Part shown: positions 1 through 64,000 of the stretch, one piece after another | Numbering within the stretch: the stretch's first letter is position 1 | Layout of the letters: every line of letters begins with the position of its first letter | Sequence record: ON286975 | Origin: Escherichia phage I29 | Reading direction: 5' to 3' (one strand) | DNA: 64,000 nucleotides | The notes under the pieces: model-generated | Told to the model about the DNA's origin: nothing | The model's database searches: none | Seen by the model: the letters and a program-made list of their open reading frames with translations, nothing else | Position numbers and translations under genes: made by a program

Positions 1-266
1 TTTTGTTTTCTTTATCCCAACATCTGCTGCAATTTTCCTTGTGCTTGGTGTGAAGCGTGAATTTCCTCCAAGCTTATACCAGTTGTGCAGGTAGCAGTAT
101 ACGATCTTGTCATACAAGTCAAGAACAACAACCTCCCCAGTTGTGTCATTCAAAACTTTTGACATAGATAGTATTTCAAGGGGGACTTTAAGATATAGCA
201 GCTTATCCCCATCTTTCATATCTCCTGATTCTCCTTGTGTGGCAATTTTCTTTAAAATAGCAGGGA

Positions 267-821
267 TTACTCCCTGCTGTCAATATCAAAACTCATTGCA
301 ATACGGTATGCCTCTTCTAATGGTAAGAGTCTCCCCCACACATCCCAACCGACATCAAGCTGCCTGCCAAACAACTGTTGTGTGGTTCCGTGAGCATGAC
401 CGAACAGTTGGACTGATCCGTGAGGCTTTCTGTTCCACTTTGCAAACTGGTAATGGCTCATACAGATCAAATTCTTGTTGTGGCGAAGCTCGTAATAATC
501 TACAACCTCATGACCGAACTCTTTCATAATTCTGACAGTCGTCCTTGTGTCATGGTTGCCACGAACAAGAATAATATGTCCGTTCAACATATTTAGAATA
601 TCTGGAAGTAAGTTGTTGATATTCTTATCATTAGTGCACGCAATATCTCCCAAGTGGAACACAGTGTCTGCAGGTGACACAACAGAGTTCCACTTGGCGA
701 TGATTCCCGCATTCATACTGTCAAGATTGTGATCATACTGAGATCTGTGTTTTTGACATGAATCAAACTCCATGACCCGCTGGTGGAGAAAGTGTGTGTC
801 GCTTGTTACAAAGTATTTCAT
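267..821 (-). CDS. calcineurin-like metallophosphoesterase (Ser/Thr phosphatase or polynucleotide 3'-phosphatase)
   Basis: Motifs SDTHF, HLGDI, RGNHD, FGHAHG; start taken at internal MKYFVTSDTH rather than the track start at 926. Confidence 0.6.
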   Translation of the reverse strand: MKYFVTSDTHFLHQRVMEFDSCQKHRSQYDHNLDSMNAGIIAKWNSVVSPADTVFHLGDIACTNDKNINNLLPDILNMLNGHIILVRGNHDTRTTVRIMKEFGHEVVDYYELRHNKNLICMSHYQFAKWNRKPHGSVQLFGHAHGTTQQLFGRQLDVGWDVWGRLLPLEEAYRIAMSFDIDSRE

Positions 822-828
822 ACATTCC

Positions 829-1239
829 TCATTTAAGTTTAATGCAGTTTTTAAGCTGGCGTTCCATACGATCCACAACCTTGTCTGGAACATCATGAAT
901 GCTTTTATTACCGTGGCGGTTTTCAACCACGATCACGGTATAACTATACCCATGACTGATTGCCATGTCAACATATTCCTGCACATGTTTTTCTTTTGTA
1001 AACGTATTACTTACCACGATACGGTCGTATCCCATACGCATCATATCTTCTACGTTATCTTTGCACCATTTTGCTGCGAGTGTTACTTTACTTGCATCCC
1101 AGTTGTAATTGCCGTCATCGTCATACCAGAACATGTCGTTCTCAAAATGTGGATACAGACCCTCTAAAGATAGCGCATTTGCCAGTGTTGATTTGCCAGA
1201 CCCTGGTAGACCACGCACGATATATAGCATTTTAGACAT
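829..1239 (-). CDS. P-loop polynucleotide kinase-like protein (Pnk kinase domain-like)
   Basis: Walker A GLPGSGKST at N-terminus, T4 Pnk-like layout; start taken at MSKMLYIV with GGAGG RBS. Confidence 0.55.
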   Translation of the reverse strand: MSKMLYIVRGLPGSGKSTLANALSLEGLYPHFENDMFWYDDDGNYNWDASKVTLAAKWCKDNVEDMMRMGYDRIVVSNTFTKEKHVQEYVDMAISHGYSYTVIVVENRHGNKSIHDVPDKVVDRMERQLKNCIKLK

Positions 1240-1267
1240 AGTGACCCTCCGTTTTAATTTCAACGGT

Positions 1268-1296
1268 AGTATACCTGACTGTTTTGTTAATTTCAA
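1268..1296 (-). promoter_or_regulatory. sigma70-like promoter for the leftward kinase/phosphatase unit
   Basis: TTGAAA-17-TATACT on the minus strand upstream of the RBS. Confidence 0.5.
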
Positions 1297-1339
1297 GTGT
1301 TGACACTAGGTTATTTGTGTGGCAGGATAGACTGACAAA

Positions 1340-2275
1340 ATGACAAATGAGGAACGTATGATGAAGTATTTTAATGCAGACGACCTAGTTGACAAAGGTC
1401 TTGTAACCAGTAGGTATTACCCAGATCTCGGGTTAAAGATCTATAAATATGCTAGAAAAGTATTTTACAACAATTTATGGCATTTGTCCCCTCGTTTACT
1501 GGAGTGCCGAGGCATTGTTGTAGGTAATGAAGGAAATGTTGTGGCATGGCCCTTCACAAAAGTGTTTAACTTGGGAGAAAACTCCACCAACCTGCCTGAC
1601 AATAAGCTTGTGACTGCGGTAGAGAAAAAGAACGGATTCCTTGGTGTGGTATCATCTCATAAAGGTGACCTATTGTTCTCAACAACCGGGTCTCTTGATT
1701 CTCCATATTGTAACCTTGCAAAGGAAACCATCCAAGAGCAATGTGGTAATTTAGATCTTATCAAGAAGGTTATGGGCAATGAAAACATGACATTCATGTT
1801 TGAAATTTGTCACCCTTCAGATCCGCATATTGTTCAAGAAGACCATGGCGCATATTTGATAGGTTGCAGATATAATGATTCTGGAATAATGCTACCAGAA
1901 GCAGCTTTAGATGGGATTGCCAAATACCTTGGTGCAAAACGTCCTCACACTGTGCGTGAAATCCCGTTCAGCTATGCAAAAGAATTAGCTGCAGAAACAA
2001 GGGGCGAAGGGTATATGATCCGTAAGCCTTACTACCCTTATGACCTGCAGCTGAAGATCAAGTCTCCATACTATTTGGCACGGAAGGCCGTAATGAGGGG
2101 TAAAGCTTGGAAGATTTGGGATGATGATATCTTTAAACGTATTGACGAAGAGTTTTATGGCATGGTAAACTTCATTCGTAGCAATTACACAGAAGATGTG
2201 TGGAACTGCCTCCTGGAGCAGGAACGCCGTGAGATACTTGATTGCTATTTTCACAACGAGGACTATATGCAATGA
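1340..2275 (+). CDS. RNA ligase, T4 Rnl1-like
   Basis: ECRGI, KVFNLGEN and nucleotidyltransferase motif I EKKNGFLG resemble T4 RNA ligase 1. Confidence 0.6.
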   Translation: MTNEERMMKYFNADDLVDKGLVTSRYYPDLGLKIYKYARKVFYNNLWHLSPRLLECRGIVVGNEGNVVAWPFTKVFNLGENSTNLPDNKLVTAVEKKNGFLGVVSSHKGDLLFSTTGSLDSPYCNLAKETIQEQCGNLDLIKKVMGNENMTFMFEICHPSDPHIVQEDHGAYLIGCRYNDSGIMLPEAALDGIAKYLGAKRPHTVREIPFSYAKELAAETRGEGYMIRKPYYPYDLQLKIKSPYYLARKAVMRGKAWKIWDDDIFKRIDEEFYGMVNFIRSNYTEDVWNCLLEQERREILDCYFHNEDYMQ

Positions 2276-2622
2276 AGAAGTTGATTGTGTGGCTAGATGA
2301 CTTGAGAGATCCGTCAAATTACGGAATCCAAGATGCTCTTTGGCTGAAGAACTCTTCTGAGTTCATGGATTTTATTAACGATAATAGAAAGCTCTACAGG
2401 CGCGTTTCTGAGTGGCATTTTGACAATGATCTAGGTGAAGTGCTTGAAGGGTACGACTGCTTCTCTGCGCTAGAGGAGAAACTTGTATTCGGAAAGCCAC
2501 CACTTATTGACAACGTGATTATTTTCGTGCATACTTCTAATCCATCGGCAGCTCGTAAATTTATGCTTGCTGCTGACTCATTCAAGAAGTTTGGAATAGA
2601 GATTAAACAAAACATCTACTGA
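2272..2622 (+). CDS. hypothetical protein
   Basis: ORF with GAGGA RBS, ATGA overlap with upstream stop. Confidence 0.4.
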   Translation: MKKLIVWLDDLRDPSNYGIQDALWLKNSSEFMDFINDNRKLYRRVSEWHFDNDLGEVLEGYDCFSALEEKLVFGKPPLIDNVIIFVHTSNPSAARKFMLAADSFKKFGIEIKQNIY

Positions 2623-2630
2623 GGACACTT

Positions 2631-3392
2631 ATGCGACGACTGATTATTATCTCCGGTGCTGGTTTGAGCGCTGAATCTGGTATTCCCACTTTCCGATCTG
2701 GTAGCACTGCAATGTGGGAGAATTTCAGCATCGATGAGGTGTGCAACATCCACACCTTTGCCAAGAACTACTATAAGGTGCATGACTTTTACAATGCACG
2801 TCGTGTAGCTCTGGGCAGTGTTGATCCTAACCTTGCACATCTTCGGATCGCTGAGTGGTATTCCCGCTGGTCTGGTCGTGTGATCAACCTTACTACCAAT
2901 GTAGATGATTTGCTGGAGCGTGCTGGTGTAAAACATGAAGATATTTTACATGTCCACGGGTATTTGCCTGAAATCACCTACGAAGATGCTGAAGGTAATG
3001 ATGTAATTAAAAATATCGGATACACGGAGGTAGATACAGGCAAGTATACCTGGGTTAAGCCCAATGTAGTGTTCTTCGGTGAGGTTGCTCCTAAGTATAC
3101 AGACATGTATGACCTGTTGACATCTCTCACAAGCAATGATATGGTGATCCTGGTAGGTTGTTCTAACACAGTTATTAATTTTAACTGGGAATTGTTTCCT
3201 GCTACTTGTAAAGGCACAAAACTGCTGATTGTAAACAAGTATGATTCGCAGAGTGCAGATGGAAGTGGCATTTCACGTAGCGACCTTTATCAATATGAGG
3301 ATCGCGGGATCCCTGTATGGTTTAACGGTGCTGTTGACGCTTTCTCTGATAAAGCATTTATTGAAACTGTAGAAAACTTTATGGAACTTTAA
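2631..3392 (+). CDS. Sir2-family NAD-dependent protein (sirtuin-like)
   Basis: GAGLSAESGIPTFRSG NAD-binding motif, HVHG catalytic His region, VVFFGE; no zinc-ribbon cysteines. Confidence 0.75.
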   Translation: MRRLIIISGAGLSAESGIPTFRSGSTAMWENFSIDEVCNIHTFAKNYYKVHDFYNARRVALGSVDPNLAHLRIAEWYSRWSGRVINLTTNVDDLLERAGVKHEDILHVHGYLPEITYEDAEGNDVIKNIGYTEVDTGKYTWVKPNVVFFGEVAPKYTDMYDLLTSLTSNDMVILVGCSNTVINFNWELFPATCKGTKLLIVNKYDSQSADGSGISRSDLYQYEDRGIPVWFNGAVDAFSDKAFIETVENFMEL

Positions 3393-3405
3393 AAGGAGAC
3401 CTTTA

Positions 3406-4119
3406 ATGCTGAATACTAAACTGATCGACAACCTGGAAAAACTGTCCCAGCCTGAAAACTACCTTTGGTCTGCCAACTGGGTGGAAAACTGGAACCGTGT
3501 GGCAGCTAAAGTGAAAAAATCATACACACCATTCGAATTACAGCTTAGCTTCATTGAGGAAGAGTTCAATGAGGTTTTGGAAGAGCTGGAGAAAGGTGAT
3601 GGTGGAGATCACCTGCTAAAAGAGGCCTGCGATCTTCACGTTGTCACAAGTTATGCAGCTTATCTTGTTAATGATAACCACGAAAAGTGGTCAAACCTGT
3701 TTGATAATCCGCGAGGTCTTAAGTTCAAGATCGGTGAGTTCTATGATACACTGATCGCTGCGAAAAACACATCCAAGCAAAGAGCGTCAGCTTACCGACT
3801 AGCGGAGTTATCAACAGCTTTGCTGTTCCAGCTTAGCGGGGATGTGTGTGGGATGATGCGGAAGGTTCTAAAATCTAATGACAGTAAGTTTGCACGGATC
3901 AACCATCTACGGCATTCACACGGTGCCAGTGCAGATATGCCTGCTGAACAACTCATCGAGTTGGAGATTAAAGATCTTGAGCGTCGTTTTGGTGGTCGCT
4001 ACGAAGGTTTCGTTGCTAAAGAGGAGTTCTACAACGGCAATAAAGTTATTATATTCCTTGACAGTAAAGGTAAGATTATGAAGCCTTCGAGCTTCAAGGA
4101 TGTAACAGAGTATATTTAA
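3406..4119 (+). CDS. MazG-like nucleotide pyrophosphohydrolase (tentative)
   Basis: Acidic helical EEEFNEVLEELEKGD motif. Confidence 0.35.
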   Translation: MLNTKLIDNLEKLSQPENYLWSANWVENWNRVAAKVKKSYTPFELQLSFIEEEFNEVLEELEKGDGGDHLLKEACDLHVVTSYAAYLVNDNHEKWSNLFDNPRGLKFKIGEFYDTLIAAKNTSKQRASAYRLAELSTALLFQLSGDVCGMMRKVLKSNDSKFARINHLRHSHGASADMPAEQLIELEIKDLERRFGGRYEGFVAKEEFYNGNKVIIFLDSKGKIMKPSSFKDVTEYI

Positions 4120-4125
4120 CAACAT

Positions 4126-4150
4126 AGCCGGGATTACCCGGCTTTACTTA
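4126..4150 (+). terminator. intrinsic terminator-like hairpin
   Basis: agccggg-atta-cccggct stem-loop then T-rich tail. Confidence 0.45.
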
Positions 4151-4181
4151 TTATGGAAAGTATGCAGTGAGGTAGTCAGTT

Positions 4182-4490
4182 ATGTACAAGCATTCCAGAG
4201 ATCTTGAAAAAGATGCTGTGTTTGGCGACCAGATGAAGGAGCTGATCAAACTTATTGGTAGAATGGAAGATAAGTTTGACACTAAAATCTACATCGATAG
4301 CAAGGTCTTCAACCACAAAATATGGACAAATGTGTGTGTTGGGCTACATGGTGATAAAGATATTGTAAATTTGGTTGTAATAAAGTTCATAGTGTGGCAG
4401 AATAGGACTATACGTTATTACGACCCACACTTACTTGTTTATCCTATAAAAGACCTACTACAGAAGGAGGACTGCAATGCCGTTATTTAA
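4182..4490 (+). CDS. hypothetical protein
   Basis: ORF in arm orientation. Confidence 0.4.
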   Translation: MYKHSRDLEKDAVFGDQMKELIKLIGRMEDKFDTKIYIDSKVFNHKIWTNVCVGLHGDKDIVNLVVIKFIVWQNRTIRYYDPHLLVYPIKDLLQKEDCNAVI

Positions 4491-4746
4491 TCTTGCTAAA
4501 CCTGTAGAAGCACATCAGTTTGACGGAAGCTCTTCATCAGTATCTGATCTGCAACGGTGGATTGATACAGGTGTGTTTACATCGTCACCTGTTCGGACCA
4601 GAGATCTTCGTCGCATGTGTGAGCTTGTCGAGCCTTTTGGTAACCTTGTCTTGTACCAGGGAGATTGGCTAGTTGACTTTATGGGAGACTGGTTGGTAAT
4701 GAGTAAAGAAGAGATGTTTAAAATTTTTAAGGAAGAGGCCGAGTAA
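4477..4746 (+). CDS. hypothetical protein
   Basis: ORF in arm orientation, overlapping starts/stops. Confidence 0.4.
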   Translation: MPLFNLAKPVEAHQFDGSSSSVSDLQRWIDTGVFTSSPVRTRDLRRMCELVEPFGNLVLYQGDWLVDFMGDWLVMSKEEMFKIFKEEAE

Positions 4747-6029
4747 TGCATCAGATCAAAACAACACTGTACGCACTGAATAAAGATGGCAGCTACCAAC
4801 AGTGGAAAGTATTCACGGATGGTGATAAGGTTATCGTAGAGTTTGGCAAGCTTGATGGTAAACTGCAGTACAAAGAGACGGTATGCACACCTAAGAACGT
4901 AGGTCGTGCCAACGAGACTACAGCTGAGCAACAGGCCGAGCTTGAGGCTATCAGCAAGTGGGAAAAACAAGTCCGTCTGGGGTATGTTGAAAACATGGAA
5001 GATTGCGAGCAGGGTGTTGATCTTTTACCCATGCTGGTGCATGACTACCTGAAGCGTGGCAAGGCACTTAAATTACCTTGCTGGATCTTGCGTAAGTTAG
5101 ATGGCCTTCGTCTGCTTGTTGTTTTCCAAAATGGTGAGCCTAAATTTATTTCCCGTGGTAATAAGTCCTACCCTATTCAAGGAAAGCTTTTAGAGCAACT
5201 TCGTTCTTTCCATTCTACCACTGGGATTAAACAACTTGATGGGGAACTATACATTCATGGTCTTCCTTTGCAGAAAATAGTGTCTCTTGCTAAACGGTGG
5301 CGCACACAGGAAGAGATTCAGGCCGAGATCGATAAAGACTATGAGGCAGATAAAAAACGCCGTCATGCAGCAATTAAGGCAGGTTTATCAACATACAAAA
5401 ACTTCAACAAGGTAGATATTCCTGTCGATGTTGAGCCTGTTCGTGATGATTTGCGTTACGGTGGGTACTGTAGCTACGATCTGGAGTATCACATTTTTGA
5501 TATTCCTAGCGACAAGGTGTGGTGGGATCCAGAAACAGAGTCTGGACGCTGCAAGGATCTTATGGATGCAGAGGATACCGTTACCACTCTGATGCTTGAC
5601 CATATCAAGGTTGTTGACGCAGAGCTTGCGTACACAGTTGATCATTGCGAAGAATCTGTTGGTATATTCATGTCCGAAGGATATGAAGGTACTATCATGC
5701 GTAATTTCTGCGGTAAATACGAGTACGGTCAGCGAACATCTGAAGCATTGAAATGGAAAAAGTTCAACGACGCAGAGGTGAAAGTTATTGACGTTGAGAA
5801 AGATAAGAATGATGAAGGTGTTCTTATCTGTGTTGACAAGGAAGGTGTTATTGTTAAAATGAAGATGAAAGGCACGCACGAGGAGCGTAGCTATGACAGG
5901 ATGCAGGAAATGATCGGCAAGTTTGTCACCTTCAAATATCAATCAAGGACAGAAGACAACAACTACCAATTCCCTGTCGGTATCTGCGTCCGAAATGTTG
6001 ACCCAGACACTTGGGAGGTTCTGGAATGA
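4746..6029 (+). CDS. ATP-dependent DNA ligase (T7-like)
   Basis: Motif I KLDGLR, EGTIMR and ALKWKK motifs as in T7 DNA ligase. Confidence 0.7.
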   Translation: MHQIKTTLYALNKDGSYQQWKVFTDGDKVIVEFGKLDGKLQYKETVCTPKNVGRANETTAEQQAELEAISKWEKQVRLGYVENMEDCEQGVDLLPMLVHDYLKRGKALKLPCWILRKLDGLRLLVVFQNGEPKFISRGNKSYPIQGKLLEQLRSFHSTTGIKQLDGELYIHGLPLQKIVSLAKRWRTQEEIQAEIDKDYEADKKRRHAAIKAGLSTYKNFNKVDIPVDVEPVRDDLRYGGYCSYDLEYHIFDIPSDKVWWDPETESGRCKDLMDAEDTVTTLMLDHIKVVDAELAYTVDHCEESVGIFMSEGYEGTIMRNFCGKYEYGQRTSEALKWKKFNDAEVKVIDVEKDKNDEGVLICVDKEGVIVKMKMKGTHEERSYDRMQEMIGKFVTFKYQSRTEDNNYQFPVGICVRNVDPDTWEVLE

Positions 6030-6153
6030 TGTAGGAAGGTTTAGTAGGTAACGGTAGCCAATCGAATGATGGTTTTTCAATTGGCACCTACATAACCACA
6101 CTGTGTAGTGTTGTTGATCTGGTTAGTTATGAGTAAACTGGAGAGTATGAAAA

Positions 6154-6624
6154 ATGAAACTTGATAAAAATGTTCAACGAAAAGCTTTCTTGGATATGAT
6201 CGCATATTCAGAAGGCACAGATAATGGTAGACAACCCACCAAGGATCGGGGCTATGATGTCATAGTTGGTGGCAAGCTGTTTAGCGATTACAGCAAGCAT
6301 CCAGGTGTGTACGTTAAGCTAAATGCTAAACTTACCTCCTCCGCTGCTGGGCGTTACCAGGTTTTGGAGAAGTTTGCTAAACACTACATGGAACAGTTAG
6401 GATTGCCAGATTTTGGCCCTGCCAGTCAGGACAAGATTGCGTTGCAACTGATCCGTGAGTGCAAGGCTCTCGCCGACATTGACGAAGGGCGTATCCACGA
6501 GGCTATCCATAAATGCCGTTCCCGCTGGGCTTCGTTACCTGGTGCTGGATATGGTCAGCATGAACAGAAGATTGAGAAGTTGATCGAGGTGTTTAAAAAG
6601 GCAGGCGGTGTTGTCCTTGATTGA
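6154..6624 (+). CDS. endolysin, lambda R-like lytic transglycosylase
   Basis: QRKAFLDMIAYSEGTDNGRQ, YDVIVGG, AGRYQ, ASLPGAGYGQHEQK closely match lambda R. Confidence 0.9.
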   Translation: MKLDKNVQRKAFLDMIAYSEGTDNGRQPTKDRGYDVIVGGKLFSDYSKHPGVYVKLNAKLTSSAAGRYQVLEKFAKHYMEQLGLPDFGPASQDKIALQLIRECKALADIDEGRIHEAIHKCRSRWASLPGAGYGQHEQKIEKLIEVFKKAGGVVLD

Positions 6625-6627
6625 TCA

Positions 6628-6656
6628 TTGACATAACCACACGGACGTGGTATTGT
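6628..6656 (+). promoter_or_regulatory. sigma70-like promoter
   Basis: TTGACA-17-TATTGT upstream of 6688 ORF. Confidence 0.5.
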
Positions 6657-6687
6657 TGCCTCATAGAATGTTCGAAAGGGTTTAACC

Positions 6688-6894
6688 ATGAAAGATTTTC
6701 TGTTGGCAATTTTGTTCATGGCAGCATGTCTGGCCTGTGGTGTCGTGTTTGCAGGTGAAACAGCGTATCTTGTCGATGTATATCGGGACAATGGTAAACG
6801 TATTTGCCTTTATGAGACAAGCCAAGGTGAGCTCTACGAGCTTGTGAAACAAGGCGAGGCTGGATCTTGTCCTCGCACCCATTTCTTTGAATGA
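6688..6894 (+). CDS. small putative lipoprotein or secreted protein
   Basis: N-terminal hydrophobic segment ending in Cys-containing lipobox-like AACLAC. Confidence 0.4.
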   Translation: MKDFLLAILFMAACLACGVVFAGETAYLVDVYRDNGKRICLYETSQGELYELVKQGEAGSCPRTHFFE

Positions 6895-6903
6895 GGAGAA
6901 TAC

Positions 6904-7368
6904 GTGGAAGACGGACGTTTAATGAAGTCTGAACGCAGGCTTATTGTGCAACTGATCCCAGAAACAGCTTGGTATAATAACCTACGAAACGCTGTGAAGA
7001 AGAGTGAGTGGGATAAGATCCGTAAGAAGTGCTACAGAGAAGCCAACTACACTTGTGAGGTGTGCGGAGGTAAAGGCAGCAAACATCCAGTGGAGTGTCA
7101 TGAACTTTACACTTTCGAAGAGGGAGTGATCCGGCTTGTCGGACTGATAGCGTTGTGCCCAGATTGTCACACATCTGTGCATCCTGGGTTAGCAAATATC
7201 CGTGGAAAGTATGCTCAGGCAGTTAATCAGTTGGCTAAGGTGAATAAGATCACCAAGGGTATGGCAGAGGCCTATTACCGAGACTGCTTTGCAGAGTGGC
7301 GTGAGCTTAGTAAAGTTCCAGAATGGAAGACTGACTTTTCGTGGATAGAAGGTTACCTTGATGGCTAA
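6904..7368 (+). CDS. HNH-family zinc-finger nuclease-like protein
   Basis: CEVCGG...ECHELY...CPDCHTSVH pattern. Confidence 0.4.
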   Translation: MEDGRLMKSERRLIVQLIPETAWYNNLRNAVKKSEWDKIRKKCYREANYTCEVCGGKGSKHPVECHELYTFEEGVIRLVGLIALCPDCHTSVHPGLANIRGKYAQAVNQLAKVNKITKGMAEAYYRDCFAEWRELSKVPEWKTDFSWIEGYLDG

Positions 7369-7651
7369 GAAACCTGCAAAAGAGAAATTTGATAAGACAG
7401 CTTTTGTATTCGATACACCTCTGGACGATATCATCAGAGGTATGCAAGCCTTGTATCGGAAGTCTGAATCTGAGCAGTTGTCGGAATCAGAGCTTTACTG
7501 GTTGGGTTGGTGGGAGCTTAATCTACCTAAAGCTGAAAGCTCTGATCTAAAAACCGTTAAAACGTGTGCCCAAGAAAATGCTGCACTTGGAATTTACCAC
7601 AAAAGAAAAAGATCAACAAAAAGCTCTCCAAGAAAGACTAAAAAGTCTTGA
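7358..7651 (+). CDS. hypothetical basic protein
   Basis: ORF in arm orientation. Confidence 0.35.
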   Translation: MMAKKPAKEKFDKTAFVFDTPLDDIIRGMQALYRKSESEQLSESELYWLGWWELNLPKAESSDLKTVKTCAQENAALGIYHKRKRSTKSSPRKTKKS

Positions 7652-7677
7652 CAAATGAGTCTCTGATCTGATATTAT
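7648..7677 (+). promoter_or_regulatory. sigma70-like promoter
   Basis: TTGACA-17/18-TATTAT. Confidence 0.55.
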
Positions 7678-7710
7678 CAGTTAACTATTTATTAACTAGG
7701 AGAACTAGGT

Positions 7711-8019
7711 ATGCTTAAAATTTTTATTGTTGAAGATAAAGATATCGTCCAGTTGTATGCAAATGAGAATCACAAAGGTATGATTCTGAAGAAGGCAAGC
7801 AACCTTCATGAAAACACAATTCAACCTGGCGATGTAATTAAGATCTGTGGCTATCTGATACCAGACTCCTTGATGAAAATAACCCACCACTGGGGGTCTA
7901 ATCCGTTCCTTTTTGAAAAGTATTGGGATGTTGAGTCACTTATTGCAGAAAGTGATGATGCATTTCATTACAGCATCCAACCATCTTGCAGAGTAACTAA
8001 CAGGAGGGGCTTTGAGTAG
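7711..8019 (+). CDS. hypothetical protein
   Basis: ORF downstream of promoter, AGGAGA RBS. Confidence 0.45.
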   Translation: MLKIFIVEDKDIVQLYANENHKGMILKKASNLHENTIQPGDVIKICGYLIPDSLMKITHHWGSNPFLFEKYWDVESLIAESDDAFHYSIQPSCRVTNRRGFE

Positions 8020-9151
8020 AGAATATCCACTTATTGAATCTGTAGATTGTCTTGCTGATCTTCTCGAACCTGACGCTATAGTTTATTATGACTTCGACCA
8101 GGTTGCATATCAAGCTGCGGCAAGTTGTGAAAAAAGGACAATTGAGGTAACACACAAAGCCTCCGGACGCAAGAAGATGTTTAAAACACGAACAGAGTTC
8201 TGGGGGCGGCAGAAGAACACCGTTGGTGGTTGGTTAAAAGCTGAGAATACCAACCGTGAAGCCGCATGTAAAAAGGCTGGAAAGGAGTTTATTCCGTGGA
8301 CACGCGAAGATTTCGATGTCTTGGATATCCAAACCCCTGATCCTGTAGAGAACTGCTTACACACAATTAAGTGTAAAGCTAATGCAGTTCTTAACTATCT
8401 AGGTATTCCGGAAGAGCGATGTGTCGGGGTGTTGGGAGGCACAGGTAACTTCAGACTAGATCTTCCAATGCCGGAAAGATACAAGGCCAACCGTAACAAT
8501 ACTCTTCGACCACTGCTGCTTGGAGATGCAAGACAGTATCTACAAAAGCAGTATAATGCTCAAGTGATCAACGGTATCGAGGCTGACGACTGGTTAGCTA
8601 TTCAGCAATTTGAAGGTTGGAACCACTACCAAAAAACAGGTAAGTTCAACAAGTTTATTATCTCTATTGATAAGGACCAAAGAACACTACCTGGGCTTGT
8701 GTTCGATCCCATGCGAAACGATAAGGGGGATTTTGTAAGGGAAACCCCTATGCTGATCGATAACGGTATGGGGAACATCTTCATGAAGCCTAATGGAGAG
8801 GTTGGTGGTTACGGAATGCTGTTCTTCGGATACCAAATGCTGTGTGGTGACTCTGCTGACAACATTAAGCCGTATCAAGGACTTATCGGTAAGGGTAAGT
8901 TCGGGGATGCCTCAGCATTCTACCTACTGTCTCAGTGCAGCACTCCAAAGGAGATGTGGGTGGCTATTATTGATCAGTACAAGAAGTGGTTCCCGAAAGG
9001 TGTTGTTAAGTATACTGACTTCAATGGTGTTGATCGTAGAATTTCCGTAGGTCAATGGATGAGTATAATTTTTGACTGTTTGTATATGAAGCGAACATTC
9101 AATGATCAAACAAAACTTGTTAACGTTCTTAGAAATGTTGGAGCAATTTGA
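8012..9151 (+). CDS. 5'-3' exonuclease / flap endonuclease (T4 RNase H-like)
   Basis: IVYYDFDQVAY, GIEADDWLAI, ISIDKDQRTL, GDSADNIKP resemble T4 RNase H / FEN. Confidence 0.75.
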   Translation: MSREYPLIESVDCLADLLEPDAIVYYDFDQVAYQAAASCEKRTIEVTHKASGRKKMFKTRTEFWGRQKNTVGGWLKAENTNREAACKKAGKEFIPWTREDFDVLDIQTPDPVENCLHTIKCKANAVLNYLGIPEERCVGVLGGTGNFRLDLPMPERYKANRNNTLRPLLLGDARQYLQKQYNAQVINGIEADDWLAIQQFEGWNHYQKTGKFNKFIISIDKDQRTLPGLVFDPMRNDKGDFVRETPMLIDNGMGNIFMKPNGEVGGYGMLFFGYQMLCGDSADNIKPYQGLIGKGKFGDASAFYLLSQCSTPKEMWVAIIDQYKKWFPKGVVKYTDFNGVDRRISVGQWMSIIFDCLYMKRTFNDQTKLVNVLRNVGAI

Positions 9152-9483
9152 TGACTAAAAATTCTGTAGATAATGCAATTATGGAAGCTGTTTTTGAGGA
9201 TGATCATACAACAGGGACCATTAAAACAAAAAATACATTTATTGTTGCCACAGGTATGTGGCGGTTGTATGAAGATGACACTATTTCATACATCCTGTAC
9301 ACGGATGATTACGCAGATGACCGTGTATGGTCTGCTGTTTTAAAAGAGGATTGTGAGCTGATTGAGGGCGAGCGGTTATGCATGTTCACCAGTGTGGAAA
9401 CAGATGTTAAGCTTTGCTCTCTCGTCCTGTTCAAAGATAAGGCTTATGCTCCTGATGAAGGAGAGGAGGATGAGGAAGCATGA
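9148..9483 (+). CDS. hypothetical acidic protein
   Basis: ORF with ATGA overlap. Confidence 0.45.
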   Translation: MMTKNSVDNAIMEAVFEDDHTTGTIKTKNTFIVATGMWRLYEDDTISYILYTDDYADDRVWSAVLKEDCELIEGERLCMFTSVETDVKLCSLVLFKDKAYAPDEGEEDEEA

Positions 9484-10109
9484 GAGAGCGTCTATTATCC
9501 ATAGACCAGTCGTTGACACACACAGCTTGCGTTGTATGGGACGATGGAAAGCCTGTTCACAAGGTTGTGTTACGAACTCAAAGCTCATCTGCAAAAGAGA
9601 AGAAACCAGGGACGGTTTCTTTTGCAACAGCTGCTGAGCGTATTGACTGGATCTGCAAACAGGTCAGATATTATATCCACACGCACCACGTTGACACCGT
9701 GGTTATGGAAGGGCTTTCCTTTGGATCACGCGGGGATGCCACACGTGAACTGGCTGGGTTGTTTTACGGTCTCGAAGTTATGCTTTGGGATGCTTTAGCT
9801 GATTGTGAAAATGACGGCCTGTTTAAGGTTCACACAGTGACACCAACAACTGCCAAAAAGTTTGCTCGTAGTCATCTTCCTGAGGAACTTGCTTTTGAGG
9901 AGAAGAAAAAGCTTGACAAAAGGACAGGTAAAGAGCATACTGTGAAGAAACCTGTTACGATGGATAAAAAGTTGATGGTTAAGGCCTGCGAAGTATCTGA
10001 ACCTGGGTTCCTAGATGGGATCAATTTGGTACAAGGTAAGGCCGATCTTGCAGATGCTTATTGGATAGGCAGGGCGCATCTGGAGGGATTATCGCAAAGC
10101 GTAAAATAA
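9480..10109 (+). CDS. RuvC-like Holliday junction resolvase (tentative)
   Basis: LSIDQS near N-terminus, VVMEG, ADLADAYWIG carboxylate pattern. Confidence 0.5.
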   Translation: MRERLLSIDQSLTHTACVVWDDGKPVHKVVLRTQSSSAKEKKPGTVSFATAAERIDWICKQVRYYIHTHHVDTVVMEGLSFGSRGDATRELAGLFYGLEVMLWDALADCENDGLFKVHTVTPTTAKKFARSHLPEELAFEEKKKLDKRTGKEHTVKKPVTMDKKLMVKACEVSEPGFLDGINLVQGKADLADAYWIGRAHLEGLSQSVK

Positions 10110-10666
10110 GAAAGAAAGCTGTCAAAGCTCCCGTTCATAACGGGTGGTTAAAAGATTCTAAGGACATAGCCAACTTTCGAAAAGAATTGTCAGAGGAGCA
10201 GGATGGTCTTGATCCAATCTTGTGCGAGCCACTTCGTAAGCCTTGTTTAGATCATGATCATCTGACTGGTCGTTGCAGGGGTGTTTTGTCTCAATGCACT
10301 AATACCTTTGAGGGGTATGTGCTTAAATACTGGATGAAATACTGTAACGAGTATACAGATTGCAGTTTATCAGAGGCGTTGCGCCGGATGGCTGACTATT
10401 TGGAGAAAGACTACAGCGACTTCCCGCTCCACAAAAACTACAGAGATGATATGACAAAGTTCTTGAGGAGATGCTCTAAAGCTACGATCATTGCACGAGC
10501 AGAATCAGATCTCAATCTTGTCATTAATCCGGAGTGCACCAAGCATGAGGCTATTGAGTTCTACATGCAGGAGTTTATAAAGAAAACTGAGGAGAGAGAT
10601 TTCTATGGGGATGAAAAAGGTATTCAATCCTTGCGACTCAGTCCTGATCAGGATGAAATACCGTAA
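10061..10666 (+). CDS. endonuclease VII-like junction resolvase (T4 gp49-like)
   Basis: CLDHDHLTGRCRGVLSQCTN...EGYVLKYW matches Endo VII zinc/HNH-like core; true start uncertain. Confidence 0.75.
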   Translation: MDRQGASGGIIAKRKIRKKAVKAPVHNGWLKDSKDIANFRKELSEEQDGLDPILCEPLRKPCLDHDHLTGRCRGVLSQCTNTFEGYVLKYWMKYCNEYTDCSLSEALRRMADYLEKDYSDFPLHKNYRDDMTKFLRRCSKATIIARAESDLNLVINPECTKHEAIEFYMQEFIKKTEERDFYGDEKGIQSLRLSPDQDEIP

Positions 10667-10838
10667 CTGGAAAGGTGTTGTTGCAGATCGCTGCGTTACT
10701 GAGCCTAATTTATGGTTTGGCTCTACAGAGTATCATAAAGAAGAGCAGTGGTTGATGCGTGCCTTCGATGTAGACAAGGGCGAATATCGTGACTTCGCTT
10801 TAAAAGACATTCTTCAGTTTTACTAAGGAATCTTAACG

Positions 10839-11822
10839 ATGATGACAAAGTTAACTCTTGAGCAAATTTTAACACTAAAGCAACAGGGATACACTAATAG
10901 ACAAATTGCTCGTGAATTTTTAGGCCGTGAGTCACGTGAGAGCTGGATCCGACTACAGCTTAAACGTGCACAAGAGAATATGTCAGAGATTGTAGGAGAA
11001 GCAACGGAGCGCTTCCTTGAAGAGCACAAAGGCGCTAAAGTTTGGGTGTATGATACAGAGACATCCCCAACAAACGGCTGGTTCTTTGGGCACTATAAGA
11101 CCAACATTCAAACCTGTGGTATTGAAGTTATGCCTTATATGCTAACTTTCGCAGGTAAGTGGTTAGACAGCCCTAGTGTGGTTGACTGCGCTCTTCCCGA
11201 TTACAAAATGTGGGATGAGGATATTCACAATGATCTCGAATTGATTCAGGATTTGTGGTATTATCTGGATAAATGCGATGTCGCAGTAGCCCACAATTCA
11301 GGTTTTGACTGCGGGTGGGCCAACCAACGATTTGCATTTCACGGGTTGCCTCCAACAAGCCCCTACAAAGAGGTTGACACCCTTAAAATGATCAAGAAGG
11401 CATTCCGTTTGAATGCAAACACTTTGGAGTATGCATGCAAATACTTCCAACTGGCCAGACAGAAACTGATTGATCACACATTTGAAATGTGGATCAAGTG
11501 TGTCCATGGCGATCTTGAGGCATTTAAACAGATGCGGGAGTATAATGTTGGTGATATCCTGTCTCTGGAAGGACTGTATTTGCTGGCTCGCCCGTTTGCT
11601 AAGCAGCACCCAAACATGTCATTGTACTACCAGGACGAGGAGCCAAAGGTTCGTTGCCCACGCTGTGGTGGAGAACACCTTCACGAGGAAGAAGCTTTGG
11701 CATATACTCAGCTGAGTGCATTTAAAACATACCGCTGCGAAGGTTGTGGATCTGTTGTTCGTGACCGTAACAACATCCGTACCAGAGAAGAAATGAAAAA
11801 CACCCTGATTCAGATAATCTAA
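10839..11822 (+). CDS. DEDD-family 3'-5' exonuclease with C-terminal zinc ribbon
   Basis: YDTETS, VAHNSGFD, Y...D motifs; CPRCGG...CEGCG. Confidence 0.55.
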   Translation: MMTKLTLEQILTLKQQGYTNRQIAREFLGRESRESWIRLQLKRAQENMSEIVGEATERFLEEHKGAKVWVYDTETSPTNGWFFGHYKTNIQTCGIEVMPYMLTFAGKWLDSPSVVDCALPDYKMWDEDIHNDLELIQDLWYYLDKCDVAVAHNSGFDCGWANQRFAFHGLPPTSPYKEVDTLKMIKKAFRLNANTLEYACKYFQLARQKLIDHTFEMWIKCVHGDLEAFKQMREYNVGDILSLEGLYLLARPFAKQHPNMSLYYQDEEPKVRCPRCGGEHLHEEEALAYTQLSAFKTYRCEGCGSVVRDRNNIRTREEMKNTLIQII

Positions 11823-11830
11823 CAATTATA

Positions 11831-11858
11831 GGGAGGCTTGCGCCTCCCTTTTCCTTTT
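11831..11858 (+). terminator. terminator-like hairpin (may double as 5'-UTR structure)
   Basis: gggaggc-ttgc-gcctccc then ttttcctttt. Confidence 0.45.
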
Positions 11859-11867
11859 GGAGGCACT

Positions 11868-12686
11868 TTGAGCAAGAAAGAGTCCAACGACAAATATTAC
11901 ACAAACCCTGAGTATGCAGAATATCTTGTTGGTAAAGTAAAAGATAAGTATGGAAATTGTGCATACGTTGAGCCTTCTGCTGGAAGAGGTTCTTTTTCAA
12001 AACTATTTTCAGAGATACTGTCGTACGATTTAGTACCAGATCCTGAATTTGAAGGGCCAACACCGTGCATTCAGGCAAACTTCTTGGAGGTGCACCCCAA
12101 GGCAGATGTCTTCATAGGTAACCCACCATTTGGCAAGAATTCATCTTTAGCTTGCAAATTCTTCAACCATTGTGCATCATTGCTAGAGCTTGGAGGGGCC
12201 ATAGCCTTCATCTTGCCACGGACATTTGAAAAAATATTTTTTGCAAACAAATTGGACATGTCGATGCACCTTGTCTACAGCGAAAGGTGCCCTAAGAATT
12301 CGTTTTTACTTAATGGCAAACCTTATGACGTGCCGTGTGTTTTCCAAATTTGGGAGAAAAAGGCGTGTAATAGGGATCCTGTAGAGATTGGAGAGAATAA
12401 GTTATTTTCTTTTAGCACTCCAGATGACTACGACTTCTGTGTAAGACGTGTTGGGTATAATGCTGGAAAAGTATTGGGGGATGATGACCCAAAATCTGAA
12501 GAATCGACATATTTCATAAAATCTTTAGTTGACGGTGTTGACAGAGTGTTTTCTGAATGCTATTCTTCTTTTCAAGAAGAAGCAGGTAAGACTGCCGGAA
12601 TGAAGAGTATAGGCAAGAAAGAACTACAATACATTTTGGAGACCAGGTATGATCAAAAGCATAGACTTGACCAAAGAACTCACTGA
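11868..12686 (+). CDS. DNA N6-adenine methyltransferase
   Basis: FIGNPPFG motif IV; no ATG, start placed at TTG after GGAGG RBS. Confidence 0.55.
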   Translation: MSKKESNDKYYTNPEYAEYLVGKVKDKYGNCAYVEPSAGRGSFSKLFSEILSYDLVPDPEFEGPTPCIQANFLEVHPKADVFIGNPPFGKNSSLACKFFNHCASLLELGGAIAFILPRTFEKIFFANKLDMSMHLVYSERCPKNSFLLNGKPYDVPCVFQIWEKKACNRDPVEIGENKLFSFSTPDDYDFCVRRVGYNAGKVLGDDDPKSEESTYFIKSLVDGVDRVFSECYSSFQEEAGKTAGMKSIGKKELQYILETRYDQKHRLDQRTH

Positions 12687-13107
12687 TGCGAAAGCTTTTG
12701 GTGAGACAGCGGTACAAAGGGGGCAGGCAATGGGACTGGCACTACCTTTCGTCTTAAAAGAGCACTTTACAGATTTTCAACTTATCAAGGGCGATAAGGG
12801 AATGCTTATCCTGGAGCATAAGTTGAGTAAGAAACGCTATAAAGTTGTTTTTAATTCTAAAGCTCCAACAAAACTGGGATTCAGAACTTACAATCTTAAC
12901 CCATCCTACACTAAGGGTGTTGGAAGGGTAGAACAACAGCATTTCAGTGCCAGAGCTTCTTTAGCCCCTTTGATGCTAAATTTCTCAGGGGTGGCTTTAG
13001 GATACCTTGATAAGAAAAGAGTTCTTCATGTCCGTTTCACAGACTTTGTAACGCTTTTAGCTAACAACGAGGTTGATGAAAAGGGACGTGTAAAAACAAA
13101 CTTCTAA
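12649..13107 (+). CDS. hypothetical protein
   Basis: ORF in arm orientation. Confidence 0.4.
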   Translation: MIKSIDLTKELTDAKAFGETAVQRGQAMGLALPFVLKEHFTDFQLIKGDKGMLILEHKLSKKRYKVVFNSKAPTKLGFRTYNLNPSYTKGVGRVEQQHFSARASLAPLMLNFSGVALGYLDKKRVLHVRFTDFVTLLANNEVDEKGRVKTNF

Positions 13108-13122
13108 TAACGCATAATATGA

Positions 13123-13326
13123 TTGGAGACCACAATGACACTAAAGTTAACAATTCCAGACAGCTTTTCAGAAAACTTTATCCCAGAAATGATGAGTAAG
13201 ATGCGATCATTGCTTGATCAGATTGAGGAGGCTGTTTGGGAAGACGATGCTGTAGTGGCTAACGAGCTGGTAGATAAGTGTAAAAGTATTATTGATGCAG
13301 TTGAAGAATACCACGGAGGTTTTTGA
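13123..13326 (+). CDS. hypothetical acidic protein
   Basis: ORF with GGAG RBS. Confidence 0.4.
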   Translation: METTMTLKLTIPDSFSENFIPEMMSKMRSLLDQIEEAVWEDDAVVANELVDKCKSIIDAVEEYHGGF

Positions 13327-13940
13327 TGGATATTATTGTTCTTAACGCCCCACCCAGCAGTGGTAAGGATCACATTGCAGATCTCTTGTTGGAAGCTATT
13401 CCTAACTCACACCACCGTGAGGTTAAGGAGATGCTCTTCAGTGTGGCAATTAAGGCAGCTGGTGTAACTCCTCAACTCTGGAATGCCCTTTATGACCGCC
13501 ACTACAAAGAAGAGCCTTGCCCTTTCTTAATGATAGACGGCAAGCATGTTTCTCCGCGAGAATGGATGATCCATTGTAGTGAAAATCTGATTAAACCTAT
13601 CTTTGGTGAAGATGCTTTCGGTAAAGCCGCAGTCACATCTTTGAAGAAAGATTTCCCTGAAGGTAAAGGGGTTATTGTTTACTCCGATGGGGGATTCAAA
13701 GAGGAGCTGGCATGCCTTAGTGAGTACGCATACAGTACAGGTGGAGATCTGTTGTTGTTCCGTATTCACCGTGTAGGATATGACTGGGGAAATGATTCCA
13801 GAACCTACCTAAGTCTGGAAAAGAACGGAATAAAAGGGGTTGAGTTTGATGTTGTAAACCCTGAAGGTGCACCTTGGGAGTGTGCATCGGAGATTGTGTG
13901 CAAGTATATTGATGCTAAAGAGGCCCAAGAAGAATGTTAA
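13323..13940 (+). CDS. dNMP kinase-like protein (T4 gp1-like, tentative)
   Basis: Unusual Walker A ending SGKD as in T4 gp1. Confidence 0.5.
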   Translation: MMDIIVLNAPPSSGKDHIADLLLEAIPNSHHREVKEMLFSVAIKAAGVTPQLWNALYDRHYKEEPCPFLMIDGKHVSPREWMIHCSENLIKPIFGEDAFGKAAVTSLKKDFPEGKGVIVYSDGGFKEELACLSEYAYSTGGDLLLFRIHRVGYDWGNDSRTYLSLEKNGIKGVEFDVVNPEGAPWECASEIVCKYIDAKEAQEEC

Positions 13941-14527
13941 TCGGAATTGATGTAGATCTGACACTGGTAGATTCAGGAACAGCATGGTGGGAGTGGTTGG
14001 AGCGTTTGTATGGTCCAGCCAGTAAGACAGTCGCTAAACCTTCTAATGGGTTAATGTATTACGATCTGTCAAAGTATTGGCCTGATCGCCCCAAAGAAAA
14101 CATCATAGGGCCTTTTGATTTCTGGAGTGACCCGTTCCTTTACGACTTTCTTAAGCCTGAAGAGGGGGCTATTGAGGTTATGAAAGATTTGGTGGCTCGT
14201 GGTCACAAGCTTGCGTTTATCTCGGTATGCAAGAAAGGTCACCTTGCATCTAAATCAAGGTTCTTAAAGCGTTGGACCAGTGATTTTATGGATCTGGACG
14301 ATCACACCCAGGGCCACGGATTCTACGCCACACATTTCAAAGGGAATGTGGCTGTAGATGTTATAATTGACGACAGGCATGAATACCTGAACCAATTCGC
14401 TTCACGACCTGAAGTTATTAAAATCCTAAAAGATACGCCTTATGAGCAATTCGAGGAGTTAAAGGTCAGTATTGACTATACCGCCAATAGCTGGTATAAA
14501 ATAGGAAAGTTTTTAGAAGGTATTTGA
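13934..14527 (+). CDS. HAD-superfamily phosphatase (5'-nucleotidase-like)
   Basis: DxDxT motif GIDVDLT at N-terminus. Confidence 0.5.
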   Translation: MLIGIDVDLTLVDSGTAWWEWLERLYGPASKTVAKPSNGLMYYDLSKYWPDRPKENIIGPFDFWSDPFLYDFLKPEEGAIEVMKDLVARGHKLAFISVCKKGHLASKSRFLKRWTSDFMDLDDHTQGHGFYATHFKGNVAVDVIIDDRHEYLNQFASRPEVIKILKDTPYEQFEELKVSIDYTANSWYKIGKFLEGI

Positions 14528-14528
14528 A

Positions 14529-14729
14529 ATGGGCAGATGTTCTAAAGGTGGCGATCCTGTAGTCAGATACGGAGACTGGCTAGAGGTATATAATCTGGAG
14601 GGAAAGCTAGTGTATGCTTCCAGGATCACCCAGGATATGTGCTCTGATATGTTTAACAGGTACCTTGCATTTAAGGCCAACATAAACCCAGACGAAATTT
14701 CCAAAATTAAAACAAGGAGAGCTAAATAA
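14529..14729 (+). CDS. hypothetical protein
   Basis: ORF in arm orientation. Confidence 0.4.
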   Translation: MGRCSKGGDPVVRYGDWLEVYNLEGKLVYASRITQDMCSDMFNRYLAFKANINPDEISKIKTRRAK

Positions 14730-15712
14730 TGCTAAAACTGTGCACTGCAAAGATTATTGCTGACAGCATTTCCGAGAAAGGTAAGCGTATAACCACTTTT
14801 GAGCTAGAGTATCCTAGAATCATTCACTCTGAACTCATGACACACCGAGTTTTCAGCAGAAACGCCATGTCCTCTCGTGCAGTACCTGTTAACAAAATGC
14901 TGCAGCAGGTTGTGGAAAATCCTGCAATGCCAGTTCGTTTTGGTGTAAACCAGCGAGGTATGGAGGATGGTGGCGATCACGATCAGAAGATCCGTGTAGA
15001 GTATACTGATCTTGAGTTCTCTCCTGAAGAGTTCTGGAAAGAAGCTGCCAAAAATGCAGCCTGGCATGCAGAGAAGTTCGCACTTGCTGGTTACCATAAG
15101 CAAGTATGTAACCGCTTAGTGGAGCCTTTTCAGCGCATGAAAACAGTTGTAACAAGCACCGAGTGGAATAATTTTTTCCACCTCCGTTGCTGGCACGATG
15201 CGGATCCTACGATTCAGATGTTGGCTAATTGTATGTGGGAGGCTCTTGGGAATAGCACTCCTGAAATCCTTAAACCGGGTCAATGGCACACCCCATATGT
15301 AGAGCACGTTTATTTGGACGGAGAGTTTAACTACGCTGTGCGTGACACAGAAGGAAAGCTCTGCATTCTCGATACTAAAGAAGCTCTGTCTATCAGTGCT
15401 AGTTGCTGTGCACAAGTATCTTATCGAAATATTGACAGCACGTTTGAAAAGGCAGACAGTGTGGCTAAAAAATTGATTGGTGGGGATCGTATTCATGCAA
15501 GCCCTTACGAGCACCAGGCAACACCTATGGATCACGATAACGCAATGGAACGTTTAAACTACTACCTGTCTTCATGTGAAATCACACAAGACATCAGTAC
15601 TTGGCAGGAAGGTGTAACCCATCAAGACCGTGATGGTAAATTCTGGTCTGCCAACTTTTGTGGGTGGGTTCAGCACAGACAACTGCTTAATAACCACTTC
15701 GTGAAAGGTTAA
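14729..15712 (+). CDS. thyX: ThyX-like flavin-dependent thymidylate synthase family protein
   Basis: ThyX signature region THRVFSRNAMSSRAV, with T where the canonical RHR has the first Arg. Confidence 0.6.
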   Translation: MLKLCTAKIIADSISEKGKRITTFELEYPRIIHSELMTHRVFSRNAMSSRAVPVNKMLQQVVENPAMPVRFGVNQRGMEDGGDHDQKIRVEYTDLEFSPEEFWKEAAKNAAWHAEKFALAGYHKQVCNRLVEPFQRMKTVVTSTEWNNFFHLRCWHDADPTIQMLANCMWEALGNSTPEILKPGQWHTPYVEHVYLDGEFNYAVRDTEGKLCILDTKEALSISASCCAQVSYRNIDSTFEKADSVAKKLIGGDRIHASPYEHQATPMDHDNAMERLNYYLSSCEITQDISTWQEGVTHQDRDGKFWSANFCGWVQHRQLLNNHFVKG

Positions 15713-15716
15713 TCCT

Positions 15717-15740
15717 ATCACAGCGATAGGTAACTTTTGT
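15717..15740 (+). terminator. terminator-like hairpin
   Basis: cctatc-acagc-gatagg then T-rich. Confidence 0.4.
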
Positions 15741-15741
15741 G

Positions 15742-15770
15742 TTGACTAATAGTATCAGATAATCTATAAT
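15742..15770 (+). promoter_or_regulatory. sigma70-like promoter
   Basis: TTGACT-17-TATAAT. Confidence 0.6.
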
Positions 15771-15810
15771 AATGGCTCACTTTGTTAGTGAGCCAGAAAT
15801 GGAGACAGAT

Positions 15811-16272
15811 ATGAGTAATGTTATGATTCCTAAAAAGACATTTATTTCAGTTACTTTGGATTTCCTATCTACCGTTCCCGGGTTTAACGTTCGCACACGA
15901 AACGGTCTCCGAGCTGCACTCTTTGCCGTAGGGTTCGATTTAAAAAGTATTGATGTTCTTCGTGGAAAAAACGTTCGATGCAAAAATAAGCCAACACATT
16001 ATCGAAAGGCAGATGTATTTGCTGGTGTCATGCGTGCAGACTTTAGATATCCGCAAATGTATAACGGTGTAGATATTTTAGATGTAGATAAAGCACCCGG
16101 TGAGGCAATGCTTGTTCAAGATCTTCCGTATGATATCCCTGTAGAGGATCGTGTTAATGTAAGAAAGTATACAAAACAATCTGAAAAGGCTGAAGATATT
16201 CATATTGTTGATGAACCTTTCAATTTTGAAGATCTGCATCGCCTGGAAAAATTATTCGGTATTGAAAGCTAA
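15811..16272 (+). CDS. hypothetical protein
   Basis: Start moved to ATG after GGAG because the track start lies inside the promoter. Confidence 0.45.
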   Translation: MSNVMIPKKTFISVTLDFLSTVPGFNVRTRNGLRAALFAVGFDLKSIDVLRGKNVRCKNKPTHYRKADVFAGVMRADFRYPQMYNGVDILDVDKAPGEAMLVQDLPYDIPVEDRVNVRKYTKQSEKAEDIHIVDEPFNFEDLHRLEKLFGIES

Positions 16273-16282
16273 GGTGGTGAAG

Positions 16283-16513
16283 ATGAGTCATAACTCCAAG
16301 TGGAAGGATCTTGGTTTTGCAAGCCGGGCAGAGTATGTTGGTTGGCTTTGGTTCAATGGCCTGACAAACGATATTAAAATGTATGATGATGTCTATTATG
16401 ACGAGTATACAGGTAAAATTATAAATATCTCTGTAGAAGAGGATACTTTTATCCAGCAAGATACTGATACCTGCCTTGATAAATACGTTAGTGAAGTGGA
16501 GGAAGCAAATTGA
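16283..16513 (+). CDS. hypothetical protein
   Basis: GGTGGTGAAG RBS then ATG. Confidence 0.4.
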   Translation: MSHNSKWKDLGFASRAEYVGWLWFNGLTNDIKMYDDVYYDEYTGKIINISVEEDTFIQQDTDTCLDKYVSEVEEAN

Positions 16514-18825
16514 TCACCAAGGTAATTAAAAGCAACGGATGTGAAGTGGCATTCGATCCAGAACGTTTAAATAAGGCAGCTATTTTCGGTGACGACGGTA
16601 ACGGCAATTGGTCACACATTGCACTGGATGCATACAAACGACTGTATGATGGATGTACAACCAAAGAAGTTAACCAAGCTATCATAGACTCCTGTGTTAG
16701 CCGTAAAGACGAAGCACATTCCCGTATGGCTGGTCGTGTTCTTATTGGTCAGATTTATAAAGAGGCTTTTGGAGGGTTTACAAAGATCCCTTCCTTACCA
16801 TCATTTTACAATACCATGGTTGAGAAAGGGTATTGGGAGGATATGGGCTATAGCTTTACCGAGCTAAACACTTTAGACGCTGTTATTGACCACAGTAAAG
16901 ATCTCGGTTATGGCTATGCAGTCCTTAAACAGTTTCGCGACAAATACGGGATCAAGGATACTCTTAAAGACACCCTGTTTGAATCTCCCCAGATGATGTT
17001 TATGGGGATAGCAATGGCTGTCATGAAGAATATGCCGAAAGAACGTCGTATCAACGATGTTGTAAAATTGTACACTTATCTGTCCGACTTAAAGATCAAT
17101 GCCCCGACACCGTACTTAAACGGGCTGCGCACAGGTAAGACAGGGTATGCATCTTGTTGTGTAATAAAAGCTGACGATACAGCAAAATCTATTGGTGTGG
17201 CACGTGAAGTTGCGTACACAATGACGGTTAACCAAGCAGGTATCGGCTACTATTTATCATCAAGATCTGCAGGCGATGGTGTTCGTGGTAACACTATTAA
17301 ACATATGGGTAAGATTCCATATTATCGAGGTATTGATGCTGGGGTTAAGGAGAACAGACAACAATCACGTGGCGGTTCTGCAACAGTATCATTCCTTGCA
17401 CTGGACCCGCAGATTGATGAGCTAATCCGTTTGAGAAACCCTATGACTGTTGCTTCAAAAAGAATCAACACCATGGACTACTCCATCGGTATTAATAGGT
17501 CGTTTATCAACCGTGTGGCTAAGAATTTGGATTGGATGCTTGTTTCTTATAAGCACGCGCCTCAACTGCATGAGGGTATCTTCACCATGTCTATGGAGGA
17601 GTTTGATGCAGAGGTTGATCGTATCGCTAAAGATGACAGTATTCCTAAAACATGGATCCGAGCTAGAGATCTTGCTGTTGAGCTGATCACGCAGCGTACC
17701 GAGGTGGGAAGACTGTACGTATACTGGACAGATGAGATGAATAGACATACACCTTTTAAAGATGTGATCTATTCAAGTAACCTGTGTGCAGAAATAGCTC
17801 TCCCGACAAAAGGCTATTCAGATATGCGTAATATCTTCAAGCACGATGTTGATGATGGCGAAGTTGCATTGTGCTTCCTGTCATCTCTTGTAGCTGGAAG
17901 GGTTACCCCAGAGGAGTATGAGGATGTTGCATACTACACGGTGCTTATGATTGACAATGTTATGGAAATCATGACATATCCGTATGAAAATATGGAAAGC
18001 ACAGTTAAAAAACGCAGATCCATCGGGGTTGGCCTTACCAATGTTGCACATTTTATTGCCAGCCACAAGGTTACTTACGGATCTCCTGAAAGTAAACAGC
18101 TCGTTCACGATCTTGCAGAACTTCACAGCTACAGCTTGCATAAGGCAAGTTTACGGTTGGCAAAAGAGCGTGGTGTCTGCGAGTGGATGCATAAAACAAA
18201 ATATCCAGAAGGTTGGTTACCAATCGACACCTACAACAAAGAGGTCGATAGCGTGGTGAAAGATCCTTCTCTTAAACAGGATTGGGAAGGGTTACGTAAA
18301 GAAATCATTGAAAATGGTGGGCTACGTAATAGCGTTCTTGAAGCATATATGCCTAATGAAAGCTCTTCGCTGGCAACAAACACCACTAACGGGGTTTATC
18401 CTGTCCGTGAGCACATTATCTTTAAAAAGTCGCCACAAGGGCAGGTGCTGTTTATCGTTCCTGACTATGATGAGTTGAAAGAGTATTACACCTCGGCTTG
18501 GGACGTTGATACTAACGACATGATCGATATGTATGCTGTAATTCAAAAATTCACAGGTCAGGCAATCAGCGCGGATTTATACATAGACTACACCAAGTTG
18601 AAAGATGGTAAAATTTCAATGAAGGAGCAGTTAGGGTACCTTATCCGTGCCACTAAATTCGGGATGAAGACATGGTATTATTTAAACTCTAGGGTTGGTG
18701 CTGGTGACTCCTTGGCAGAGGAACTTCATGCCAAGAAACAGGCTGAAGATGAAACCAGAAAGAACTATCCTTTGATTGCAGATAGTTCAGTTGAAGATCC
18801 GTATTGCGAAAGCTGTGCACTATAA
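16510..18825 (+). CDS. nrdA: ribonucleotide reductase class Ia alpha subunit
   Basis: 771 aa; active-site region SSNLCAEIALPT; directly upstream of nrdB. Confidence 0.9.
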   Translation: MITKVIKSNGCEVAFDPERLNKAAIFGDDGNGNWSHIALDAYKRLYDGCTTKEVNQAIIDSCVSRKDEAHSRMAGRVLIGQIYKEAFGGFTKIPSLPSFYNTMVEKGYWEDMGYSFTELNTLDAVIDHSKDLGYGYAVLKQFRDKYGIKDTLKDTLFESPQMMFMGIAMAVMKNMPKERRINDVVKLYTYLSDLKINAPTPYLNGLRTGKTGYASCCVIKADDTAKSIGVAREVAYTMTVNQAGIGYYLSSRSAGDGVRGNTIKHMGKIPYYRGIDAGVKENRQQSRGGSATVSFLALDPQIDELIRLRNPMTVASKRINTMDYSIGINRSFINRVAKNLDWMLVSYKHAPQLHEGIFTMSMEEFDAEVDRIAKDDSIPKTWIRARDLAVELITQRTEVGRLYVYWTDEMNRHTPFKDVIYSSNLCAEIALPTKGYSDMRNIFKHDVDDGEVALCFLSSLVAGRVTPEEYEDVAYYTVLMIDNVMEIMTYPYENMESTVKKRRSIGVGLTNVAHFIASHKVTYGSPESKQLVHDLAELHSYSLHKASLRLAKERGVCEWMHKTKYPEGWLPIDTYNKEVDSVVKDPSLKQDWEGLRKEIIENGGLRNSVLEAYMPNESSSLATNTTNGVYPVREHIIFKKSPQGQVLFIVPDYDELKEYYTSAWDVDTNDMIDMYAVIQKFTGQAISADLYIDYTKLKDGKISMKEQLGYLIRATKFGMKTWYYLNSRVGAGDSLAEELHAKKQAEDETRKNYPLIADSSVEDPYCESCAL

Positions 18826-18833
18826 TTTTAAAG

Positions 18834-18853
18834 GGGCTTCGGCCCCATTTTAG
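18834..18853 (+). other. intergenic GC hairpin between nrdA and nrdB
   Basis: ggggcttcggcccc then atttta. Confidence 0.4.
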
Positions 18854-18863
18854 AGGTAGAATA

Positions 18864-19952
18864 ATGGCTGTATTTAATGCTGAGAACACCGCTCATAAAA
18901 CTGGTGACTATCCGCTGTTTCTGGGACAGCAAATGGGTATGTACGACTCTATCAACAAAAAATATCCACAACTGTTTGAACTATACAAAAAACAAAAAGA
19001 GCAAGATTGGGCAGAGGATGAAGTGGATTTGTCGCAATCTATTTCAGATTTTGTAACATGCTCAAAGTCAACTTATGACGTGATGGTACAGACCTTGATG
19101 TGGCAATGGGAGGCTGATAGCGTTGCGGCAAGATCGATCATCTGCCTCTTTTCACCATTCATCACTAATAGTGAGCTTTTCACTCTATTGATGAAACAGT
19201 CAGAGATTGAAGTTCTTCACGCACTAACTTACTCAGAGATTGTTAGACAATGCCTCCCCAATGCCCGTGAGATTATAGAAGAGATTCAGGAAAACCAAAA
19301 CGTTCTGAGCAGATCCGGCGTTATTGTCAAATACATGCAAGAGCTTGAGGTTATTGGTGCAAAATACCGCCTGGATCCTTCTAGTGTTGAAGAAGATATT
19401 GTGCGGAAATGCATTCTTAGAGCGCTTTTTGCACTTTTAGCCCTGGAAAGTATTGAGTTTATTGCAAGTTTTGCATGCACTTTCGCAGTAGCTGAACAGG
19501 GTATTTTTGTTCAGGTGGCGCAGCTTGTTCAAAAAATCATGCTTGACGAAATGCTACATTCGAAAGGTGATTTTGCCATCATTGATATCTTGCTTAACGA
19601 TCCCGCATGGGAGAAAAGCTTCCTGGAGATAAAAGGGGAGTTAAAAGAGATTCTTGATGAAGTACGAACCAAAGAGTACGGTTGGAGTGACTATATTTTC
19701 AGCGAAGGAAGAGCGATTATAGGTCTTAACTCACCGTTGCTTAAAGAATGGGTTGACTATAACTGCTCACCGATTTATGATTACTACGACATCGACAAAG
19801 ACTTTGTGCCGCCAACAAAGGACCCGCTACCGTTTATGCAGGTGTGGATGAAACCTTCATTGCAACAGACGGCGAACCAAGAAATGTCGAACACTGACTA
19901 CCGCGTCAACACAACTGTTAACGACGCTGAAGAAGAAATTTGGGAGTTTTAA
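18864..19952 (+). CDS. nrdB: ribonucleotide reductase class Ia beta subunit
   Basis: ~360 aa ORF directly after nrdA; start at MAVFNAEN. Confidence 0.8.
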   Translation: MAVFNAENTAHKTGDYPLFLGQQMGMYDSINKKYPQLFELYKKQKEQDWAEDEVDLSQSISDFVTCSKSTYDVMVQTLMWQWEADSVAARSIICLFSPFITNSELFTLLMKQSEIEVLHALTYSEIVRQCLPNAREIIEEIQENQNVLSRSGVIVKYMQELEVIGAKYRLDPSSVEEDIVRKCILRALFALLALESIEFIASFACTFAVAEQGIFVQVAQLVQKIMLDEMLHSKGDFAIIDILLNDPAWEKSFLEIKGELKEILDEVRTKEYGWSDYIFSEGRAIIGLNSPLLKEWVDYNCSPIYDYYDIDKDFVPPTKDPLPFMQVWMKPSLQQTANQEMSNTDYRVNTTVNDAEEEIWEF

Positions 19953-19955
19953 TAT

Positions 19956-20234
19956 ATGAGCTGCGAAAAATCTTTTTTCATCATCATTTACGGTAAGGAT
20001 AACTGCCCACATTGTGTCAGAGCAAAAGAATTTGCAATCAGCAAAGGTCTGCCTTTTGTATATAAGACACTTGGCGAGGGCTACACAAAAGAAGAGCTTA
20101 TTGAGAAGTGTAGTCCAATCGTCCCCCGAACGTTGCCGCAGATCTTCTTAGAAAGCGATCTTGACAGTATCCATATAGGCGGTGCCGACGATTTCATCTC
20201 TTTTGTTAAGAATGGTTTTGGAGAGAAAAAGTGA
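19956..20234 (+). CDS. glutaredoxin/NrdH-like redoxin
   Basis: CPHC active site near N-terminus, 92 aa, between RNR genes. Confidence 0.7.
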   Translation: MSCEKSFFIIIYGKDNCPHCVRAKEFAISKGLPFVYKTLGEGYTKEELIEKCSPIVPRTLPQIFLESDLDSIHIGGADDFISFVKNGFGEKK

Positions 20235-22369
20235 AAGTTGTAAAACGGGACGGTAGAGAAGAGTTCTATAACGGAATTAAGGTGATCAAGGCGGCAGAGT
20301 CCGCCTTACTTGAGTCTGGACATACTGAAGAAGAAGCTTACCGGATCGCTTGTGCGGTTAATGAAGTTGTTGCTAACAATCTGCCAACCGACCAGTGCAC
20401 GATCTCTGTAAAAAATATCCATATCCTTGTTGAAGATGCTCTTATGGATATGGGTTTAAAATGTGCAGCCAGAGAATACATCCAGTATAGACAGACAAGA
20501 GATAATAACAGAGAGGCAGGTGGAAAACTGCTTGCAGATATTAGTGGCTTCTTGGATCGAACTTGTGATGAATTTACAAAAGAAAACGCAAATAAGCCCA
20601 CTAATCATGTACACACTCATCGTGACCTGCTTGCAGGCATCCTTAGCAAACACCTTGCATCAACACAGATCCTGCCAGACCGTGTCTCCGAAGAGCACAA
20701 TAAAGGCTTCATCCATGTGCATGATCTTGACTACTTGATCAGTCCGTTAACAAACTGTTGTTTGGTAAATTATCCAGATATGCTGGAAAACGGATTCAAC
20801 ATTGGTAACGCCCATGTCAGTAAGCCGAAGTCAATAGGGGTTGCAACAACAATCCTTAGCCAAATCTCCAGTGCGGTAGCTAGTGCTCAATATGGTGGTC
20901 AGACTATGAGCCATATTGATCATTATCTGGCACAGTATGCTGAAGCGACCTATGAGAAGAACCTTAAATTTTGCCAGGAACATTGGTTGCCAGATGCTGA
21001 GACCGTTGCAATGCAAATGACAGATAAAGACGTGTTTGACAGCATGCAGACTTTGCTCTATCAAATCAATACGTTAACCTCTGTCAACGGGCAAACTCCA
21101 TTCATCACATTAAGTTTAGGACTGGATACCTCGGTCTTTGGTAGAATGATTACCAAAAATTACTTGAAAGTCCACAAAATGGGTCTTGGTGAAGAACGGA
21201 TCACACCTGTGTTCCCTAAAGTGCTGTTCTTCCTAGAAGAGGGTGTCAACATGAGCCCTAGAGATCCTAACTATGATTTGAAACGATTAGCTCTGGAATG
21301 CTGTGCAGAACGTATCTATCCTGACTTCGTATCTGTACCACTAAATAGAAAAGTGACAGGCTCGACAGATGGCAAAGTAACGAGCATGGGTTGCCGGAGT
21401 TTTCTTAGCAAATACAATGACTTGGAAACAGGCGAGGAGAAATACCTTGGCAGATTTAACTTAGGCGTTGTTAGCCTTAACCTGCCAATGATTGCGGCAA
21501 AAGCTAAGACGGAAGGTGTTGATTTCTTTGCAGTTCTTGACGAATACTTAGATCTTGCATACGAGGCTCACCTTGTAAGGGTTAACCGTCTAAAAGGAAC
21601 AAAGGCAGGGCAGAACCCCATCATGTGGTGTGAAGGCGCTCTTGCTCGCCTGGATCCTGAAGAAAGTATTGATAAACTCTTCTATGACGGGTACGCTTCC
21701 ATCAGCATTGGGTACATTGGTGTGTATGAAACCTGTCAGATTTTGGGCAGAGAAGGTGACAAGGCTTTAGCTCTTGGAATCCTTCAGCACATGAGAGATG
21801 CTTGTGAGCGATACAAGAAGGAAAGTAGACTAGCATTTAGCTTGTACGGCACTCCTTCTGAGAGTCTATGCTATAAAGCTGCAACCTGTCTGGATCGTGA
21901 ATATCCAGAAGTGTTAAAGCACGAGCATGAATATCTCACCAACAGTTTCCATCAGCCAGTATGGATCAATAGCTCTCCTTTTGATAAGTGGGAGTATGAG
22001 GAAGGTTTTGCTATGATCTCCTCCGGTGGCAACATCGGATACGTAGAGACACCTAACCTGAAAAACAACCTTGATGCTTTAGAGGCTCTTGTTGACTTCG
22101 GGTATAAACACATTATGTATTTTGGTATTAACCAACCTGTGGATAAATGTCTCAAGTGTGGTTTCTCTGGTGAGTTCAGTGCAACAGCTAAAGGGTTCTG
22201 CTGCCCTGCGTGCGGATGCCACGATGAACAATATATCTCAGTGATCCGAAGAGTGTCTGGCTATCTCTCCAGCCCGAACAGTAGGCCGTATAACACAGGT
22301 AAACAAGCAGAGGTTATCGAACGTGTTAAACATGTTGGGAATGTAGACTGTTGTCCGTTGAGTAAATAA
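20231..22369 (+). CDS. nrdD: anaerobic ribonucleotide reductase (class III)
   Basis: 712 aa; C-terminal CLKCG...CPACG zinc ribbon and glycyl-radical RRVSGYLSS. Confidence 0.9.
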   Translation: MKVVKRDGREEFYNGIKVIKAAESALLESGHTEEEAYRIACAVNEVVANNLPTDQCTISVKNIHILVEDALMDMGLKCAAREYIQYRQTRDNNREAGGKLLADISGFLDRTCDEFTKENANKPTNHVHTHRDLLAGILSKHLASTQILPDRVSEEHNKGFIHVHDLDYLISPLTNCCLVNYPDMLENGFNIGNAHVSKPKSIGVATTILSQISSAVASAQYGGQTMSHIDHYLAQYAEATYEKNLKFCQEHWLPDAETVAMQMTDKDVFDSMQTLLYQINTLTSVNGQTPFITLSLGLDTSVFGRMITKNYLKVHKMGLGEERITPVFPKVLFFLEEGVNMSPRDPNYDLKRLALECCAERIYPDFVSVPLNRKVTGSTDGKVTSMGCRSFLSKYNDLETGEEKYLGRFNLGVVSLNLPMIAAKAKTEGVDFFAVLDEYLDLAYEAHLVRVNRLKGTKAGQNPIMWCEGALARLDPEESIDKLFYDGYASISIGYIGVYETCQILGREGDKALALGILQHMRDACERYKKESRLAFSLYGTPSESLCYKAATCLDREYPEVLKHEHEYLTNSFHQPVWINSSPFDKWEYEEGFAMISSGGNIGYVETPNLKNNLDALEALVDFGYKHIMYFGINQPVDKCLKCGFSGEFSATAKGFCCPACGCHDEQYISVIRRVSGYLSSPNSRPYNTGKQAEVIERVKHVGNVDCCPLSK

Positions 22370-22380
22370 GGAAAGAGGTG

Positions 22381-22416
22381 GAGAGCAAGGATGCTCTCAT
22401 TTTTTTTTTTTTTGTT
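22381..22416 (+). terminator. strong intrinsic terminator
   Basis: gagagcaaggatgctctc hairpin followed by a long T run. Confidence 0.7.
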
Positions 22417-22420
22417 TTTA

Positions 22421-22449
22421 TTGACTTCTATTCCTCTTTTCTATAGTAT
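22421..22449 (+). promoter_or_regulatory. sigma70-like promoter
   Basis: TTGACT-15/17-TATAGT. Confidence 0.5.
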
Positions 22450-22487
22450 GCAATATAAAGTGAATAGCGGAAGGGTCTGGTCTGGTA

Positions 22488-23420
22488 ATGAGAAGACTAA
22501 CAACCGAAGAGTTTATAGAAAAAGCTCAGACTATACATGGTGACAAATATGATTACTTCAAAGTGGAGTATAAAAACAACAAGACACCTGTGTGTATAAT
22601 TTGTCCTGAGCACGGTGAGTTCTGGCAAACCCCTGTGGCACATGCTTTCAAGAATCATGGTTGTCCAAGGTGTGGTGGGTCAGCGAAAAAGAACACTGAA
22701 GAGTTCATAAAAGAGGCTATGGCTGTTCATGGGGACAAGTACGATTACTCATTAGTCAAATATGCGAACATGAGAACGCCTGTAAAAATTGTTTGCCCTG
22801 AACACGGTGTGTTTGAACAATACCCTGAAAACCACTTATACCAAAGAAACGGCTGCCCAGAGTGCTATGACTTAAGACGTGGGCAAAGTCAAGCGTTAAC
22901 CCATAAGGAGCATGCTGCAATTATCCACAAAGCCAACCCAGACATAGAAATATTAGAGAAAATTGCCAATGATAACACAAAAGTGCAATGTAGGTGCAAA
23001 ATTTGTGGGTATAAGTGGTCTGCTAAACCTAATAACCTAAAAAGTGGTCGTGGCTGCTGTAAATGCGCACAAAATGGATTCTTATCTCATGAGTACGGTA
23101 AACTCTACATTATGGTTGATGACTTAGAAGTGCCAACACTTATGAAAATCGGTGTATGCGTTAAAATGCACAGGAGGAAAAATGAGGTGCTTAACAGTGC
23201 TCGTAAATCTGGCGCAGGTGTCCACACTCTTCACGTAGTAAAAACATGGAGCGGATCAACTCAAAACATGGTAGATTTAGAAAAATCTGTGCATAAGGCC
23301 TTGAGCAAGTATAAAATAAACTTTCCTGTAAAATTTGACGGTAGCACTGAGTTTTTCTACTACAGGCCTGAAGTGTTTGACACGGTAGAAGAGGTATACA
23401 AGAAGATTTGTGGTAAATGA
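22488..23420 (+). CDS. zinc-ribbon repeat protein with T5orf172/GIY-YIG-like C-terminal domain (homing endonuclease-like, tentative)
   Basis: Tandem CPEHG...NHGCPxC modules; sits between nrdD and nrdG. Confidence 0.35.
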   Translation: MRRLTTEEFIEKAQTIHGDKYDYFKVEYKNNKTPVCIICPEHGEFWQTPVAHAFKNHGCPRCGGSAKKNTEEFIKEAMAVHGDKYDYSLVKYANMRTPVKIVCPEHGVFEQYPENHLYQRNGCPECYDLRRGQSQALTHKEHAAIIHKANPDIEILEKIANDNTKVQCRCKICGYKWSAKPNNLKSGRGCCKCAQNGFLSHEYGKLYIMVDDLEVPTLMKIGVCVKMHRRKNEVLNSARKSGAGVHTLHVVKTWSGSTQNMVDLEKSVHKALSKYKINFPVKFDGSTEFFYYRPEVFDTVEEVYKKICGK

Positions 23421-23472
23421 TTGTAGAAAGATATGCATATCTTAAACATGCTATTAACTAAGGAGGTGCAGT

Positions 23473-23589
23473 ATGTCATCAGGTATTTATAAAATTTGCA
23501 AGTGCGGCTGTAGTTGCAATCTTCGTTGGTGCAAGGCACTAGACGATTTTATTTGGCATTGCCCTAAATGTGATGCGGAGTATCTATGA
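23473..23589 (+). CDS. small Cys-rich zinc-ribbon protein (38 aa)
   Basis: AAGGAGG RBS; CKCGCSCN...CPKCD; not in ORF track (below length cut-off). Confidence 0.4.
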   Translation: MSSGIYKICKCGCSCNLRWCKALDDFIWHCPKCDAEYL

Positions 23590-24059
23590 ACATTGTCGGA
23601 TACACAGAAATATCTTACACCGAAGGGCCAGGTATTAGAACTGCCTTGTGGGTATCTGGGTGCCCACACGCTTGCCCTGGTTGCTTTAATCAGGCATTTT
23701 GGTCAAAAGATAAGGGGAGGGAGTTCACTGAAGAAGACTTGCAAAAAATCTTGTCAGATTTAGATAACCCGTCTGTGTGCGGTATCTCTCTGCTGGGTGG
23801 AGAACCCTTAGCATACTATAATGAGCCAGATATTATTAGCCTGATGGAGAAAATTAAGGAAAAATTTGGTGACAAGAAAACTATTCTTGTATATACTGGG
23901 TTCACATTTGACCATATCTCTAGTGATGTTCTTAAACTGGCTGATATCATCATTGACGGTAAGTATGTAAAAGATTTACCAACCAAGAAACCGTTCCGAG
24001 GCAGTGATAACCAAAGAATGTTTAAAAAAGTATCAGGCGGTTGGGTTCAGGTAGACTAG
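23586..24059 (+). CDS. nrdG: anaerobic ribonucleotide reductase activating protein
   Basis: CPHACPGC radical-SAM-type cysteine cluster. Confidence 0.8.
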   Translation: MNIVGYTEISYTEGPGIRTALWVSGCPHACPGCFNQAFWSKDKGREFTEEDLQKILSDLDNPSVCGISLLGGEPLAYYNEPDIISLMEKIKEKFGDKKTILVYTGFTFDHISSDVLKLADIIIDGKYVKDLPTKKPFRGSDNQRMFKKVSGGWVQVD

Positions 24060-24063
24060 TTGT

Positions 24064-24093
24064 TGACAAAGCTTTGTTTAGATAGGTATAATT
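24064..24093 (+). promoter_or_regulatory. sigma70-like promoter
   Basis: TTGACA-18-TATAAT. Confidence 0.6.
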
Positions 24094-24233
24094 ATCGTAA
24101 AATGAAAGTAGAGGAGGTGCCAAATGGCTAAAAAAGCCTTGAAGAAGGCGTACAAGAAAGAGATTGCGCTTGAGCTTAAGAAAAAACACAAGCGTGAAAA
24201 GAAACATCATGGAGATGAAGAGGGGGTGCAACA

Positions 24234-24584
24234 GTGACACAAGAACGTATCGATTTGGCTAATAAGTTTGTAGATCTCATTTTGCCACGGTTAGTTACTC
24301 AACATGCAGATGCTATTTCTACTAATCTTGATGGCTTACGCCTAATGCTGAATCGCACAGATGACCCTCGTATTCGGGCTGATTTAGAAGCCTCTGCCAA
24401 CAAACTGGAAAAGTTCTTGCAAGTAGACACGCAAGAAGCCTTGCACAAGATTATGGTGGAAGGTTTCTCTAAAGAATTTACCATTAAAGAGCTTAAGGAG
24501 CTGATCCACCAAGAAGAGATGAATATCCGAGTTCAGGCTGTTGCAAGCAGCATGGAAGCGGCTATTGAAAAACTGTTGCAGTAA
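24234..24584 (+). CDS. hypothetical protein
   Basis: ORF in arm orientation. Confidence 0.4.
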   Translation: MTQERIDLANKFVDLILPRLVTQHADAISTNLDGLRLMLNRTDDPRIRADLEASANKLEKFLQVDTQEALHKIMVEGFSKEFTIKELKELIHQEEMNIRVQAVASSMEAAIEKLLQ

Positions 24585-24622
24585 AAGTACTTGGCACATC
24601 TCAATCTGAAAGGAGTCCCAAC

Positions 24623-25411
24623 ATGGGTCGAGCTAAAGAAACAAAACGCATGCGTGATGAAGCTAGAGAGGCTCGCAAATCTGATCGCTTGCGTAAGGCT
24701 GCTGAGAAATTTGCTGACGAAAGAGAGCACACCGCTCCAGCTCTCCGACCAATGAATAAGAAGCAGCAAAAGTATCTTGATTATCTAGGGTCACGTAAGA
24801 TTATTATTGTAAACGGTGTGTTTGGATCCGGTAAGACATTTATGGCATCTGCATATGCAGGTGATCTTCTGCGTAAGAACGAGATTGATAAGATCATTGT
24901 TGCACGTCCTTACGTCCAGACAGGAAAGACTTCAGGATTTAAACCCGGAAATGCAATTCAGAAACTGTGGCCCTATCTTCGAAGCATGATGGACACGATT
25001 TGTCGTCGTGTTGGCAAAGGTGCTTTTGCCGCAATGCTGGGAGACGGTCAGAACAGTCGTATCGAGATTTGTGAGGTTGAAAGCATTCGTGGTCGTAGTT
25101 TCGATGAGCGATGCTTTGTCCTGATTGACGAGGCACAGCAAACTAACCCTGAAGAAATGTTGTCAATTATCACAAGGATCTCTGATCAAGCCACCCTTGT
25201 AATTATGGGTGATAATAGCCAACGTGACATCCCTGGTAAATCTGGCCTTGCGTGGGTGACGGATTTCTTTACTCGTCATCCAGATCCTGAGGTTGGAATG
25301 ATCAGCTTTGATAGTCCAGACGATGTCGTTCGTTCCGGGTTGGGCCGTCAGATCGCACTCAATCTTATTGAGGATCGTGCAAATCATATTTGGACCCCTG
25401 TTTCCGAGTAA
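24623..25411 (+). CDS. phoH: PhoH-like ATPase
   Basis: Walker A GVFGSGKTF, Walker B VLIDEAQ. Confidence 0.85.
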   Translation: MGRAKETKRMRDEAREARKSDRLRKAAEKFADEREHTAPALRPMNKKQQKYLDYLGSRKIIIVNGVFGSGKTFMASAYAGDLLRKNEIDKIIVARPYVQTGKTSGFKPGNAIQKLWPYLRSMMDTICRRVGKGAFAAMLGDGQNSRIEICEVESIRGRSFDERCFVLIDEAQQTNPEEMLSIITRISDQATLVIMGDNSQRDIPGKSGLAWVTDFFTRHPDPEVGMISFDSPDDVVRSGLGRQIALNLIEDRANHIWTPVSE

Positions 25412-25455
25412 TACAGAAGGGTGGTTATTCCACCCTTAAATATCTAAAACAGTTG

Positions 25456-25484
25456 TTGACAAATAGGTAAGCTTTAGATATTAT
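25456..25484 (+). promoter_or_regulatory. sigma70-like promoter
   Basis: TTGACA-17-TATTAT. Confidence 0.55.
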
Positions 25485-25512
25485 TATCGGACAAAACAGA
25501 GAGAAGGACAGT

Positions 25513-25824
25513 ATGGCTACAATACAAGAGAAACTGAATAAAATATACTGCCTGTTTGTCTATAACGGCGAGACAATTTTGGCAAATAAAGGATCCAAGA
25601 ATGTGTGGACCAAGGACAGCGGTGGTAATATAATTAACTTAGCGTTGCTACGTGAGCGCCGACACAGATTCTTTATCGAGTCTCGAATTATTGAAAGCAG
25701 CACTTGCTACAGAACAGGCGATAAAGTAATTGTTGACAATGATACGTGGTATGTGGTAGATTGGCAATCATTGAGTTGTGATGCTTCTGACAATCGTAAG
25801 TACTCCATAGTGATTGCTAAATAA
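25513..25824 (+). CDS. hypothetical protein
   Basis: ORF downstream of promoter. Confidence 0.4.
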   Translation: MATIQEKLNKIYCLFVYNGETILANKGSKNVWTKDSGGNIINLALLRERRHRFFIESRIIESSTCYRTGDKVIVDNDTWYVVDWQSLSCDASDNRKYSIVIAK

Positions 25825-25884
25825 AGGTAAATGTGAATCAGGTTTAAATAAATAGCTTTCAACTTCCAATATTAAGGATTTCTC

Positions 25885-26934
25885 ATGAATTTAACACCTC
25901 GCAGCACCATGGTACACGGCATGAAAGAAAAACAGAACGGTTTCGAACCTATGAGTAATAAAATGTTTGGTATGCCGGGCGGTATCATGGAAACATACAG
26001 CTACCCAACACCTGTTGTTGACCACGTTCTTTATATCGACGATTTGGAGGACCTGCAGGATCATATGTCTCGTCTGCAGACGATCCGTATGGCTCAGCCG
26101 GAAGAAAGCATTCGTGTGATCATCAATAGCCCTGGTGGTTGCGTGCACATTGCAATGGCTTATCTGCAGGCATTCCGCGAGTCTCAGGCAAGCGTTGTTG
26201 CACATGCTGAAGGGATGTGCTGCTCTGCTGGAACAATCTTATGGCTTGGTTGCAAAGAACGTACTGTGGCTCCGGACACAGAATTTATGTTCCACTACTA
26301 TCAAGGTGGCACTTATGGTAACGGTGTTAACATGAATACTCAGGTCAGCTACTGGAAAAAACGTTTTGAACACCTGATCGAAAAATACTACGGTGGGGTG
26401 CTGACAGAAGATGAGATCGCATCCATCACAGCTGGTGGCGAAGTGTGGTTGGACGGAGAAGAGTTGGCAGCACGCACTGGAGCTATTATTCTGGATGAAG
26501 GCAACATACAACGCATCCAGAACGGACAAAAACCGAAAAAGCTTCTGGCAAAAGGTGATGAAGAAGGCGTGTTAGGTGAAGCAGGTCTTCCGGAGATTCA
26601 TCAGTGCACATCTTTAGATGAGTTAGTTCATGCTGTTGAATCTGCAAAAGCGGGTGGTTCGAAAGGTGATGTTCACACTGTGTTCCTGAATCTGCAGATG
26701 GAAAGTGGCGAGACCGTCCGAATTGCCCTGGGTGAGATTACTTCAGAAGATCTGCAGAGATTCTCTGTCGTTGAACTTCAGGATATTCTGTCTCAATTGA
26801 AGACTACTCTGAACGGCGGTGAAGAGGTTAAGGTGAAAGATAAGACTCGCAAGCGTCTTGTGGACAATATTATTAAAACAGCAAAAGAGCTCAATGAAAA
26901 AATCCTGGGTGCAGGAATTGTCGAAGAAGCTTAA
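25885..26934 (+). CDS. ClpP/S14-family serine peptidase-like protein with acidic C-terminal extension
   Basis: INSPGG, GMCCSAGT (Ser), FMFHYYQGG (His) in ClpP-like order. Confidence 0.6.
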   Translation: MNLTPRSTMVHGMKEKQNGFEPMSNKMFGMPGGIMETYSYPTPVVDHVLYIDDLEDLQDHMSRLQTIRMAQPEESIRVIINSPGGCVHIAMAYLQAFRESQASVVAHAEGMCCSAGTILWLGCKERTVAPDTEFMFHYYQGGTYGNGVNMNTQVSYWKKRFEHLIEKYYGGVLTEDEIASITAGGEVWLDGEELAARTGAIILDEGNIQRIQNGQKPKKLLAKGDEEGVLGEAGLPEIHQCTSLDELVHAVESAKAGGSKGDVHTVFLNLQMESGETVRIALGEITSEDLQRFSVVELQDILSQLKTTLNGGEEVKVKDKTRKRLVDNIIKTAKELNEKILGAGIVEEA

Positions 26935-26946
26935 ACATTAATTCTA

Positions 26947-26970
26947 AAGCCCTCTTCGGAGGGCTTTTAT
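26947..26970 (+). terminator. intrinsic terminator-like hairpin
   Basis: aagccctc-ttcg-gagggctt then ttat. Confidence 0.5.
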
Positions 26971-26985
26971 GATCTGGAGATTTGC

Positions 26986-27519
26986 ATGACTTGTGCTAGA
27001 AAACCTGATGAACAACGTAACGCCTACGATGAGTATGTGACACCGGAGTGGTGTGCAGAAGGGCTGTATGACCTTATTCCGTTCCCAGAAGACTGGACCT
27101 ACTTAGAGCCTTGCAGGAATAGTGCCTCAGGTGTGTTCTACTCCCGTATGCCGTTAGGATCTGCATGGGGAGAAATCCAAGAAGGTGTTGACTATCTGAA
27201 TACAGAATACAACCATGTTGACTGTATTATCACCAACCCGCCGTACAGCCTGGCTCGTGAGTTTGTGGACAAGGCGTTGAAAGATGCCGACGTAGTTATT
27301 ATGCTTTTGCGTCTTAATTTTCTGGAAAGCAAGGCCAGATTTGAATGGTGGCTTGATAATGCACCTACCACTGTGATCACAATATCTAAGCGTCCGTCAT
27401 TCCAATCTAATGGTAGAACGGATGGGCAGGCATATGCATATTTTGTGTGGGATAAGAAAAACCGTTTAGACTTGCCGCCATTTATGTGGTTGGCACCCCC
27501 AGAGGTAGACCTGAAATGA
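26986..27519 (+). CDS. small phage-type DNA N6-adenine methyltransferase
   Basis: DCIITNPPYS motif IV. Confidence 0.6.
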   Translation: MTCARKPDEQRNAYDEYVTPEWCAEGLYDLIPFPEDWTYLEPCRNSASGVFYSRMPLGSAWGEIQEGVDYLNTEYNHVDCIITNPPYSLAREFVDKALKDADVVIMLLRLNFLESKARFEWWLDNAPTTVITISKRPSFQSNGRTDGQAYAYFVWDKKNRLDLPPFMWLAPPEVDLK

Positions 27520-27800
27520 AAATGAGTGCTAAGGACAAATTACACCAGTTAGCGCTAAAACGTCCTGTAACGCTCCCTGACGAGCTTAACTCCATTTATG
27601 ATGCGATTGTAGGGGAGATACAAAATAAAGCGTTAGCAGGCTTTCTGGGATGCGGATTTTCGATAAATCTACCGTCGCATCTCTCAGATTACTTCCCGCA
27701 CATTGTTGGAGATTTAAGGGCAGGAGGTTTGCAGGTAGATGTTGTCGGCATCTCTCCAGAGAAAAATAACACGGTTGCCTACTTGACAGTAACCTGGTAG
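27486..27800 (+). CDS. hypothetical protein
   Basis: ORF in arm orientation. Confidence 0.35.
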   Translation: MVGTPRGRPEMKMSAKDKLHQLALKRPVTLPDELNSIYDAIVGEIQNKALAGFLGCGFSINLPSHLSDYFPHIVGDLRAGGLQVDVVGISPEKNNTVAYLTVTW

Positions 27801-27834
27801 TTGTGTATTGTTGTTCTCAACAAGGGGGTCATTT

Positions 27835-28074
27835 ATGTACAAGTCATTCTCAATTTACTCAAGACAGGCGAAACACTACACAGAGATCCTGATTACTCAG
27901 AAAAAATCTGTAGAAGGTGAGTGGGAATATCACCATAAAATGTTGCGTCCAGATTGGGTTTTTGATAGACTTATTGCCATGATCCCTCTTGGGGAAGTAT
28001 ACCCTCTGACAGCCCATCGCGATGCTTGGGATTTAATTGATTACATAGATTCATTTAAGGAGCCTAGATTATGA
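27835..28074 (+). CDS. hypothetical protein
   Basis: Start at MYKSF after AAGGGGG RBS. Confidence 0.35.
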   Translation: MYKSFSIYSRQAKHYTEILITQKKSVEGEWEYHHKMLRPDWVFDRLIAMIPLGEVYPLTAHRDAWDLIDYIDSFKEPRL

Positions 28075-28472
28075 AGATTGAGATTACTAAAGAAGGTAAG
28101 AAAGTGTCCGGCAACTATGCAACAGTAATTCGGGATTTAATGTTTGAAGCCACCAAGATAGGTACATCTAAAGTTGGTCAAACTGTTAGTGTGAAAAGTA
28201 ATATCGCCACAGGAGAGAAGGTATTCATTGTGGTCAAAGGGCAGGATCCTGTGGAAGGAACAGTGGGCCGAGGAGGTTACCTGTGCATTTCTGAAGAGCC
28301 TCGTATGCTAGTGGCTGACTCCGCTACTATAGGTGGGAAACGTGTGTGCGAGGCGGATGAGGTAATGATTATCCAGCCTGTTGACCCAGATGATCCAGCA
28401 ACTTGGGTGGTAGGAAATGAAATCTTCTCTTTAGAAGAGTTATCCTTCCCAGCCCCGCGCTCTGTTCAGTAA
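28071..28472 (+). CDS. hypothetical small acidic protein
   Basis: Tandem small-gene array. Confidence 0.45.
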   Translation: MKIEITKEGKKVSGNYATVIRDLMFEATKIGTSKVGQTVSVKSNIATGEKVFIVVKGQDPVEGTVGRGGYLCISEEPRMLVADSATIGGKRVCEADEVMIIQPVDPDDPATWVVGNEIFSLEELSFPAPRSVQ

Positions 28473-28511
28473 TAATTTATCTTACCAGGGACGGTAGAAG
28501 CAGGAGGTAGC

Positions 28512-28745
28512 ATGAAAGTTAAATTTCTTACAGATTTAGGGTACCCTTCCTTGGTTGACTGTGTTGGTAAAATTGTGGAAGCAAAACGGCTATCTGCAAA
28601 CGAGAATGTTGTCCTGGTTAAAGGGAAGGATTTACTAGCTGCAGGTGCAGAGTCTGGCAGGATCTCTCCTGATTATATGTATTACCTATCTTTAAGTAAT
28701 CTGCCAGAGCGAGGCGGTAAAGGCCTTGAAGTTGTGGAGGAGTGA
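28512..28745 (+). CDS. small acidic protein, MKVKxL paralog family
   Basis: MKVKFLTDLGYP, VKGKDLLAAGA, C-terminal EVVEE. Confidence 0.5.
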   Translation: MKVKFLTDLGYPSLVDCVGKIVEAKRLSANENVVLVKGKDLLAAGAESGRISPDYMYYLSLSNLPERGGKGLEVVEE

Positions 28746-29275
28746 CAGGTATGCTTCTGATTAACTGGGAAGACCTCTATGGGGACAAAGACCCTGTTGC
28801 GTTTGTTGATCGTAGGTGGAGATACACTGAAGAACAACTGGCGGCAAAAAATTTAACTGCAAAACGCAGAAAGATCATCCAGTGCAAGTACAAATACGCA
28901 CAGTTTGCTGCAAAAGTGTCTCCACAAATCGAGAGCTTTGTGCTTAAATTGTATGACGAGTACCTCAAATTCAAATTGGATTTTGTACAGGTGTACCGTG
29001 CACAGGTACGACCAGATACCAACATATGTAGATGGAAGGTTGTTTGTGACGGTAAAGATTTGCCGCTCAGCTTGACAATTGAGTGGCGTTATGGGTATCA
29101 TGAGTGTGGTCTGTATGATATTTGGGATGTCATTGTAGATCCTGCTAAGCATCTGAACACAGAGGAGCTGGAATATATCAATAAGGTTATTCTCGATATG
29201 TTTTTCAGCTACACCCATGAAAACTCTGAGAAAGAACGGGATAATTTTCTTGACACCCTCAGCTGCCATTTGTAG
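28742..29275 (+). CDS. hypothetical protein
   Basis: ORF in arm orientation. Confidence 0.45.
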   Translation: MTGMLLINWEDLYGDKDPVAFVDRRWRYTEEQLAAKNLTAKRRKIIQCKYKYAQFAAKVSPQIESFVLKLYDEYLKFKLDFVQVYRAQVRPDTNICRWKVVCDGKDLPLSLTIEWRYGYHECGLYDIWDVIVDPAKHLNTEELEYINKVILDMFFSYTHENSEKERDNFLDTLSCHL

Positions 29276-29305
29276 TATACAATTTAACCTACAAAGGGAG
29301 GACCA

Positions 29306-29542
29306 ATGAGTATAAATGTTGTGCTAATAGGTTACCTGGTAATGTCCGTTATAACAGCGGTATTCTTGACAGGTGTATGCATCGTGTCCAGACGAAGGGT
29401 GAAGTTTGATGATTTTATCACCATCATCACTGCTGCACCTTTTTGGCCTGTTGTTATCTTCATCGTGATAATGTGCCTGGTTGATTACTACAAGAATATC
29501 CGTAAGGAGAAAAAGGAGGGTAGGGATGGAGACCGCACCTAA
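29306..29542 (+). CDS. small membrane protein
   Basis: Two hydrophobic segments, basic C-terminus. Confidence 0.4.
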   Translation: MSINVVLIGYLVMSVITAVFLTGVCIVSRRRVKFDDFITIITAAPFWPVVIFIVIMCLVDYYKNIRKEKKEGRDGDRT

Positions 29543-29743
29543 AACTGTTTATACTGTTCTTAAAGAGATTGCGTTCTACGCAGATCTTAGTCAGGCACCT
29601 TTATGGGAAAAGAACATGTATTTAAAATGGTGCGTTAATTTAGGGAGACCTTCCAGTGTTTCAAGCCATGTTTATTGAGATGCTATCTGGGGTATTGTTA
29701 CTGGTAGCCATCTTAGGTGGTGCAGTTCTGATGTATAACTATC

Positions 29744-29947
29744 TTGAAAAAGGAGACAGTAATGGCAAAAAATAAATCTTTAGAGCAGGCTGAAAACCTT
29801 CTCCACGAGCTGGTAAAGGAGTGGAAAGTCGAATACTCAGATTTTAATGCACGAGAGGGTGAAGATTATTGGCCTACGGAGCGCTCCGAGGGTGAATGGT
29901 ATCAAGATTTTATAGAGTGGTTATATCAGACGTGCGATGAGGGGTGA
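29744..29947 (+). CDS. hypothetical protein
   Basis: ORF in arm orientation. Confidence 0.4.
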   Translation: MKKETVMAKNKSLEQAENLLHELVKEWKVEYSDFNAREGEDYWPTERSEGEWYQDFIEWLYQTCDEG

Positions 29948-30414
29948 CGATGTTTGTTAAATATGTAAAAACGTGCCTCAACAGCCTTGGCAGAGAGCAT
30001 TGGTACACCTTGCTTGAAAAAGGAGAAATTTTAACAAAATCTGGAAAGATAACTTTGATACCTCTTGATAGTAAAGGTAAAGACCCGTCACGACTTGTTA
30101 TAGATGATTACGTTACAGGTGTGACGTTCGAGGTCTCTGTGGAGAGGTTAATACGCAGAGCTGGCGGCCCTTATGACCGAAGAGAGTATGTTTTCGATTC
30201 CGTTACAGAGATGGGGGAGCATCCGTCTTTAATGTTCAGGATGGTAATCAGAGATATGAGGTCATCTATAGATAGGATCGTAAAGGACATTAAGGAACCT
30301 TTTAGAGTAAAAGTTAAGAAGTTTTTCGATTCTAAGATTAACATACTCGCCGTTGCACTAGGTGTAGTTCAACTTCTGTTAATTTTGCACTATTTTGAAC
30401 TGTTGTTTAAGTAG
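29944..30414 (+). CDS. hypothetical protein with C-terminal hydrophobic segment
   Basis: ORF in arm orientation. Confidence 0.4.
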   Translation: MTMFVKYVKTCLNSLGREHWYTLLEKGEILTKSGKITLIPLDSKGKDPSRLVIDDYVTGVTFEVSVERLIRRAGGPYDRREYVFDSVTEMGEHPSLMFRMVIRDMRSSIDRIVKDIKEPFRVKVKKFFDSKINILAVALGVVQLLLILHYFELLFK

Positions 30415-30474
30415 TGTGCAACAAGGCACAAAGGATGTGCCATAATTAAACAAATTAAGAAAGAGGTAGAGAGA

Positions 30475-30822
30475 ATGTCAAAGATTAAATCGATATTAAT
30501 GTGGGTAGCTGTTGTGGCTTTTGTAGGATACTGGACTTGGGAAACTGAATTAAAAGATATCGGATATACCAGTCTTGAGAGCAAGGCGTGCATTGGCATA
30601 ACCGATGCATTCAGGCAAAATGCTATGGATCACGAATGTGTCGATGCAGATATAGATGAGAAACTGTCTAAGGACAAGGATTTTTACCATGGTCATGCCT
30701 TGCTTGATAGTGGTGACACTGTAGAATTCTGGTCGTGGTTCCGTGAAGATGGAACAATAAAGACAGCAGTAAAGATTTCCAACAAAGAGTTAATGCTGTT
30801 GCAGCAGAAGGAGGTGCAATGA
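30475..30822 (+). CDS. hypothetical membrane-anchored or secreted protein
   Basis: N-terminal hydrophobic helix. Confidence 0.4.
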   Translation: MSKIKSILMWVAVVAFVGYWTWETELKDIGYTSLESKACIGITDAFRQNAMDHECVDADIDEKLSKDKDFYHGHALLDSGDTVEFWSWFREDGTIKTAVKISNKELMLLQQKEVQ

Positions 30823-31106
30823 TTTGGATATCCTACACTGATGGCACCATGCTGTATACTGCAGGTACCAGATATGAAGTTCAGGAGAACGATAAAAAAT
30901 TTATCGTAAAAACATTTGACAAGGACGACAACCTTTTGCTAGAATTGACTTACAAAGTTGGAGAGGTATCCAATATCCAGTTGGATTGTGGTCATAAAGA
31001 TAATCCACTCAAAAAACCTGGAGTAGGTAAGGCTTCAGAAGAACGTCTGTCTCGTATTGCAGAAAGCGTTTCTCCCCAAAAATCTAAGAAGAGGACTAGA
31101 AAATGA
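30819..31106 (+). CDS. hypothetical protein
   Basis: ATGA-coupled ORF. Confidence 0.4.
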   Translation: MIWISYTDGTMLYTAGTRYEVQENDKKFIVKTFDKDDNLLLELTYKVGEVSNIQLDCGHKDNPLKKPGVGKASEERLSRIAESVSPQKSKKRTRK

Positions 31107-31297
31107 AAAACTTACGTTTTAACACTTATTACTACAACACATTGAATGATTTGTATTATATTGTTCGAAGTAAAAGTCCTGAAACAGTCCTATTCTGCCG
31201 CGAACCTTTCAAAGGGGAGGAAGTAGAGTCTGAGATGAATGTTAGCCAGATCACCTCTTTGTTGCTCTCAGGCGCAATGGAAGAAGCAATATTCTAA
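31103..31297 (+). CDS. hypothetical protein
   Basis: ATGA-coupled ORF. Confidence 0.35.
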   Translation: MKNLRFNTYYYNTLNDLYYIVRSKSPETVLFCREPFKGEEVESEMNVSQITSLLLSGAMEEAIF

Positions 31298-31315
31298 ACC
31301 AGGCGGGAGGGTTTT

Positions 31316-31501
31316 ATGAAGCACTATTGCCTGTCTGGTAGAATGGGTGCAGATTGTGATTGGGTTTTCTTAAAACTTGTCAGCATTCGAGAGTTCATCC
31401 CAGAGGAAGAGCAAGAAAGCGAGCTGATGTCATGGATCAACCATTACGGTAACACTTTTCGGCATGTTAAGGTGGAAGAGTTGCCAAGCGAGGCTGATTG
31501 A
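31316..31501 (+). CDS. hypothetical protein
   Basis: ORF in arm orientation. Confidence 0.35.
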   Translation: MKHYCLSGRMGADCDWVFLKLVSIREFIPEEEQESELMSWINHYGNTFRHVKVEELPSEAD

Positions 31502-31596
31502 CTATGATTGCATCAATATTAACGTTTATGGGTGGCGTGGCATTCGGATTCATTGTTTGCCTGTTTATAGTGATTATGTCTATGCGAGGCTGAATT

Positions 31597-31893
31597 ATGA
31601 AACTTTTTGAGTGGTTTAAAAAGTTTAAATATAAAGCTGTAGCCATCGTGCCGTGGTCCATTCAGTGGGTTGATGAAGGTGGTCTACCAATACCTGGTGA
31701 CAAAGATACTGGGTACTGGATTATGATGGAGAACGGGTTTGGAAAGCGAAAGTATACGTGCACAAACTCTACTCGATCTGCACTTAATAGAGTGCCTGGT
31801 TACAAACTTATGGTTGTGTGGAAAATGTCAGGTGTGCCTCCAGCTAATGCTCAATTTCTTACTGACAATCCGACCACGGTGGAGGGAGATTGA
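31597..31893 (+). CDS. hypothetical protein
   Basis: ORF in arm orientation. Confidence 0.4.
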   Translation: MKLFEWFKKFKYKAVAIVPWSIQWVDEGGLPIPGDKDTGYWIMMENGFGKRKYTCTNSTRSALNRVPGYKLMVVWKMSGVPPANAQFLTDNPTTVEGD

Positions 31894-32177
31894 TAATGAA
31901 AAAGATTAACAGTGGTGAAGTTGAGTTTAAACTTGTCGGGAAAGGCACTTACTGGGAAGTTCGTCAAAAGGTATATTTGTTCGGTCTTATTCCCTATTGG
32001 TCTAAATTCTACTGGGGAGCTAACGAGTGGGGAAGATACGCCACCAAATCAATGGCACTTATTGGTATAGCAGAGTACATTGCAGCCAGAGATAGGGTTG
32101 GAGACACTTATTACTATACTGCGGACGATATTCGTAACAGTGTTTACGTCCCACAACCACCTGATGGAGACCGTTGA
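31890..32177 (+). CDS. hypothetical protein
   Basis: ATGA-coupled ORF. Confidence 0.4.
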   Translation: MIMKKINSGEVEFKLVGKGTYWEVRQKVYLFGLIPYWSKFYWGANEWGRYATKSMALIGIAEYIAARDRVGDTYYYTADDIRNSVYVPQPPDGDR

Positions 32178-32401
32178 TGAAAGTTAAAGTTTTAGATTCA
32201 AGCTTCTATATTGGTCAGGAGCCTTTAGTAGGGAAATTGTTTACTGCTGTCCCTAACGAAGATTACCCTGACCTTTTAAAAATAAAAGGGGCAGATCTTA
32301 TTGCCGCTGGTGCATCTCAGGAATGCTTTGACAGTCAGTGGACCTACAACTTTGCCCTAGGTGAGGATGTAGAGGTAGTGGAGGACGATCATGAAGGTTA
32401 A
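32174..32401 (+). CDS. small acidic protein, MKVKxL paralog family
   Basis: MKVKVLDSSFYIGQ, IKGADLIAAGA, VEVVED. Confidence 0.5.
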   Translation: MMKVKVLDSSFYIGQEPLVGKLFTAVPNEDYPDLLKIKGADLIAAGASQECFDSQWTYNFALGEDVEVVEDDHEG

Positions 32402-32645
32402 AATTCTTGATTCTAACGTCTACTTGGGACAATCCTTCCTGAATGGAAAGGTCGTTCCTGCGGTATACTTTGAAGGGTTGCCGTGGGATGATCCTGTGCG
32501 GCAACATCACAGTTATGTAGGCCACAACGTGGTGTTTATCTTGGGATCAGACCTGATCACCGCTGGTGCACCTGAATATTATTTCGGGGAAGAGTCCTAC
32601 TATGCCTTTGGGGTAGGGTCAGATGCAGATATTGTAGAGCTGTGA
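32391..32645 (+). CDS. small acidic protein, MKVKxL paralog family
   Basis: MKVKILDSNVYLGQ, LGSDLITAGA, DIVEL. Confidence 0.5.
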   Translation: MKVKILDSNVYLGQSFLNGKVVPAVYFEGLPWDDPVRQHHSYVGHNVVFILGSDLITAGAPEYYFGEESYYAFGVGSDADIVEL

Positions 32646-32657
32646 TGGGTAACCGTT

Positions 32658-33056
32658 GTGAAAAATAAACTGTTTAAAGTTACAATGAAAATTCGCGGGG
32701 CTTGGAGCGTAAAGCAAGGGCGTATTCCAGAATTTGAGAAGGACTTCTACGTAGTCTCCACCTCGGAGGAGGCTGCATGCTGGCAGGCTGGCTATGCCTA
32801 TGCAAGAACCTGGTACGAAGGATACCAGACTGGGGGCTATGACGGAGAAATTATCAGCAAGGGTGTAGAAGAAATTAATGTGTTGACAAGTGAAAAAGTT
32901 TTTGTTATAGTGCATCCAGATTCCAGAGTGAAGCATTACTGGAATTCCAGAACAAAAACTTGGACACCGTTTGCAGATTCTGCTACACCACTTTTAAACC
33001 AGAAAGCTCTTGATTCTGTCCCAAGCTATGGGGTTGTTGAAGAAAAGCTAAACTGA
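32658..33056 (+). CDS. hypothetical protein
   Basis: ORF in arm orientation. Confidence 0.4.
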   Translation: MKNKLFKVTMKIRGAWSVKQGRIPEFEKDFYVVSTSEEAACWQAGYAYARTWYEGYQTGGYDGEIISKGVEEINVLTSEKVFVIVHPDSRVKHYWNSRTKTWTPFADSATPLLNQKALDSVPSYGVVEEKLN

Positions 33057-33073
33057 AACAGTGAGGTGCCACT

Positions 33074-33364
33074 ATGATGGATTTAGTTCTGAATATTGAT
33101 AACGCAGGAGAGGTTAAAGACGATGGTGTAACAAGCATGGACCAGCCATGCCCTGCCAAGATTGACTCAAAATGGACCTATAAGTTTGACGGAGAGATCT
33201 TTGCAAATGATGAAAAGGTTGTAGATGCTGCAGCCATTTTGAACGCTCTAGGGTACGACCCTGTAAATTCTTTGATCAAGGATCCTGTTGAGTTTGCAGA
33301 GTATGTTCGAAAAATGGCAGATCTTGCTGTAGATATTTTAAATACTATCGACAACAATCTGTAA
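33074..33364 (+). CDS. hypothetical acidic protein
   Basis: ORF in arm orientation. Confidence 0.4.
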   Translation: MMDLVLNIDNAGEVKDDGVTSMDQPCPAKIDSKWTYKFDGEIFANDEKVVDAAAILNALGYDPVNSLIKDPVEFAEYVRKMADLAVDILNTIDNNL

Positions 33365-33370
33365 AAACTG

Positions 33371-33399
33371 TTGACACAACGCTTCAGATTTAGTATCAT
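33371..33399 (+). promoter_or_regulatory. sigma70-like promoter with 5'-UTR hairpin, upstream of the HPF-like gene
   Basis: TTGACA-17-TATCAT, then agaggg-tttggtt-ccctct hairpin and AAAAGGA RBS. Confidence 0.55.
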
Positions 33400-33446
33400 T
33401 GTTTTCAAAGAGGGTTTGGTTCCCTCTTCTTTAAAAGGAACACGTT

Positions 33447-33764
33447 ATGCAAATTGAAATCACTGGCAACGTAGAAATCACTGAAGGTATGGTGTCTTTC
33501 ATTTCCCACAAAATGTCTAAGCTGGAGCGTTTGCACCCCTCTGCCAACTATGCACGTGTGAGTGTAAAAGTTGAAAATGATCACCAGGAAGTTATGGCGT
33601 TCATTTTTGACAATTCTGGAAAAGAAGTTATTGCCAAAGCTAAAGGCAGTGATGCTTACGAGGCAACTGACCGTATGGTAGATGTTGCAGCACGTCAGCT
33701 GGCTAAATGTGGTGGAAAGAAAGGTAAGGGGAAAGGCAAAGTAAAGATTGACTTTGGAGAATGA
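33447..33764 (+). CDS. ribosome hibernation promoting factor / RaiA (YfiA-HPF family) homolog
   Basis: MQIEITGNVEITEGM...KLERL...VSVKVE...GSDAYEATDRMVDVAARQLAK follows E. coli HPF/YfiA. Confidence 0.75.
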   Translation: MQIEITGNVEITEGMVSFISHKMSKLERLHPSANYARVSVKVENDHQEVMAFIFDNSGKEVIAKAKGSDAYEATDRMVDVAARQLAKCGGKKGKGKGKVKIDFGE

Positions 33765-33901
33765 GGTGCTACAATGGGTGTGATTAAGAAATTAGTCCCA
33801 AATGTAGAGATTGCATGCTTTGAAATTATGTTTGCAATCGCAGTTGTAGTTAATGTGTTAGGTTACGGCTATTAATATCAAATAATTGAGGAGACCTCTA
33901 A

Positions 33902-34171
33902 ATGAAAATTAAATTATTCAAAACTGAGCTGGCAGACAAAAACTGTGGACTGGTTGAAGGCATGATTGTCGAAGCACAACCAGTTGACTATATGAAGGTG
34001 GTTCGTGATGCCCTGGGTGAAGGTTTTGATCTGATGGAGCCAGCTCTGCGCGAAGATGTTATCGAGATGGCTAAAAAGCACACACCTGAAGGTTTGGTGG
34101 TGTTTGTTGCACCGGGTAACGGAGAAGAGTTGATTGTAACTCCTGATGTGTATGAGATTGTAGAGGAATAA
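33902..34171 (+). CDS. small acidic protein (MKIKL/MKVKxL-like)
   Basis: MKIKLFKTEL..., C-terminal EIVEE. Confidence 0.45.
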   Translation: MKIKLFKTELADKNCGLVEGMIVEAQPVDYMKVVRDALGEGFDLMEPALREDVIEMAKKHTPEGLVVFVAPGNGEELIVTPDVYEIVEE

Positions 34172-34262
34172 TCCTGCTTGGATTAGCATACTTCCTCGAT
34201 AAGGAAGATTTGTAATTATTTGTGGGAAAGGAATCCCAATCTCTTACCAGAGGTGATACTAT

Positions 34263-34526
34263 ATGATTGTTTATTTTAAAACTTCAGGTGGATACCCTGA
34301 TTCTCAAAGCTTGATCGGAAAAACGTGCACAGCATACTCACCTCTTGATGAGGAGGTAAGCGATATTCTACGAAATATGTATCGGATTGATCCCCAAGAA
34401 GCTTTTGATCAAAACCTTGTATTTGTCAAGGGCTCAGACATGAAGTCTTTGGGAGCATTCCCTGAAGCAGATGATGATGCCGTTTATTCGTTCATGACCC
34501 CTTTTGAAGCTATGGTTGTTGGGTGA
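34263..34526 (+). CDS. small acidic protein, MKVKxL paralog family (divergent)
   Basis: GYPDSQSLIGK, VKGSDMKSLGA. Confidence 0.45.
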   Translation: MIVYFKTSGGYPDSQSLIGKTCTAYSPLDEEVSDILRNMYRIDPQEAFDQNLVFVKGSDMKSLGAFPEADDDAVYSFMTPFEAMVVG

Positions 34527-34530
34527 TAAT

Positions 34531-34863
34531 ATGAAAGTACGCTTTATTGGTGAAACAATTCCTGTGCATCTCCGGTCGCCTGAAGATTCTGCGGATCTTG
34601 CATCTCAGAAGGCGAGAGGTTATGATAAGAAAGTAATCTCAACCGATGTAGAACTTGAGGCTACTAGTCTACCTGACCCTGCTGCATTCTTCAATCATTA
34701 TGGATACTATTTCAGCAATCTGATGAATATCGGTGAGCTTGTGTTTATTAGTGGTGGAGAGATTGTTAGCAAGCTTGGCGGCGATCCAGATGTCTTTCAT
34801 GAAACCTGTCCTTTTGCATTTGTGGTAGGTTCAGATGTGGAAGTTATTGAGGAGGTGCGGTAA
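34531..34863 (+). CDS. small acidic protein (paralog family, divergent)
   Basis: MKVRFIGE start, FISGGEIVSKLGG, VEVIEE. Confidence 0.45.
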   Translation: MKVRFIGETIPVHLRSPEDSADLASQKARGYDKKVISTDVELEATSLPDPAAFFNHYGYYFSNLMNIGELVFISGGEIVSKLGGDPDVFHETCPFAFVVGSDVEVIEEVR

Positions 34864-35258
34864 TGGTAAGCCTATACCGTGTTGAGTATAGCTCAGATAC
34901 TGTATACAACGTAAGAAGCAAAGATCGCAGCGACAGAGTGCAAGAAATGTATGTTCTTGCCGACAGTCCGTTATCTGCAGCGTTCAAGGCAGGGGCTCTT
35001 GCATCTCGTTGGAAATTTGAAGGCGGATCTTTCTATGAAGAAACCCTTGAAGATTCTGTTGTTATTTCTTCTGTAGAGGTTTCAGACGACTACGAAGGGA
35101 AAAAGTTCGTAATGCGGCACCCACACAGCAACATTGCGTACTACTGGGATGTTCTGAACAACGAGTGGACCCCAGATCTTCAGAAGGCTACTGTGCTAAC
35201 ACCGTTTTTGGCAGATAAGTTCCCACCAGAAGGTAATTTATCCGCACTGTTTCAGTAA
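34863..35258 (+). CDS. hypothetical protein
   Basis: ATGG-coupled ORF. Confidence 0.4.
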   Translation: MVSLYRVEYSSDTVYNVRSKDRSDRVQEMYVLADSPLSAAFKAGALASRWKFEGGSFYEETLEDSVVISSVEVSDDYEGKKFVMRHPHSNIAYYWDVLNNEWTPDLQKATVLTPFLADKFPPEGNLSALFQ

Positions 35259-35275
35259 TTTTCTTGCACACAGGT

Positions 35276-35306
35276 GTTGACAACGCCAACCCTGTGTGAA
35301 ATAATA
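35276..35306 (+). promoter_or_regulatory. sigma70-like promoter
   Basis: TTGACA then A/T-rich -10 region. Confidence 0.45.
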
Positions 35307-35334
35307 CCTTCATCTTAACAAGACAGGAGACCGA

Positions 35335-35595
35335 TTGATGAAGATTAAATTGAAAAACCTTGAAACGGCAGAGATTCAGGACGGTGTTGATTTCCGTTCT
35401 AAAGATGGTGACATCTTAGAGGTAAATATTCCAACCTACGAGCTGATTAAAGGTTTTGGCAACGTTCCGGAAGAGGATATTACAGAAATTCTTATGATGT
35501 TGATTCTTGACGGAACTGTGTTTGTAGGTGAAGGTGAGAACGCTATTGCAATCCCAGGCCATTTTTATGAAGTAGTTGACGAAGAGGTGCTGTAA
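35335..35595 (+). CDS. small acidic protein
   Basis: MMKIKLKNL start, C-terminal EVVDEEVL. Confidence 0.45.
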   Translation: MMKIKLKNLETAEIQDGVDFRSKDGDILEVNIPTYELIKGFGNVPEEDITEILMMLILDGTVFVGEGENAIAIPGHFYEVVDEEVL

Positions 35596-35946
35596 ATGAA
35601 AGTAGAAATTACCGGTTTTGATGTGAATGTGGTTCCGGAAGATATTTTAGCTAAACTTCCAGAAGGTTTTGGTAACGGCGTTGTGGTGGATGCTGTTCCT
35701 CCTACCAAAGACATTCTGCTGCAGTATGGTGTAGCAGAGGAAGATGTCGATAAAGTTCTTACAATGATGGCAATCGATCGTGTTGTCGTTGTTAAAGGTC
35801 TCGATAATTTTGAGAGTGATCCCCTGATTATTCGTGGAGATGACTACAAAATCATCGATAATGAAGGCCAAGAGTTCTATGAACCTTGTGCAGAAGATAT
35901 TCTTAACTTATTACTGGAAGCAGGTACCGAAGAGGAGGACGAATAA
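35596..35946 (+). CDS. small acidic protein
   Basis: MKVEITGFD start, acidic tail. Confidence 0.45.
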   Translation: MKVEITGFDVNVVPEDILAKLPEGFGNGVVVDAVPPTKDILLQYGVAEEDVDKVLTMMAIDRVVVVKGLDNFESDPLIIRGDDYKIIDNEGQEFYEPCAEDILNLLLEAGTEEEDE

Positions 35947-36275
35947 TGAAGATTGACCCGTTACTGAAGGCTCGTGCAGAAAAAGCGTACACCATTAAGC
36001 TGACCAACCTGGTTCCTACTTGTCATCCAGATGTAGGTTGGCCTGAAGGTCTGGTAGAGGGGACTGTAACAGCTGCATACCTCCCTAACATCAAATACCT
36101 TATGGAAATCTTGGAGCTGGATGAGGAAACGGCAGAAGAGTTACAGTTGGACATGAAACAAAGTGGGACTCTGGTTATTCACGGGTGGTATAATACTAAA
36201 GACGCAGAAGACCCTCTTGTAACTTCTAATCTGGCATATGAAATCTTAGGACCTTTGAACCTGGGGGAAGACTAA
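35946..36275 (+). CDS. small acidic protein
   Basis: ATGA-coupled ORF. Confidence 0.45.
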   Translation: MKIDPLLKARAEKAYTIKLTNLVPTCHPDVGWPEGLVEGTVTAAYLPNIKYLMEILELDEETAEELQLDMKQSGTLVIHGWYNTKDAEDPLVTSNLAYEILGPLNLGED

Positions 36276-36568
36276 TGAAAGATCTGGTTAAGATTAAGAT
36301 TAAGATTAAAGATACCAACGGCGAACTCAGCCATTTTGGAATTAATGATGGTGACGAGCTGATCGCACACCTTCCTACCAAGGAAGTTGTAAGCAAGGCG
36401 GTTGCCGGAGAAGAAGATGCAATGCAGGCTGCAGGTGTGGATGAAAACTATGTAGCCATGTGCATGTGCCGAGATCAGGTTGTTCTGTATAAAGCGTATC
36501 GACCAAACGGAGCCACGGAGTGGCTTGTATTCCGACCAGAAGGATATGAAATCTTAGAGGCACTATGA
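36275..36568 (+). CDS. small acidic protein
   Basis: ATGA-coupled ORF. Confidence 0.45.
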   Translation: MKDLVKIKIKIKDTNGELSHFGINDGDELIAHLPTKEVVSKAVAGEEDAMQAAGVDENYVAMCMCRDQVVLYKAYRPNGATEWLVFRPEGYEILEAL

Positions 36569-36657
36569 TAAATCTTGCCAAGGTTGCAACGGCACTATTA
36601 ATTATTTGCTGGTCAGTAACCTTAACACTGTGTCTTGTATTTCAGTAAGGTGCTTGT

Positions 36658-36921
36658 ATGAACATCCTGATGTGGGTTATAGCAGTGGCGTTTGTTGCAT
36701 GTTTTTGCTGCTGGGTTGCGGTGAGGATTTCTGTAGCTACCCTTCGGAAGTTGGGGTTCTCAGAATGGGATATTAATATCCTTTCTTTTCGCAATGAAAC
36801 AATCTCAGCCGCCCTGCTTTGTAAGAAATTTAAGTGGGAACCTTGTGAGGTCATGAGCTATCTAAGAACAGGCGATATCCCTGAAAGATTTAAAAAAGTT
36901 CTTGACGGCAAGGATAAATAA
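36658..36921 (+). CDS. small membrane protein
   Basis: N-terminal hydrophobic helix. Confidence 0.4.
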   Translation: MNILMWVIAVAFVACFCCWVAVRISVATLRKLGFSEWDINILSFRNETISAALLCKKFKWEPCEVMSYLRTGDIPERFKKVLDGKDK

Positions 36922-37076
36922 CAGTATAGTGACTAACAAGAGGTGAGGGGTGACTGATTTTACTGAAGCTTTAATGATGGCCTTGTCTGTTTTAGCGCTA
37001 TCGGTGTGTTTTGGGGCGTTATTCACATCTCTGGTTAAAGTTTTACATACAGTATTATTACCCAAGGAGCGCAGTA

Positions 37077-37328
37077 ATGACGAAGATTGACTTGAATGCT
37101 GGTGATCATGTTGTTGTCAAATGCATTGGAGATTATCTTGGATTCACAATCGGCAATACTTATGAGGCGGTAGTGGCGAAGGTTTATCATGATAAAGTCC
37201 TCAGTCTTGTATTTGACTGCGATGATGATGGGGATGACCGATACGTCTGTGAGGTGCTGGCACGAGACGATAGTGAAGACCAGAAATTCCTGGTTATTGA
37301 ACTGAACGGTATTTTTGTAGAACGTTAA
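37077..37328 (+). CDS. hypothetical acidic protein
   Basis: Start at MTKIDL after AAGGAG RBS. Confidence 0.4.
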   Translation: MTKIDLNAGDHVVVKCIGDYLGFTIGNTYEAVVAKVYHDKVLSLVFDCDDDGDDRYVCEVLARDDSEDQKFLVIELNGIFVER

Positions 37329-37356
37329 TTTAAAACAACATAAGGAGACTCTTACT

Positions 37357-37662
37357 ATGGCTAAATCTAAAGTTGAACTGTTCACCTCTCTTCCTTCTGA
37401 CACTGCAGAACGTGATCGCCTTCGCAAAACAATCGAAGAACTGGTGGAACTCCAGCTTCAGATTAAAGACCTGAAAGATGCCATCAAGGATATCATTCTC
37501 GTTGAGAAGCAGGATCATCTGTATTCTCCTAAATTCATCAAATCTCTGGTGGCTACAGAGTTCGATATTCGCTATGAGGCTGAAAAACGTCGCGCTAAAA
37601 TCGAAGAAGAGGTTGAGCACATGTCTGAGGCAGACATTCTGTTCAAACGCTCTGTAGAATAA
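37357..37662 (+). CDS. hypothetical coiled-coil protein
   Basis: AAGGAGA RBS; charged helical sequence. Confidence 0.45.
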   Translation: MAKSKVELFTSLPSDTAERDRLRKTIEELVELQLQIKDLKDAIKDIILVEKQDHLYSPKFIKSLVATEFDIRYEAEKRRAKIEEEVEHMSEADILFKRSVE

Positions 37663-37670
37663 TGACAAAG

Positions 37671-37697
37671 AGAGGGGCTTGGGCCCCTCTTTTTACT
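37671..37697 (+). terminator. intrinsic terminator
   Basis: agaggggc-ttg-ggcccctct then ttttact. Confidence 0.6.
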
Positions 37698-37717
37698 ATC
37701 TATGAAGGAGATTTGAG

Positions 37718-38044
37718 ATGGGTATACCGATCACTGTAAAAGAATTGAATGAGCGTGATGCAGGCGGTCTATGGCCTGCACGAAAAATACGCTGCGTCCG
37801 TATGAAAGAGAATCTTGAACATCTTGATCAACAGATCAAGGTAGGTGATATTTTTGAGGTCTTCTATTCCAATCGTCGCAACTGGGAAACCATTCAGCCT
37901 TCTGGTTTTGTTCTTGCCAAACTTGACACCGGAGAAGTGATTATCCCTGGGTTAGATATTGTCTTCGAAATTATCCAGGAGTGGGATCCGGATAAGATTA
38001 GATACGAAGAGTTATTCGGTAAAGGTATTATCAAACCTGTGTGA
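37718..38044 (+). CDS. hypothetical protein
   Basis: ORF in arm orientation. Confidence 0.4.
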   Translation: MGIPITVKELNERDAGGLWPARKIRCVRMKENLEHLDQQIKVGDIFEVFYSNRRNWETIQPSGFVLAKLDTGEVIIPGLDIVFEIIQEWDPDKIRYEELFGKGIIKPV

Positions 38045-38352
38045 GGTGGATTATGTCTACAAAGGCGGCTAAATACTCTTACATGCCATCAACCTCTGCA
38101 GAGGTAGACTTTAGTTTCGATGTGTTTCCACTGTTTGAGGTGGTTCTGGCATACCCAACAATACTATCTACTCCTGAATCACTTGTGCCTGTTAAGTTGC
38201 AGAACGCTATGCATTCTATGCACTACAACAATAAATGTAGGCACAGATGGTGTCAGGACGAGGAAAAAGATTTGGATAGTTTGAGAGATTTTGACAGTCA
38301 CCTTTTGACACCTTTCAGCTACTCCAACCTTGATAAGCCCTCATGGGTATAG
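38041..38352 (+). CDS. hypothetical protein
   Basis: ATGA-coupled ORF. Confidence 0.4.
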   Translation: MRWIMSTKAAKYSYMPSTSAEVDFSFDVFPLFEVVLAYPTILSTPESLVPVKLQNAMHSMHYNNKCRHRWCQDEEKDLDSLRDFDSHLLTPFSYSNLDKPSWV

Positions 38353-38376
38353 CAAAATATCAAATTTAAGACACCT

Positions 38377-38404
38377 AGGACGCTCTGTGGCGTCCTTTTC
38401 TTTA
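38377..38404 (+). terminator. intrinsic terminator
   Basis: aggacgc-tctgtg-gcgtcct then ttttctttatc. Confidence 0.6.
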
Positions 38405-38565
38405 TCTGGTGCACGATTGCATACCTTGGACAGATAATCTCATTACAGAGCGTTTAAGAGCTTCCTACAAACAAATCTCTCTTTCGAGCGTAGCGAGAAC
38501 GCACGTCCGTTTTGACCCAAATCACCATACGCTCGGATTTTAACCAAACCCTCGCGGCGTTTCTG

Positions 38566-38594
38566 TTGACACATTACCGATCCAGTGATAGTAT
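38566..38594 (+). promoter_or_regulatory. sigma70-like promoter
   Basis: TTGACA-17-TAGTAT, upstream of a 29-aa hydrophobic ORF at about 38627-38716. Confidence 0.5.
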
Positions 38595-39045
38595 CCACAC
38601 ATAGTTTGTAGAATATGGAGTACACAATGAGAACATTGTCCGAAGTTTTAGTGGTGATCCTGATGATCATTACGTCCATAGCGGCTGTTGCCGGAATACT
38701 CACGGGTGGAACATGATAAACACACATGCATCTGAAGAGACATCCAAAGGAGTGACTATATGTCCCTTGGCTGAGCCAGTGAAAGAGGAAAACTTAGATT
38801 CTGAAGATTCTCCATCTTCGCTCCAGGTAGATCCTGAGGCTGATGACCTAACGTGGGAAGACATCGTAGACATCTGGTTCTCCATTATGCCTGAGCACGA
38901 AGAGTTCAGAGGTGGTAGACTATGAAGCACCGAGCCCACACAGGTTCCTCATGCTAAAGCATGGCCTGAAGAGGCAAACGTGCATAATTCCTGTGCATTG
39001 TGACGTATAAAACCCGTTCACACTCTCATTTCCAGAGGAGATTTT

Positions 39046-39261
39046 ATGAAGATAGAAATATTTGGTGGAGCTGACAACACTCGTGGCCTGATTTACCTGG
39101 AATTCGATGAATCATACCTGCCAGAGGTGTTAAATATAGACTCTGTTGCTGAGGCTTTGGGAGTAAACCCTAAAGAACTCCACTCTTGTGCTGAGATCGA
39201 TGGTTGGGAAGAGACCATGAACATTGATTTCAGTGAAGTAGAGGATGAACCGCTGGACTGA
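39046..39261 (+). CDS. small acidic protein, last gene of the rightward arm
   Basis: MKIEIFGG start, GGAG RBS. Confidence 0.45.
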   Translation: MKIEIFGGADNTRGLIYLEFDESYLPEVLNIDSVAEALGVNPKELHSCAEIDGWEETMNIDFSEVEDEPLD

Positions 39262-39388
39262 CACACAATTAGCTGCCCGACTAAAGGGCTGGAAGCACCT
39301 ATAACACATCTTTCAACTAAATTTCCTACCACCACAATCACTTACCTCCCACACATGACTGTTTGCTTGTTTAGTGAGCAGTCATGCC

Positions 39389-39416
39389 TTGACATTCTTG
39401 CCTATCCTGATAAAAT
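39389..39416 (+). promoter_or_regulatory. sigma70-like promoter facing a non-coding region
   Basis: TTGACA-16-TAAAAT just after an 8-bp-stem hairpin (catgactg...cagtcatg); no convincing ORF downstream. Confidence 0.45.
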
Positions 39417-39894
39417 TAAGTTCTTCTCTTTTCTTTTACCGAGTAATTCGGGTTTTCTGTTCTCTTCGGTTTGAAGGGGTATGGAGATACACCTGAGTGA
39501 ACAGGGTGAACAACCGAACATTTGGCTATGGCATTAGCATGGCGAAGCGGACGGGTGACGAAAGAGGGGCCGGAGGACACCAGTCACTGCCATATGATAT
39601 ATGGGTGATAACCTGAAGAGTCTGAATAAGTGTTTAAGTACCAGTCAGAGGAAAAGGTGAATGGTAGCCGAAGGGGGAGGGGGGTTTCTTGTATCTTTAA
39701 TTTGTATATTATGTATACACTCGTAAACCAATCTCATCTGAATCTGTTTACCACACAAAGTAGATAGGGACAAATATCACCTATTAAACTTGAATTATTT
39801 ATAGAAAATACCACAACACCACTTAAGTCTTTGATTTTACACACAAATTCTACAGATATTCAACCTCCATATTTAACATACTTGTAACATATTC

Positions 39895-40440
39895 CATACT
39901 CTACCTGTCTGATCAATTTCCCCAACCACATCCTCCATATTTTCCCTGTCTGTACTACCCCTGCCCCGCCGTGAGTCCCGTCATATCTGGCTTTCCAGCA
40001 AATATCACACCCACAAATATCATTGCCTGAAGAGGGTTTCATCTCATAATATATGCCTTACCTGAAGAGCGCTTCATACACCACGTAATTTTTTTTTTAA
40101 TTGACCCCCTCCCCGCCGCTGGAGAGGTTGGCTTTTCCCACACAGACCTGAAGAGTCAGCCAGAAATATCTGAACAGGCCCAATTCTACCACGATTTTGA
40201 CCTGACCTACAGGAGTGCTGCCAGGCGGACGAAATGGGAATCATTCTCATTCTTATAACAATTCTCAAATATCGAGGCAGTGAGGCAAATTAATAGGTGA
40301 GGCCGTTCACACAATGGCACAACATTTGCAACCTATCTTGTGGGAGTGAATGAGAATACCTATCATTGTGAGAATAGTTATCATTACGGGCAATTTAACA
40401 TAATACCCATTATGCGCACCGCTGGTGATACATACAGGGA
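39895..40440. repeat. direct repeat copy 1 (546 bp)
   Basis: Identical to 40489-41034 as far as compared; track ORFs inside the two copies translate identically. Confidence 0.85.
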
Positions 40441-40543
40441 AAATATGGAGGATGTGGTTGGGGAAATTGATCAGACAGGTAGAGTATGCATACTCTACCT
40501 GTCTGATCAATTTCCCCAACCACATCCTCCATATTTTCCCTGT
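40434..40543. repeat. 110-bp perfect palindrome at the junction of the two repeat copies
   Basis: 40441-40488 is the exact reverse complement of 40489-40536, and the match extends 7 bp further on each side; centre gtatg|catac. Confidence 0.85.
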
Positions 40544-41034
40544 CTGTACTACCCCTGCCCCGCCGTGAGTCCCGTCATATCTGGCTTTCCAGCAAATATC
40601 ACACCCACAAATATCATTGCCTGAAGAGGGTTTCATCTCATAATATATGCCTTACCTGAAGAGCGCTTCATACACCACGTAATTTTTTTTTTAATTGACC
40701 CCCTCCCCGCCGCTGGAGAGGTTGGCTTTTCCCACACAGACCTGAAGAGTCAGCCAGAAATATCTGAACAGGCCCAATTCTACCACGATTTTGACCTGAC
40801 CTACAGGAGTGCTGCCAGGCGGACGAAATGGGAATCATTCTCATTCTTATAACAATTCTCAAATATCGAGGCAGTGAGGCAAATTAATAGGTGAGGCCGT
40901 TCACACAATGGCACAACATTTGCAACCTATCTTGTGGGAGTGAATGAGAATACCTATCATTGTGAGAATAGTTATCATTACGGGCAATTTAACATAATAC
41001 CCATTATGCGCACCGCTGGTGATACATACAGGGA
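40489..41034. repeat. direct repeat copy 2 (546 bp)
   Basis: Period 594 bp relative to copy 1. Confidence 0.85.
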
Positions 41035-41325
41035 TTGATAACATGAGTTACAGTTTACACACATAACAATTATATTTCTTACTATTTGTGTGGGATATAG
41101 TTAGCAACCAATAGATTAGATATTGACCTGTAGACTTCCAACCGTCTAGACGTCTAAACGCCCACACAACAAGGCTTATACATACACAACTGAATGTAAA
41201 CAGGGCCGCAAAAATGCTACCATACCAGATTGTAAATTTTCATGCAGCACTTGACAAAGAGGAGAAAAACTTGTCTGACATAATGGTGACACTGAACATA
41301 ATTGACATGCCTGACTGTTTACGCT

Positions 41326-41420
41326 ATCACTATTCACTCCCTTTACTGTTTACATTCTCAATAGTTTACATGTCTAATAGTTTACATAGCTAACTGTTCA
41401 CGCATAGATTGTTTACTCAA
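41326..41420. repeat. iteron-like array of GTTTACA motifs at ~17-bp spacing
   Basis: ctgtttacat, aatagtttacatg, aatagtttacata, actgttcacg, gattgtttactc; further copies in both orientations across 41050-41930. Confidence 0.6.
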
Positions 41421-41491
41421 AAATGATAAGCCATGCCATTCGTTTGCATGATAAAGATTAGCAAGTTAATAATCTTTCGCTGGCTATGCCA

Positions 41492-41709
41492 GGTGACTAG
41501 GTCACCCCTTCGGGCGTTCCTATGACATAATATAAAAGCAGGGCAACTATTAGCAGATCTATAGTTGCCTTGCTTGTTATGTCATGATTAACTAAATACA
41601 AGGCAACTATGATCTGATTAATAGATTGCAGACAAACTATCACGGGGGTGATGGTTACTGCTTTTATATTATGTCGCGACTCCGTCGCGCCATGCCATTC
41701 GTTTGCATA
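41492..41709. repeat. nested inverted and direct repeats
   Basis: 18-bp inverted arms gacataatataaaagcag / ctgcttttatattatgtc; palindromes ggtgactaggtcacc, ggcaactat...atagttgcc, cgcgactccgtcgcg; flanked by direct repeats of ccatgccattcgtttgcat at 41431 and 41691. Confidence 0.7.
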
Positions 41710-42320
41710 GTTGCCTTATTGTTACAGATAAAATAATTGTATTGTTAATTATTTCTTATCTTTCTCTTAGTCATCTAATGATTCCAGTCAGTATAGTAAT
41801 GTACAGTAAACATTAGACGACTAAAGATTTCTCTGTTTATGATAACTCACCGTGATAATTTCAGACTGTTTACGAAAAATGTTGACACCTAAGCTGATTT
41901 ATGCTATGCAGTTTACACGAATAATTATTTTATGCAGGTATTGACTATTCCGTTATTCTATGGTTGGAATAAATACTTAGTAGGCTATAGAATGGCGAGC
42001 GTACGTAAATTCTGAGATCTGGCGGCTATAGTTATACTCGATTTTTCACGTAGAACACGCTTTTGTGGTTATGTAAGTGTATGACTTATAAAGATTTTTA
42101 GTTGTTGACAAGATACTGAAGATGTGCATCAGGTTAAATTTTATGCAATAGCTGCATTACGTGCAATTTTGGAAGGAAAAACGTGTAAAAATGGCCCTGC
42201 TACCACACAATGAAAGATTATGCAATAGCTATTTTACATGTATATTTGTACAGTGTGTGGGATTGATGGCTAGTCAATTATTCCACTTGCCAGGTAGGGC
42301 CGTTTATGGTAGGAGAAGAG

Positions 42321-42352
42321 CAGACAAAAAGAAAGGGGCCTTTAAGCCCCTT
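42321..42352 (-). terminator. intrinsic terminator ending the leftward arm
   Basis: aaggggc-ctttaa-gcccctt hairpin with a U-tract on the minus strand. Confidence 0.6.
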
Positions 42353-42370
42353 GATAATTCAGTTAAGAAA

Positions 42371-42790
42371 TTATAATGATTCGTATATTTCAAAAATCCG
42401 ATTTGCCAGGTCGTTACGGTAGCGGAATTTTTCCTCACGTTTGATCATCAGATCTTTAAAGCCATATTCTTTAAGCACTTCATTAACTTTATGGCGGCAC
42501 ACCTTCATATTATCTTGAGCGTCACCAATAAACTTGTTGCTGTGGTGCATTGCTTTAATTTCTTCTTCCAGGACCAGGGCAACTACCCGGACCGGATCAA
42601 GCTGGTAGGCGGTAACATCGATGCGGCATTGTAGACGGCTTTTAACGTCTGCCACCGGATATACTGCAACCTCTTCCCCGTCAACATTGACAATAACTAG
42701 TTTACCATCGATTTCGAATCCTTTCGCCGCCGGACCGTGACAAAAAGCGTTATCAAAGCTATATGCCGGATTATTAGATTTAATGTTCAT
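42371..42790 (-). CDS. hypothetical protein
   Basis: ORF in arm orientation, AGAGG RBS. Confidence 0.45.
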   Translation of the reverse strand: MNIKSNNPAYSFDNAFCHGPAAKGFEIDGKLVIVNVDGEEVAVYPVADVKSRLQCRIDVTAYQLDPVRVVALVLEEEIKAMHHSNKFIGDAQDNMKVCRHKVNEVLKEYGFKDLMIKREEKFRYRNDLANRIFEIYESL

Positions 42791-42934
42791 GGTGTTTTTA
42801 CCTCTTAGTTAATTTTCTTACAACTTCCCTTCAAAAAAGAATATAGCAAAACTGCCGATCCCTGTCAACCAAGGATGGCATAATTTTTATGTGATCAAGG
42901 GGCTTTATTGCCCCTGACCATGTAACTTGTTGTA

Positions 42935-43198
42935 TTATTTGTTATTCATCCAGTTTTCCCAAGCTGCCTGATAATCTGCCTCACTGCGGCGGATCTCTTC
43001 TTGCTCTTCAAGCCGGATCTCTTCTTCCAGGTACCCCAAGATATCGGCTTTTTTGGTCTGGCGTAACATCCAATCATCTTTTTTGCGAGTGAAGATCTTA
43101 TAAGCTTTCTCGCAAACCTCTTTTTTGCTACCTTTCTGGACTTCAAGAACACGATAAGCCATATATTGAACTAATTTGAGCTGATCAAGACGTTTCAT
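42935..43198 (-). CDS. hypothetical protein
   Basis: AAGAGG RBS, upstream hairpin. Confidence 0.45.
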   Translation of the reverse strand: MKRLDQLKLVQYMAYRVLEVQKGSKKEVCEKAYKIFTRKKDDWMLRQTKKADILGYLEEEIRLEEQEEIRRSEADYQAAWENWMNNK

Positions 43199-43260
43199 GA
43201 TGTTTTTCCTCTTTATGTGGTTTTTGTTTAGTGGGCCTTTTGGCCCGTGTCATTATCTTA

Positions 43261-43533
43261 TTACTTACGGCGGCAGAATTCAAGCGTTTTTAATTGATAA
43301 TCTTCCTCAGCCTGGAGTACAACCGCCTCGATCATTTCGTTGGCATTGTTGAAGCCATATCCTTTAGCGAATTCATCCGCACCACCTTCGTGATCATGTT
43401 CTGCGTTCATCGCTTCCACAAAATGGAATTCAAGATTATTGAGGTAGGGGCTTGATGTTCCGTCCTCTTTTTCAATGAGATCCCAAATAGCATTAAAACG
43501 TGATTCGACTTCTTGGTTAATCCAACTTGACAC
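43261..43533 (-). CDS. hypothetical acidic protein
   Basis: GTG start with AGAGAGG RBS; promoter TTGACA-17-TAACAT at ~43585-43613 and 5'-UTR hairpin. Confidence 0.45.
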   Translation of the reverse strand: MSSWINQEVESRFNAIWDLIEKEDGTSSPYLNNLEFHFVEAMNAEHDHEGGADEFAKGYGFNNANEMIEAVVLQAEEDYQLKTLEFCRRK

Positions 43534-43747
43534 GGCGTTTTCCTCTCTTCTGGTTGTGTGGGCACTTTTGCCCTTTCAAGATAAATGTTACCTCACCCCA
43601 TGGCAGATGTCAACGGTTTTTATAGTTCTTATATGACAGGCAGGCCCGGTGATTGTCTCCCCCTGTTCCCAAGTGCCGCCCGTTTAATAAGAATAGCAAA
43701 AGGGGCCGAACAAGTCAACCCCAAAATCAGTACCAAAACACTTTTAT

Positions 43748-44059
43748 TTATACGGTCCGATCATTGGCCTTTGTCCAGGACCTGGCGATCCGTTTCCCGG
43801 TCACCTGGAACGGAGGCTGCATTGTGTGTAATGAGTCCAGCGTAAGGGAGGACCGTTTACGGCGTATCTTCAGGATCGCTAACGTATTGTCCATCTCACG
43901 GCCAGGTCCTGGGCGGTATGGTGTGCCTCCAGCGTTAAGGTTGATGATCTCATGTATTGAGATCCGGCGTTGTTTTGCTTCCGCATCTTTGAAGATAGCC
44001 AGCGGAGGCGCTATGCGTTGCCGATACCAATCTAAAACGGTTGGCGTAATAGCGATCAT
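43748..44059 (-). CDS. hypothetical protein
   Basis: ORF coupled to upstream stop; weak. Confidence 0.3.
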   Translation of the reverse strand: MIAITPTVLDWYRQRIAPPLAIFKDAEAKQRRISIHEIINLNAGGTPYRPGPGREMDNTLAILKIRRKRSSLTLDSLHTMQPPFQVTGKRIARSWTKANDRTV

Positions 44060-44247
44060 ATTTTACCCCCTATGTAGTCCGGTCGGTTTTTCTCTGTCAT
44101 GCGCTTTAGCAATTCTTGAATAATCCCTATTGCGGTCAATGTCTCATCTTCACGCTTTGAGTCAACATAATCAGGATCGTTTATAACTTTTGTCTGATTA
44201 TGATATCTCAATACCGCCAACACTTTTACAGCTTCATCAGTGGTCAT
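44056..44247 (-). CDS. hypothetical protein
   Basis: ORF in arm orientation. Confidence 0.35.
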   Translation of the reverse strand: MTTDEAVKVLAVLRYHNQTKVINDPDYVDSKREDETLTAIGIIQELLKRMTEKNRPDYIGGKI

Positions 44248-44392
44248 TATCGCACCTAAAACAGTAAGTTAATATATAACACCAGATCGCTGACCACTAG
44301 AACAGCACGGATCAGCACATACCTAACCATAAGGGGAAAGAGCGCCAATATTGCCACCACAATCCCAAAGGTGATGATTATCTTTCTCATGG

Positions 44393-44677
44393 TTAACGGT
44401 TTACGTAAGCTTTACCGTTTACGGTGATGGGCAAATCTTCCAGGTCTGGATCTTCCTTAAGGTCGCGAGCAAGCTCACCGCACCGGACACCCTCGAATCC
44501 GTAGTACTCTGTTGTGCCGTCCTTAAAAGTTTTAGCGGCAAGGCATAAGCGATAAGTAACCCCGATTCGATTGACGGCATGAATATCCGTTAGATTAACC
44601 TCTTTTGCCAGCTCTTTAGCCATTACAGGCGCATTAAGTCCAACAACCAGGGCAACCACTGCGATCATCTTTTTCAT
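44393..44677 (-). CDS. small secreted/periplasmic protein
   Basis: Signal peptide MKKMIAVVALVVGLNAPVMA. Confidence 0.5.
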   Translation of the reverse strand: MKKMIAVVALVVGLNAPVMAKELAKEVNLTDIHAVNRIGVTYRLCLAAKTFKDGTTEYYGFEGVRCGELARDLKEDPDLEDLPITVNGKAYVNR

Positions 44678-44768
44678 TGTGTCTATCCTCTTTCTGCTAC
44701 GTTTAAGGCGGCGGTAACCGTCTGTTTATGCCTTGTTGGTTAATTTTCGGGTATCGGTATAAATTAAA

Positions 44769-44984
44769 CTATGCTGTACGCTCAACTATAACAACGGTTT
44801 GAGGGATCTCACCTTCCACCACTATCAAGGCTTTTTTCTGCGTGATGGATATCTTTACCCGTTGCAGCGTGGCGGTGAAGTCTTTCATTTCGTCACGTGG
44901 TGTTTTAGTGCAATACCAGATCTCAGGCTTGCCGATCTGCAAGTTGCGTAAAAATTCTGTTTTGCCTGTTTTGTTAGTGATCAT
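44769..44984 (-). CDS. hypothetical protein
   Basis: ORF in arm orientation. Confidence 0.4.
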   Translation of the reverse strand: MITNKTGKTEFLRNLQIGKPEIWYCTKTPRDEMKDFTATLQRVKISITQKKALIVVEGEIPQTVVIVERTA

Positions 44985-44993
44985 TTGCCAACC

Positions 44994-45098
44994 TCACCCG
45001 ATACCGTTGGAAGATAAGATCACATTAGCCATGGTTGCAATCAGGCCAATACCCAGGGCAATAACCAGGATCACCGCATCAATTAATTTCTGTTTCAT
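44994..45098 (-). CDS. small hydrophobic peptide (34 aa)
   Basis: AGAGGAAAA RBS; single predicted transmembrane helix; below ORF-track cut-off. Confidence 0.4.
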   Translation of the reverse strand: MKQKLIDAVILVIALGIGLIATMANVILSSNGIG

Positions 45099-45187
45099 TT
45101 TGTTTTCCTCTTCTTGTTCCAGGTGGCGGACCATTCCACCGCCTTATGTATTATGCTTTGTAAGATGGTTGTTTGTTTTCAAACTAT

Positions 45188-45368
45188 TTTAACGATAATC
45201 ATCGTACGCTTTATTAACCTGGCGAATATAACATTCAAAAGCCAGATCAATAGATTTATATTCACGGATATACTCACCATAGGAAACCACATACATTTCT
45301 ATAGCTTCCTCATATGCGAGGAGAATAGAATCCAAGCCTACGATCTCAGTCTTTGCAATAATAGCCAT
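45188..45368 (-). CDS. hypothetical small protein (59 aa)
   Basis: AAGAGGATAAAA RBS; own promoter and 5'-UTR hairpin. Confidence 0.4.
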
Positions 45369-45415
45369 GATTTTTATCCTCTTTGTGGTTGGTGGGGCTT
45401 GCCCCTTTGATTTAT

Positions 45416-45443
45416 ATACTACAGTCTTATATGGTCATGTCAA
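45416..45443 (-). promoter_or_regulatory. sigma70-like promoter
   Basis: TTGACA-16-TAGTAT on the minus strand. Confidence 0.5.
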
Positions 45444-45673
45444 CTATTTTCAAAAAATTTTTCTGCTGTGATATTTTTCCCGGTAGGATTGGCTACTTTT
45501 AAAATTCTATCATGCACCGGACGCCCGAAAGAATAAGATCCGTATACAGTAAACCAATAATCGCCGTCAGGTTGTACTATTACCGCCGCATATGGTACGC
45601 CTTTTTCGTTTTTGCTGACAAAATAGATCACATTGCCATTAATAGCCTCAGCGCGTTTAATTTGTTCCATCAT
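45440..45673 (-). CDS. hypothetical protein
   Basis: ORF in arm orientation. Confidence 0.4.
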   Translation of the reverse strand: MMEQIKRAEAINGNVIYFVSKNEKGVPYAAVIVQPDGDYWFTVYGSYSFGRPVHDRILKVANPTGKNITAEKFFENS

Positions 45674-45727
45674 GATGATTTACCTCTCTTTATTTTCATA
45701 ATTGGGGCCTTTTCGGCCCCGCCAGGT

Positions 45728-46012
45728 TTATTTATTGATAGCGTGCAGCGGGAAAGGTACGCCAGGTTGATAGATAACTTTTACAACCTCATCAGGGCAA
45801 AAGAAATTGCAGAATTCACCCTGATAAGCCTCATCCTCTTTTAATTCTTCATCAACATACTGGAAAAAGTAGTCAATGCTTGGATAATCCTGACCGGGAT
45901 TATATTCAACCATGGTTAATAACAATTCTTGATCATTCCGTACGATATGCATACCAGCTTTTAAGTATTTGGCTTCCATTTCTACTACATCGCCAACGGT
46001 AACAATAGCCAT
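45728..46012 (-). CDS. hypothetical acidic protein
   Basis: ORF in arm orientation. Confidence 0.4.
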   Translation of the reverse strand: MAIVTVGDVVEMEAKYLKAGMHIVRNDQELLLTMVEYNPGQDYPSIDYFFQYVDEELKEDEAYQGEFCNFFCPDEVVKVIYQPGVPFPLHAINK

Positions 46013-46217
46013 GGTTTTAACTCCTATCTATCCGGTTAATGATTGGAGGCCTCACCGCCCCCGACACCCTTTATTATCCATATTGTAGGACTTGATGCAA
46101 GTACTTCTTTAAAAATTTTTTAAGCGCCTTGGGGGCCGCTGTAACGCCAAAATAATAAAGGCTATGCAACCGCATAGCCTTTATGTGATTATATCGCTGC
46201 AGGCCCTGCCAGGGGCC

Positions 46218-46568
46218 TTATTTTGCATTCTTTCCTATATTGCCGCTACGGTACCAGCGTTTACGGTGAAAATGGTAATAATCACCATCGGCATTAAACA
46301 TCAGATGATTTTCAATAACCAGCTTACGAAGGTGGGCCGGATCTTGTTCCATTCTTGCCAGATTCTGGCGGCTGTTACGTAAGCGGATAAATTCCATATT
46401 CAGGCCGTTGATTGCAGCATGGATGTCAAAGTAACCACCTTTGAGACGTTCACGCATGGCGTTAAGCTCAACACAATATACAGATTTCTCACAAATCAAG
46501 GTATTAGCCAGGGCGCGGACCTGGGCAAGGGGGTTAAGCTCATTAAGGTAATATAGTTTTACTTTCAT
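46218..46568 (-). CDS. hypothetical protein
   Basis: ORF in arm orientation. Confidence 0.4.
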   Translation of the reverse strand: MKVKLYYLNELNPLAQVRALANTLICEKSVYCVELNAMRERLKGGYFDIHAAINGLNMEFIRLRNSRQNLARMEQDPAHLRKLVIENHLMFNADGDYYHFHRKRWYRSGNIGKNAK

Positions 46569-46585
46569 AAAATCACCTGCTGAAA

Positions 46586-46891
46586 TTAGTTTGAGAAAAC
46601 ATCGTTCACAATAGCGATCACAATGCCGCCCACCTTGTCACGGTCAACAATGCACAAATCACCATAGATCATGTGGTAGTCTGGATGATCTTTGACGGAA
46701 TAGTCGATAAGTGTTTTCTTGTCATCCAGCTTACTAACTTCCATTCTCATAACGATATGAGAATCATCAAAGGCATTATTCCGAAAAGTCATAACCTGAC
46801 CGCCAGGGCACCCGGTGATTTCCACCTCCACGCCGTCTACGATCTGACCATCAAAGAAATAAAGATTATTAGCCTGGATAAACATGATCAT
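46586..46891 (-). CDS. hypothetical protein
   Basis: Start at MIMFIQ after AAAGGAG RBS. Confidence 0.4.
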   Translation of the reverse strand: MIMFIQANNLYFFDGQIVDGVEVEITGCPGGQVMTFRNNAFDDSHIVMRMEVSKLDDKKTLIDYSVKDHPDYHMIYGDLCIVDRDKVGGIVIAIVNDVFSN

Positions 46892-46930
46892 TACTCCTTT
46901 TTGCACTGATTATTTTAACAGGGTTTAAAT

Positions 46931-46974
46931 TTACTTTATTGATGGCCCTGGAGTCAAGGCCATCTAAAAATAAA
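46931..46974 (-). promoter_or_regulatory. conserved 44-bp promoter/palindrome element, copy 1
   Basis: Minus strand TTGACT-18-TAAATT with embedded palindrome gatggcc...ggccatc. Confidence 0.5.
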
Positions 46975-46976
46975 TT

Positions 46977-47177
46977 TTACAGGCCTACAATCTCTTTAAT
47001 TCGTTTTACTGCTGCCTCAGCGCCTTGAGGGTAAAAATTATGGTAACCAATCACGCGAGTGATACTAATCGCCGTTTGATGATCTTCATAATCACCTTTA
47101 AAGATTTCTTGACCGTCAATCAGCACGGCAATTTTTTCTTCTTTTTTGAAGTTAATAACGCGGATATTGTTGCTCAT
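46977..47177 (-). CDS. hypothetical protein
   Basis: ORF with promoter TTGCAA-18-TAATAT and 5'-UTR hairpin. Confidence 0.4.
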   Translation of the reverse strand: MSNNIRVINFKKEEKIAVLIDGQEIFKGDYEDHQTAISITRVIGYHNFYPQGAEAAVKRIKEIVGL

Positions 47178-47279
47178 TTTGTTTCTCCTTTTGGAACTTT
47201 GTCTATGCGGTGGGGAGTGTCTCCCCGTTGATTGATATTATCCATATTCTGGATCGGATTGCAACACTCAGGGAGAAAA

Positions 47280-47312
47280 AATTTGAAAAGTTAGGCCCCA
47301 GGGATCGGGGCC
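47280..47312 (-). terminator. terminator-like hairpin
   Basis: ggcccc-agggatc-ggggcc with U-rich tail on the minus strand. Confidence 0.4.
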
Positions 47313-47655
47313 GTTATCAGTTACTTACAGCGATAAAATACATCCCTACGCCTAACAATATTTCAAGGGCGATGATCTCAAGCCATACCATAACACGGCG
47401 CGCCTTATCGGTGCGGGGCTTATCCTTGGGTGTCATCGTCTCCCCCTTTCCTCCTGTTAGCAGTGACGTGGTTTGCAATGGCCCCCAGGAGTATTATCAC
47501 CACGCACATTACAAGAAAAATTATCTCTGTCGTTGTTCGATCCATTGTTATAAAATTCCTTAAGATCAGGCCTGAAAATAAAGCTTTCGTTATTGAATCC
47601 ATCCCGCCAGGCGGCTGGCTTCAAATCTTCACTAAAGGGGTTAATTAACGTGGCA

Positions 47656-48027
47656 TTATTTAAACGGCTGGTCCACATATTTTCTATTCCTCTCAAATAG
47701 GCGATCCGCCTCAGTTAAACAAATCTCATGGGCGTGATCTCTGGTTTTAGCTTCATCGAAAACCTGTTGTGCAAGGCTGCAACGTAGGGAGACTGGAAGA
47801 TCGCTGTAGTAGGCGTTGACAAATGTTTGAGCGTCGTACAGGTCTGAAAATACTTTACCCTTTCTATTATTCCCCTTGTCAACAATTGCAAGGATAACCA
47901 ATACAATAGTTGCAACCACTCCCAGGAAAATAGATATAACAAACCATAGAAAAGCGGATCTACCCATCTTGCCAGCGATCCAGGCGTTGAACAAGGCAAC
48001 TACTACAGCCAAAATAATAAATTCCAT
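47656..48027 (-). CDS. membrane protein (two predicted TM helices)
   Basis: Start at MEFIIL after AAGAGG RBS. Confidence 0.45.
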   Translation of the reverse strand: MEFIILAVVVALFNAWIAGKMGRSAFLWFVISIFLGVVATIVLVILAIVDKGNNRKGKVFSDLYDAQTFVNAYYSDLPVSLRCSLAQQVFDEAKTRDHAHEICLTEADRLFERNRKYVDQPFK

Positions 48028-48091
48028 TCTATGTACCTCTTTTGCAGTTCTGTTTAACAATAAGGCGGCAAATATGCCGCCTGTTACCTGA

Positions 48092-48472
48092 TTAAAAATT
48101 ATCGCCGTAAATCTTTCCGCTTTCTGCCCACACCACCACGCGGGGCATGTTATCCCATACGTCTTGTTTTAGATTTAACGCGTGCAATTCTTCTGTGGTG
48201 CTCATACCAGGCACGGGCTGATTGTATACTGCAAAACGACCACCTGCATAATCATAAGCTAAAGTCAAATCGCACTGAATCATTTTCTTGATCATGGCGT
48301 TAAGCATAGCGTTAGCCGCGTACTGGTCACGTTTTAAAGGCAACTCTTTGATTAGTTTGCGATAGTTTTCGATATGGTCGCACACTGTTTCACGTGGAAG
48401 ATCTTTCATATCTTCACGGAATGTAACCAGGTTAAACATAACGGTGTCAATAGCTTTAGTAGTGTTTTTCAT
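48092..48472 (-). CDS. hypothetical protein
   Basis: AAGAGGAAAA RBS. Confidence 0.45.
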   Translation of the reverse strand: MKNTTKAIDTVMFNLVTFREDMKDLPRETVCDHIENYRKLIKELPLKRDQYAANAMLNAMIKKMIQCDLTLAYDYAGGRFAVYNQPVPGMSTTEELHALNLKQDVWDNMPRVVVWAESGKIYGDNF

Positions 48473-48527
48473 GATGTTTTCCTCTTTGTTTTGTGTGGGG
48501 GCAAGTCATCTCGCCCCCTTAAGTTTT

Positions 48528-48555
48528 AATATAGCAGGTTTTTAGATTATTGCAA
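48528..48555 (-). promoter_or_regulatory. sigma70-like promoter with 5'-UTR hairpin
   Basis: TTGCAA-16-TATATT, then gggggc...gccccc hairpin at 48496-48517. Confidence 0.5.
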
Positions 48556-48563
48556 CACTTTAT

Positions 48564-49187
48564 TTATGAAAAACTCATCTCTCCATATTCATCCACATCA
48601 AACCGCCAATCATTGGCTTCAATAAGGCCGATCAAGTTTTCGGTAGTAAACTGTTCAAGATAGGCCTCCTCCAGGTCTACATAAACCTTGCGGGATAGCT
48701 CCCGTACCGTCTCGGTGATCAGCTCTTCCAGATCTTCCACTTTATTTTCTTGTTTTGCGGTCAGATCTAGCCAGGTAGTATCAATATATCCGCTTACAGT
48801 GTTTTCATGGCTGTAATGGCTGTACTTGTCGCGTTCAACACTGGCTGATAGTTCGCCATCGTGCATTGTGCCGAACAAGTGACGAATTGATCGGAACTTG
48901 GTCAGGGCCTTGACTTTACGCAAGAATTTCTCTAAGTCTACATTTTCAGCACTAATTGACGCGCCATCGCCTTGACACCAAAAGCCGGACCAATGTACAT
49001 CGGTATCTTCAAGGCCGTACTCTGGAAAAACTTGTTCTTTATAATATTCAATTACACTTTCTGCGAAAAAATCCTCTCCGCTGTGTTCTTCTCTTTCGCG
49101 GACCATTTCAATAGCTTTTTCTTTTTGTTCGTCGGTCAGCACGTCGAAAGATAAATTGCAACCTGTGGTAATGTTAACGGTAGTCAT
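48564..49187 (-). CDS. hypothetical acidic protein
   Basis: ORF in arm orientation. Confidence 0.45.
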   Translation of the reverse strand: MTTVNITTGCNLSFDVLTDEQKEKAIEMVREREEHSGEDFFAESVIEYYKEQVFPEYGLEDTDVHWSGFWCQGDGASISAENVDLEKFLRKVKALTKFRSIRHLFGTMHDGELSASVERDKYSHYSHENTVSGYIDTTWLDLTAKQENKVEDLEELITETVRELSRKVYVDLEEAYLEQFTTENLIGLIEANDWRFDVDEYGEMSFS

Positions 49188-49244
49188 GATATTTTCTCCT
49201 ATTTTCTTTGTTAGTGGCGGGAAGTTTTCTCGCCTGTGTGTTTA

Positions 49245-49272
49245 AGTATACTTATTGAGGCTTACTTGTCAA
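49245..49272 (-). promoter_or_regulatory. sigma70-like promoter with 5'-UTR hairpin
   Basis: TTGACA-16-TATACT, hairpin at 49217-49235. Confidence 0.55.
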
Positions 49273-49522
49273 CACTATTTTTTAAATTATTGTGGCGTAA
49301 AATGTTTAGAATCTCTTCAACGTCATCAACACGGCGGCAATTTTTAAACGCTACCAATTGCCCCATGATTTTAATCACTGGGCGGCCTTGCCAGTGCCCC
49401 TGGAGAAAGCGCGCCTTGACTTTATCGGTGGAACTATCACGCCACCAAATGGCCTTGTTGTTGCAGTAGTAAAAATTATTCAGGACAACATCAACTTTAT
49501 CAAAATTTTTTAATTTACGCAT
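49262..49522 (-). CDS. hypothetical protein
   Basis: ORF with promoter TTGACA-16-TATACT at ~49556-49582. Confidence 0.4.
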   Translation of the reverse strand: MRKLKNFDKVDVVLNNFYYCNNKAIWWRDSSTDKVKARFLQGHWQGRPVIKIMGQLVAFKNCRRVDDVEEILNILRHNNLKNSVDK

Positions 49523-49724
49523 GGCGTTTACTCCTTTCTCTCTTTGATGTGGTTAGTATAGCTAACCTGTTTAAGATGTCAAGCTTTAAATAAAATCACT
49601 GTCAATGATATTTTTAACGCCATAAAACGGCCCTAAGCGATGTTTTCAGGTTAAAGGGGGGCGATTGCATAGGTGGGGCCTTTTTGGCGCTTACAGGGCC
49701 AACCAGGGGCGCTATTCGTAGGAT

Positions 49725-49755
49725 AGAAATAAAAAGCCCCGCACAATGGCGGGGC
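49725..49755 (-). terminator. intrinsic terminator
   Basis: gccccgc-cattgt-gcggggc with U-tract on the minus strand. Confidence 0.55.
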
Positions 49756-49763
49756 GTTGGTTG

Positions 49764-49961
49764 TTATTTGTCTTTATGGCGGTATCGTTCTGCCTGTCGT
49801 TCACGTTCCAAAAGTAGGCCAGGCAATTTACGATCATAATGATTCCGCCAGATCTTCCCAAATCTTTTTGGCTTATTCAGTTTATTGTTGCGCTGGCGAC
49901 GTTCCGGCAACTCTTCGGAATCATGAGGGCGCTTTACAATTTTTTCGAAATTAATTTTCAT
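49764..49961 (-). CDS. hypothetical basic protein
   Basis: Start at MKINFEK assumed. Confidence 0.35.
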   Translation of the reverse strand: MKINFEKIVKRPHDSEELPERRQRNNKLNKPKRFGKIWRNHYDRKLPGLLLERERQAERYRHKDK

Positions 49962-50322
49962 AACTTCCCCCCTTACTGATCTCAATATTTGCCTGAATCG
50001 CCCGGATACGCCGTTTTATAACCTCCTGATCCTTGCAATCATATCCCCAAAAGTCTACGATTTTTGCGCCTCCAGCCTTTAGGCGGTATAGTGTTTCTTG
50101 CATCTTGTAGGCCGGGATCGGTCGCGGTGTTACCTGGTCGCCCTTCTCATTCTTGTACTTGATAATGTAGTCTTCATTGTCGTTGAATACCCAAAATGGG
50201 TATTCTGTGAGCGCGTTGCTCTCTTTTTCGTTTTTAGATTGGATCTTGTTTACAATTAAAGCCGTAGCAATAGCGCCAATAATAAAACTTGCCCCACTGA
50301 TCATGTTACTTTCTCCTTTCAT
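49951..50322 (-). CDS. hypothetical membrane-anchored protein
   Basis: N-terminal hydrophobic helix. Confidence 0.4.
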   Translation of the reverse strand: MKGESNMISGASFIIGAIATALIVNKIQSKNEKESNALTEYPFWVFNDNEDYIIKYKNEKGDQVTPRPIPAYKMQETLYRLKAGGAKIVDFWGYDCKDQEVIKRRIRAIQANIEISKGGSYEN

Positions 50323-50380
50323 TGTATTGATAAACTATCTTTATAGATGGCCCTGCTACCAGGACCACCGAAAAAACAGT

Positions 50381-50626
50381 TTATTTGACGATACCGACAA
50401 AACAGATCCCGCCTTCCCCTATATAGGCAATATCGGTAATTTTATAATTTGTCAAGATCCGCGTGTTCAGCTCATTAATAAAATCTGTCATCGCGTTGGT
50501 GTAGTTGTCTTCCGTGTCTAAGGCATAATCCCAGGTGTAAACCTTTTTACGTCCGAAGCCTTTTACCATGATACGGGCGCTTTTGGTGTTGGTAGGGGCA
50601 TAATATTTGGTGATTAGTGCTGCCAT
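50381..50626 (-). CDS. hypothetical protein
   Basis: AGGAG RBS. Confidence 0.45.
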   Translation of the reverse strand: MAALITKYYAPTNTKSARIMVKGFGRKKVYTWDYALDTEDNYTNAMTDFINELNTRILTNYKITDIAYIGEGGICFVGIVK

Positions 50627-50670
50627 GGTTTTAACTCCTATGCATTAGTTCAGTGTTAACAGTATAAAGT

Positions 50671-50714
50671 TTACTTTATTGATGGCCCTGGAGTCAAGGC
50701 CATCTAAAAATAAT
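50671..50714 (-). promoter_or_regulatory. conserved 44-bp promoter/palindrome element, copy 2
   Basis: TTGACT-18-TAAACT with the same palindrome. Confidence 0.5.
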
Positions 50715-50715
50715 C

Positions 50716-51066
50716 TTACTCGTTTTCTTCCAGCTCCGCAAGCTCTTCTTTTGCTTCTTCCAACTCTGTCTGTAATTCCTGGTATTCTTCATCGTCCTCA
50801 ATATCCAGGCTGTCGATGTAGTCGCTAAATCCGCAGCGGTAAGCGATAGGATCTAGCTCTTTGAGGATACGCGACGGAAGAAAAGAAATGTTTCCGATCA
50901 TAATTTCGCCGTAGATCTCGTCTAACCATTCATCATAGTTTTCGTCGTACTTGTCCTCGTCGATTTCAAAGTTATCGATCTTGTCTTCAAGTTCTGCAAT
51001 CTGTTTTTTCAGGGCGGCGATCTGCAGGGCTTTTTCTTCGGCGGTCATAGTGATGGAAGTATTCAT
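50716..51066 (-). CDS. hypothetical acidic coiled-coil protein
   Basis: ORF in arm orientation. Confidence 0.45.
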   Translation of the reverse strand: MNTSITMTAEEKALQIAALKKQIAELEDKIDNFEIDEDKYDENYDEWLDEIYGEIMIGNISFLPSRILKELDPIAYRCGFSDYIDSLDIEDDEEYQELQTELEEAKEELAELEENE

Positions 51067-51118
51067 AATGTTTTCTCCTTTTGGTGTTCTGGGAAGTTTT
51101 CCCGTTTATGTGCTTAGT

Positions 51119-51146
51119 ATTATACTGATTTAAGTTAGCTTGTCAA
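51119..51146 (-). promoter_or_regulatory. sigma70-like promoter with 5'-UTR hairpin
   Basis: TTGACA-16-TATAAT, gggaaaacttccc hairpin, AAAAGGAG RBS. Confidence 0.6.
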
Positions 51147-51258
51147 TTAAAAGTTTAAGAAAAATTTTGCGAAATCATTGGCGCTACTCATCAACATTTG
51201 CGCCAGGATGTAACCAATGATGCAAACGATAATAGTTACCTTTGTGTGCTGGCGTGTA
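51139..51258 (-). CDS. small hydrophobic peptide (39 aa)
   Basis: AAGGAGG RBS; one predicted TM helix; below ORF-track cut-off. Confidence 0.4.
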
Positions 51259-51295
51259 GTGCTCATCTTCAAGCCTCCTTTTTAACTGGGATTAG

Positions 51296-51340
51296 TTTAC
51301 TTTACTGATGGCCCTGGAGTCAAGGCCATCTAAAAATAAA
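51296..51340 (-). promoter_or_regulatory. conserved 44-bp promoter/palindrome element, copy 3
   Basis: TTGACT-18-TAAACT, near-identical to copies 1 and 2. Confidence 0.5.
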
Positions 51341-51341
51341 C

Positions 51342-51737
51342 TCAATAAGTTTTTAGTACTTTCCCGTCCAATCTGTCAAGCTGGATCTCGATAGCTGCAG
51401 AAAACCTATTGTAAACCACATCGCCCAAGGAGTCCAGCCAATCTATGACGTTATACACCTGCTCTTTATTCTTGCAAGTCCGGATCCGTTTCATTACGTA
51501 AGACGGATCAATATTAGCGCTCTCGTTGTTGTGGTCATGCTCCTGGCCTGCTGCATTAGTTATAGATTTTACAACCACCTGAAAAGGCTTTAAGGTGCCT
51601 TTTGCGTTCATCTCACGCGCTTTTGCGGCGCGGTTGTTATATGTTACACAACGGCGGCAAATGTTGACCAAATGCATGTCAATAATTTTTTCATCGTTTG
51701 CCAGTTCGTTCATGATGCGGCGTACGTTCTTATTCAT
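51342..51737 (-). CDS. hypothetical protein
   Basis: ORF in arm orientation. Confidence 0.45.
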   Translation of the reverse strand: MNKNVRRIMNELANDEKIIDMHLVNICRRCVTYNNRAAKAREMNAKGTLKPFQVVVKSITNAAGQEHDHNNESANIDPSYVMKRIRTCKNKEQVYNVIDWLDSLGDVVYNRFSAAIEIQLDRLDGKVLKTY

Positions 51738-51785
51738 GATCTTTTTCCTTTGTGTTGGCGGGAAACATTCCCGCCTTTTGTGATT

Positions 51786-51813
51786 AGTTTACTTGAATTT
51801 TGCAGCGTGTCAA
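51786..51813 (-). promoter_or_regulatory. sigma70-like promoter with 5'-UTR hairpin
   Basis: TTGACA-16-TAAACT, hairpin ggcggga...tcccgcc at 51751-51769. Confidence 0.55.
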
Positions 51814-51819
51814 CAATTT

Positions 51820-52218
51820 TTATTCGTGGGCGCATGTTACAATGTGCTTTTTATAGCCCAGGTGGTTAGCAAGTGCCGACAAAAACTCTTCTTCATAGAT
51901 CCAGCCGTTGGCAGTGATCCCCATAGCATTTAATGCGCTCTCAAGTGCTGCATTAGCTTTATCGTAACCGTGACCGCTCGCCTTCCCGCCAGTATAACCG
52001 TACTTATTGTTCTTGTTGTCGTGAATCCAAAAAACGCAGTATTGAGTGTTCCCGCTGGCGGCGGCATAATACCGGATCTCAGCTACTTCGTGCAAATTAT
52101 TGTCATCGTCCAGGCCCACCAGATTATAAGCCTTGTAAAATCCACGATCCCGGCGGCAGTTCTTGACATCAGAAAAAGAAAAGTCCGCATTATCAAAATT
52201 AAAGGTAGTGGTTTTCAT
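51820..52218 (-). CDS. hypothetical protein
   Basis: Promoter TTGACA-18-TACACT upstream. Confidence 0.45.
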   Translation of the reverse strand: MKTTTFNFDNADFSFSDVKNCRRDRGFYKAYNLVGLDDDNNLHEVAEIRYYAAASGNTQYCVFWIHDNKNNKYGYTGGKASGHGYDKANAALESALNAMGITANGWIYEEEFLSALANHLGYKKHIVTCAHE

Positions 52219-52282
52219 GATTTTATCCTCTTAGTGTCTTTTGTGCTTTTAGTGTATTTGGTGTCAGACTATATGTCAATAC

Positions 52283-52480
52283 TTATTTTTTATTAAACCA
52301 GTGGTTGATCTGGCCTTTTGTCAGGGCGCAACGATTAAGCTGTTGCCGGGTATAGCTCTGACCGCGACGGAATTTATAAAGGCCTTGCCCGTTGTTGATG
52401 GTTACGTCCACCTGGCAAACCATTTGATCGGTGACGGCCTGGTAAGTGTTGCGACGTACTTTAATTCCGTAGGCGTTCAT
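52283..52480 (-). CDS. hypothetical protein
   Basis: AGAGAGG RBS. Confidence 0.4.
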   Translation of the reverse strand: MNAYGIKVRRNTYQAVTDQMVCQVDVTINNGQGLYKFRRGQSYTRQQLNRCALTKGQINHWFNKK

Positions 52481-52857
52481 GATTTTTTATCCTCTCTGTT
52501 AATTAGTGTGGTGTTGTTCACCTTGCGAGGATAAGAATAACAGAACTCTCCGAGCTGTCAACCATTAGTTAGAATTATTTTTTGGGAAGAATTCTCCAGC
52601 CGCCGCCCCTGCCAGGTTAACCATCATTTTTCGTACTCTTCTTTATGTTCCAACGCTCCCGCCATAGCCTTTTCAACCAGGGTGATAACTTCAGCGGCGT
52701 TGATCGCTACATTTTCCAGGGGATTATATTACTTTTCATTTTTGTACCTCCTCTTCAATTGTTACCTGCCCTGTAGCATAGGCCTGCCAGGCTGGCCCCG
52801 CCAGGTTGCAACGGTTAGCGCATCAGGTTAGAAAAATTTTTTGAAAAGTGTTGACAG

Positions 52858-53115
52858 CGGCCCCGCCAGGTGGCACAATATACCTATCGAAAGGACGGCA
52901 GGCACCGGTGACGGGGGAGACAACCACCGGGGATGGGCGCTGCATAAAATGAGAACGGTTATCATTATCATTTAAAAATTTATGCAAAAAATCCTTGCTT
53001 TCTTTGTCCTGTGTGATACTATAATAACAAGCCGGGGCAACAGGGGCCGGGAGACAATCACCGGGGGTGCCCGTTATTCTGCAAACGAGAATGATTATCA
53101 TTCAAAATTCTAAAT
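52858..53115 (+). other. two paralogous sRNA-like elements, each with an upstream promoter-like sequence
   Basis: Two ~60-bp imperfectly matching units (gggagacaaCcaccgggg... / gggagacaaTcaccgggg...) each ending in an ...atcattatcatt... / ...attatcattc... A/T stretch; TTGACA and TTGCTT-16-TACTAT upstream; strand assignment uncertain. Confidence 0.3.
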
Positions 53116-53228
53116 GAGAACTCCTCGCATTTAATAAATTTAATTAGCGTGCTAATTACCCTCCGTAACAATTTCCTATAAAACAGTATCCCATAAAATA
53201 TTCCCATATAGAAATTTTAAAAATCCAT

Positions 53229-53395
53229 TTCTGAAAACGAAAAATCGATTTCGTTCCCAAAAATTTCAGGTCGAGCTCCGGAACGATTTCCAGAAAATCC
53301 GATTCAGAAAACGAAAAACAGATCGAGTACTGAGAAATTTATCGAGAAAAATTTTCAGAAAATTCAATCTTTGAAACGAAAAACAGATCGAGTAC
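53229..53395. repeat. three tandem ~60-bp iterons
   Basis: Consensus ttcaGAAAACGAAAAAcaGATCGAGTAC repeated three times. Confidence 0.6.
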
Positions 53396-53640
53396 CCGGA
53401 AAGCTGTACCGCAACCTCAAGATAGTGGTTAGACTATTACCATAAAAAGTCAAGGGTAAGTGGAGGAAGTTCTAGTAGAAGGATGTGAGCATGTGCGGGA
53501 AATCTGTAGTGGTGGTCTGGAATATGGTGCAAACGATAGGATGAGCGATTCAGCTTGTCGCGCCTACTCTGAAAAATCCATTTTAGTTTTCGATCCATTT
53601 TCTGATTTTCTAAGAATTTTAAAATATCTGGTCCGGTGAA

Positions 53641-53677
53641 ATATCAAAAGGAGGAAATCCATTTTAGAAATCCTCCT
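53641..53677 (-). terminator. terminator-like hairpin ending the polymerase-side operon
   Basis: aggagga...tcctcct stem with U-rich tail on the minus strand. Confidence 0.4.
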
Positions 53678-53707
53678 GATCTCTAGCAACCTGATAACTT
53701 AAAAATA

Positions 53708-54040
53708 TCAGGTGCCCAGTTTGTTCTTTCCTTTATACAACCGTAAGGGTATAGTTTTTGTAACAGTCCATCTCCCCAGCCCTTCCCAGTTCCAGTTGTA
53801 GGCATGGTACCCGGTTACGCATGCACTGCTAGAGTGGTCATAGGCATAAGAGAACGCTATACGCACCAAATGGAACCAGTCTTTCCACGGTTGTGGTCCG
53901 TAAGCTTTTCTCCAACACCGACACAAACTAAATGTCTCAAGAATAGGTAGGATAACAAATCCATACACCGCCACCAGAATAGCCAGCGCAATGATTGTCA
54001 GGAATACATACCCTGCAGTTGAAACGATGATCTCTGTCAT
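53708..54040 (-). CDS. membrane protein
   Basis: N-terminal hydrophobic helix. Confidence 0.4.
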   Translation of the reverse strand: MTEIIVSTAGYVFLTIIALAILVAVYGFVILPILETFSLCRCWRKAYGPQPWKDWFHLVRIAFSYAYDHSSSACVTGYHAYNWNWEGLGRWTVTKTIPLRLYKGKNKLGT

Positions 54041-54240
54041 TTGTCGTCCCCTTTCTTACGGATATAGATGTGAGAGCCTGCCTGTATATAAATTTCTCGA
54101 CCATCTTCTGCAAAGATATGAAATACACGATCACCTTCATACTCGATACGTGATATCTTCATAATGGTCTTTCCACCTGGGATGCGGATCTCGTCCCCCA
54201 CAGCGATGTTCCATGCAGATTTAAGCTTAAACATCTGCAC
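54037..54240 (-). CDS. hypothetical protein
   Basis: ATGA-coupled ORF. Confidence 0.4.
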   Translation of the reverse strand: MQMFKLKSAWNIAVGDEIRIPGGKTIMKISRIEYEGDRVFHIFAEDGREIYIQAGSHIYIRKKGDDK

Positions 54241-54472
54241 CCTCCTTTGGGAGCTCTAACTCTGGCATAGCCATATACGCCACAACAGGGTTGTAATCAA
54301 AGTAGAAATGACCGTTAATTATCCCAGTTTTGTGAGCATAGTCACCAGATCCTGCAAGAACAACCTCGCAAACTCCGAAATCCACCTTGCCATTCTCATC
54401 TGCCATGGCTACAATATACTTTCCTAGAGGCATGTTTTTAACGCCGTCTACAAATGTCCACCCTTTGTTCAT
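54227..54472 (-). CDS. hypothetical protein
   Basis: ORF in arm orientation. Confidence 0.4.
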   Translation of the reverse strand: MNKGWTFVDGVKNMPLGKYIVAMADENGKVDFGVCEVVLAGSGDYAHKTGIINGHFYFDYNPVVAYMAMPELELPKEGADV

Positions 54473-54492
54473 ACTTTATCTCCTGCATTCTC

Positions 54493-54825
54493 TTAAGGTA
54501 ACCAGTAAACAATCTCGCCTTTCAGCTTCATGTCGTTTCCAACATAAATTTGCCAGCCATCCATCTTAGCAGCTGCAGGCCCAAAGTCATCCGCACCCCT
54601 TACCTCTTTCCAGGTCCCGTAGTCAGGTTGCCAGATGTAAAATCCACCTTCTTTGTCCCATGCTCCATACACTACGTTTAACAAGTTTCCCATTGCAACA
54701 ATAGTGGGCCGTGGGAACAATGCATCTACAGATGCGCCACAATATTTGGTATCTTTTAAATTGCACTCCCAAAAGATGTCTGCCAGTGTGGCGGCGATAG
54801 CTTTACGTCTTTCTAATGTTACCAT
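54493..54825 (-). CDS. hypothetical protein
   Basis: ORF in arm orientation. Confidence 0.4.
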   Translation of the reverse strand: MVTLERRKAIAATLADIFWECNLKDTKYCGASVDALFPRPTIVAMGNLLNVVYGAWDKEGGFYIWQPDYGTWKEVRGADDFGPAAAKMDGWQIYVGNDMKLKGEIVYWLP

Positions 54826-54832
54826 ATCATAC

Positions 54833-55024
54833 TCACTTGTTGTTAATAAGTTCTAAAACTTTCTGTCTTACCTTATCAATATCTGTTGATTCAAAAACTG
54901 TACGATATCCCCAACTTTGCCCATAAGAATGGCTGCAATCACCATAACACCATTGCTCAATTTGATAGTATTCAAGGAACGGGTGCTGTCTAACTATGAT
55001 ACCGTCCCGGTTAAAAATTACCAT
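54833..55024 (-). CDS. hypothetical protein
   Basis: ORF in arm orientation. Confidence 0.35.
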   Translation of the reverse strand: MVIFNRDGIIVRQHPFLEYYQIEQWCYGDCSHSYGQSWGYRTVFESTDIDKVRQKVLELINNK

Positions 55025-55087
55025 AATACATCACTCTCTGTTAGTTTATGCGTATATTATACACTGCAGTTTTCAGATGTCAACCTC

Positions 55088-55339
55088 TTACAGATTGCTC
55101 CAGTACAATCGGCATTTACATTTTGGGCAATGAGGTTCTTTTATGTAATAACCGTCAGTCTTTGGAACACTTTTTGGTGCAGTTTTAAGATTGTACCTGG
55201 TAAAACATCGGAAGCAGGTTACCTCTCCCACCTGTTGATCGTTGATCCACTCACCAGAGTAAAGTTCTTTCTTGTTTCTCATAATTCTCTCCCAAATCCT
55301 CTGCAATCTTATACCAAAATCTCCAGCCAGAAAGCACAC
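55088..55339 (-). CDS. hypothetical zinc-ribbon protein
   Basis: CFRCF...CPKCKC. Confidence 0.4.
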   Translation of the reverse strand: MCFLAGDFGIRLQRIWERIMRNKKELYSGEWINDQQVGEVTCFRCFTRYNLKTAPKSVPKTDGYYIKEPHCPKCKCRLYWSNL

Positions 55340-55533
55340 GGGAACACTTTGAGGATTGAATCTTTACTTGGCTCGGAAGTTCTTTTTCCGTATGGTAGGT
55401 AGAAATACCCTCCTGCAGATTCGAATATAGCTCCTTCGGTTGTATCTACCACAGCAAGAATTAAGATTTTAGTCTCCACAGTGCTCTCCTCTCTTAGTTG
55501 TCGTGGAAACTATATCACCTCAGAAGATGGTCG

Positions 55534-55990
55534 TCAACACTTTTTGTACTCCACCACGACAATATCTATGTCGAAAGTGGCAAGGTTAATAACGTCCTCT
55601 ACGTGTTCCCACTTCAAACCGCCTATGCCGCACCCGATCTTAGGTATGTAGAATGGTAAAGTCGATCCGCTGAATACTTCATTGACTAGCTCAAAGCCTT
55701 TCAGGATTGAGAAATACTCAGCATTAGGTCCTGGGTAGAACTGGGTATATAGATTGATTCCGTAGACAATACCTATCGGAGATAAGTGCTCCCATCGGGA
55801 GAACGCACCCAGTTTACTTAGGCAACCGTATCTAGTCTCTTTGTCGGCTGACAGTGCTTGAGGAAACTCACGGGCAATCTGTTTTGCTATACCCTTGCCC
55901 ATTGTGTGGAAGCAGTTACAACCGTGGATCAGGTGACCAGCACCGCTCTTAAAAAGGGAGATTAAATCTCCCTCTACAGTATCAATAATC
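55534..55990 (-). CDS. macro-domain protein (ADP-ribose binding/processing)
   Basis: IIDTVEGDL, HGCNCFHTMGKGIAKQI, IPKIGCGIGG follow the macro-domain pattern; GTG start assumed after upstream gene. Confidence 0.6.
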
Positions 55991-56407
55991 ACGGTAAGCC
56001 AGCTCCTCTTCCGCAATTTCAAAAAACTCAGTCCAGCACTGTGGCATATTGGAGTTACCGAAGTGGCTTTCATAGTAAAGGTTCTTACCGCTAGGAAGGT
56101 AGAAATCTGTTACCTCATAAAATCCACAATCGTCGCACTCACCTTCTTCAAACTTGGCCTTAACCTTAATACCGAGGAAGGTGAAAAGTTTATGGACATC
56201 TTCAGTTTCGAACTCCCAGGGAATGTTGTTTTCCGCATCGGTGTAGAACTGGATCAGCAGACCATTGTCCAGTTTACCAAAATACTCTGTGAAGTAACTT
56301 CCTTCCCAGAAATCTTTATGACAAATAATATCCATGCGTTTGCCCATAATAATGGTGTGAGCGTTTTGGGCATCGTCACGAATCAGTTTTGGCATTTCAT
56401 AGATCAT
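55982..56407 (-). CDS. hypothetical protein
   Basis: ORF in arm orientation. Confidence 0.4.
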   Translation of the reverse strand: MIYEMPKLIRDDAQNAHTIIMGKRMDIICHKDFWEGSYFTEYFGKLDNGLLIQFYTDAENNIPWEFETEDVHKLFTFLGIKVKAKFEEGECDDCGFYEVTDFYLPSGKNLYYESHFGNSNMPQCWTEFFEIAEEELAYRDY

Positions 56408-56475
56408 CTTAGTTCTCCTGGTTCAACAGGTGGTGGCGCTACAGGAAGATCATAAAACATAGCTATCACAGTCTC

Positions 56476-56673
56476 TTACACAGGAATTGCTTCAAACAGG
56501 CCGTTATCTATACCGTCCTTCAGATAGAGATTATATTCTATGTCGGTATCTGTGTAAAGGGCAGCATCCAGCATTCTATCTGTGAGTCCATCCATTGGGT
56601 GGAGAAACCACCACCCACGCCAGTCAAAGTAACAGCCTGGTGCATCTTCTCTTACACGGATTCGATAAATCAT
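56476..56673 (-). CDS. hypothetical protein
   Basis: ORF in arm orientation. Confidence 0.35.
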   Translation of the reverse strand: MIYRIRVREDAPGCYFDWRGWWFLHPMDGLTDRMLDAALYTDTDIEYNLYLKDGIDNGLFEAIPV

Positions 56674-56769
56674 GGGCAGTGGCCTCCTGTTAGTTATACA
56701 TCCCAGTTTTCTTCGTTCATCACGTCCTCCCGTTCTATGAAGTTATAATTGCACACCTTTCAATCTGTG

Positions 56770-57186
56770 TCAACAGAAAACTTCAACAAATTCTTCCACA
56801 GTTTTAATGTCGTGGGAAAAAGGTTTACGGCTATAACGGGCAATAGCACTATCAACCACCGCCCGGTACTCCAAATCTTCAGAATATTTCATGAAGCATT
56901 GTAGCGTCTCTGGACAGATAGCTAAATAGCTCCACCACCCCTCTTCAGATTGGTAGTCGAATCCCATACTCTCCAACCATGAAGCATATACGCCTGCACC
57001 CTCAAGCCAGTGAGTATTTTCATCCAGAAACTTGTTAATAGACATGTGAGCTTCTAAGCATTTATCCAGCTCCTTTCCGTTAACCAGCCACGCACTGACC
57101 GTGGCGCATCCAAGGTCTACAGATTGAGTTGACAGGTTGTATTGGTCATAGTTCTCAGGCTTAACAATGATATCTTCTAATGTCAT
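56770..57186 (-). CDS. hypothetical protein
   Basis: ORF in arm orientation. Confidence 0.4.
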   Translation of the reverse strand: MTLEDIIVKPENYDQYNLSTQSVDLGCATVSAWLVNGKELDKCLEAHMSINKFLDENTHWLEGAGVYASWLESMGFDYQSEEGWWSYLAICPETLQCFMKYSEDLEYRAVVDSAIARYSRKPFSHDIKTVEEFVEVFC

Positions 57187-57248
57187 TTTTCAGATCTCCT
57201 TATACAAAAATGCCCCACCCTTTCGGGCAGGGCTATGTCAGTTAGGTG

Positions 57249-57871
57249 CTAAAAGTATTCATAGAGGTATCCATCGGGAGCTGGAATTTTTTCATGAATG
57301 TAGTAATCAACACATATTCCGGTTTCTCTTCTACAAGAATTGTGGGATACCCATTCTTTAAGAACGTTGCCATTCATGTCCAGCCTCCTTACATTTTTAC
57401 ACCGTCTACCGCTGGTGCTTCTATGCAACAGAATATCCTCCGTCTGCTTGTCTTTATTTTCTCCCCAGGTCGTTAAACGGATATTATCAAAAGAGTACCC
57501 TTTGAAATCATCTATCCTATCACAAGAAGGCTTTTTCCTTTTGTCGTATCCGCTGGCTACCCACTGATCATACAACTCTTTGTAACCGTTCAGGTATAGC
57601 CACTCCTTAAACTCCTTTTTGGTGTAAGTAGGAGGCGGGTGACCTCTCTTCTTACTGTTGCACTTTTGAGTCTTGTACAACACGCGGATAACACCTTTTT
57701 CTGAAGAGTCGTGGGAAAATTGGTCAGCCTCCCTGCTGGCCTTCTTACAACACTCTTTGCACTTATTAAGATGACCGTCAGACATCTTTGGGTGTTTGTA
57801 GAACTCGGAGAGGTTTTTCACCTCTCCGCACTTGATGCACCTCTTACAATGCGTGGATTCTACTTTTGCCA
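57249..57871 (-). CDS. zinc-finger/HNH-like homing endonuclease candidate
   Basis: CKRCIKCGE...HLNKCKECC near N-terminus, basic; start at MAKVESTHC assumed; overlaps 3' end of upstream gene. Confidence 0.35.
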
Positions 57872-59115
57872 TATTGCAAACCCACCGGAGCGAAAGGTAT
57901 GTCATCACAGAAGTCATACTGTGCTGGATTCTGATCCATTGGGTCATCTTCCTCATCATTTACAGGAGGAGCGTCTACAGTGTTTTGCTGTGGAGCTGCT
58001 TCCTGTTTGGCAGCCTGGGGTTCTTGATAGTCAGTTGACCCAGCACCGTTCTTGATCCAATCGTACAACGGCTCAGCCAGATTAGTCAAGACATCTTTTG
58101 CTTCTGCAGTAATTGCCGCTGCAAAATCATCAACTTTCGTTTTCTTGTCAATACGGCGACAAGCGTTCAACACCGCATTGCCGACACTGGCACCTACTTC
58201 ATCTTCAGTTCGGTTGGTGGCTTGAGCATACTCTTTCTTAAGCTCAATGGTGACTACGTGCAGTGTTTTAGCCACGCCTAGTGGGTCGTCCACCTTAAAC
58301 CCGCGATCCAGGATGATCTGCAACGCATTGATGCTATGTCCCGTCTCCACACCGATAGGGTCGTAAGAGGATTTACGCTTGCCACCAGAGCCTTGAGTGC
58401 CGTTCTCTGCCTTAGGAGGATAGGCCTTGAAACCACTGATAATGTTTCCGGTGTCTTTGTCAACAATGGCTGCAACACGACCACCTACCACCAGGTCTTT
58501 AAGCTGCTCATCAGTGACAACCATAGCACCTTCGCCAATCTTGTGGTCATTAACAGTAACCACGTTGCCAACAATCTGAGTCACATCACCATAGATGCGT
58601 AAAACGTCTTGATTGGCATTCTGCTGAGGTTTCTGCTTCTGGCCTTGTGATTGTGCACCTTGTTGCTGTTTTTGCTGCTGAGTCGCTGCTGGAGCCTCTC
58701 CTGCACCCAGCTTAACCATCTTAGCCAGTGAGCCTTTGTAATAGGTCTTACCGTTATGCTCGTTTGCCTTCAAAGGGATATTTACGATCCATCCTGGCGT
58801 TACGGTTTCCCACTTGTCATCAATCTTAACAGAGACAGAGTCTTGATGACCCGGTTTAAGCAGTTTATCACCCATGCTGATCCAGACTTCTTCACCACCT
58901 TGAAGCAGGTTATCAGAGGAATCCAGTTCAGAAATCAGTAAAGAGATGGTGTGGCTGGATTCAATTTTCTTACCTTGCCACACAGTGGTTTTAATACCTG
59001 TTGTAGGATCAGCACCTTTGATAGGCTTGATGCTGACACGTTTAATCATGCCGTGAGCCAGTAAAACAGTTTCACGCGGATTCATCGGGTTAGCGAATTG
59101 TTGAATAACGCTCAT
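57844..59115 (-). CDS. putative DNA-binding protein with Q-rich linker and SSB-like acidic C-terminal region
   Basis: Gln-rich linker and acidic DEEDDP...DFCDDIPF segment resembling an SSB tail, but followed by 15 more residues. Confidence 0.3.
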
Positions 59116-59480
59116 TATTTGTCTCCTTGTTCTTCGTTAGTGTTTGCCGTGTGTGCAAACCCTGCTTGAATTAATTTGTCCTGAACTTGAGCCAACAGCC
59201 CCATTGCAAAACTTGTGGTCCCAGAGAGGGCCATCAGCATATCTCGTTGTTGAGCTACCCAACCTAAGGCATAGTCCAAACGACGATATTTTTCTTCTTC
59301 ACGCAGAGCTTGAAATAATTGTTCAGCCTCTGGTTGTTGTGTGAGCTCCTGAAGTCTTCCCATGAAAGAAGAAAGCACTAGCAGAAGAGACACTTGATCT
59401 TTACTTAACCCTAAGAAAAATTCTTGAGGTTGTTCTTGCTCGTTCATCGCAACCGACGCTTGATCGTTCATTTGTTCCAT
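59115..59480 (-). CDS. hypothetical protein
   Basis: ATGA-coupled ORF. Confidence 0.4.
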   Translation of the reverse strand: MEQMNDQASVAMNEQEQPQEFFLGLSKDQVSLLLVLSSFMGRLQELTQQPEAEQLFQALREEEKYRRLDYALGWVAQQRDMLMALSGTTSFAMGLLAQVQDKLIQAGFAHTANTNEEQGDK

Positions 59481-59563
59481 TATGGAATCTCCGATTTTAT
59501 TTGAACAACATAGAAGGAGACACTATTTTAGCATCCCCTTCTGCAAATTACAATAGGTATTTG

Positions 59564-59809
59564 TTAGCCAATCACTTCGAAAGTTCCCCAATTCCCGTCC
59601 AGCAGGCAGGTGATCGGATCCCCATCGTCGTCAAAGATTTCAAAGTTTTCAGCATCCAGGATGTGGCCCTCGAACACAATACTTTCGTCGCCACCACCAG
59701 AAATAACAGCGTATTCCTTACCTTGAGTCAAGTTTTGACACCCTTTGCCACCAAAACCTACTTCCACACAACGTACTTTCTGTCCTGCGCGAGCAACTAC
59801 TTCAGCCAT
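59564..59809 (-). CDS. hypothetical protein
   Basis: GGAGA RBS. Confidence 0.4.
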   Translation of the reverse strand: MAEVVARAGQKVRCVEVGFGGKGCQNLTQGKEYAVISGGGDESIVFEGHILDAENFEIFDDDGDPITCLLDGNWGTFEVIG

Positions 59810-59826
59810 CTTAAGGTCTCCTGATA

Positions 59827-60147
59827 TTAATCGTCAAGTTCAAAATAGATTTTAACAGCTTCATCAAAGATTGGAATCCCGATGTTGTTGATAAGCTGCC
59901 AAACTACCATATCTTTACCTGGGTCTGGGAGAATGTCAACCTTTCTCCATGCGCTGTATATCCAGTTCGGACCACCTTCTGCACTAACTGGCAGATTTTC
60001 ACCAGCCTCCTGCAGATACTTATACAGCAAAAGATACTCTGGATACTCTAGAACACTGTCCTCTGTAGTATATAGCAGTTCACGGTATACTTTTAAGAAC
60101 CCTGCTGGGGTAATGTTTTCAGTCTTCATTTGCCGCTTCTCCTGCAT
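59827..60147 (-). CDS. hypothetical protein
   Basis: ORF in arm orientation. Confidence 0.4.
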   Translation of the reverse strand: MQEKRQMKTENITPAGFLKVYRELLYTTEDSVLEYPEYLLLYKYLQEAGENLPVSAEGGPNWIYSAWRKVDILPDPGKDMVVWQLINNIGIPIFDEAVKIYFELDD

Positions 60148-60511
60148 TCATCAGGTCTGCCATAGCGTCACCCACGAAGAGAACAACCACATCGTTGACA
60201 GCGTCAGCATCATCTTTGTTGACGTTGCTGAATTTAGGACACACAGCAATGATCATATAGACACCGTTACCCACCTGAACTGTCTGTGTGGTGCACATCA
60301 TGGCTGTATTTGTGCCTTCTTTGAAGGCGAAGCCTTGAAGACGCTCCTCTAAAGTGTTACCGGTAGATTTCAGAAGCGCCAGCTCGTCCAAGGCATAGAT
60401 GATATCTCCTGAAGTTAGTGTTGCCTTGCCATCAGACACCATAATCACTCCATCAGCACCGTCAAGCTTAGAGGCTTCAAAGATATCAATATCCCAAATA
60501 TTTTTCATCAC
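60119..60511 (-). CDS. hypothetical protein
   Basis: ORF in arm orientation. Confidence 0.4.
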   Translation of the reverse strand: MMKNIWDIDIFEASKLDGADGVIMVSDGKATLTSGDIIYALDELALLKSTGNTLEERLQGFAFKEGTNTAMMCTTQTVQVGNGVYMIIAVCPKFSNVNKDDADAVNDVVVLFVGDAMADLMNAGEAANED

Positions 60512-60840
60512 GCTTCCTCGTCGTCTAAGTAATCATCAAGAGAGGTGAAGATTTCACCGAAGTATTCTAAGATTTCTAGCTCACGTGTGGTGCAGAAAAC
60601 ACAGTCACCGTTGTCATCCTCGATAACGGCCTTTTTACCCAGCACATCTACTTCAAGTTTATCGTTCAACAGGACAGCTCCTGTGTAAACTTTGTCGGCT
60701 GTACAGTCCCGAAAAGCAGAATCCTTCTCCAGATAGTCTGGCTTAACCTTGGCTTTAATTCGTTGATATTGTTTAGTCATTGCTGTGGTCCCCTTTCGTT
60801 TTGATAGGGCCATTATATTAGGCCCCATCACTGTTGTCAA
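60508..60840 (-). CDS. hypothetical protein
   Basis: ATGA-coupled ORF. Confidence 0.4.
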   Translation of the reverse strand: MTTVMGPNIMALSKRKGTTAMTKQYQRIKAKVKPDYLEKDSAFRDCTADKVYTGAVLLNDKLEVDVLGKKAVIEDDNGDCVFCTTRELEILEYFGEIFTSLDDYLDDEEA

Positions 60841-60843
60841 GTA

Positions 60844-61098
60844 TTAATGTTCAGGTTTTACAAAAACTACTTCGTTAACAGTGCACCAGACAGAATCTCC
60901 TTCGTCATCTTTAAAGGTAAGGCACTGGGCTGAGTTTTCCAGCTCATCAATCTCTTCTTGTGATAAAGGAGCCCCTTCTTCCAAAAGGGCTTTTACTAAA
61001 GGGTTCTCACAAAACTCTGCTTCATAAATAGCACCAAGCGTGCAATCTTTAAAAGCTCGGTCATTTGCAACGCATGCTGGTTTCAACATGATTTTCAT
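60844..61098 (-). CDS. hypothetical protein
   Basis: GGAGA RBS. Confidence 0.4.
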   Translation of the reverse strand: MKIMLKPACVANDRAFKDCTLGAIYEAEFCENPLVKALLEEGAPLSQEEIDELENSAQCLTFKDDEGDSVWCTVNEVVFVKPEH

Positions 61099-61174
61099 TT
61101 TAGCAGTCTCCTCAATTATTTAAAAATCAACTCTCTGTTTGTGTGAAGCATCTTATATCTAATCTTACTTCTTG

Positions 61175-61573
61175 TCAATGACTATTTTCAATCAGCCACA
61201 CAGGGTCGAGGTAAATTTGTTGGCGTGTTGCCCAATGACAAACTTCATTGTACGTCTGAACCTCTTTGTCTGTCAATTCACGAATAGGCTCATCTATACC
61301 CTCATTTTTGTGGTAATCCCAGTCGGCATCGATTTCCCACAGCCATGACTTGTTGTCACCACGCTTACGCACACAGAAGTCACCAGGACGGCCTGCCAGT
61401 GCATTTAAGAACTCGTTCTCTGCTCGCTCCTGAAGAATGCTAAGGAGCAAAACGTTGGAGCATGACCGTAAAATATGCTTCAGCTCGCAGTCATCAATCT
61501 CAACTTCAATACGTTGTTTGACTGTGTGGGTACCTTTTACTAACATTCTACCTCCTCTATACAAACTCTGCAA
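61175..61573 (-). CDS. hypothetical protein
   Basis: ORF in arm orientation. Confidence 0.4.
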   Translation of the reverse strand: MQSLYRGGRMLVKGTHTVKQRIEVEIDDCELKHILRSCSNVLLLSILQERAENEFLNALAGRPGDFCVRKRGDNKSWLWEIDADWDYHKNEGIDEPIRELTDKEVQTYNEVCHWATRQQIYLDPVWLIENSH

Positions 61574-61751
61574 GTGTTGTGTTGTTCACTGCACCGCAGT
61601 AAATGGAGTATCCCAGCCCATTAGGGTGCAGAAACCACGGCGTGCCGAAATTATCTTTCACGTAGACATCGCCGTTGCTTGTAAAGGGCCAATATTCTTC
61701 ACCAAGGGTGAAATACCTACTCATACCCTCAGCCAGATACTTTACTTTCAT
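61557..61751 (-). CDS. hypothetical protein
   Basis: ORF in arm orientation. Confidence 0.35.
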   Translation of the reverse strand: MKVKYLAEGMSRYFTLGEEYWPFTSNGDVYVKDNFGTPWFLHPNGLGYSIYCGAVNNTTLAEFV

Positions 61752-61975
61752 AGGTCCTCTTCAACAGCTACAAACTTGGCAAGCAGGGTGGTTCCGTAGA
61801 TATGATACTCACCGTTTGCCAGATGGGAGATAAACCAGGCAATCCCTTCCTCGTCTTTAATCATCTTGTTTGCACGAGCTTTATCGTAATAAACCTCGTA
61901 GGTCTTTCCTTCTTTAAAGAATGACAGGTCTGTCATCTTTTCTTCTACAAAGGTAGCTTTAACCAAAGTCGTCAT
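61748..61975 (-). CDS. hypothetical protein
   Basis: ATGA-coupled ORF. Confidence 0.4.
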   Translation of the reverse strand: MTTLVKATFVEEKMTDLSFFKEGKTYEVYYDKARANKMIKDEEGIAWFISHLANGEYHIYGTTLLAKFVAVEEDL

Positions 61976-62289
61976 TGATCAGTCTCCTTCTTGTTAAGTC
62001 TGAATACTGCAATAATAGCATTCCCAAGGTGCAGTGTCAAATCATTTCCAAGATACCACAGCATTCCACGGTCATCTTTGATGAAAGGGTGACAATCTGG
62101 TGCCTTCCAGACATTGTACACTTTCCCAACCTGAAAGAAATCAGGCCCTGTTGGGATTTTAGTGCCTGGCCACACTTGAGATACCTGAACACACTCCACC
62201 TGCATAATAACAGGGATAGTCATGGATGTAAATGTTTTTGTTGGTTCTACTACCATAAAAGTCTCCTCTTTGCTCAACAACACTTCCAT
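61972..62289 (-). CDS. hypothetical protein
   Basis: Start trimmed to MEVLL to avoid overlap with polymerase exon 2. Confidence 0.35.
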   Translation of the reverse strand: MEVLLSKEETFMVVEPTKTFTSMTIPVIMQVECVQVSQVWPGTKIPTGPDFFQVGKVYNVWKAPDCHPFIKDDRGMLWYLGNDLTLHLGNAIIAVFRLNKKETDQ

Positions 62290-62305
62290 GTGTTGATAGT
62301 TTACA

Positions 62306-62659
62306 TTAGTGACAATCACCCCAATTACGACCACACAGGTATTCACCTGTGATCTGGAACGGGACGCCCATCATTTTAGAAGCTTGCCAGAAGCAATGCA
62401 CCACCATTTCACCCACAGGGCTCCAGATAAGTTCAAGCTTTCCGTCATCGTTCAGGATAGGATCGTACACCGTGTTTCCGTCTCTGTCAACCACTTCGTT
62501 TCCGTCCTCATCCTTGCGTGCCTTTTTGTACTTATGACCGTCGAACACATGAAGTTTGGCCTCCTGCTCTGCCTTAAATGCTTCCAGTTCTTCGATTGTG
62601 TCGAAGGTGTACACAGTCTTATACTTAGGCGTGTCAGGGACCTGAAGTTGGTACTCATC
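62306..62659 (-). CDS. DNA polymerase I family (family A), 3' exon
   Basis: Begins DEYQLQV, which completes an HDE motif with exon 1; ends GRNWGDCH like the Pol I C-terminus GENWDQAH. Confidence 0.75.
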   Translation of the reverse strand, partial: DEYQLQVPDTPKYKTVYTFDTIEELEAFKAEQEAKLHVFDGHKYKKARKDEDGNEVVDRDGNTVYDPILNDDGKLELIWSPVGEMVVHCFWQASKMMGVPFQITGEYLCGRNWGDCH

Positions 62660-63501
62660 CAATAGTTCAGGTAGGTCGTTAAGCTACCCCGCACCATTAC
62701 GTGCACAGCCATACGGTTTCCTGTATGGATCGGACTATCTCATTACCTTGTTACCAAGGCACCTCTCATTTCGACCGCACTTGCTGGCCTACTCTACTCG
62801 CTTCTTCACACCAAACTATGTTGGAGCTATGCTTTCGATAGTCTCTGAACGTTACTACCAGGTGTAGTTTTTAGAGATATGTTTCCACTGTCTTCTTTGC
62901 TTTATGGCTCTGACCGTCTCATAAGGATACCCAAGATCCCTAATCTCGCATTGTCGTAGACCACTCTGCAACAGTTCGCAAATCTCCGTTACCTCATCCT
63001 CGGTCAGCACAGCGTTGGCATTATACTCACCGACTGGCCTTACTCTGAGTTCATTATCGTAGGCGTGTTTGATATTTCCACCAGGGGTAGTCCATTCCAG
63101 GTTCCAGTGTGCATTGTTGTACTTATTTCCATCCTTATGGTTCACCCATGTGAGCTTTTCAGGATCAGGGTTCGGTACAAAGCATTCAGCAACCAAGTGG
63201 TGGACACCTTTTGTGCACTGCTTCCCCTCGATGAGCATGGTTACGCAAAGGTAACCTCTACCATTATCAAAACAAAACATTGTTGTATGATCACGTTTCG
63301 ATAAAGGTATTGTTCCATCATCAAACACGGTATACCCGTGATAATCAGCTGATCTAGCCATTTTAACTACACCCCTTTAGTCTTCGCTGCGGATTAGCAT
63401 ATTGAGCTTTTACCATGTTCAGGTGTAAAAGTCAACTTAGCCTTCCCGTCAATTAAAGAGGTTTTCGACGTGCATCACTGCACGAAGCCACAATGTTATT
63501 T
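62660..63501 (-). mobile_element. group I intron (~840 nt) carrying an HNH homing endonuclease ORF
   Basis: Core elements P aattgacgggaagg (63441-63454), Q aatccgcagc (63386-63395), R gttcagagacta (62839-62850), S gagatagtcc (62732-62741) on the minus strand; exon 1 ends in T, intron ends in G. Confidence 0.8.
62855..63361 (-). CDS. HNH homing endonuclease (intron-encoded)
   Basis: HHLVAECFVPNP...VNHKDGNKYNNAHWNLEW HNH motif; ORF lies between Q and R elements. Confidence 0.8.
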   Translation of the reverse strand: MARSADYHGYTVFDDGTIPLSKRDHTTMFCFDNGRGYLCVTMLIEGKQCTKGVHHLVAECFVPNPDPEKLTWVNHKDGNKYNNAHWNLEWTTPGGNIKHAYDNELRVRPVGEYNANAVLTEDEVTEICELLQSGLRQCEIRDLGYPYETVRAIKQRRQWKHISKNYTW

Positions 63502-64000
63502 ATGGTAATAGATAATACGACGAACACCTTCATCGTACCACCCACGCTTCACCATTTGATGGTGCATGAGTATCCCAACTAAGTCACACAACGATGCGCC
63601 GCCATTTTGTTGGTATGCATTAAGTAAAGAGTGTTTAGATCGGGTCCAGATAGCATGACCATCAAAAGAGTAGATAAACTTCTTACCCGTTGCTTCCCAG
63701 AATTTCTCCAGATCTTCTTTACGCCCCTTAAGACCAGGGTTGGCATCCCAGAGTGCATCGATTACCCTTTGTCCCAACTCTGGAGAGATGTCCAGCATAT
63801 CTGCAACTTTATCTTTTTGTGCCCCATACATAACCCCATACGTGATAGGTTTACCGTCGTTACGAGACACCTCTCTACCTGCTACTTTTGTATATGCCTC
63901 AGCATTGTTTTGGTGTGCGTCCCCGTTACTTACAACATCGTAATACAGGCCGTTGTCGAACTCAAAGGCACCCCAAGCCCCGATAAGCTGCTCTAAGTTG
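63502..64000 (-). CDS. DNA polymerase I family (family A), 5' exon, partial (continues past window end)
   Basis: Open frame to the window edge; motif-B-like RNDGKPITYGVMYG and NAYQQNGGASLCDL; ends ...RRIIYYH before the intron. Confidence 0.75.

What the first reader, a model, noticed from the sequence alone, without database searches (positions are those of the whole stretch)
33371..33764. Phage-encoded ribosome hibernation factor (HPF/RaiA homolog) with its own strong promoter
The 105-aa product aligns along its length with E. coli HPF/YfiA (MQxxITG.xxEITE...KLE...V.VKVE...G.D.Y.A.D...D..ARQL.K) and ends in a lysine/glycine-rich tail. It is driven by a consensus TTGACA promoter followed by a 5'-UTR hairpin. 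A hibernation factor made by a lytic phage could shut down or re-tune host ribosomes during takeover.
Basis: partly seen in the sequence, partly recalled or inferred. Interest (0 to 1): 0.7.

Follow-up and report, generated by a model that had tools for sequence, protein, structure and literature searches.

The report
Phage rV5 ribosome hibernation factor homolog
This is a real, selectively maintained phage copy of a bacterial ribosome hibernation factor (HPF), but it has been annotated for years and was already tested once (it did not stay on salt-washed ribosomes), so it is a known gene whose job in infection is still unsettled.

Summary
Window 33447..33764 (+) encodes a 105-aa protein behind a TTGACA-17-TATCAT promoter and a 7-bp 5'-UTR hairpin. 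The protein matches Pfam PF02482 (E 1.8e-12) and TIGR00741 above their curated cut-offs. Its AlphaFold model superposes on V. cholerae HPF and ribosome-bound E. coli HPF at about 1 A.

The window is a Vequintavirus (rV5-like; closest is phage PDX). The protein is 100% identical to rV5 ORF144 (ABI79209), which deposited records label 'sigma 54 modulation factor', hpf or RaiA. Mizuno et al. 2019 (PMC6375957) listed it as a phage HPF and expressed it in E. coli. They did not find it in 0.5 M NH4Cl-washed 70S/100S ribosomes, 100S levels did not change, and the cells grew. The finding is therefore already known.

New here:
- Strong purifying selection (dN/dS 0.03-0.1).
- Synteny in three diverged phage lineages.
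- Retention of contact residues K26, E44, D75, R83 and K87.
- Loss of K80, K89, R33 and the C-terminal His95.
- A longer basic tail in place of the HPF C-terminus.

The promoter is one of many similar early promoters, and the hairpin is statistically unremarkable. My best reading is a salt-labile, RaiA-like occupant of idle ribosomes rather than a host shut-off factor. That reading is inferred, not shown.

The parts
33371..33399 (+). sigma70-type early promoter (TTGACA, 17-nt spacer, TATCAT); P144 of phage rV5
   Evidence: Matches 11 of 12 positions. Annotated as 'Sigma70-type promoter; P144' in DQ832317. The -35 hexamer is conserved in all Vequintavirus copies and in the L004 lineage. No equivalent promoter is present in the L015/P0047 lineage.
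33408..33428 (+). 5'-UTR hairpin, 7-bp stem (AAGAGGG / CCCTCTT) with a 7-nt loop, starting about 9 nt after the -10 hexamer
   Evidence: Sequence and fold at -9.9 kcal/mol. Across six distinct genus variants 90.5% of cells are paired, with one compensatory pair, but the shuffle control is not exceeded (196/500). Absent in the L004 lineage, where the GAGGG of the 5' arm lies in the Shine-Dalgarno position. UTR z-score 0.13.
33435..33439 (+). Shine-Dalgarno AAGGA, 7 nt upstream of the ATG
   Evidence: Read directly from the sequence. A ribosome_binding_site is annotated at the equivalent place in phage Murica.
33447..33716 (+). [quoted passage not shown]
   Evidence: PF02482 E 1.8e-12, 48.3 bits (cut-off 23.7). 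TIGR00741 45.9 bits (cut-off 40.9). AlphaFold2 block-mean pLDDT is 88-95 for residues 1-80 and 78 for residues 81-90. Foldseek: 4hei rmsd 1.0 A, 6h4n_x rmsd 1.1 A.
33717..33764 (+). C-terminal Lys/Gly-rich tail (residues 91-105, KKGKGKGKVKIDFGE) plus stop codon; predicted disordered
   Evidence: pLDDT below 50 for residues 91-105. There are 16-18 residues after K87, against 8 in E. coli HPF. The tail net charge is +3 to +4 in all three phage lineages although the tail sequences are unrelated. The tail is preserved within the genus at dS up to 0.74. Phage Murica carries a natural truncation at ...GKGKAK.

Best explanation
Shown: the gene encodes a diverged member of the HPF/YfiA (Ribosomal_S30AE) family of ribosome hibernation factors. 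An ancestor of the rV5-like phages acquired it once, and it has been kept under strong purifying selection at the same position in the early-gene array. In this genus it lies directly downstream of a near-consensus host sigma70-type promoter, so it is probably made early in infection by host RNA polymerase.

[quoted passage not shown] This would use the retained contact residues K25, E43, D75, R83 and K87 (phage numbering; E. coli K26, E44, D75, R83, K87) and an overall more basic surface.

It has lost the HPF-specific C-terminus (Lys93/His95, which reach the E-site tRNA and G693) and Arg33. In their place it carries a basic tail about 10 residues longer, which would run further along the mRNA path towards the platform where RMF binds. 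I therefore expect it to behave more like RaiA/YfiA than like HPF. It would hold or protect vacant 70S monomers and occupy the site that host HPF needs, rather than promote 100S dimers or switch off translation outright. Its binding would be weak enough to be displaced on initiation and stripped by high salt.
For: Family and fold:
- PF02482 and TIGR00741 score above their cut-offs.
- The best PDB sequence matches are E. coli HPF.
- The model superposes on free and ribosome-bound HPF at 1.0-1.1 A.

Selection:
- dN/dS is 0.03-0.11 in 9 of 10 informative window-versus-copy comparisons within the genus (0.20 for phage inoa) and 0.077 pooled. Window versus L003 shows 31 synonymous and 6 non-synonymous differences.
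- Between lineages pS is about 0.79 (saturated) while pN is 0.12-0.25.
- The gene is syntenic in three lineages at 100%, 64% and 56% identity.

Early expression:
- An 11/12 sigma70 promoter lies upstream, in an array of small + strand ORFs with similar promoters.

Contact residues (published contacts, mapped):
- K26, E44, D75, R83 and K87 are kept in all three phage lineages.
- Q29 is Arg in all three, which is the family-wide majority residue.
- pI is 8.7-9.7 against 6.5 for E. coli HPF.

RaiA-like rather than HPF-like:
- R33 (E-tRNA contact) and H95 (G693 stack) are absent, and the tail is longer and basic.
- The YfiA tail is reported to progress towards the RMF site, and YfiA antagonises 100S formation.
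- No change in 100S was seen on expression.

Not a strong shut-off: cells grew to OD600 = 1 under continuous arabinose induction with a normal 70S profile.
Against: - The only direct test found no peptides of this protein in 70S/100S fractions, although the protein was detected in the crude extract. The authors list genuine loss of ribosome binding as one possible reason.
- Two near-universal basic residues of helix alpha2 are replaced in all three phage lineages: K80 (17 of 21 diverse relatives) and K89 (K/R in 18 of 21). T53 and H55, which contact m2G966 and uS9 in Enterobacterales, are also replaced.
- Sequence scores place it nearer HPF (55.8 bits) than RaiA (17.6 bits), so 'RaiA-like' rests only on tail length.
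- The tail is predicted disordered and its sequence is not conserved between lineages.
- Phage Murica lacks the last 7 tail residues.
- No expression data for an rV5-like phage were found.
Confidence: 0.4

Rival explanations
1. Host shut-off factor: made early, it plugs the A and P sites of host ribosomes and shuts down or re-tunes translation during takeover.
For: The canonical activity of the family is to occlude the mRNA and the A- and P-site tRNA positions. The gene has an early sigma70 promoter and is under strong selection.
Against: Continuous induction from pBAD24 allowed growth to OD600 = 1, with a normal 70S profile. Factors of this family bind vacant ribosomes and would block phage mRNAs equally. 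No ribosome association was detected.
Confidence: 0.12
2. Ribosome protector: by occupying the decoding centre of idle ribosomes, it shields 16S rRNA from host nucleases or from ribosome-targeting defence toxins. This would keep the ribosome pool intact for late phage protein synthesis, particularly in starved or stationary hosts.
For: Family membership and retained core contacts. Hibernation factors are described as having protective functions (review abstracts listed). Dormancy and RMF induction occur as an anti-phage outcome in the DRT2 system.
Against: There is no direct evidence. The negative ribosome-association result applies here too. This reading overlaps with the best explanation and differs only in the benefit to the phage.
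Confidence: 0.2
3. Repurposed fold: the protein no longer binds ribosomes and now uses its dsRBD-like fold and basic tail for another ligand, such as another RNA, or a nucleotide signal in the manner of the Acb4 sponge family.
For: Absent from purified ribosomes though present in the extract. K80, K89, R33, T53, H55 and H95 are lost. Five new basic residues are conserved in the phage clade: R28, R37, K59, K64 and K66 (alignments). The Acb4 sponge is structurally similar to V. cholerae HPF.
Against: K26, E44, D75, R83 and K87 are retained, with 41-45% identity to enterobacterial HPFs. The 0.5 M NH4Cl cushion weakens the negative result. No rV5-like phage or protein is mentioned in the Acb4 study. 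No oligomer or ligand-pocket evidence exists.
Confidence: 0.15
4. Neutral passenger: a host gene picked up by chance, with no role for the phage.
For: None beyond the lack of a demonstrated function.
Against: Pooled dN/dS within the genus is 0.077, and 0.03-0.11 in nine of ten informative pairs. The gene is kept at the same locus in three lineages whose synonymous sites are saturated. It is present in 118 phage records. No cellular relative is closer than about 45% identity, so this is not a recent capture.
Confidence: 0.02

Closest known systems
Phage rV5 ORF144 (ABI79209) and its orthologues in Vequintavirus genomes, reported as a phage HPF by Mizuno et al. 2019 (PMC6375957)
   Same: Identical protein (100%). 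Same promoter P144 and same neighbouring genes. Present in 118 phage records.
   Different: Nothing; the window is another isolate of the same phage group (99.6% to phage PDX).
E. coli / Enterobacterales short HPF (YhbH, 95 aa; PDB 2rql, 4v8h, 6h4n)
   Same: Same fold (rmsd 1.1 A) and 40-45% identity. Same N-terminal MQ..ITG.NVEIT motif. K26, E44, D75, R83 and K87 are retained.
   Different: Scores 55.8 bits against the equivalog cut-off of 125. Lacks R33, T53, H55, H62, K80, K89 and the C-terminal KQH/His95. Has a tail about 10 residues longer. pI is 8.7 against 6.5. Lies in a phage early-gene array rather than the rpoN operon. No effect on 100S was reported.
E. coli RaiA/YfiA (protein Y, 113 aa)
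   Same: Same fold. Both have a C-terminal tail longer than that of HPF, and in YfiA the tail heads towards the RMF site. YfiA antagonises 100S formation, which fits the absence of a 100S increase with the phage protein.
   Different: Only 17.6 bits against the RaiA equivalog model, cut-off 158. The tail sequences are unrelated. No evidence that the phage protein stabilises 70S.
Cronobacter phage GAP32 HPF (AFC21633, 111 aa) and PHROG 8990
   Same: Another phage-borne S30AE-domain protein. The query matches phrog_8990 weakly (E 1.5e-6).
   Different: Separate family (the query belongs to phrog_12469, E 7.5e-71, labelled 'unknown function'). It was not recovered by tblastn even at E <= 10. Mizuno et al. 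place it apart from the E. coli phage proteins in their HPF phylogeny, which suggests an independent acquisition.

Membership tests
HPF/YfiA superfamily (Pfam PF02482 Ribosomal_S30AE; TIGR00741) | Profile match above the curated cut-off over the whole domain | tested here: met
   PF02482: 48.3 bits against 23.7, residues 3-88 matching profile positions 1-83 of 88. TIGR00741: 45.9 bits against 40.9.
HPF/YfiA superfamily (Pfam PF02482 Ribosomal_S30AE; TIGR00741) | [quoted passage not shown] | tested here: met
   The predicted model has elements E2-7, H13-29, E33-43, E46-55, E60-67, H70-90 with mean pLDDT 83. The top 36 Foldseek PDB hits are all HPF, RaiA or pY proteins, the best at rmsd 1.0-1.1 A. 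This is a prediction, not a solved structure.
HPF/YfiA superfamily (Pfam PF02482 Ribosomal_S30AE; TIGR00741) | Conserved ribosome-contacting residues (K26, E44, D75 and the basic face of alpha2: K80, R83, K87, K89, K91) | tested here: inconclusive
   K26, E44, D75, R83 and K87 are kept in all three phage lineages. K80 becomes V/T/I and K89 becomes G/S/N in all three. K91 is kept only in the window lineage (contact lists).
HPF/YfiA superfamily (Pfam PF02482 Ribosomal_S30AE; TIGR00741) | Binds the 30S decoding channel of vacant ribosomes | not testable with these tools
   The published test on the identical protein found no peptides in 70S/100S after a 0.5 M NH4Cl cushion, though peptides were present in the crude extract. 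It is negative but not decisive.
Gammaproteobacterial short HPF (NCBIfam NF007780 equivalog; acts with RMF to form 100S) | Equivalog-level profile score | tested here: not met
   55.8 bits against a cut-off of 125.
Gammaproteobacterial short HPF (NCBIfam NF007780 equivalog; acts with RMF to form 100S) | 95-aa length with the conserved C-terminus ...KHKDKLKQH (Lys93 to E-tRNA, His95 stacking on G693) and Arg33 | tested here: not met
   The protein is 105 aa. Position 33 is Ser (Thr in the other two lineages). There is no terminal His, and the tail is KCGGKKGKGKGKVKIDFGE.
Gammaproteobacterial short HPF (NCBIfam NF007780 equivalog; acts with RMF to form 100S) | Promotes 100S formation together with RMF | not testable with these tools
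   [quoted passage not shown] It was not tested in stationary phase or in a yfiA deletion background.
RaiA/YfiA (NCBIfam NF007654 equivalog) | Equivalog-level profile score | tested here: not met
   17.6 bits against a cut-off of 158.
RaiA/YfiA (NCBIfam NF007654 equivalog) | C-terminal tail extended beyond that of HPF and directed towards the RMF site, blocking 100S formation | tested here: inconclusive
   The tail is longer than in HPF (16-18 residues after K87 against 8) and basic. Its path on the ribosome could not be modelled, and its sequence is unrelated to the RaiA tail.
Long HPF (Gram-positive type, with a C-terminal dimerisation domain) | Second, C-terminal dimerisation domain after a linker (about 180-190 aa in total) | tested here: not met
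   The protein is 105 aa with a single Pfam domain. Matches to long HPFs cover only their N-terminal domain.
Acb4-type nucleotide sponge (considered as a rival) | Sequence or structural membership in the Acb4 family and oligomeric ligand pockets | not tested
   There is only a literature note that Acb4 resembles HPF structurally. No rV5-like phage is mentioned in that study. No Acb4 structure appears among the 50 listed Foldseek PDB matches, whose top 36 are all HPF/RaiA/pY proteins.

The most novel reading that the evidence does not exclude
The phage protein is an anti-hibernation decoy. It would take the HPF/RaiA site on idle ribosomes while its long basic tail excludes RMF, so infected cells cannot form 100S dimers or enter ribosome-level dormancy. 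It would let go readily when phage mRNAs initiate. This would make it a viral counter-measure to dormancy-based phage defence, built from the host's own hibernation factor. Mizuno et al. suggested the competition idea in general terms. The specific tail and RMF mechanism is my inference.
Probability: 0.2. Interest if true: 0.6.

Novelty: already known. Interest (0 to 1): 0.28.

Why it matters
Phage copies of translation-machinery genes show which host processes a virus needs to control. This gene is one of the few hibernation-factor homologs found in cultured E. coli phages. It is clearly under selection, yet the only experiment on it could not place it on ribosomes. If it does bind ribosomes, it would be a natural tool for probing how hibernation is entered and reversed, and it might show that phages interfere with ribosome dormancy. 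As a discovery, however, it adds nothing. The gene, its family assignment and its promoter are already in GenBank and in a 2019 paper.

Tried and rejected
1. 'Recurrent promoter + 5' hairpin cassette'. After I thought the hairpin was a general feature of this phage's early transcripts. rejects that: 6 of 27 promoter-proximal 40-mers fold at or below -6 kcal/mol, against 35% of random 40-mers (Mann-Whitney p = 0.90).

2. Covariation support for the hairpin. One compensatory pair and 90.5% pairing, but the shuffle control is reached in 196 of 500 shuffles. Support is modest only.

3. The word-indexed protein search with the single sequence found only the phage clade. The exhaustive HMMER search found no intermediate between phage and cellular proteins.

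4. The viral-contig scan gave only 2 loci. I took further copies from the GenBank phage collection instead.

5. Literature searches for later functional work found nothing beyond Mizuno et al. 2019. Search terms covered rV5, Vequintavirus, phage HPF and viral hibernation.

6. A second 'sigma 54 modulation factor' two genes downstream, as labelled in some records. Rejected: no Pfam hit and no similarity to the HPF homolog (E = 46).

7. dN/dS between the three lineages could not be computed properly because synonymous sites are saturated. I report only pN and pS.

8. I looked for published confirmation that high-salt washing strips HPF and RaiA. The methods paper I found separates crude from high-salt-washed ribosomes and shows the factors in crude ribosomes, but does not state the loss explicitly. 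That point rests on my own knowledge of the field.

Full report
**What is there.** Window 33447..33764 (+) is an ATG-initiated ORF of 105 codons. Its product is MQIEITGNVEITEGMVSFISHKMSKLERLHPSANYARVSVKVENDHQEVMAFIFDNSGKEVIAKAKGSDAYEATDRMVDVAARQLAKCGGKKGKGKGKVKIDFGE. Upstream lie a promoter, TTGACA (33371-33376), a 17-nt spacer and TATCAT (33394-33399), matching 11 of 12 positions. Next come a 7-bp hairpin, AAGAGGG / CCCTCTT at 33408-33428, and a Shine-Dalgarno AAGGA at 33435-33439.

**Family.**
- The product matches Pfam PF02482 (Ribosomal_S30AE) at E 1.8e-12 and 48.3 bits, against a gathering score of 23.7.
- It matches TIGR00741 (HPF/YfiA family) at 45.9 bits, against 40.9.
- It does not reach the equivalog cut-offs for enterobacterial HPF (55.8 against 125) or RaiA (17.6 against 158).
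- Its best matches among solved structures are E. coli HPF chains (2rql, 4v8h, 6h4n; E about 5e-12, aligned over residues 1-89).
- An AlphaFold2 model was built on an alignment of 38 sequences. [quoted passage not shown]
- The model superposes on V. cholerae HPF at rmsd 1.0 A and on ribosome-bound E. coli HPF (6h4n chain x) at 1.1 A. The top 36 Foldseek hits are all HPF, RaiA or pY proteins.

Membership of the HPF/YfiA superfamily is therefore secure. Membership of either E. coli subfamily is not.

**Where the window comes from, and prior knowledge.** The region is 99.6% identical to Escherichia phage PDX and 97-98.6% identical to rV5 and about 115 other Vequintavirus genomes. The protein is 100% identical to rV5 ORF144 (ABI79209). 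That record annotates it as 'sigma 54 modulation factor' and marks the promoter as 'Sigma70-type promoter; P144'. Other records call it hpf, ribosome hibernation factor or RaiA.

Mizuno et al. 2019 (PMC6375957) list this protein among phage-encoded ribosomal proteins and tested it:
- They expressed it from pBAD24 in E. coli NM522 under continuous 1 mM arabinose, up to OD600 = 1.
- Mass spectrometry detected it in the crude extract, but not in 70S/100S ribosomes purified through a 0.5 M NH4Cl sucrose cushion.
- 100S levels and 70S stability were unchanged.
- They suggest that viral HPF might compete with the cellular factor to prevent ribosome dimers.

I found no later functional study. The finding is therefore already known, and its function is still open.

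**Is it a functional gene?** Yes.
- Within the genus, Nei-Gojobori dN/dS between the window copy and each of the ten differing copies is 0.03-0.11 in nine comparisons and 0.20 in one (phage inoa), 0.077 pooled. Window versus L003 shows 31 synonymous and 6 non-synonymous differences, with dS 0.74 and dN 0.025.
- Two more distant lineages carry the gene at the same place in the same array of small ORFs: P0004 (64% identity) and P0047 (56%).
- Between lineages the synonymous sites are saturated (pS about 0.79) while pN is 0.12-0.25.
- An exhaustive HMMER scan of 1.84 billion representatives found no cellular protein closer than about 45% identity. The capture is therefore old.

**How well is the ribosome-binding surface kept?** I took published contact residues for enterobacterial HPF from two sources: Beckert et al., bioRxiv 10.1101/382572, and bioRxiv 10.1101/2025.10.07.680626. 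I mapped them onto the phage clade.
- Kept in all three phage lineages: K26, E44, D75, R83 and K87. Q29 is Arg, which is the majority residue in a diverse sample of the family.
- Replaced in all three: K80 (to V/T/I; Lys in 17 of 21 diverse relatives), K89 (to G/S/N; K/R in 18 of 21), R33 (to S/T; it contacts E-site tRNA), T53, H55 (to F), H62 (to I/M/L) and the C-terminal His95, which stacks on G693.
- Some of these substitutions are normal elsewhere in the family (F at position 55, a hydrophobic residue at 62). The loss of K80 and K89 is the real departure.
- In compensation the clade is more basic, with pI 8.7-9.7 against 6.5 for E. coli HPF. It has conserved new basic residues: R28, R37, K59, K64 and K66 (alignments).
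- It carries 16-18 residues after K87, against 8 in HPF. The tail net charge is +3 to +4 in each lineage although the tail sequences differ.

**Mechanism.** The shown steps are family, fold, selection, promoter and residue pattern. The rest is inferred. I think the protein still binds the 30S decoding channel of idle ribosomes, but more weakly and with a different C-terminal reach. In HPF the C-terminus follows the mRNA path to the E site. The longer tail of YfiA continues towards the RMF site, and YfiA opposes 100S formation.

A tail about 10 residues longer than that of HPF would be expected to do the same. That fits the lack of any 100S increase and the lack of toxicity in the published experiment. 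The 0.5 M NH4Cl cushion could remove a weakly bound factor. To my knowledge cellular hibernation factors are assayed on crude rather than high-salt-washed ribosomes, and one search shows that separation of preparations.

I put 0.4 on this RaiA-like, reversible-occupant model. The alternatives:
- Ribosome protector: 0.2.
- Fold repurposed for another ligand: 0.15.
- True host shut-off factor: 0.12.
- Neutral passenger: 0.02.

**Promoter and hairpin.**
- The promoter is genuine and conserved in the genus and in the L004 lineage. The L015 lineage lacks it.
- It is one of six 11/12 sites on the + strand within 12 kb and one of many across the window. It is an ordinary early promoter of this phage, not a special feature of this gene.
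- The hairpin persists in the genus through sequence changes. Pairing is 90.5% with one compensatory pair, but it does not beat a shuffle control (196/500).
- The UTR folds no better than shuffled sequence (z = 0.13).
- Transcript starts after strong promoters in this window are not unusually structured.
- In the L004 lineage the hairpin is absent and the GAGGG of its 5' arm sits in the Shine-Dalgarno position.

**Verdict.** The family assignment is supported, and the functional claim is unproven and partly contradicted. The novelty is nil as a discovery. Interest is modest and rests on the still-open question of what a conserved phage hibernation-factor homolog does.

Noticed in passing
window 33902-34171 (+): Several GenBank records (phages nomo, inoa, nom, pangalan, ECP2303) also label this 89-aa ORF, two genes downstream, as 'sigma 54 modulation factor'. 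It has no Pfam hit and no similarity to the HPF homolog (E = 46). The label looks like a propagated annotation error.
   Followed up: yes
window 33447-33764; records OR062525, OR062528, OR062530, MT884008-11: In seven listed phage records the HPF homolog itself is annotated as 'ATP-dependent protease La Type I', which no profile search supports. PHROGs lists its family (phrog_12469) as 'unknown function'.
   Followed up: partly
phage collection hits MG0656xx (e.g. L010 = MG065662): Eighteen records named 'Campylobacter phage' (the one opened, MG065662, is flagged UNVERIFIED and has no annotation) are 97-98% identical to E. coli rV5-like phages across this region. The host attribution looks doubtful.
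   Followed up: no
window 32658-33056 and 34863-35258 (+): The 132-aa and 131-aa ORFs flanking the hpf block are paralogues (28% identity, E 1e-9). Many of the small acidic ORFs between them end in similar ...YE(I/V)VEE motifs, with only weak similarity (E 0.012). This suggests a duplicated module in the early region.
   Followed up: partly
window 33748-33775 (+) and 33774-33875 (+): A second promoter-like site (TTGACT, 16-nt spacer, TACAAT, with an upstream TG) lies inside the 3' end of the hpf gene. It is followed by a 33-aa hydrophobic ORF that is annotated in every related record I opened. Its ATG overlaps the -10 hexamer, so this site cannot serve that ORF in the usual way.
   Followed up: no
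window 33408-33446 versus L004 3985-4000: Compared with the distant L004 phage, the window carries an insertion of about 26 nt. It supplies the 3' arm of the hairpin and a new Shine-Dalgarno. The 5' arm (GAGGG) aligns with what sits in the Shine-Dalgarno position in L004.
   Followed up: partly
window 37671-37690: A perfect palindrome AGAGGGGC-TTGG-GCCCCTCT, related in sequence to the hpf UTR hairpin, is the only other AGAGGG...CCCTCT match in the window. It scores as a terminator-like site on the - strand.
   Followed up: no
L011 (phage Murica), L012 (phage inoa), L009 (typing phage 4), L007/L008/L011: Natural variants of the protein. Murica ends at ...GKGKAK (99 aa, last 7 residues missing). 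inoa lacks six residues of the duplicated EITGNVEIT stretch near the N-terminus (also 99 aa). Typing phage 4 starts with GTG. V18, nomo and Murica have the extra Asn (GNNVEIT) seen in cellular HPFs. Some of these may be sequencing errors.
   Followed up: partly
protein P0122: A 1160-aa protein in the representative library matches residues 35-81 of the phage protein in 8 separate stretches (E 2.9e-9). This would be a protein with many tandem S30AE-like half-domains, which I have not seen described.
   Followed up: no
window - strand promoters at 51813, 51146, 49272, 45443, 43613: These five early promoters are each followed within about 10-15 nt by a clean GC-rich stem-loop and then an A/C-rich leader and Shine-Dalgarno. 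Window-wide, however, promoter-proximal structure is not enriched over random sequence. If the pattern is real, it is confined to this cluster.
   Followed up: partly

Follow-up and report, generated by a model that had tools for sequence, protein, structure and literature searches.

A 546-bp duplication and perfect 110-bp palindrome in the sequence record of Escherichia phage I29 most likely arose during genome assembly

The sequence record of Escherichia phage I29 (Accession No. ON286975) contains two identical direct repeats joined through a perfect palindrome. Our analysis of a 64,000-bp stretch of this record (hereafter, the window) indicates that the duplication and the palindrome are most likely an assembly construct and not phage DNA, and that the centre of the palindrome is probably the point at which the two ends of a contig were pasted together. 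The lengths of all parts of the structure are those produced by a de Bruijn graph with k = 55 from a single inverted junction, and neither the duplication nor the palindrome is present in any of the approximately 150 related sequences that we compared.

On sequence grounds, the window is from a Vequintavirus (rV5-like Escherichia coli myovirus), and it is 92–99% identical to Vequintavirus genomes. About 19 unannotated GenBank records labelled as 'Campylobacter phage' (MG0656xx, e.g. MG065654 and MG065666) are also 92–99% identical to the window; these are probably mislabelled or derived from contaminating coliphages. According to the ORF list and the annotations of phages navn and Murica, the plus-strand ORFs end at 39261 and the minus-strand ORFs end at 42371. 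These stops agree with the original prediction, made from the sequence alone, that both gene arms terminate at a non-coding region of ∼3 kb. The intervening ∼3.1 kb contains no convincing genes, and the GC skew switches sign there. A gene-free region, termed the 'wastelands', is known in rV5 (PMC8785237). The intergenic region is 3.11 kb long in the window versus 2.36–2.60 kb in 20 relatives. Two ORFs that span the junctions of the structure (109 and 94 aa) and a 64-aa ORF within the repeat have no product on record in the gene index, and most relatives have nothing annotated at this position, in line with the earlier view that the ORFs inside the repeats are probably not genes.

Several other features were observed in the gene arms. 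A homologue of ribosome hibernation factors (PF02482, Ribosomal_S30AE; identified from precomputed Pfam hits and the annotations of relatives) is encoded at 33447–33764 in the left arm. A 62-nt intergenic element is present in three copies with 82–85% identity (46913–46974, 50653–50714, and 51279–51340), each with the hairpin GATGGCCCTGGAGTCAAGGCCATC and, after it, an A/T-rich tail; these elements are probably repeated terminator or promoter cassettes of the small-gene arm. In addition, three loose 57-nt repeat units (63–77% identity), which are rich in GAAAACGAAAAA motifs, are found at 53207–53402.

The coordinates of the structure are listed in Table 1. In a pairwise comparison, the two copies of the repeat (R) were identical at 546 of 546 positions with no mismatches, and the duplication cannot be extended by even one base at either side. 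The 48-nt spacer between them is the exact reverse complement of R[1..48], and the palindrome consists of two 55-nt arms that meet at 40488|40489. Beyond 55 nt, the arms show isolated matches only, with the first mismatches at offsets 55, 60, 61, and 65–67. The direct repeats, the inverted spacer, and the palindrome had all been described, with the same lengths and centre, in the original prediction, and each was confirmed to the base. Repeat scans of the 64-kb window recovered the same two copies of R and no other long repeats. As single-stranded DNA, the 110-nt palindrome folds with −64.7 kcal/mol, compared with −11.8 ± 2.3 kcal/mol for shuffled sequences (z = −23), and is thus not a product of chance.

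Table 1. Positions in the window of the repeat structure and of its surroundings
Feature	Position	Strand	Remarks
R copy 1, 546 bp	39895..40440	+	In the model: unitig e1, at the end of the raw contig
Spacer S, reverse complement of R[1..48]	40441..40488	+	In the model: the 48 bases (k − 7) newly added by chimeric edge e3 (103 nt)
R copy 2, 546 bp, in its normal R-Y context	40489..41034	+	In the model: unitig e1, as first segment of the raw contig
Perfect 110-bp palindrome, reverse complement of R[1..55] followed by R[1..55]	40434..40543	.	Centre is the proposed paste point of contig end and contig start
ACAGGGA, R[540..546], microhomology at j1	40434..40440	+	Second copy at 41028–41034
TCCCTGT, R[49..55], partner of the microhomology	39943..39949	+	Second copy at 40537–40543
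Equivalent of the 458/459-bp Vequintavirus DTR	40818..41275	+	From the record ends of HdK5, EdH4, YN3, and ECP2309; begins GGCGGACG, finishes AAAACTTGTC
Non-coding 'wasteland' between the convergent gene arms	39262..42370	.	From the ORF list and the navn and Murica annotations; 594 bp longer than in every relative

When R is divided into P (R[1..55]), M (R[56..539]), and a (R[540..546]), the order of the segments in the window is X-P-M-P'-P-M-a-Y, where X and Y are the flanking sequences and P' is the reverse complement of P. Segment a is the reverse complement of R[49..55], and the inverted match extends to 11 of 12 positions of R[49..60] when the flanking bases are included. According to the alignment, this pair of heptamers is a native short inverted repeat that is also kept in relatives; R contains 12 such native inverted pairs of 7 nt, this one included. 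The structure contains two novel junctions. At the first (j1), which leads from M-a into P' and reads ...CATACAGGGA|AAATATGGAGG..., R[546] is joined in inverted orientation to the reverse complement of R[48], 491 nt away, through the 7-nt microhomology; the chance that seven bases match at a random join is 4^-7 (∼6e-5). The base preceding the microhomology is mismatched (R[539] is T versus G). The second junction (j2, P'|P) is a turn-around with neither spacer nor microhomology, as expected for two pasted ends, and it gives rise to an NsiI site (ATGCAT). Both wild-type adjacencies, X|R and R|Y, are still present in the window.

The comparison with related genomes, which had been suggested as a check of the original prediction, found the duplication and the palindrome to be absent and the locus to be essentially unremarkable in relatives. 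When a 3.1-kb query was used, only ∼2.5 kb was matched in each relative, and the 48-nt spacer was covered in none of ∼120 GenBank records. All 35 fetched loci that span R, which were taken from GenBank, ENA metagenome scaffolds, and Logan assemblies, contain a single R in the order X-R-Y and neither of the novel junctions. Together, the ∼120 GenBank relatives and 30 further assembled contigs (∼150 in total) contain R as a single copy without the palindrome. Exact searches yielded no match to a 22-mer across the centre of the palindrome in IMG/VR or the JGI metagenomes and no match to a 24-mer across j1 in IMG/VR, and the 25 matches to an 18-mer junction word include none that is homologous to this locus. 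Both boundaries of R lie in sequences that are well conserved and free of indels in relatives, and relatives vary elsewhere in the gene-free region by indels of 20–50 bp. The window flanks differ from those of relatives by very few indels, indicating a high base-level quality. A literature search found no paper on a palindrome in Vequintavirus.

Two further differences between the window and its relatives were noted in this region. Some relatives, including navn and CM1, carry a 50-bp insertion flanked by the direct repeat GACCTACAGG at ∼40203, just upstream of the left end of the terminal repeat described below; the window, Murica, and HdK5 are without it. A run of 10 T residues at 40089–40098 (and at 40683–40692) corresponds to AAATTTTTT, with 6 T residues, in relatives, which may be a true difference or an error in homopolymer length.

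Vequintaviruses end in direct terminal repeats (DTRs), with lengths of 458 bp in HdK5 and EdH4 (PMC6563267) and 459 bp in Gotham (PMC7471380). The DTR defined by the record ends of HdK5, EdH4, YN3, and ECP2309 maps to the same locus as R (Table 1). The original prediction had named a concatemer or terminal-repeat junction as one of several possibilities, and as far as the locus is concerned, this was correct. However, R is not the DTR itself, because the DTR starts at R[330] and ends 241 bp past R: copy 2 of R begins 329 bp to the left of the DTR start. R thus holds the first 217 bp of the DTR and the sequence of the left cut site; it differs from the DTR of HdK5, EdH4, Gotham, YN3, and ECP2309 in its boundaries, its length, and the presence of the inverted spacer. 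The first 217 bp of the DTR occur a second time, at 40224–40440, only because R is duplicated. The two DTR boundary sequences (...GCCA|GGCGGACG and AAAACTTGTC|TGAC) are both intact in the window and do not coincide with the boundaries of R.

The DTR and its right-hand neighbourhood contain additional repeats. Adjacent 18-bp direct repeats, TGAGAATACCTATCATTG and TGAGAATAGTTATCATTA, are located at 40351–40386 (duplicated at 40945–40980) within the DTR equivalent; they are kept in relatives, are annotated as a repeat_region in navn and Alma, and could be a candidate protein-binding (packaging?) site. The segment directly to the right of the DTR end (41276–41420) contains several TGTTTAC/AGTTTACA motifs and is hypervariable, with many indels among relatives, whereas the DTR is conserved. 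Farther to the right, at 41430–41724, an exact 20-bp direct repeat (GCCATGCCATTCGTTTGCAT, at 41430 and 41689) flanks approximately five AGGGCAACTAT / ATAGTTGCCTT motifs in both orientations, and an 18-bp perfect inverted repeat (41524–41541 / 41658–41675) is also present; this segment looks like a putative iteron or operator array just to the right of the DTR.

The lengths of the structure point to its origin. The 48-nt spacer and the 7-nt microhomology add up to 55, and 55 is a default k value of SPAdes. We simulated a de Bruijn graph from the window without the 594 extra bp, taken as a circle, together with one molecule containing j1. At k = 55, the only branch vertices were R[1..55] and R[492..546], and the graph contained a unitig of 546 bp (e1) with exactly the sequence of R, a chimeric edge of 103 nt (55 + 48), and a 62,970-bp edge representing the rest of the genome. 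Owing to the mismatch at R[539], a walk past j1 does not reach genuine sequence again until the k-mer that is the exact reverse complement of R[1..55]. The re-entry at this k-mer makes R[1..55] and R[492..546] the sole branch vertices, so that the unitig between them is R. The path e1-e2-e1-e3 begins with P and finishes with P', and when rotated as a circle, it reproduces all 64,000 bases of the window. The other k values gave different lengths of repeat and spacer (524 and 26 at k = 33; 568 and 70 at k = 77), and neither reproduced the window. Thus, the lengths of the repeat, the spacer, and the palindrome arms (546, 48, and 55) are set by k and the position of the microhomology. Because the simulated path matches the window, support in the reads is needed for j1 only, and because both wild-type adjacencies are retained, a minority of chimeric reads would suffice. 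The closest known counterparts are artefacts of de Bruijn contigs (terminal overlaps of length k, or inverted ends) that have entered 'circularised' and rotated phage genomes; in the structure described here, the lengths are likewise fixed by k, and the arm equals k. Such artefacts usually take the form of direct k-mer overlaps or of a DTR in tandem, the latter exemplified by the record of Shigella phage CM1 (see below), whereas here an inverted chimeric edge makes the contig ends reverse-complementary and yields a palindrome on pasting.

The explanation that we favour starts from the observed geometry, the absence of the structure from relatives, and its exact reproduction in the simulation; to these, we add what we infer about the assembler type, the contig path, the rotation, and the nature of j1 as a minority chimera. 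The real genome would contain one R (X-R-Y), as do all relatives, and a single type of fold-back chimera, that with junction j1, would have been present among the reads. Here, a strand with ...ACAGGGA (R[546]) at its end would have been primed on the native TCCCTGT (R[49..55]) and extended into the reverse complement of R[48..1], either as a strand-displacement or end-repair chimera, of which such junctions are the usual product, or through a rare in vivo strand switch. At k = 55, j1 alone would then create the two branch vertices and the unitig R, and the chimeric edge would add k − 7 = 48 bases. The contig path would run from R through the rest of the genome to R again and into the chimeric edge, leaving contig ends that are mutually reverse-complementary over R[1..55]. 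If this linear contig was taken as circular and re-opened at the start conventional for rV5, its end would have been pasted to its beginning, giving a spacer-less 110-bp palindrome and two identical copies of R. Position 1 of the window aligns to ∼64.2–65.4 kb of the records that are co-linear with rV5, which fits a record re-opened at the rV5-convention start and a raw contig with its ends at the DTR region, the rotation itself being part of the model. The 217 bp of double-coverage DTR within R may perhaps have prompted the assembler to traverse R twice. The internalisation of terminal redundancies in contigs is a recognised problem in phage assembly (PMC8785237).

Junction j1 also resembles known chimeras. 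More than 85% of the chimeras formed in multiple displacement amplification (MDA) are inverted; they are primed on 2–21 nt of complementarity, are mostly intramolecular, and constitute the main artefact of MDA (Lasken & Stockwell 2007, PMC1855051). Chimeric reads with inverted repeats also arise in ordinary library preparation (PMC10908179). Like these fold-back chimeras, j1 is inverted, intramolecular, and microhomology-primed; it connects points only 491 nt apart, and its 7 nt of perfect complementarity (11/12 with the flanks) lie within the above range. Such chimeras usually remain rare reads that are discarded, whereas one has apparently reached the final sequence here. Two points weigh against an artefact: path extension would have to have retained a low-coverage chimeric edge, and the base quality of the flanks is high, so that the assembly was not generally poor. 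Moreover, the sequence would be identical if a real rearrangement happened to have its turn-around at a distance of 48 nt from the microhomology.

Such a rearrangement, namely a true and very recent fold-back or MMBIR-type duplication private to this isolate, is unlikely in our view. A nascent strand at R[546] would switch at the 7-nt inverted repeat, copy to a broken end at R[1], turn around there, and copy R again. The maker would plausibly be the T7-like replisome of the phage, which comprises Pol A and a gp4-like helicase-primase (PMC3606486). The combination of a microhomology at one junction with a blunt turn-around at the other is a pattern of strand switching, the absence of divergence between the copies of R fits a recent event, and the insertion is situated where genes are absent and where, to judge from the 20–50-bp indels of relatives, changes in length are tolerated. 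However, the distance between the turn-around and the microhomology would have to be exactly k − 7 nt for a canonical k by coincidence, the chance of which is roughly 1 in 25. Nothing similar was found in the ∼150 relatives. Long palindromes are unstable in E. coli, where SbcCD acts, and 546-bp direct repeats with a 110-bp palindrome should generally vanish fast through recombination and hairpin cleavage. It is distinctly unlikely that j1 or even the whole structure is genuine phage DNA, a snap-back product formed beside the terminal repeat by a T7-like replisome or the packaging machinery, in which case a viable lytic phage would tolerate a 110-bp perfect palindrome. This reading recalls the hairpin intermediate that was reportedly proposed by Chung, Nardone, and Hinkle in 1990 for the duplication of the T7 terminal repeat. 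We also considered and rejected several other routes. A raw long-read assembly error is unlikely because of the very few indels in the flanks relative to relatives. Inspection by eye and primer Tm revealed no sequence feature in favour of true molecule ends at R[1] and R[546], whether from restriction sites, from a PCR amplicon of 546 bp, or from a shift in terminase cutting; such ends are also unnecessary because the k = 55 model accounts for both boundaries. Two independent template switches, or rolling-circle copying of a 594-nt unit (P-M-P'), are conceivable, but each requires more coincidences than one junction and k = 55.

That R is the phage DTR or a concatemer junction written out twice is highly improbable. 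The locus is indeed the terminal region, and Shigella phage CM1 (MK962749.1) provides a precedent: this record contains an exact 523-bp tandem duplication (2535–3057 and 3058–3580 of the fetched locus L007; record positions 105534–106579) that begins at the left DTR boundary GGCGGACG, and the terminal repeat thus appears, from the sequence, to be written twice inside the record. However, an uncollapsed DTR of this type is a plain tandem repeat without an inverted 48-nt spacer, and the records of four relatives, as well as the published DTR length of 458–459 bp (546 bp for R), define a DTR that overlaps R but does not coincide with it. A functional palindrome, such as a hairpin-telomere resolution site, a cruciform origin, or a protein-binding site, is extremely improbable. 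Its size and perfection, together with its non-coding or regulatory position, are what speak for it, and the protelomerase targets of N15-type linear plasmid prophages (telRL) share a long perfect palindrome in a phage genome. In contrast to telRL, the palindrome described here is built from otherwise unique sequence and belongs to a group with DTR ends, not hairpins; it is also not conserved, as would be required of a telomere-resolution site or an origin or cruciform, since relatives are X-R-Y without the inverted segment. No protelomerase or recombinase was found among 10 of the 14 ORFs of ≥250 aa that were scanned in the window, which covers 64 kb of a genome of ∼137 kb; these ten large ORFs encode ligases, RNR, NrdD, ThyX, and ClpP-like proteins. 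Rfam families gave only sub-threshold, miRNA-like hairpin matches to the palindrome, which are spurious. The proposal that the palindrome is a telomere-resolution site, an origin, or a genuine junction was therefore not borne out, given its absence from all of the ∼150 relatives, the offset of the boundaries of R from the mapped DTR, and the k = 55 geometry.

The main value of the assembly explanation lies in quality control, as scans for long palindromes will go on flagging this record. The k signature identified here is usable as a quick test elsewhere: the spacer and the microhomology add up to a canonical k, and the repeat has the sequence of the unitig bounded by two branch k-mers. For phage I29, the record probably includes 594 bases that do not belong to the phage, and spurious ORFs with them, where the true genome termini are located. 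If the structure were nonetheless real, it would be a modest curiosity concerning the tolerance of palindromes and strand switching near a phage terminal repeat.

Follow-up and report, generated by a model that had tools for sequence, protein, structure and literature searches.

Probable terminal position of a repeat-rich noncoding region in the Vequintavirus I29 and its possible role in genome-end processing

Introduction

The phased CCTAAAG array adjoining the terminal repeat of T7 is the closest verified analogue of the locus analyzed here. In the T7 sequence, ~12 CCTAAAG copies recur with a 13-nt period at nt 175-341, directly past the 160-bp terminal repeat, and further copies lie ahead of the right repeat. 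Dunn and Studier reportedly named these arrays SRL and SRR in 1983, and to our knowledge their function is itself unproven. Short motifs repeated near the cut are also present in lambda (cosB R1-R3), SPP1 (pacL/pacR boxes) and P1 (pac hexamers), where they are bound by the small terminase. An inverted repeat near the 160-bp terminal repeat of T7 has been proposed to act as a hairpin intermediate when the repeat is duplicated (Chung and Hinkle, 1990).

The DNA analyzed here (the window) is a 64,000-nt stretch of Escherichia phage I29 (ON286975), a Vequintavirus (rV5-like), which contains a field of short repeats inside a 3.1-kb gene-free gap. The original rV5 paper left a 2.6-kb region as an unexplained ‘non-coding’ box and called the genome circularly permuted. 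T7 and the window phage alike are bounded by a short direct terminal repeat whose ends are defined, and just inside the left repeat each has a direct-repeat array with a 6-7-nt core and a fixed period below 20 nt. Promoter-like sites within that stretch are also common to them, as is an inverted repeat a few hundred bp off the repeat boundary. However, the GTTTAC and TGACAY motifs of the window share no sequence similarity with CCTAAAG, and their period is 16 nt rather than 13 nt. Arrays flank the repeat on both sides in T7, whereas the window is without a clear phased array on the right-end side. The inverted repeat of T7 is simple and lies toward the right end; the structured element of the window is a three-way junction of 150-200 nt, conserved and placed toward the left end. 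The window phage is also a myovirus with a 3.5 times larger genome and without phage RNA polymerase promoters.

When position alone is compared, the lambda, SPP1 and P1 sites resemble the window repeats in that direct copies of a short motif lie within ~150 bp of the cut, on one side. Those phages have cohesive ends or headful packaging and sites of fixed copy number, whereas the window phage has short direct terminal repeats, and its candidate sites number between 1 and 7 among its relatives. Iteron origins (lambda ori, theta plasmids and the RepA origin of PLE, in whose non-coding region repeat 3 is a proven iteron) similarly place direct repeats near an A+T-rich tract in a large noncoding region, but the window differs from them in its 16-nt period, short core, variable copies, convergent transcription, wrong skew polarity and lack of an adjacent initiator gene. 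Finally, ICP1 is also a large lytic myovirus with more than 1 kb of gene-free space at its packaging terminus, where replication and packaging signals appear to coincide, and its DNA polymerase is listed in the rV5 paper among the closest homologues of the rV5 polymerase. Packaging in ICP1 is nonetheless headful from a pac site, in contrast to the fixed ends and 458-bp direct terminal repeat (DTR) of the window phage.

Position of the repeat field relative to the genome ends

In relatives with defined ends, the start of the record corresponds to window position 40818 and a 458/459-bp DTR to 40818-41275. At least seven deposited relatives have 40818 as their first base, 222 nt ahead of the start of the region under study (41040-41960), and BLAST alignment of Gotham and HdK5 placed their left ends at 40818 and their right ends at 41275. 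The Gotham record carries an annotated repeat_region at 1-459 and 136567-137025, i.e., at both record ends, and the published DTR lengths are 458 and 459 bp. In the CM1 record the DTR segment is doubled in tandem, with the insertion point exactly at 40817/40818. Over this stretch the window aligns collinearly with the terminal repeat that experiments have defined in these relatives, and the boundaries are identical. Because the relatives' ends map to 40818 and 41275, the region 41040-41960 comprises the right half of the DTR (458 bp) and the 700 nt that come next inside the left end of the genome. The map is circular in style and shows the DTR only once; the physical left end would be at 40818 and the physical right end at 41275. 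Packaging in the relative KPP-1 was typed as T7-like by PhageTerm.

Both boundaries are marked by short motifs. GTGCT lies 1-4 nt ahead of the left cut and is conserved across genera, and the window and KPP-1 have CTTGACAA(A/G)GAG..TTGT in common ahead of the right cut. Within the DTR (pi = 0.06 in a 20-genome alignment), a Fur-box-like motif, AATGAGAAT...TATCATT, occurs three times, at 40829-40846 on the − strand and at 40942-40961 and 40962-40979 on the + strand. The same motif is found two to three times within the DTRs of KPP-1, Mt1B1_P17 and BME3. No tRNA genes were found in the window.

Repeat arrays past the terminal repeat

GTTTAC occurs 10 times in the 921 nt of 41040-41960, with eight copies on the + strand (41053, 41317, 41348, 41364, 41380, 41411, 41868 and 41911) and two on the − strand (41196 and 41806), in agreement with the two orientations reported in an initial annotation. 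Only ~0.65 copies would be expected (0.63 from the rest of the window; mean of 0.66 and maximum of 5 in 2000 dinucleotide shuffles of the region), an excess with a Poisson P of ~1e-9. The count against shuffled background that had been proposed as a check therefore bears out the enrichment. The claim of at least ten GTTTACA(T) motifs holds for the 6-mer core but not for the exact 7-mer GTTTACA, of which there are six in the region and 18 in the whole window (shuffle mean, 10.5).

The repeats begin at the DTR boundary. TGACAY(AAT) boundary repeats occupy 41276-41316 on the + strand (starts at 41276, 41287, 41303 and 41312), so that the first copy begins at the first base past the DTR, where TGACATAAT also starts (41276). 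This segment is hypervariable (pi 0.30, 40% gaps, 20 genomes). It is followed by the GTTTAC-type array (41317-41429), in which seven units, all on the + strand, recur with a 15-16-nt period. The array consensus is YWGTTTACA, with the variants GTTCAC, ATTCAC and ATTCGC, and the total of seven counts one GTTCAC variant and one ATTCAC-type unit. Phasing of this block, as described initially, was thus recovered, although with a period of 15-16 nt instead of 17 and with seven units spanning 41317-41416 instead of 41326-41420. Array copy number ranged from 1 to 7 in the 12 genomes counted, and the segment is hypervariable in alignment (pi 0.28, 48% gaps, 20 genomes): navn, CM1 and RudolfGeigy are down to one or two recognisable units, and the whole array segment is absent from V18 as aligned. 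The dispersed GTTTAC copies at 41053, 41196, 41806, 41868 and 41911 are conserved in sequence.

The nested inverted-repeat element

A 152-nt nested inverted-repeat element (41524-41675, + strand), ~250 nt past the DTR boundary, is closed by an 18-bp perfect stem and predicted to form a three-way junction. Inside the stem, GGCAACTAT motifs make up a long imperfect hairpin, which is accompanied by a hairpin of 9 bp. Its 18-nt arms (41524-41541 and 41658-41675), located correctly in the initial annotation, are 100% complementary and 116 nt apart. The smaller palindromes nested between them are present but not uniformly perfect, with a 12-nt pair matching at 100% and a 15-nt pair at 93%. Direct repeats described as 19 nt long do flank the element in two perfect copies, although each measures 20 nt. 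These are DR1, GCCATGCCATTCGTTTGCAT, at 41430-41449 (+ strand, pi 0.032) and the identical DR2 at 41689-41708 (+ strand, pi 0.005), which sit 74 and 13 nt off the arms, respectively. DR1 is separated from the element by a variable spacer (41450-41523; pi 0.26, 54% gaps) with a small GGTGAC/GTCACC hairpin, and directly 3' of the closing stem lies a short G+C hairpin, GCGAC-TCC-GTCGC (41676-41688, + strand). Past DR2, a conserved A+T-rich tract with 27% G+C (41709-41840) is associated with a fourth GGCAACTAT copy at 41707 and the GTTTAC at 41806, both on the − strand; this tract is 290 nt from the GTTTAC array, beyond the structured element. It is succeeded by a conserved tail (41841-41960, + strand) with an invariant TTGACA at 41882 and the conserved GTTTAC copies at 41868 and 41911.

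The predicted fold of the element reaches −79.2 kcal/mol (z = −10.8) on the + strand and −72.2 kcal/mol (z = −9.3) on the − strand. Of all the noncoding DNA, the element and its flanking direct repeats vary least; among long blocks the element ranks first in conservation (pi 0.023, 20 genomes), at three times the level of the noncoding DNA around it. Of 119 Vequintavirus records, 117 carry it with ≥97% identity, setting aside a loop insertion in some (33 nt in the apical loop of the rV5 copy). FV3 is without the element, and its deletion spans precisely DR1 to DR2. FV3 apparently lost the stretch from DR1 through the nested element by DR1-DR2 recombination; if the FV3 record is correct, the element is not essential. 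A mobile palindromic or miniature inverted-repeat element was considered and rejected, as the element is single-copy, confined to this locus and to Vequintavirus, and had 0 occurrences in 5426 E. coli genomes; nor do the 20-nt direct repeats abut its arms, as target-site duplications would. A pattern scan of viral contigs with the 20-nt repeat gave matches only in two Vequintavirus contigs.

Related termini in other genera

The order DTR, boundary repeats and three-way-junction element is also present in Mydovirus, Phapecoctavirus and Justusliebigvirus and in two unclassified Stephanstirmvirinae phages. KPP-1 has 21-nt perfect arms, 164 nt apart, ~310 nt past its 514-bp DTR, and the equivalent element of P17 lies ~190 nt past a 328-bp DTR. 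In BME3, an analogous array of four CAACAAATA copies starts at nt 343, directly past the 342-bp DTR, and ATTCAC/GTTTAC units are found just upstream of its element. Anchoring of other genera by neighbouring proteins was abandoned, as terminus-adjacent genes are not conserved between genera; gp159 is common to Phapecoctavirus only. Scans of viral contigs with the arm sequences returned one locus for KPP-1 and none for P17, and a scan with a shared 16-mer, GAATGAGAATAATTAT, was too unspecific (at least 120 unrelated matches).

In the sister subfamily (phi92/phAPEC8), an alignment of only five sequences supports an element of 57 pairs, with 98.2% of cells paired. Compensatory double changes were found in 12 of the 57 pairs, a level reached in 0 of 500 shuffles, and they occur in every long helix as well as in the hairpin equivalent to 41676-41688 (helix 6). 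The same alignment has 23 G·U cells against one A·C cell, and the top strand is therefore the folding strand in that subfamily. Every lineage tested also gave a better fold for the + strand than for the − strand, with a margin of 5.6-7 kcal/mol for the window and KPP-1 and of 8-21 kcal/mol for the Stephanstirmvirinae elements. The 20 Vequintavirus copies vary mostly in loops or mismatched positions, with no compensatory pair seen, and vary too little to test the fold. Since a covariance model of the sister-subfamily element found no match in the window and a marginal one in KPP-1 (E = 0.05), homology of the element across subfamilies is unproven.

Functional interpretation

The initial annotation had read 41040-41960 as origin-like or as a master regulatory region. 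Much of that description stands, in that the region is noncoding and probably cis-acting, with dense repeats of a protein-binding type and structured DNA, but it corresponds to a genome end and a classical iteron origin is not supported. Iterons are at least three direct repeats of ~17-22 bp in helical phase and in stable copy number, and here the core is 6-8 nt, the period 15-16 nt and the copy number 1-7 even between near-identical relatives. No initiator-like gene adjoins the repeats, as the flanking ORFs are without Pfam domains, and the rV5 paper places the replication genes elsewhere in the genome. Cumulative GC skew has a maximum, not a minimum, at 38-39 kb, and genes and transcription converge on the region; according to the rV5 authors, skew follows transcription, which confounds this argument.

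Given their position and by analogy with the systems above, the elements most likely direct how genome ends are cut, copied and packaged, and are less likely to form such an origin. We favour, with a little less than even confidence, a terminus-processing and packaging module that would form the cis-acting end of a linear, terminally repetitive genome. Replicating concatemers would hold one DTR copy (40818-41275) between successive genomes, and the packaging machinery would recognise this junction, make a cut at each DTR boundary and produce a second copy of the repeat. Candidate multimeric binding sites in this scheme are the TGACAY and GTTTAC repeats, from which the small terminase subunit, or some other protein that binds the ends, would position the cut; they may be functionally equivalent to the lambda cosB R sites, the SPP1 pac boxes or the T7 CCTAAAG arrays. 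The three-way-junction element could adopt a single-stranded structure on the top strand that primes or organises DTR-duplicating synthesis, like the proposed T7 hairpin intermediate, or could alternatively be a structured transcript from the incoming end. These assignments draw on position and analogy. Covariation in favour of the packaging reading is borrowed from relatives and comes from only five sequences, and an RNA would explain the conservation of G·U pairs on one strand no less well than single-stranded DNA would. The instability of the array, with one or two units in some genomes and the segment missing from V18 as aligned, counts against the packaging reading, because greater stability would be expected of a recognition site that is essential. 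The loss of the element in FV3 and, in contrast to T7, the lack of a phased array on the other side of the DTR also count against it.

Iterons beside a hairpin are the layout of rolling-circle double-strand origins (pMV158, pT181, geminivirus), and a similar arrangement here raises the alternative of a late or secondary origin at the genome end, which we consider unlikely. The repeats would recruit an initiator or nickase, the tract at 41709-41840 would melt, and the element would serve as a nick or priming site for rolling-circle or strand-displacement synthesis feeding packaging. The direct repeats do lie together with a highly structured element and a tract of 27% G+C, and the strand specificity of the fold would suit a single-strand initiation or priming site. 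Against such an origin stand the atypical period (16 nt) and copy number (1-7) for iterons, the absence of an initiator-like gene among the domain-less flanking ORFs, the loss of the structured element in FV3, and the terminus polarity given by the skew maximum and convergent genes, which is weakened by the dependence of skew on transcription. The rV5 replisome is moreover of the T7 type (family A polymerase, gp4-like primase-helicase), and the known origins for such replisomes are promoter-driven. Precedent comes from ICP1, in which the pac terminus lies in a 1.3-kb ORF-less space and, late in infection, coverage is highest at that same end, which suggests that rolling-circle initiation is linked to packaging.

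The same strand preference would also be explained if the 152-nt element were transcribed, rightward from the incoming left end, into a structured non-coding RNA. This would equally explain the sister-subfamily element, where every long helix has compensatory changes and the G·U pairs stay invariant on just one strand. In that case the repeats would be promoter or operator elements for host RNA polymerase or a regulator, and the RNA would act in regulation or as a host-defence decoy. The TGACAY/CATAAT repeats do yield sigma-70-like pairs, with CTGACA-16-CATAAT at 41275-41302 having 10/12 matches, the equivalent T7 region also contains promoters (A0 and phiOL), and a terminator-like hairpin is present at 41635-41656 on the + strand. 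Dispensability in FV3 fits an accessory RNA, and phiTE, a relative of the same subfamily, sets a precedent by using a non-coding repeat RNA against ToxIN. However, a conserved sigma-70 promoter directly upstream of the element was rejected, as the genera have none in common. A pseudo-ToxI-like mimic was also rejected, as the phiTE locus occupies a non-equivalent genome position, in a co-directional tRNA/terminase-proximal cluster, and has a 36-nt unit against 16 nt here. A known RNA family was likewise discarded after an Rfam scan of 38500-43000 found nothing at gathering scores; it returned sub-threshold microRNA-precursor matches only, which fall on an artefactual palindrome (40440-40540) made by a window-specific duplication. 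We consider such an RNA unlikely, if slightly less so than a late origin. Quite improbable, in our view, is a largely non-functional region, in which slippage-prone simple repeats have built up beside a genome end prone to recombination and cleavage, and the palindrome serves the convergent gene blocks as a back-up bidirectional transcription terminator. Both the copy number and the sequence of the arrays are indeed hypervariable, transcription is convergent, and terminator-like hairpins with T-runs are present on both strands (41635-41656 on +; on − as annotated in Murica). Each gene block nevertheless has its own terminator (39439-39451 on +, 42352-42333 on −), the element is conserved at three times the level of its surroundings, and a multi-helix architecture with covariation exceeds what a terminator needs. 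Conservation of the dispersed GTTTAC copies and persistence of the motif family across genera, as in the ATTCAC/GTTTAC units upstream of the BME3 element, also speak against it.

It is conceivable, although we would hold it with more reserve than the packaging reading, that large coliphages of the Vequintavirinae and Stephanstirmvirinae share an undescribed terminal cis-module, in which genus-specific short repeats beginning right at the DTR boundary precede a strand-specific, compensatorily maintained 150-200-nt three-way junction. Such a junction would represent a novel type of structure for end processing or priming, or a structured RNA made immediate-early from the DNA that enters the cell first. 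Placing the rV5 box at the terminus turns it into a source of candidates for the packaging recognition site, the terminal-repeat duplication step and possibly a late origin or early RNA. This placement overturns no principle. Phages resembling rV5 and phi92/phAPEC8 are in wide use, both for therapy cocktails and for typing sets, and both their engineering and their annotation could benefit, the latter through correct start coordinates and the avoidance of collapsed or doubled repeats. It also bears on how short direct terminal repeats arise outside the T7 group.

Right-end side of the junction

Across the concatemer junction lies right-end-proximal noncoding DNA (39262-40817). No phased array was found left of the DTR, where copies of the CCTGAAGAG motif are dispersed. 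The segment includes a 546-nt duplication that is specific to the window; its breakpoints (39895 and 40440/41034) differ from the DTR boundaries, and its interpretation as a doubled DTR was rejected. An indel hot spot is located within the same segment, 12 nt outside the DTR.

Mapping of the repeat region to the genome end

Megablast searches with the region recovered ~120 phage records (82-96% identity), every one of them a Vequintavirus (rV5-like, ~137 kb). The records of HdK5, Gotham, YN3, bov10K2, bov22_2, ECP2309 and others start exactly 222 nt before position 41040, and both ends of each match the region. Termini of relatives were placed by BLAST at 40818 and 41275, the Gotham annotation lists a repeat_region at 1-459 and 136567-137025, and "short terminal redundancies of 458 bp" have been published for EdH4 and HdK5. 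In Shigella phage CM1, the segment of the direct terminal repeat (DTR; 40818-41275, single copy in the window) is present twice in tandem inside the record (MK962749.1, 105756-107175), with the insertion exactly at 40817/40818, consistent with a circularised assembly. Because the ends of relatives map to 40818/41275, the repeat-rich stretch at 41040-41960 corresponds, by sequence comparison, to the right half of the DTR and the 700 nt that follow it inward from the left genome end. The DTR itself is already published, and none of the papers retrieved describes the boundary-anchored arrays or the conserved three-way-junction element.

The window's gene-free gap spans 39262-42370, and the homologous stretch in rV5 and Murica is a 2.55-2.6-kb gap without genes on which rightward and leftward blocks of small genes converge. 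The rV5 paper drew this gap as a grey "non-coding" box, put the skew switch at 104.4-105.5 kb down to transcription and called the genome circularly permuted, which conflicts with later end determinations; the rV5 record (NC_011041) and many others contain one collapsed DTR copy and have an arbitrary start point. Counting inward from the left end, the first gene (42371-42790, minus strand, 139 aa) is a homologue of rV5 gp159. It shares 87-92% protein identity with Phapecoctavirus (another subfamily), where it also adjoins the DTR, but is missing from some Vequintavirus, e.g., Gotham, and its small neighbouring genes are not common to both genera. Among the matching records, ~18 within MG065644-MG065690 are named "Campylobacter phage" (some flagged UNVERIFIED); they are 90-93% identical to the window's E. 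coli Vequintavirus and classified as such, and their host labels look wrong.

Architecture and conservation of the repeats and nested element

The hexamer GTTTAC occurs ten times in 41040-41960, where 0.63-0.66 copies are expected (P ~1e-9), and at most five copies arose in 2000 dinucleotide shuffles. The initial annotation's count of at least ten GTTTACA(T) motifs holds for this 6-mer but not for the exact 7-mer GTTTACA (six copies). Its phased block exists, although with seven units at a period of 15-16 nt (16 by Tandem Repeats Finder) in 41317-41416 rather than five to six at ~17 bp in 41326-41420. The 18-nt inverted arms (41524-41541 and 41658-41675) and the palindromes nested between them were exactly as described, and the flanking direct repeats were borne out as 20-nt copies at 41430 (DR1) and 41689 (DR2). 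The repeats and palindromes are thus real as first observed, and only the motif length, the coordinates and the period needed slight adjustment. Folding of the element between the arms gave -79 kcal/mol (z = -10.8) for the plus strand and -72 kcal/mol (z = -9.3) for the minus strand.

Nucleotide diversity (pi) was calculated per segment from an alignment of the window and 19 relatives. It was 0.063 in the DTR (0% gaps), 0.30 in the TGACAY repeats (41276-41316; 40% gaps), 0.28 in the GTTTAC array (41317-41429; 48% gaps), 0.032 in DR1 (41430-41449; 9% gaps), 0.023 in the nested element (41524-41675; 21% gaps), 0.005 in DR2 (41689-41708; 0% gaps) and 0.06-0.10 in the rest of the gap (41709-42330; 0% gaps). 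The array ranged from one to seven copies among 12 genomes counted, at a constant spacing of 15-16 nt, and its whole segment is missing from V18 in the 20-genome alignment; the sequence of the dispersed copies at 41053, 41196, 41806, 41868 and 41911 is conserved. The nested element is a single copy confined to this locus in Vequintavirus, and none was found in E. coli genomes. In rV5 and phita32 its apical loop is enlarged by an insertion of 33 nt, and FV3 lacks DR1 through the nested element in a clean DR1-DR2 deletion which, if real, would make the structured element accessory rather than essential.

Indel hot spots were also seen 12 nt beyond the left boundary of the DTR, at 40805/40806 (also 40211/40212), and ~120 nt further out, at 40104, with unrelated 30-50-nt insertions at these left-flank sites in navn and Gotham; both outer DTR flanks are therefore hypervariable, and the DTR itself is not.

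Equivalent layouts in other genera and covariation of the fold

In KPP-1 (Mydovirus), whose 514-bp DTR was classed as T7-like by PhageTerm, two perfect inverted arms of 21 nt lie ~310 nt inside the DTR and are separated by 164 nt. In both KPP-1 and the window, GTGCT lies just outside the left cut; the repeat starts with GACGGAC and GGCGGAC, respectively, and the right boundary reads CTTGACAAAGAGGAGAAAAACTTGTC in the window and CTTGACAAGGAGAGAGAATTGTGT in KPP-1. Mt1B1_P17 (Phapecoctavirus) has a 328-bp DTR with an equivalent element ~190 nt inside. In BME3 (Justusliebigvirus; published DTR 342 bp), four copies of CAACAAATA begin at nt 343, the first base past the DTR, and ATTCAC/GTTTAC/ATTGCA units lie just upstream of the structured element. 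The better-folding strand in every lineage tested was the one whose 5' end is the left genome end, by 5.6-7 kcal/mol for the window and for KPP-1, and by 8-21 kcal/mol for the Stephanstirmvirinae elements.

Covariation was assessed in five sister-subfamily elements only (P17, phiWec181, BME3, Tr1 and phi1_175008). Their alignment yields a three-way junction and an additional 3' hairpin, with 57 pairs altogether and 98.2% of alignment cells paired. Compensatory double changes at 12 of the 57 pairs were matched by none of 500 shuffles (slid controls, 0-3), and G·U cells outnumbered A·C cells by 23 to 1. In these five sequences, the compensatory changes and G·U excess argue that selection acts on a top strand folding within itself, whether as RNA or as single-stranded DNA, and not on a palindrome in duplex form. 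A covariance model of the five elements gave no match to the window's element, and Vequintavirus copies vary too little to bear on the fold; the architecture is therefore common to both subfamilies and homology is unproven.

Possible function of the region

Our tentative reading, to which we give slightly less than an even chance, is a terminus-processing and packaging module. The location, the architecture, the conservation pattern and the structural covariation in relatives are shown by the sequence comparisons. All binding and catalysis is inferred: terminase or an end-binding protein would be positioned by the boundary repeats together with the GTTTAC units, and the top-strand three-way junction may have a role in DTR duplication or priming. 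The T7 concatemer end is the closest known analogue, yet it has no sequence in common with the window and the function of its arrays is itself unproven. In T7, ~12 CCTAAAG copies with a 13-nt period occupy nt 175-341, right after the 160-bp terminal repeat (sequence checked), related copies lie ahead of the right repeat, and repeat duplication has been linked to a hairpin DNA intermediate (Chung and Hinkle 1990, as cited in a later paper).

The same T7 stretch contains promoters A0 and phiOL, and a structured early RNA with the repeats as promoter or operator would suit a top-strand fold selected as either RNA or single-stranded DNA; we consider this unlikely. A classical iteron origin is a poor match: the period, the length of the core, the instability of the copy number and the polarity of the skew all speak against it, and no initiator gene is adjacent. 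A late replication origin stays alive because in ICP1 the pac terminus, within a 1.3-kb ORF-less space, coincides with a late coverage peak at that genome end, but is unlikely. That the repeats are for the most part without function, and the palindrome a back-up terminator, is quite improbable.

Other features in and near the gap

Within 39389-39700, a near-consensus sigma-70 promoter (TTGACA-16-TAAAAT with upstream TG, 11/12 matches) precedes ~300 nt of purine-rich sequence that hardly varies and is poor in ORFs. This stretch directly follows the last plus-strand gene and is, by sequence, a candidate conserved non-coding transcript with no Rfam match. Of ten occurrences of the motif CCTGAAGAG in the whole window, seven fall in the part of the gap to the left of the DTR (39613, 40028, 40063 and 40148, plus duplicated copies at 40622, 40657 and 40742), and KPP-1 carries TGACCTGAAGTGTCAGCC on the equivalent side.

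An exact 546-nt direct duplication (39895-40440 = 40489-41034) takes in the DTR's left boundary and its initial 217 nt. Between the two copies of the duplication, its own first 49 nt recur as an exact inverted copy (40440-40488). The result is a palindrome of 65 nt whose centre is at 40488/40489; the switch point shows ACAGGGA microhomology. The duplication was absent from relatives with the left flank aligned, the best-matching records span ~600 nt less than the query, and the only Rfam matches (spurious microRNAs) are caused by it. Either it arose recently by fold-back template switching or it is an artefact of assembly.

A palindromic motif, AATGAGAAT-N-ATTATCATT, at 40829-40979 resembles the E. 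coli Fur box (13-16/19 matches to GATAATGATAATCATTATC) and could serve host Fur or a phage regulator as an operator. Two to three copies lie inside the DTRs of four genera (P17 record 59-80 and 238-258; BME3 ~50-70 and 255-273; L024 2914-2975). Two more in the window, at 52945-52975 and 53081-53105, each closely follow a strong sigma-70-like promoter and G-rich hairpin within a second repeat-rich non-coding region (52740-53430), where two such units precede ~60-nt tandem copies with GAAAACGAAAAACAGATCGAGTAC.
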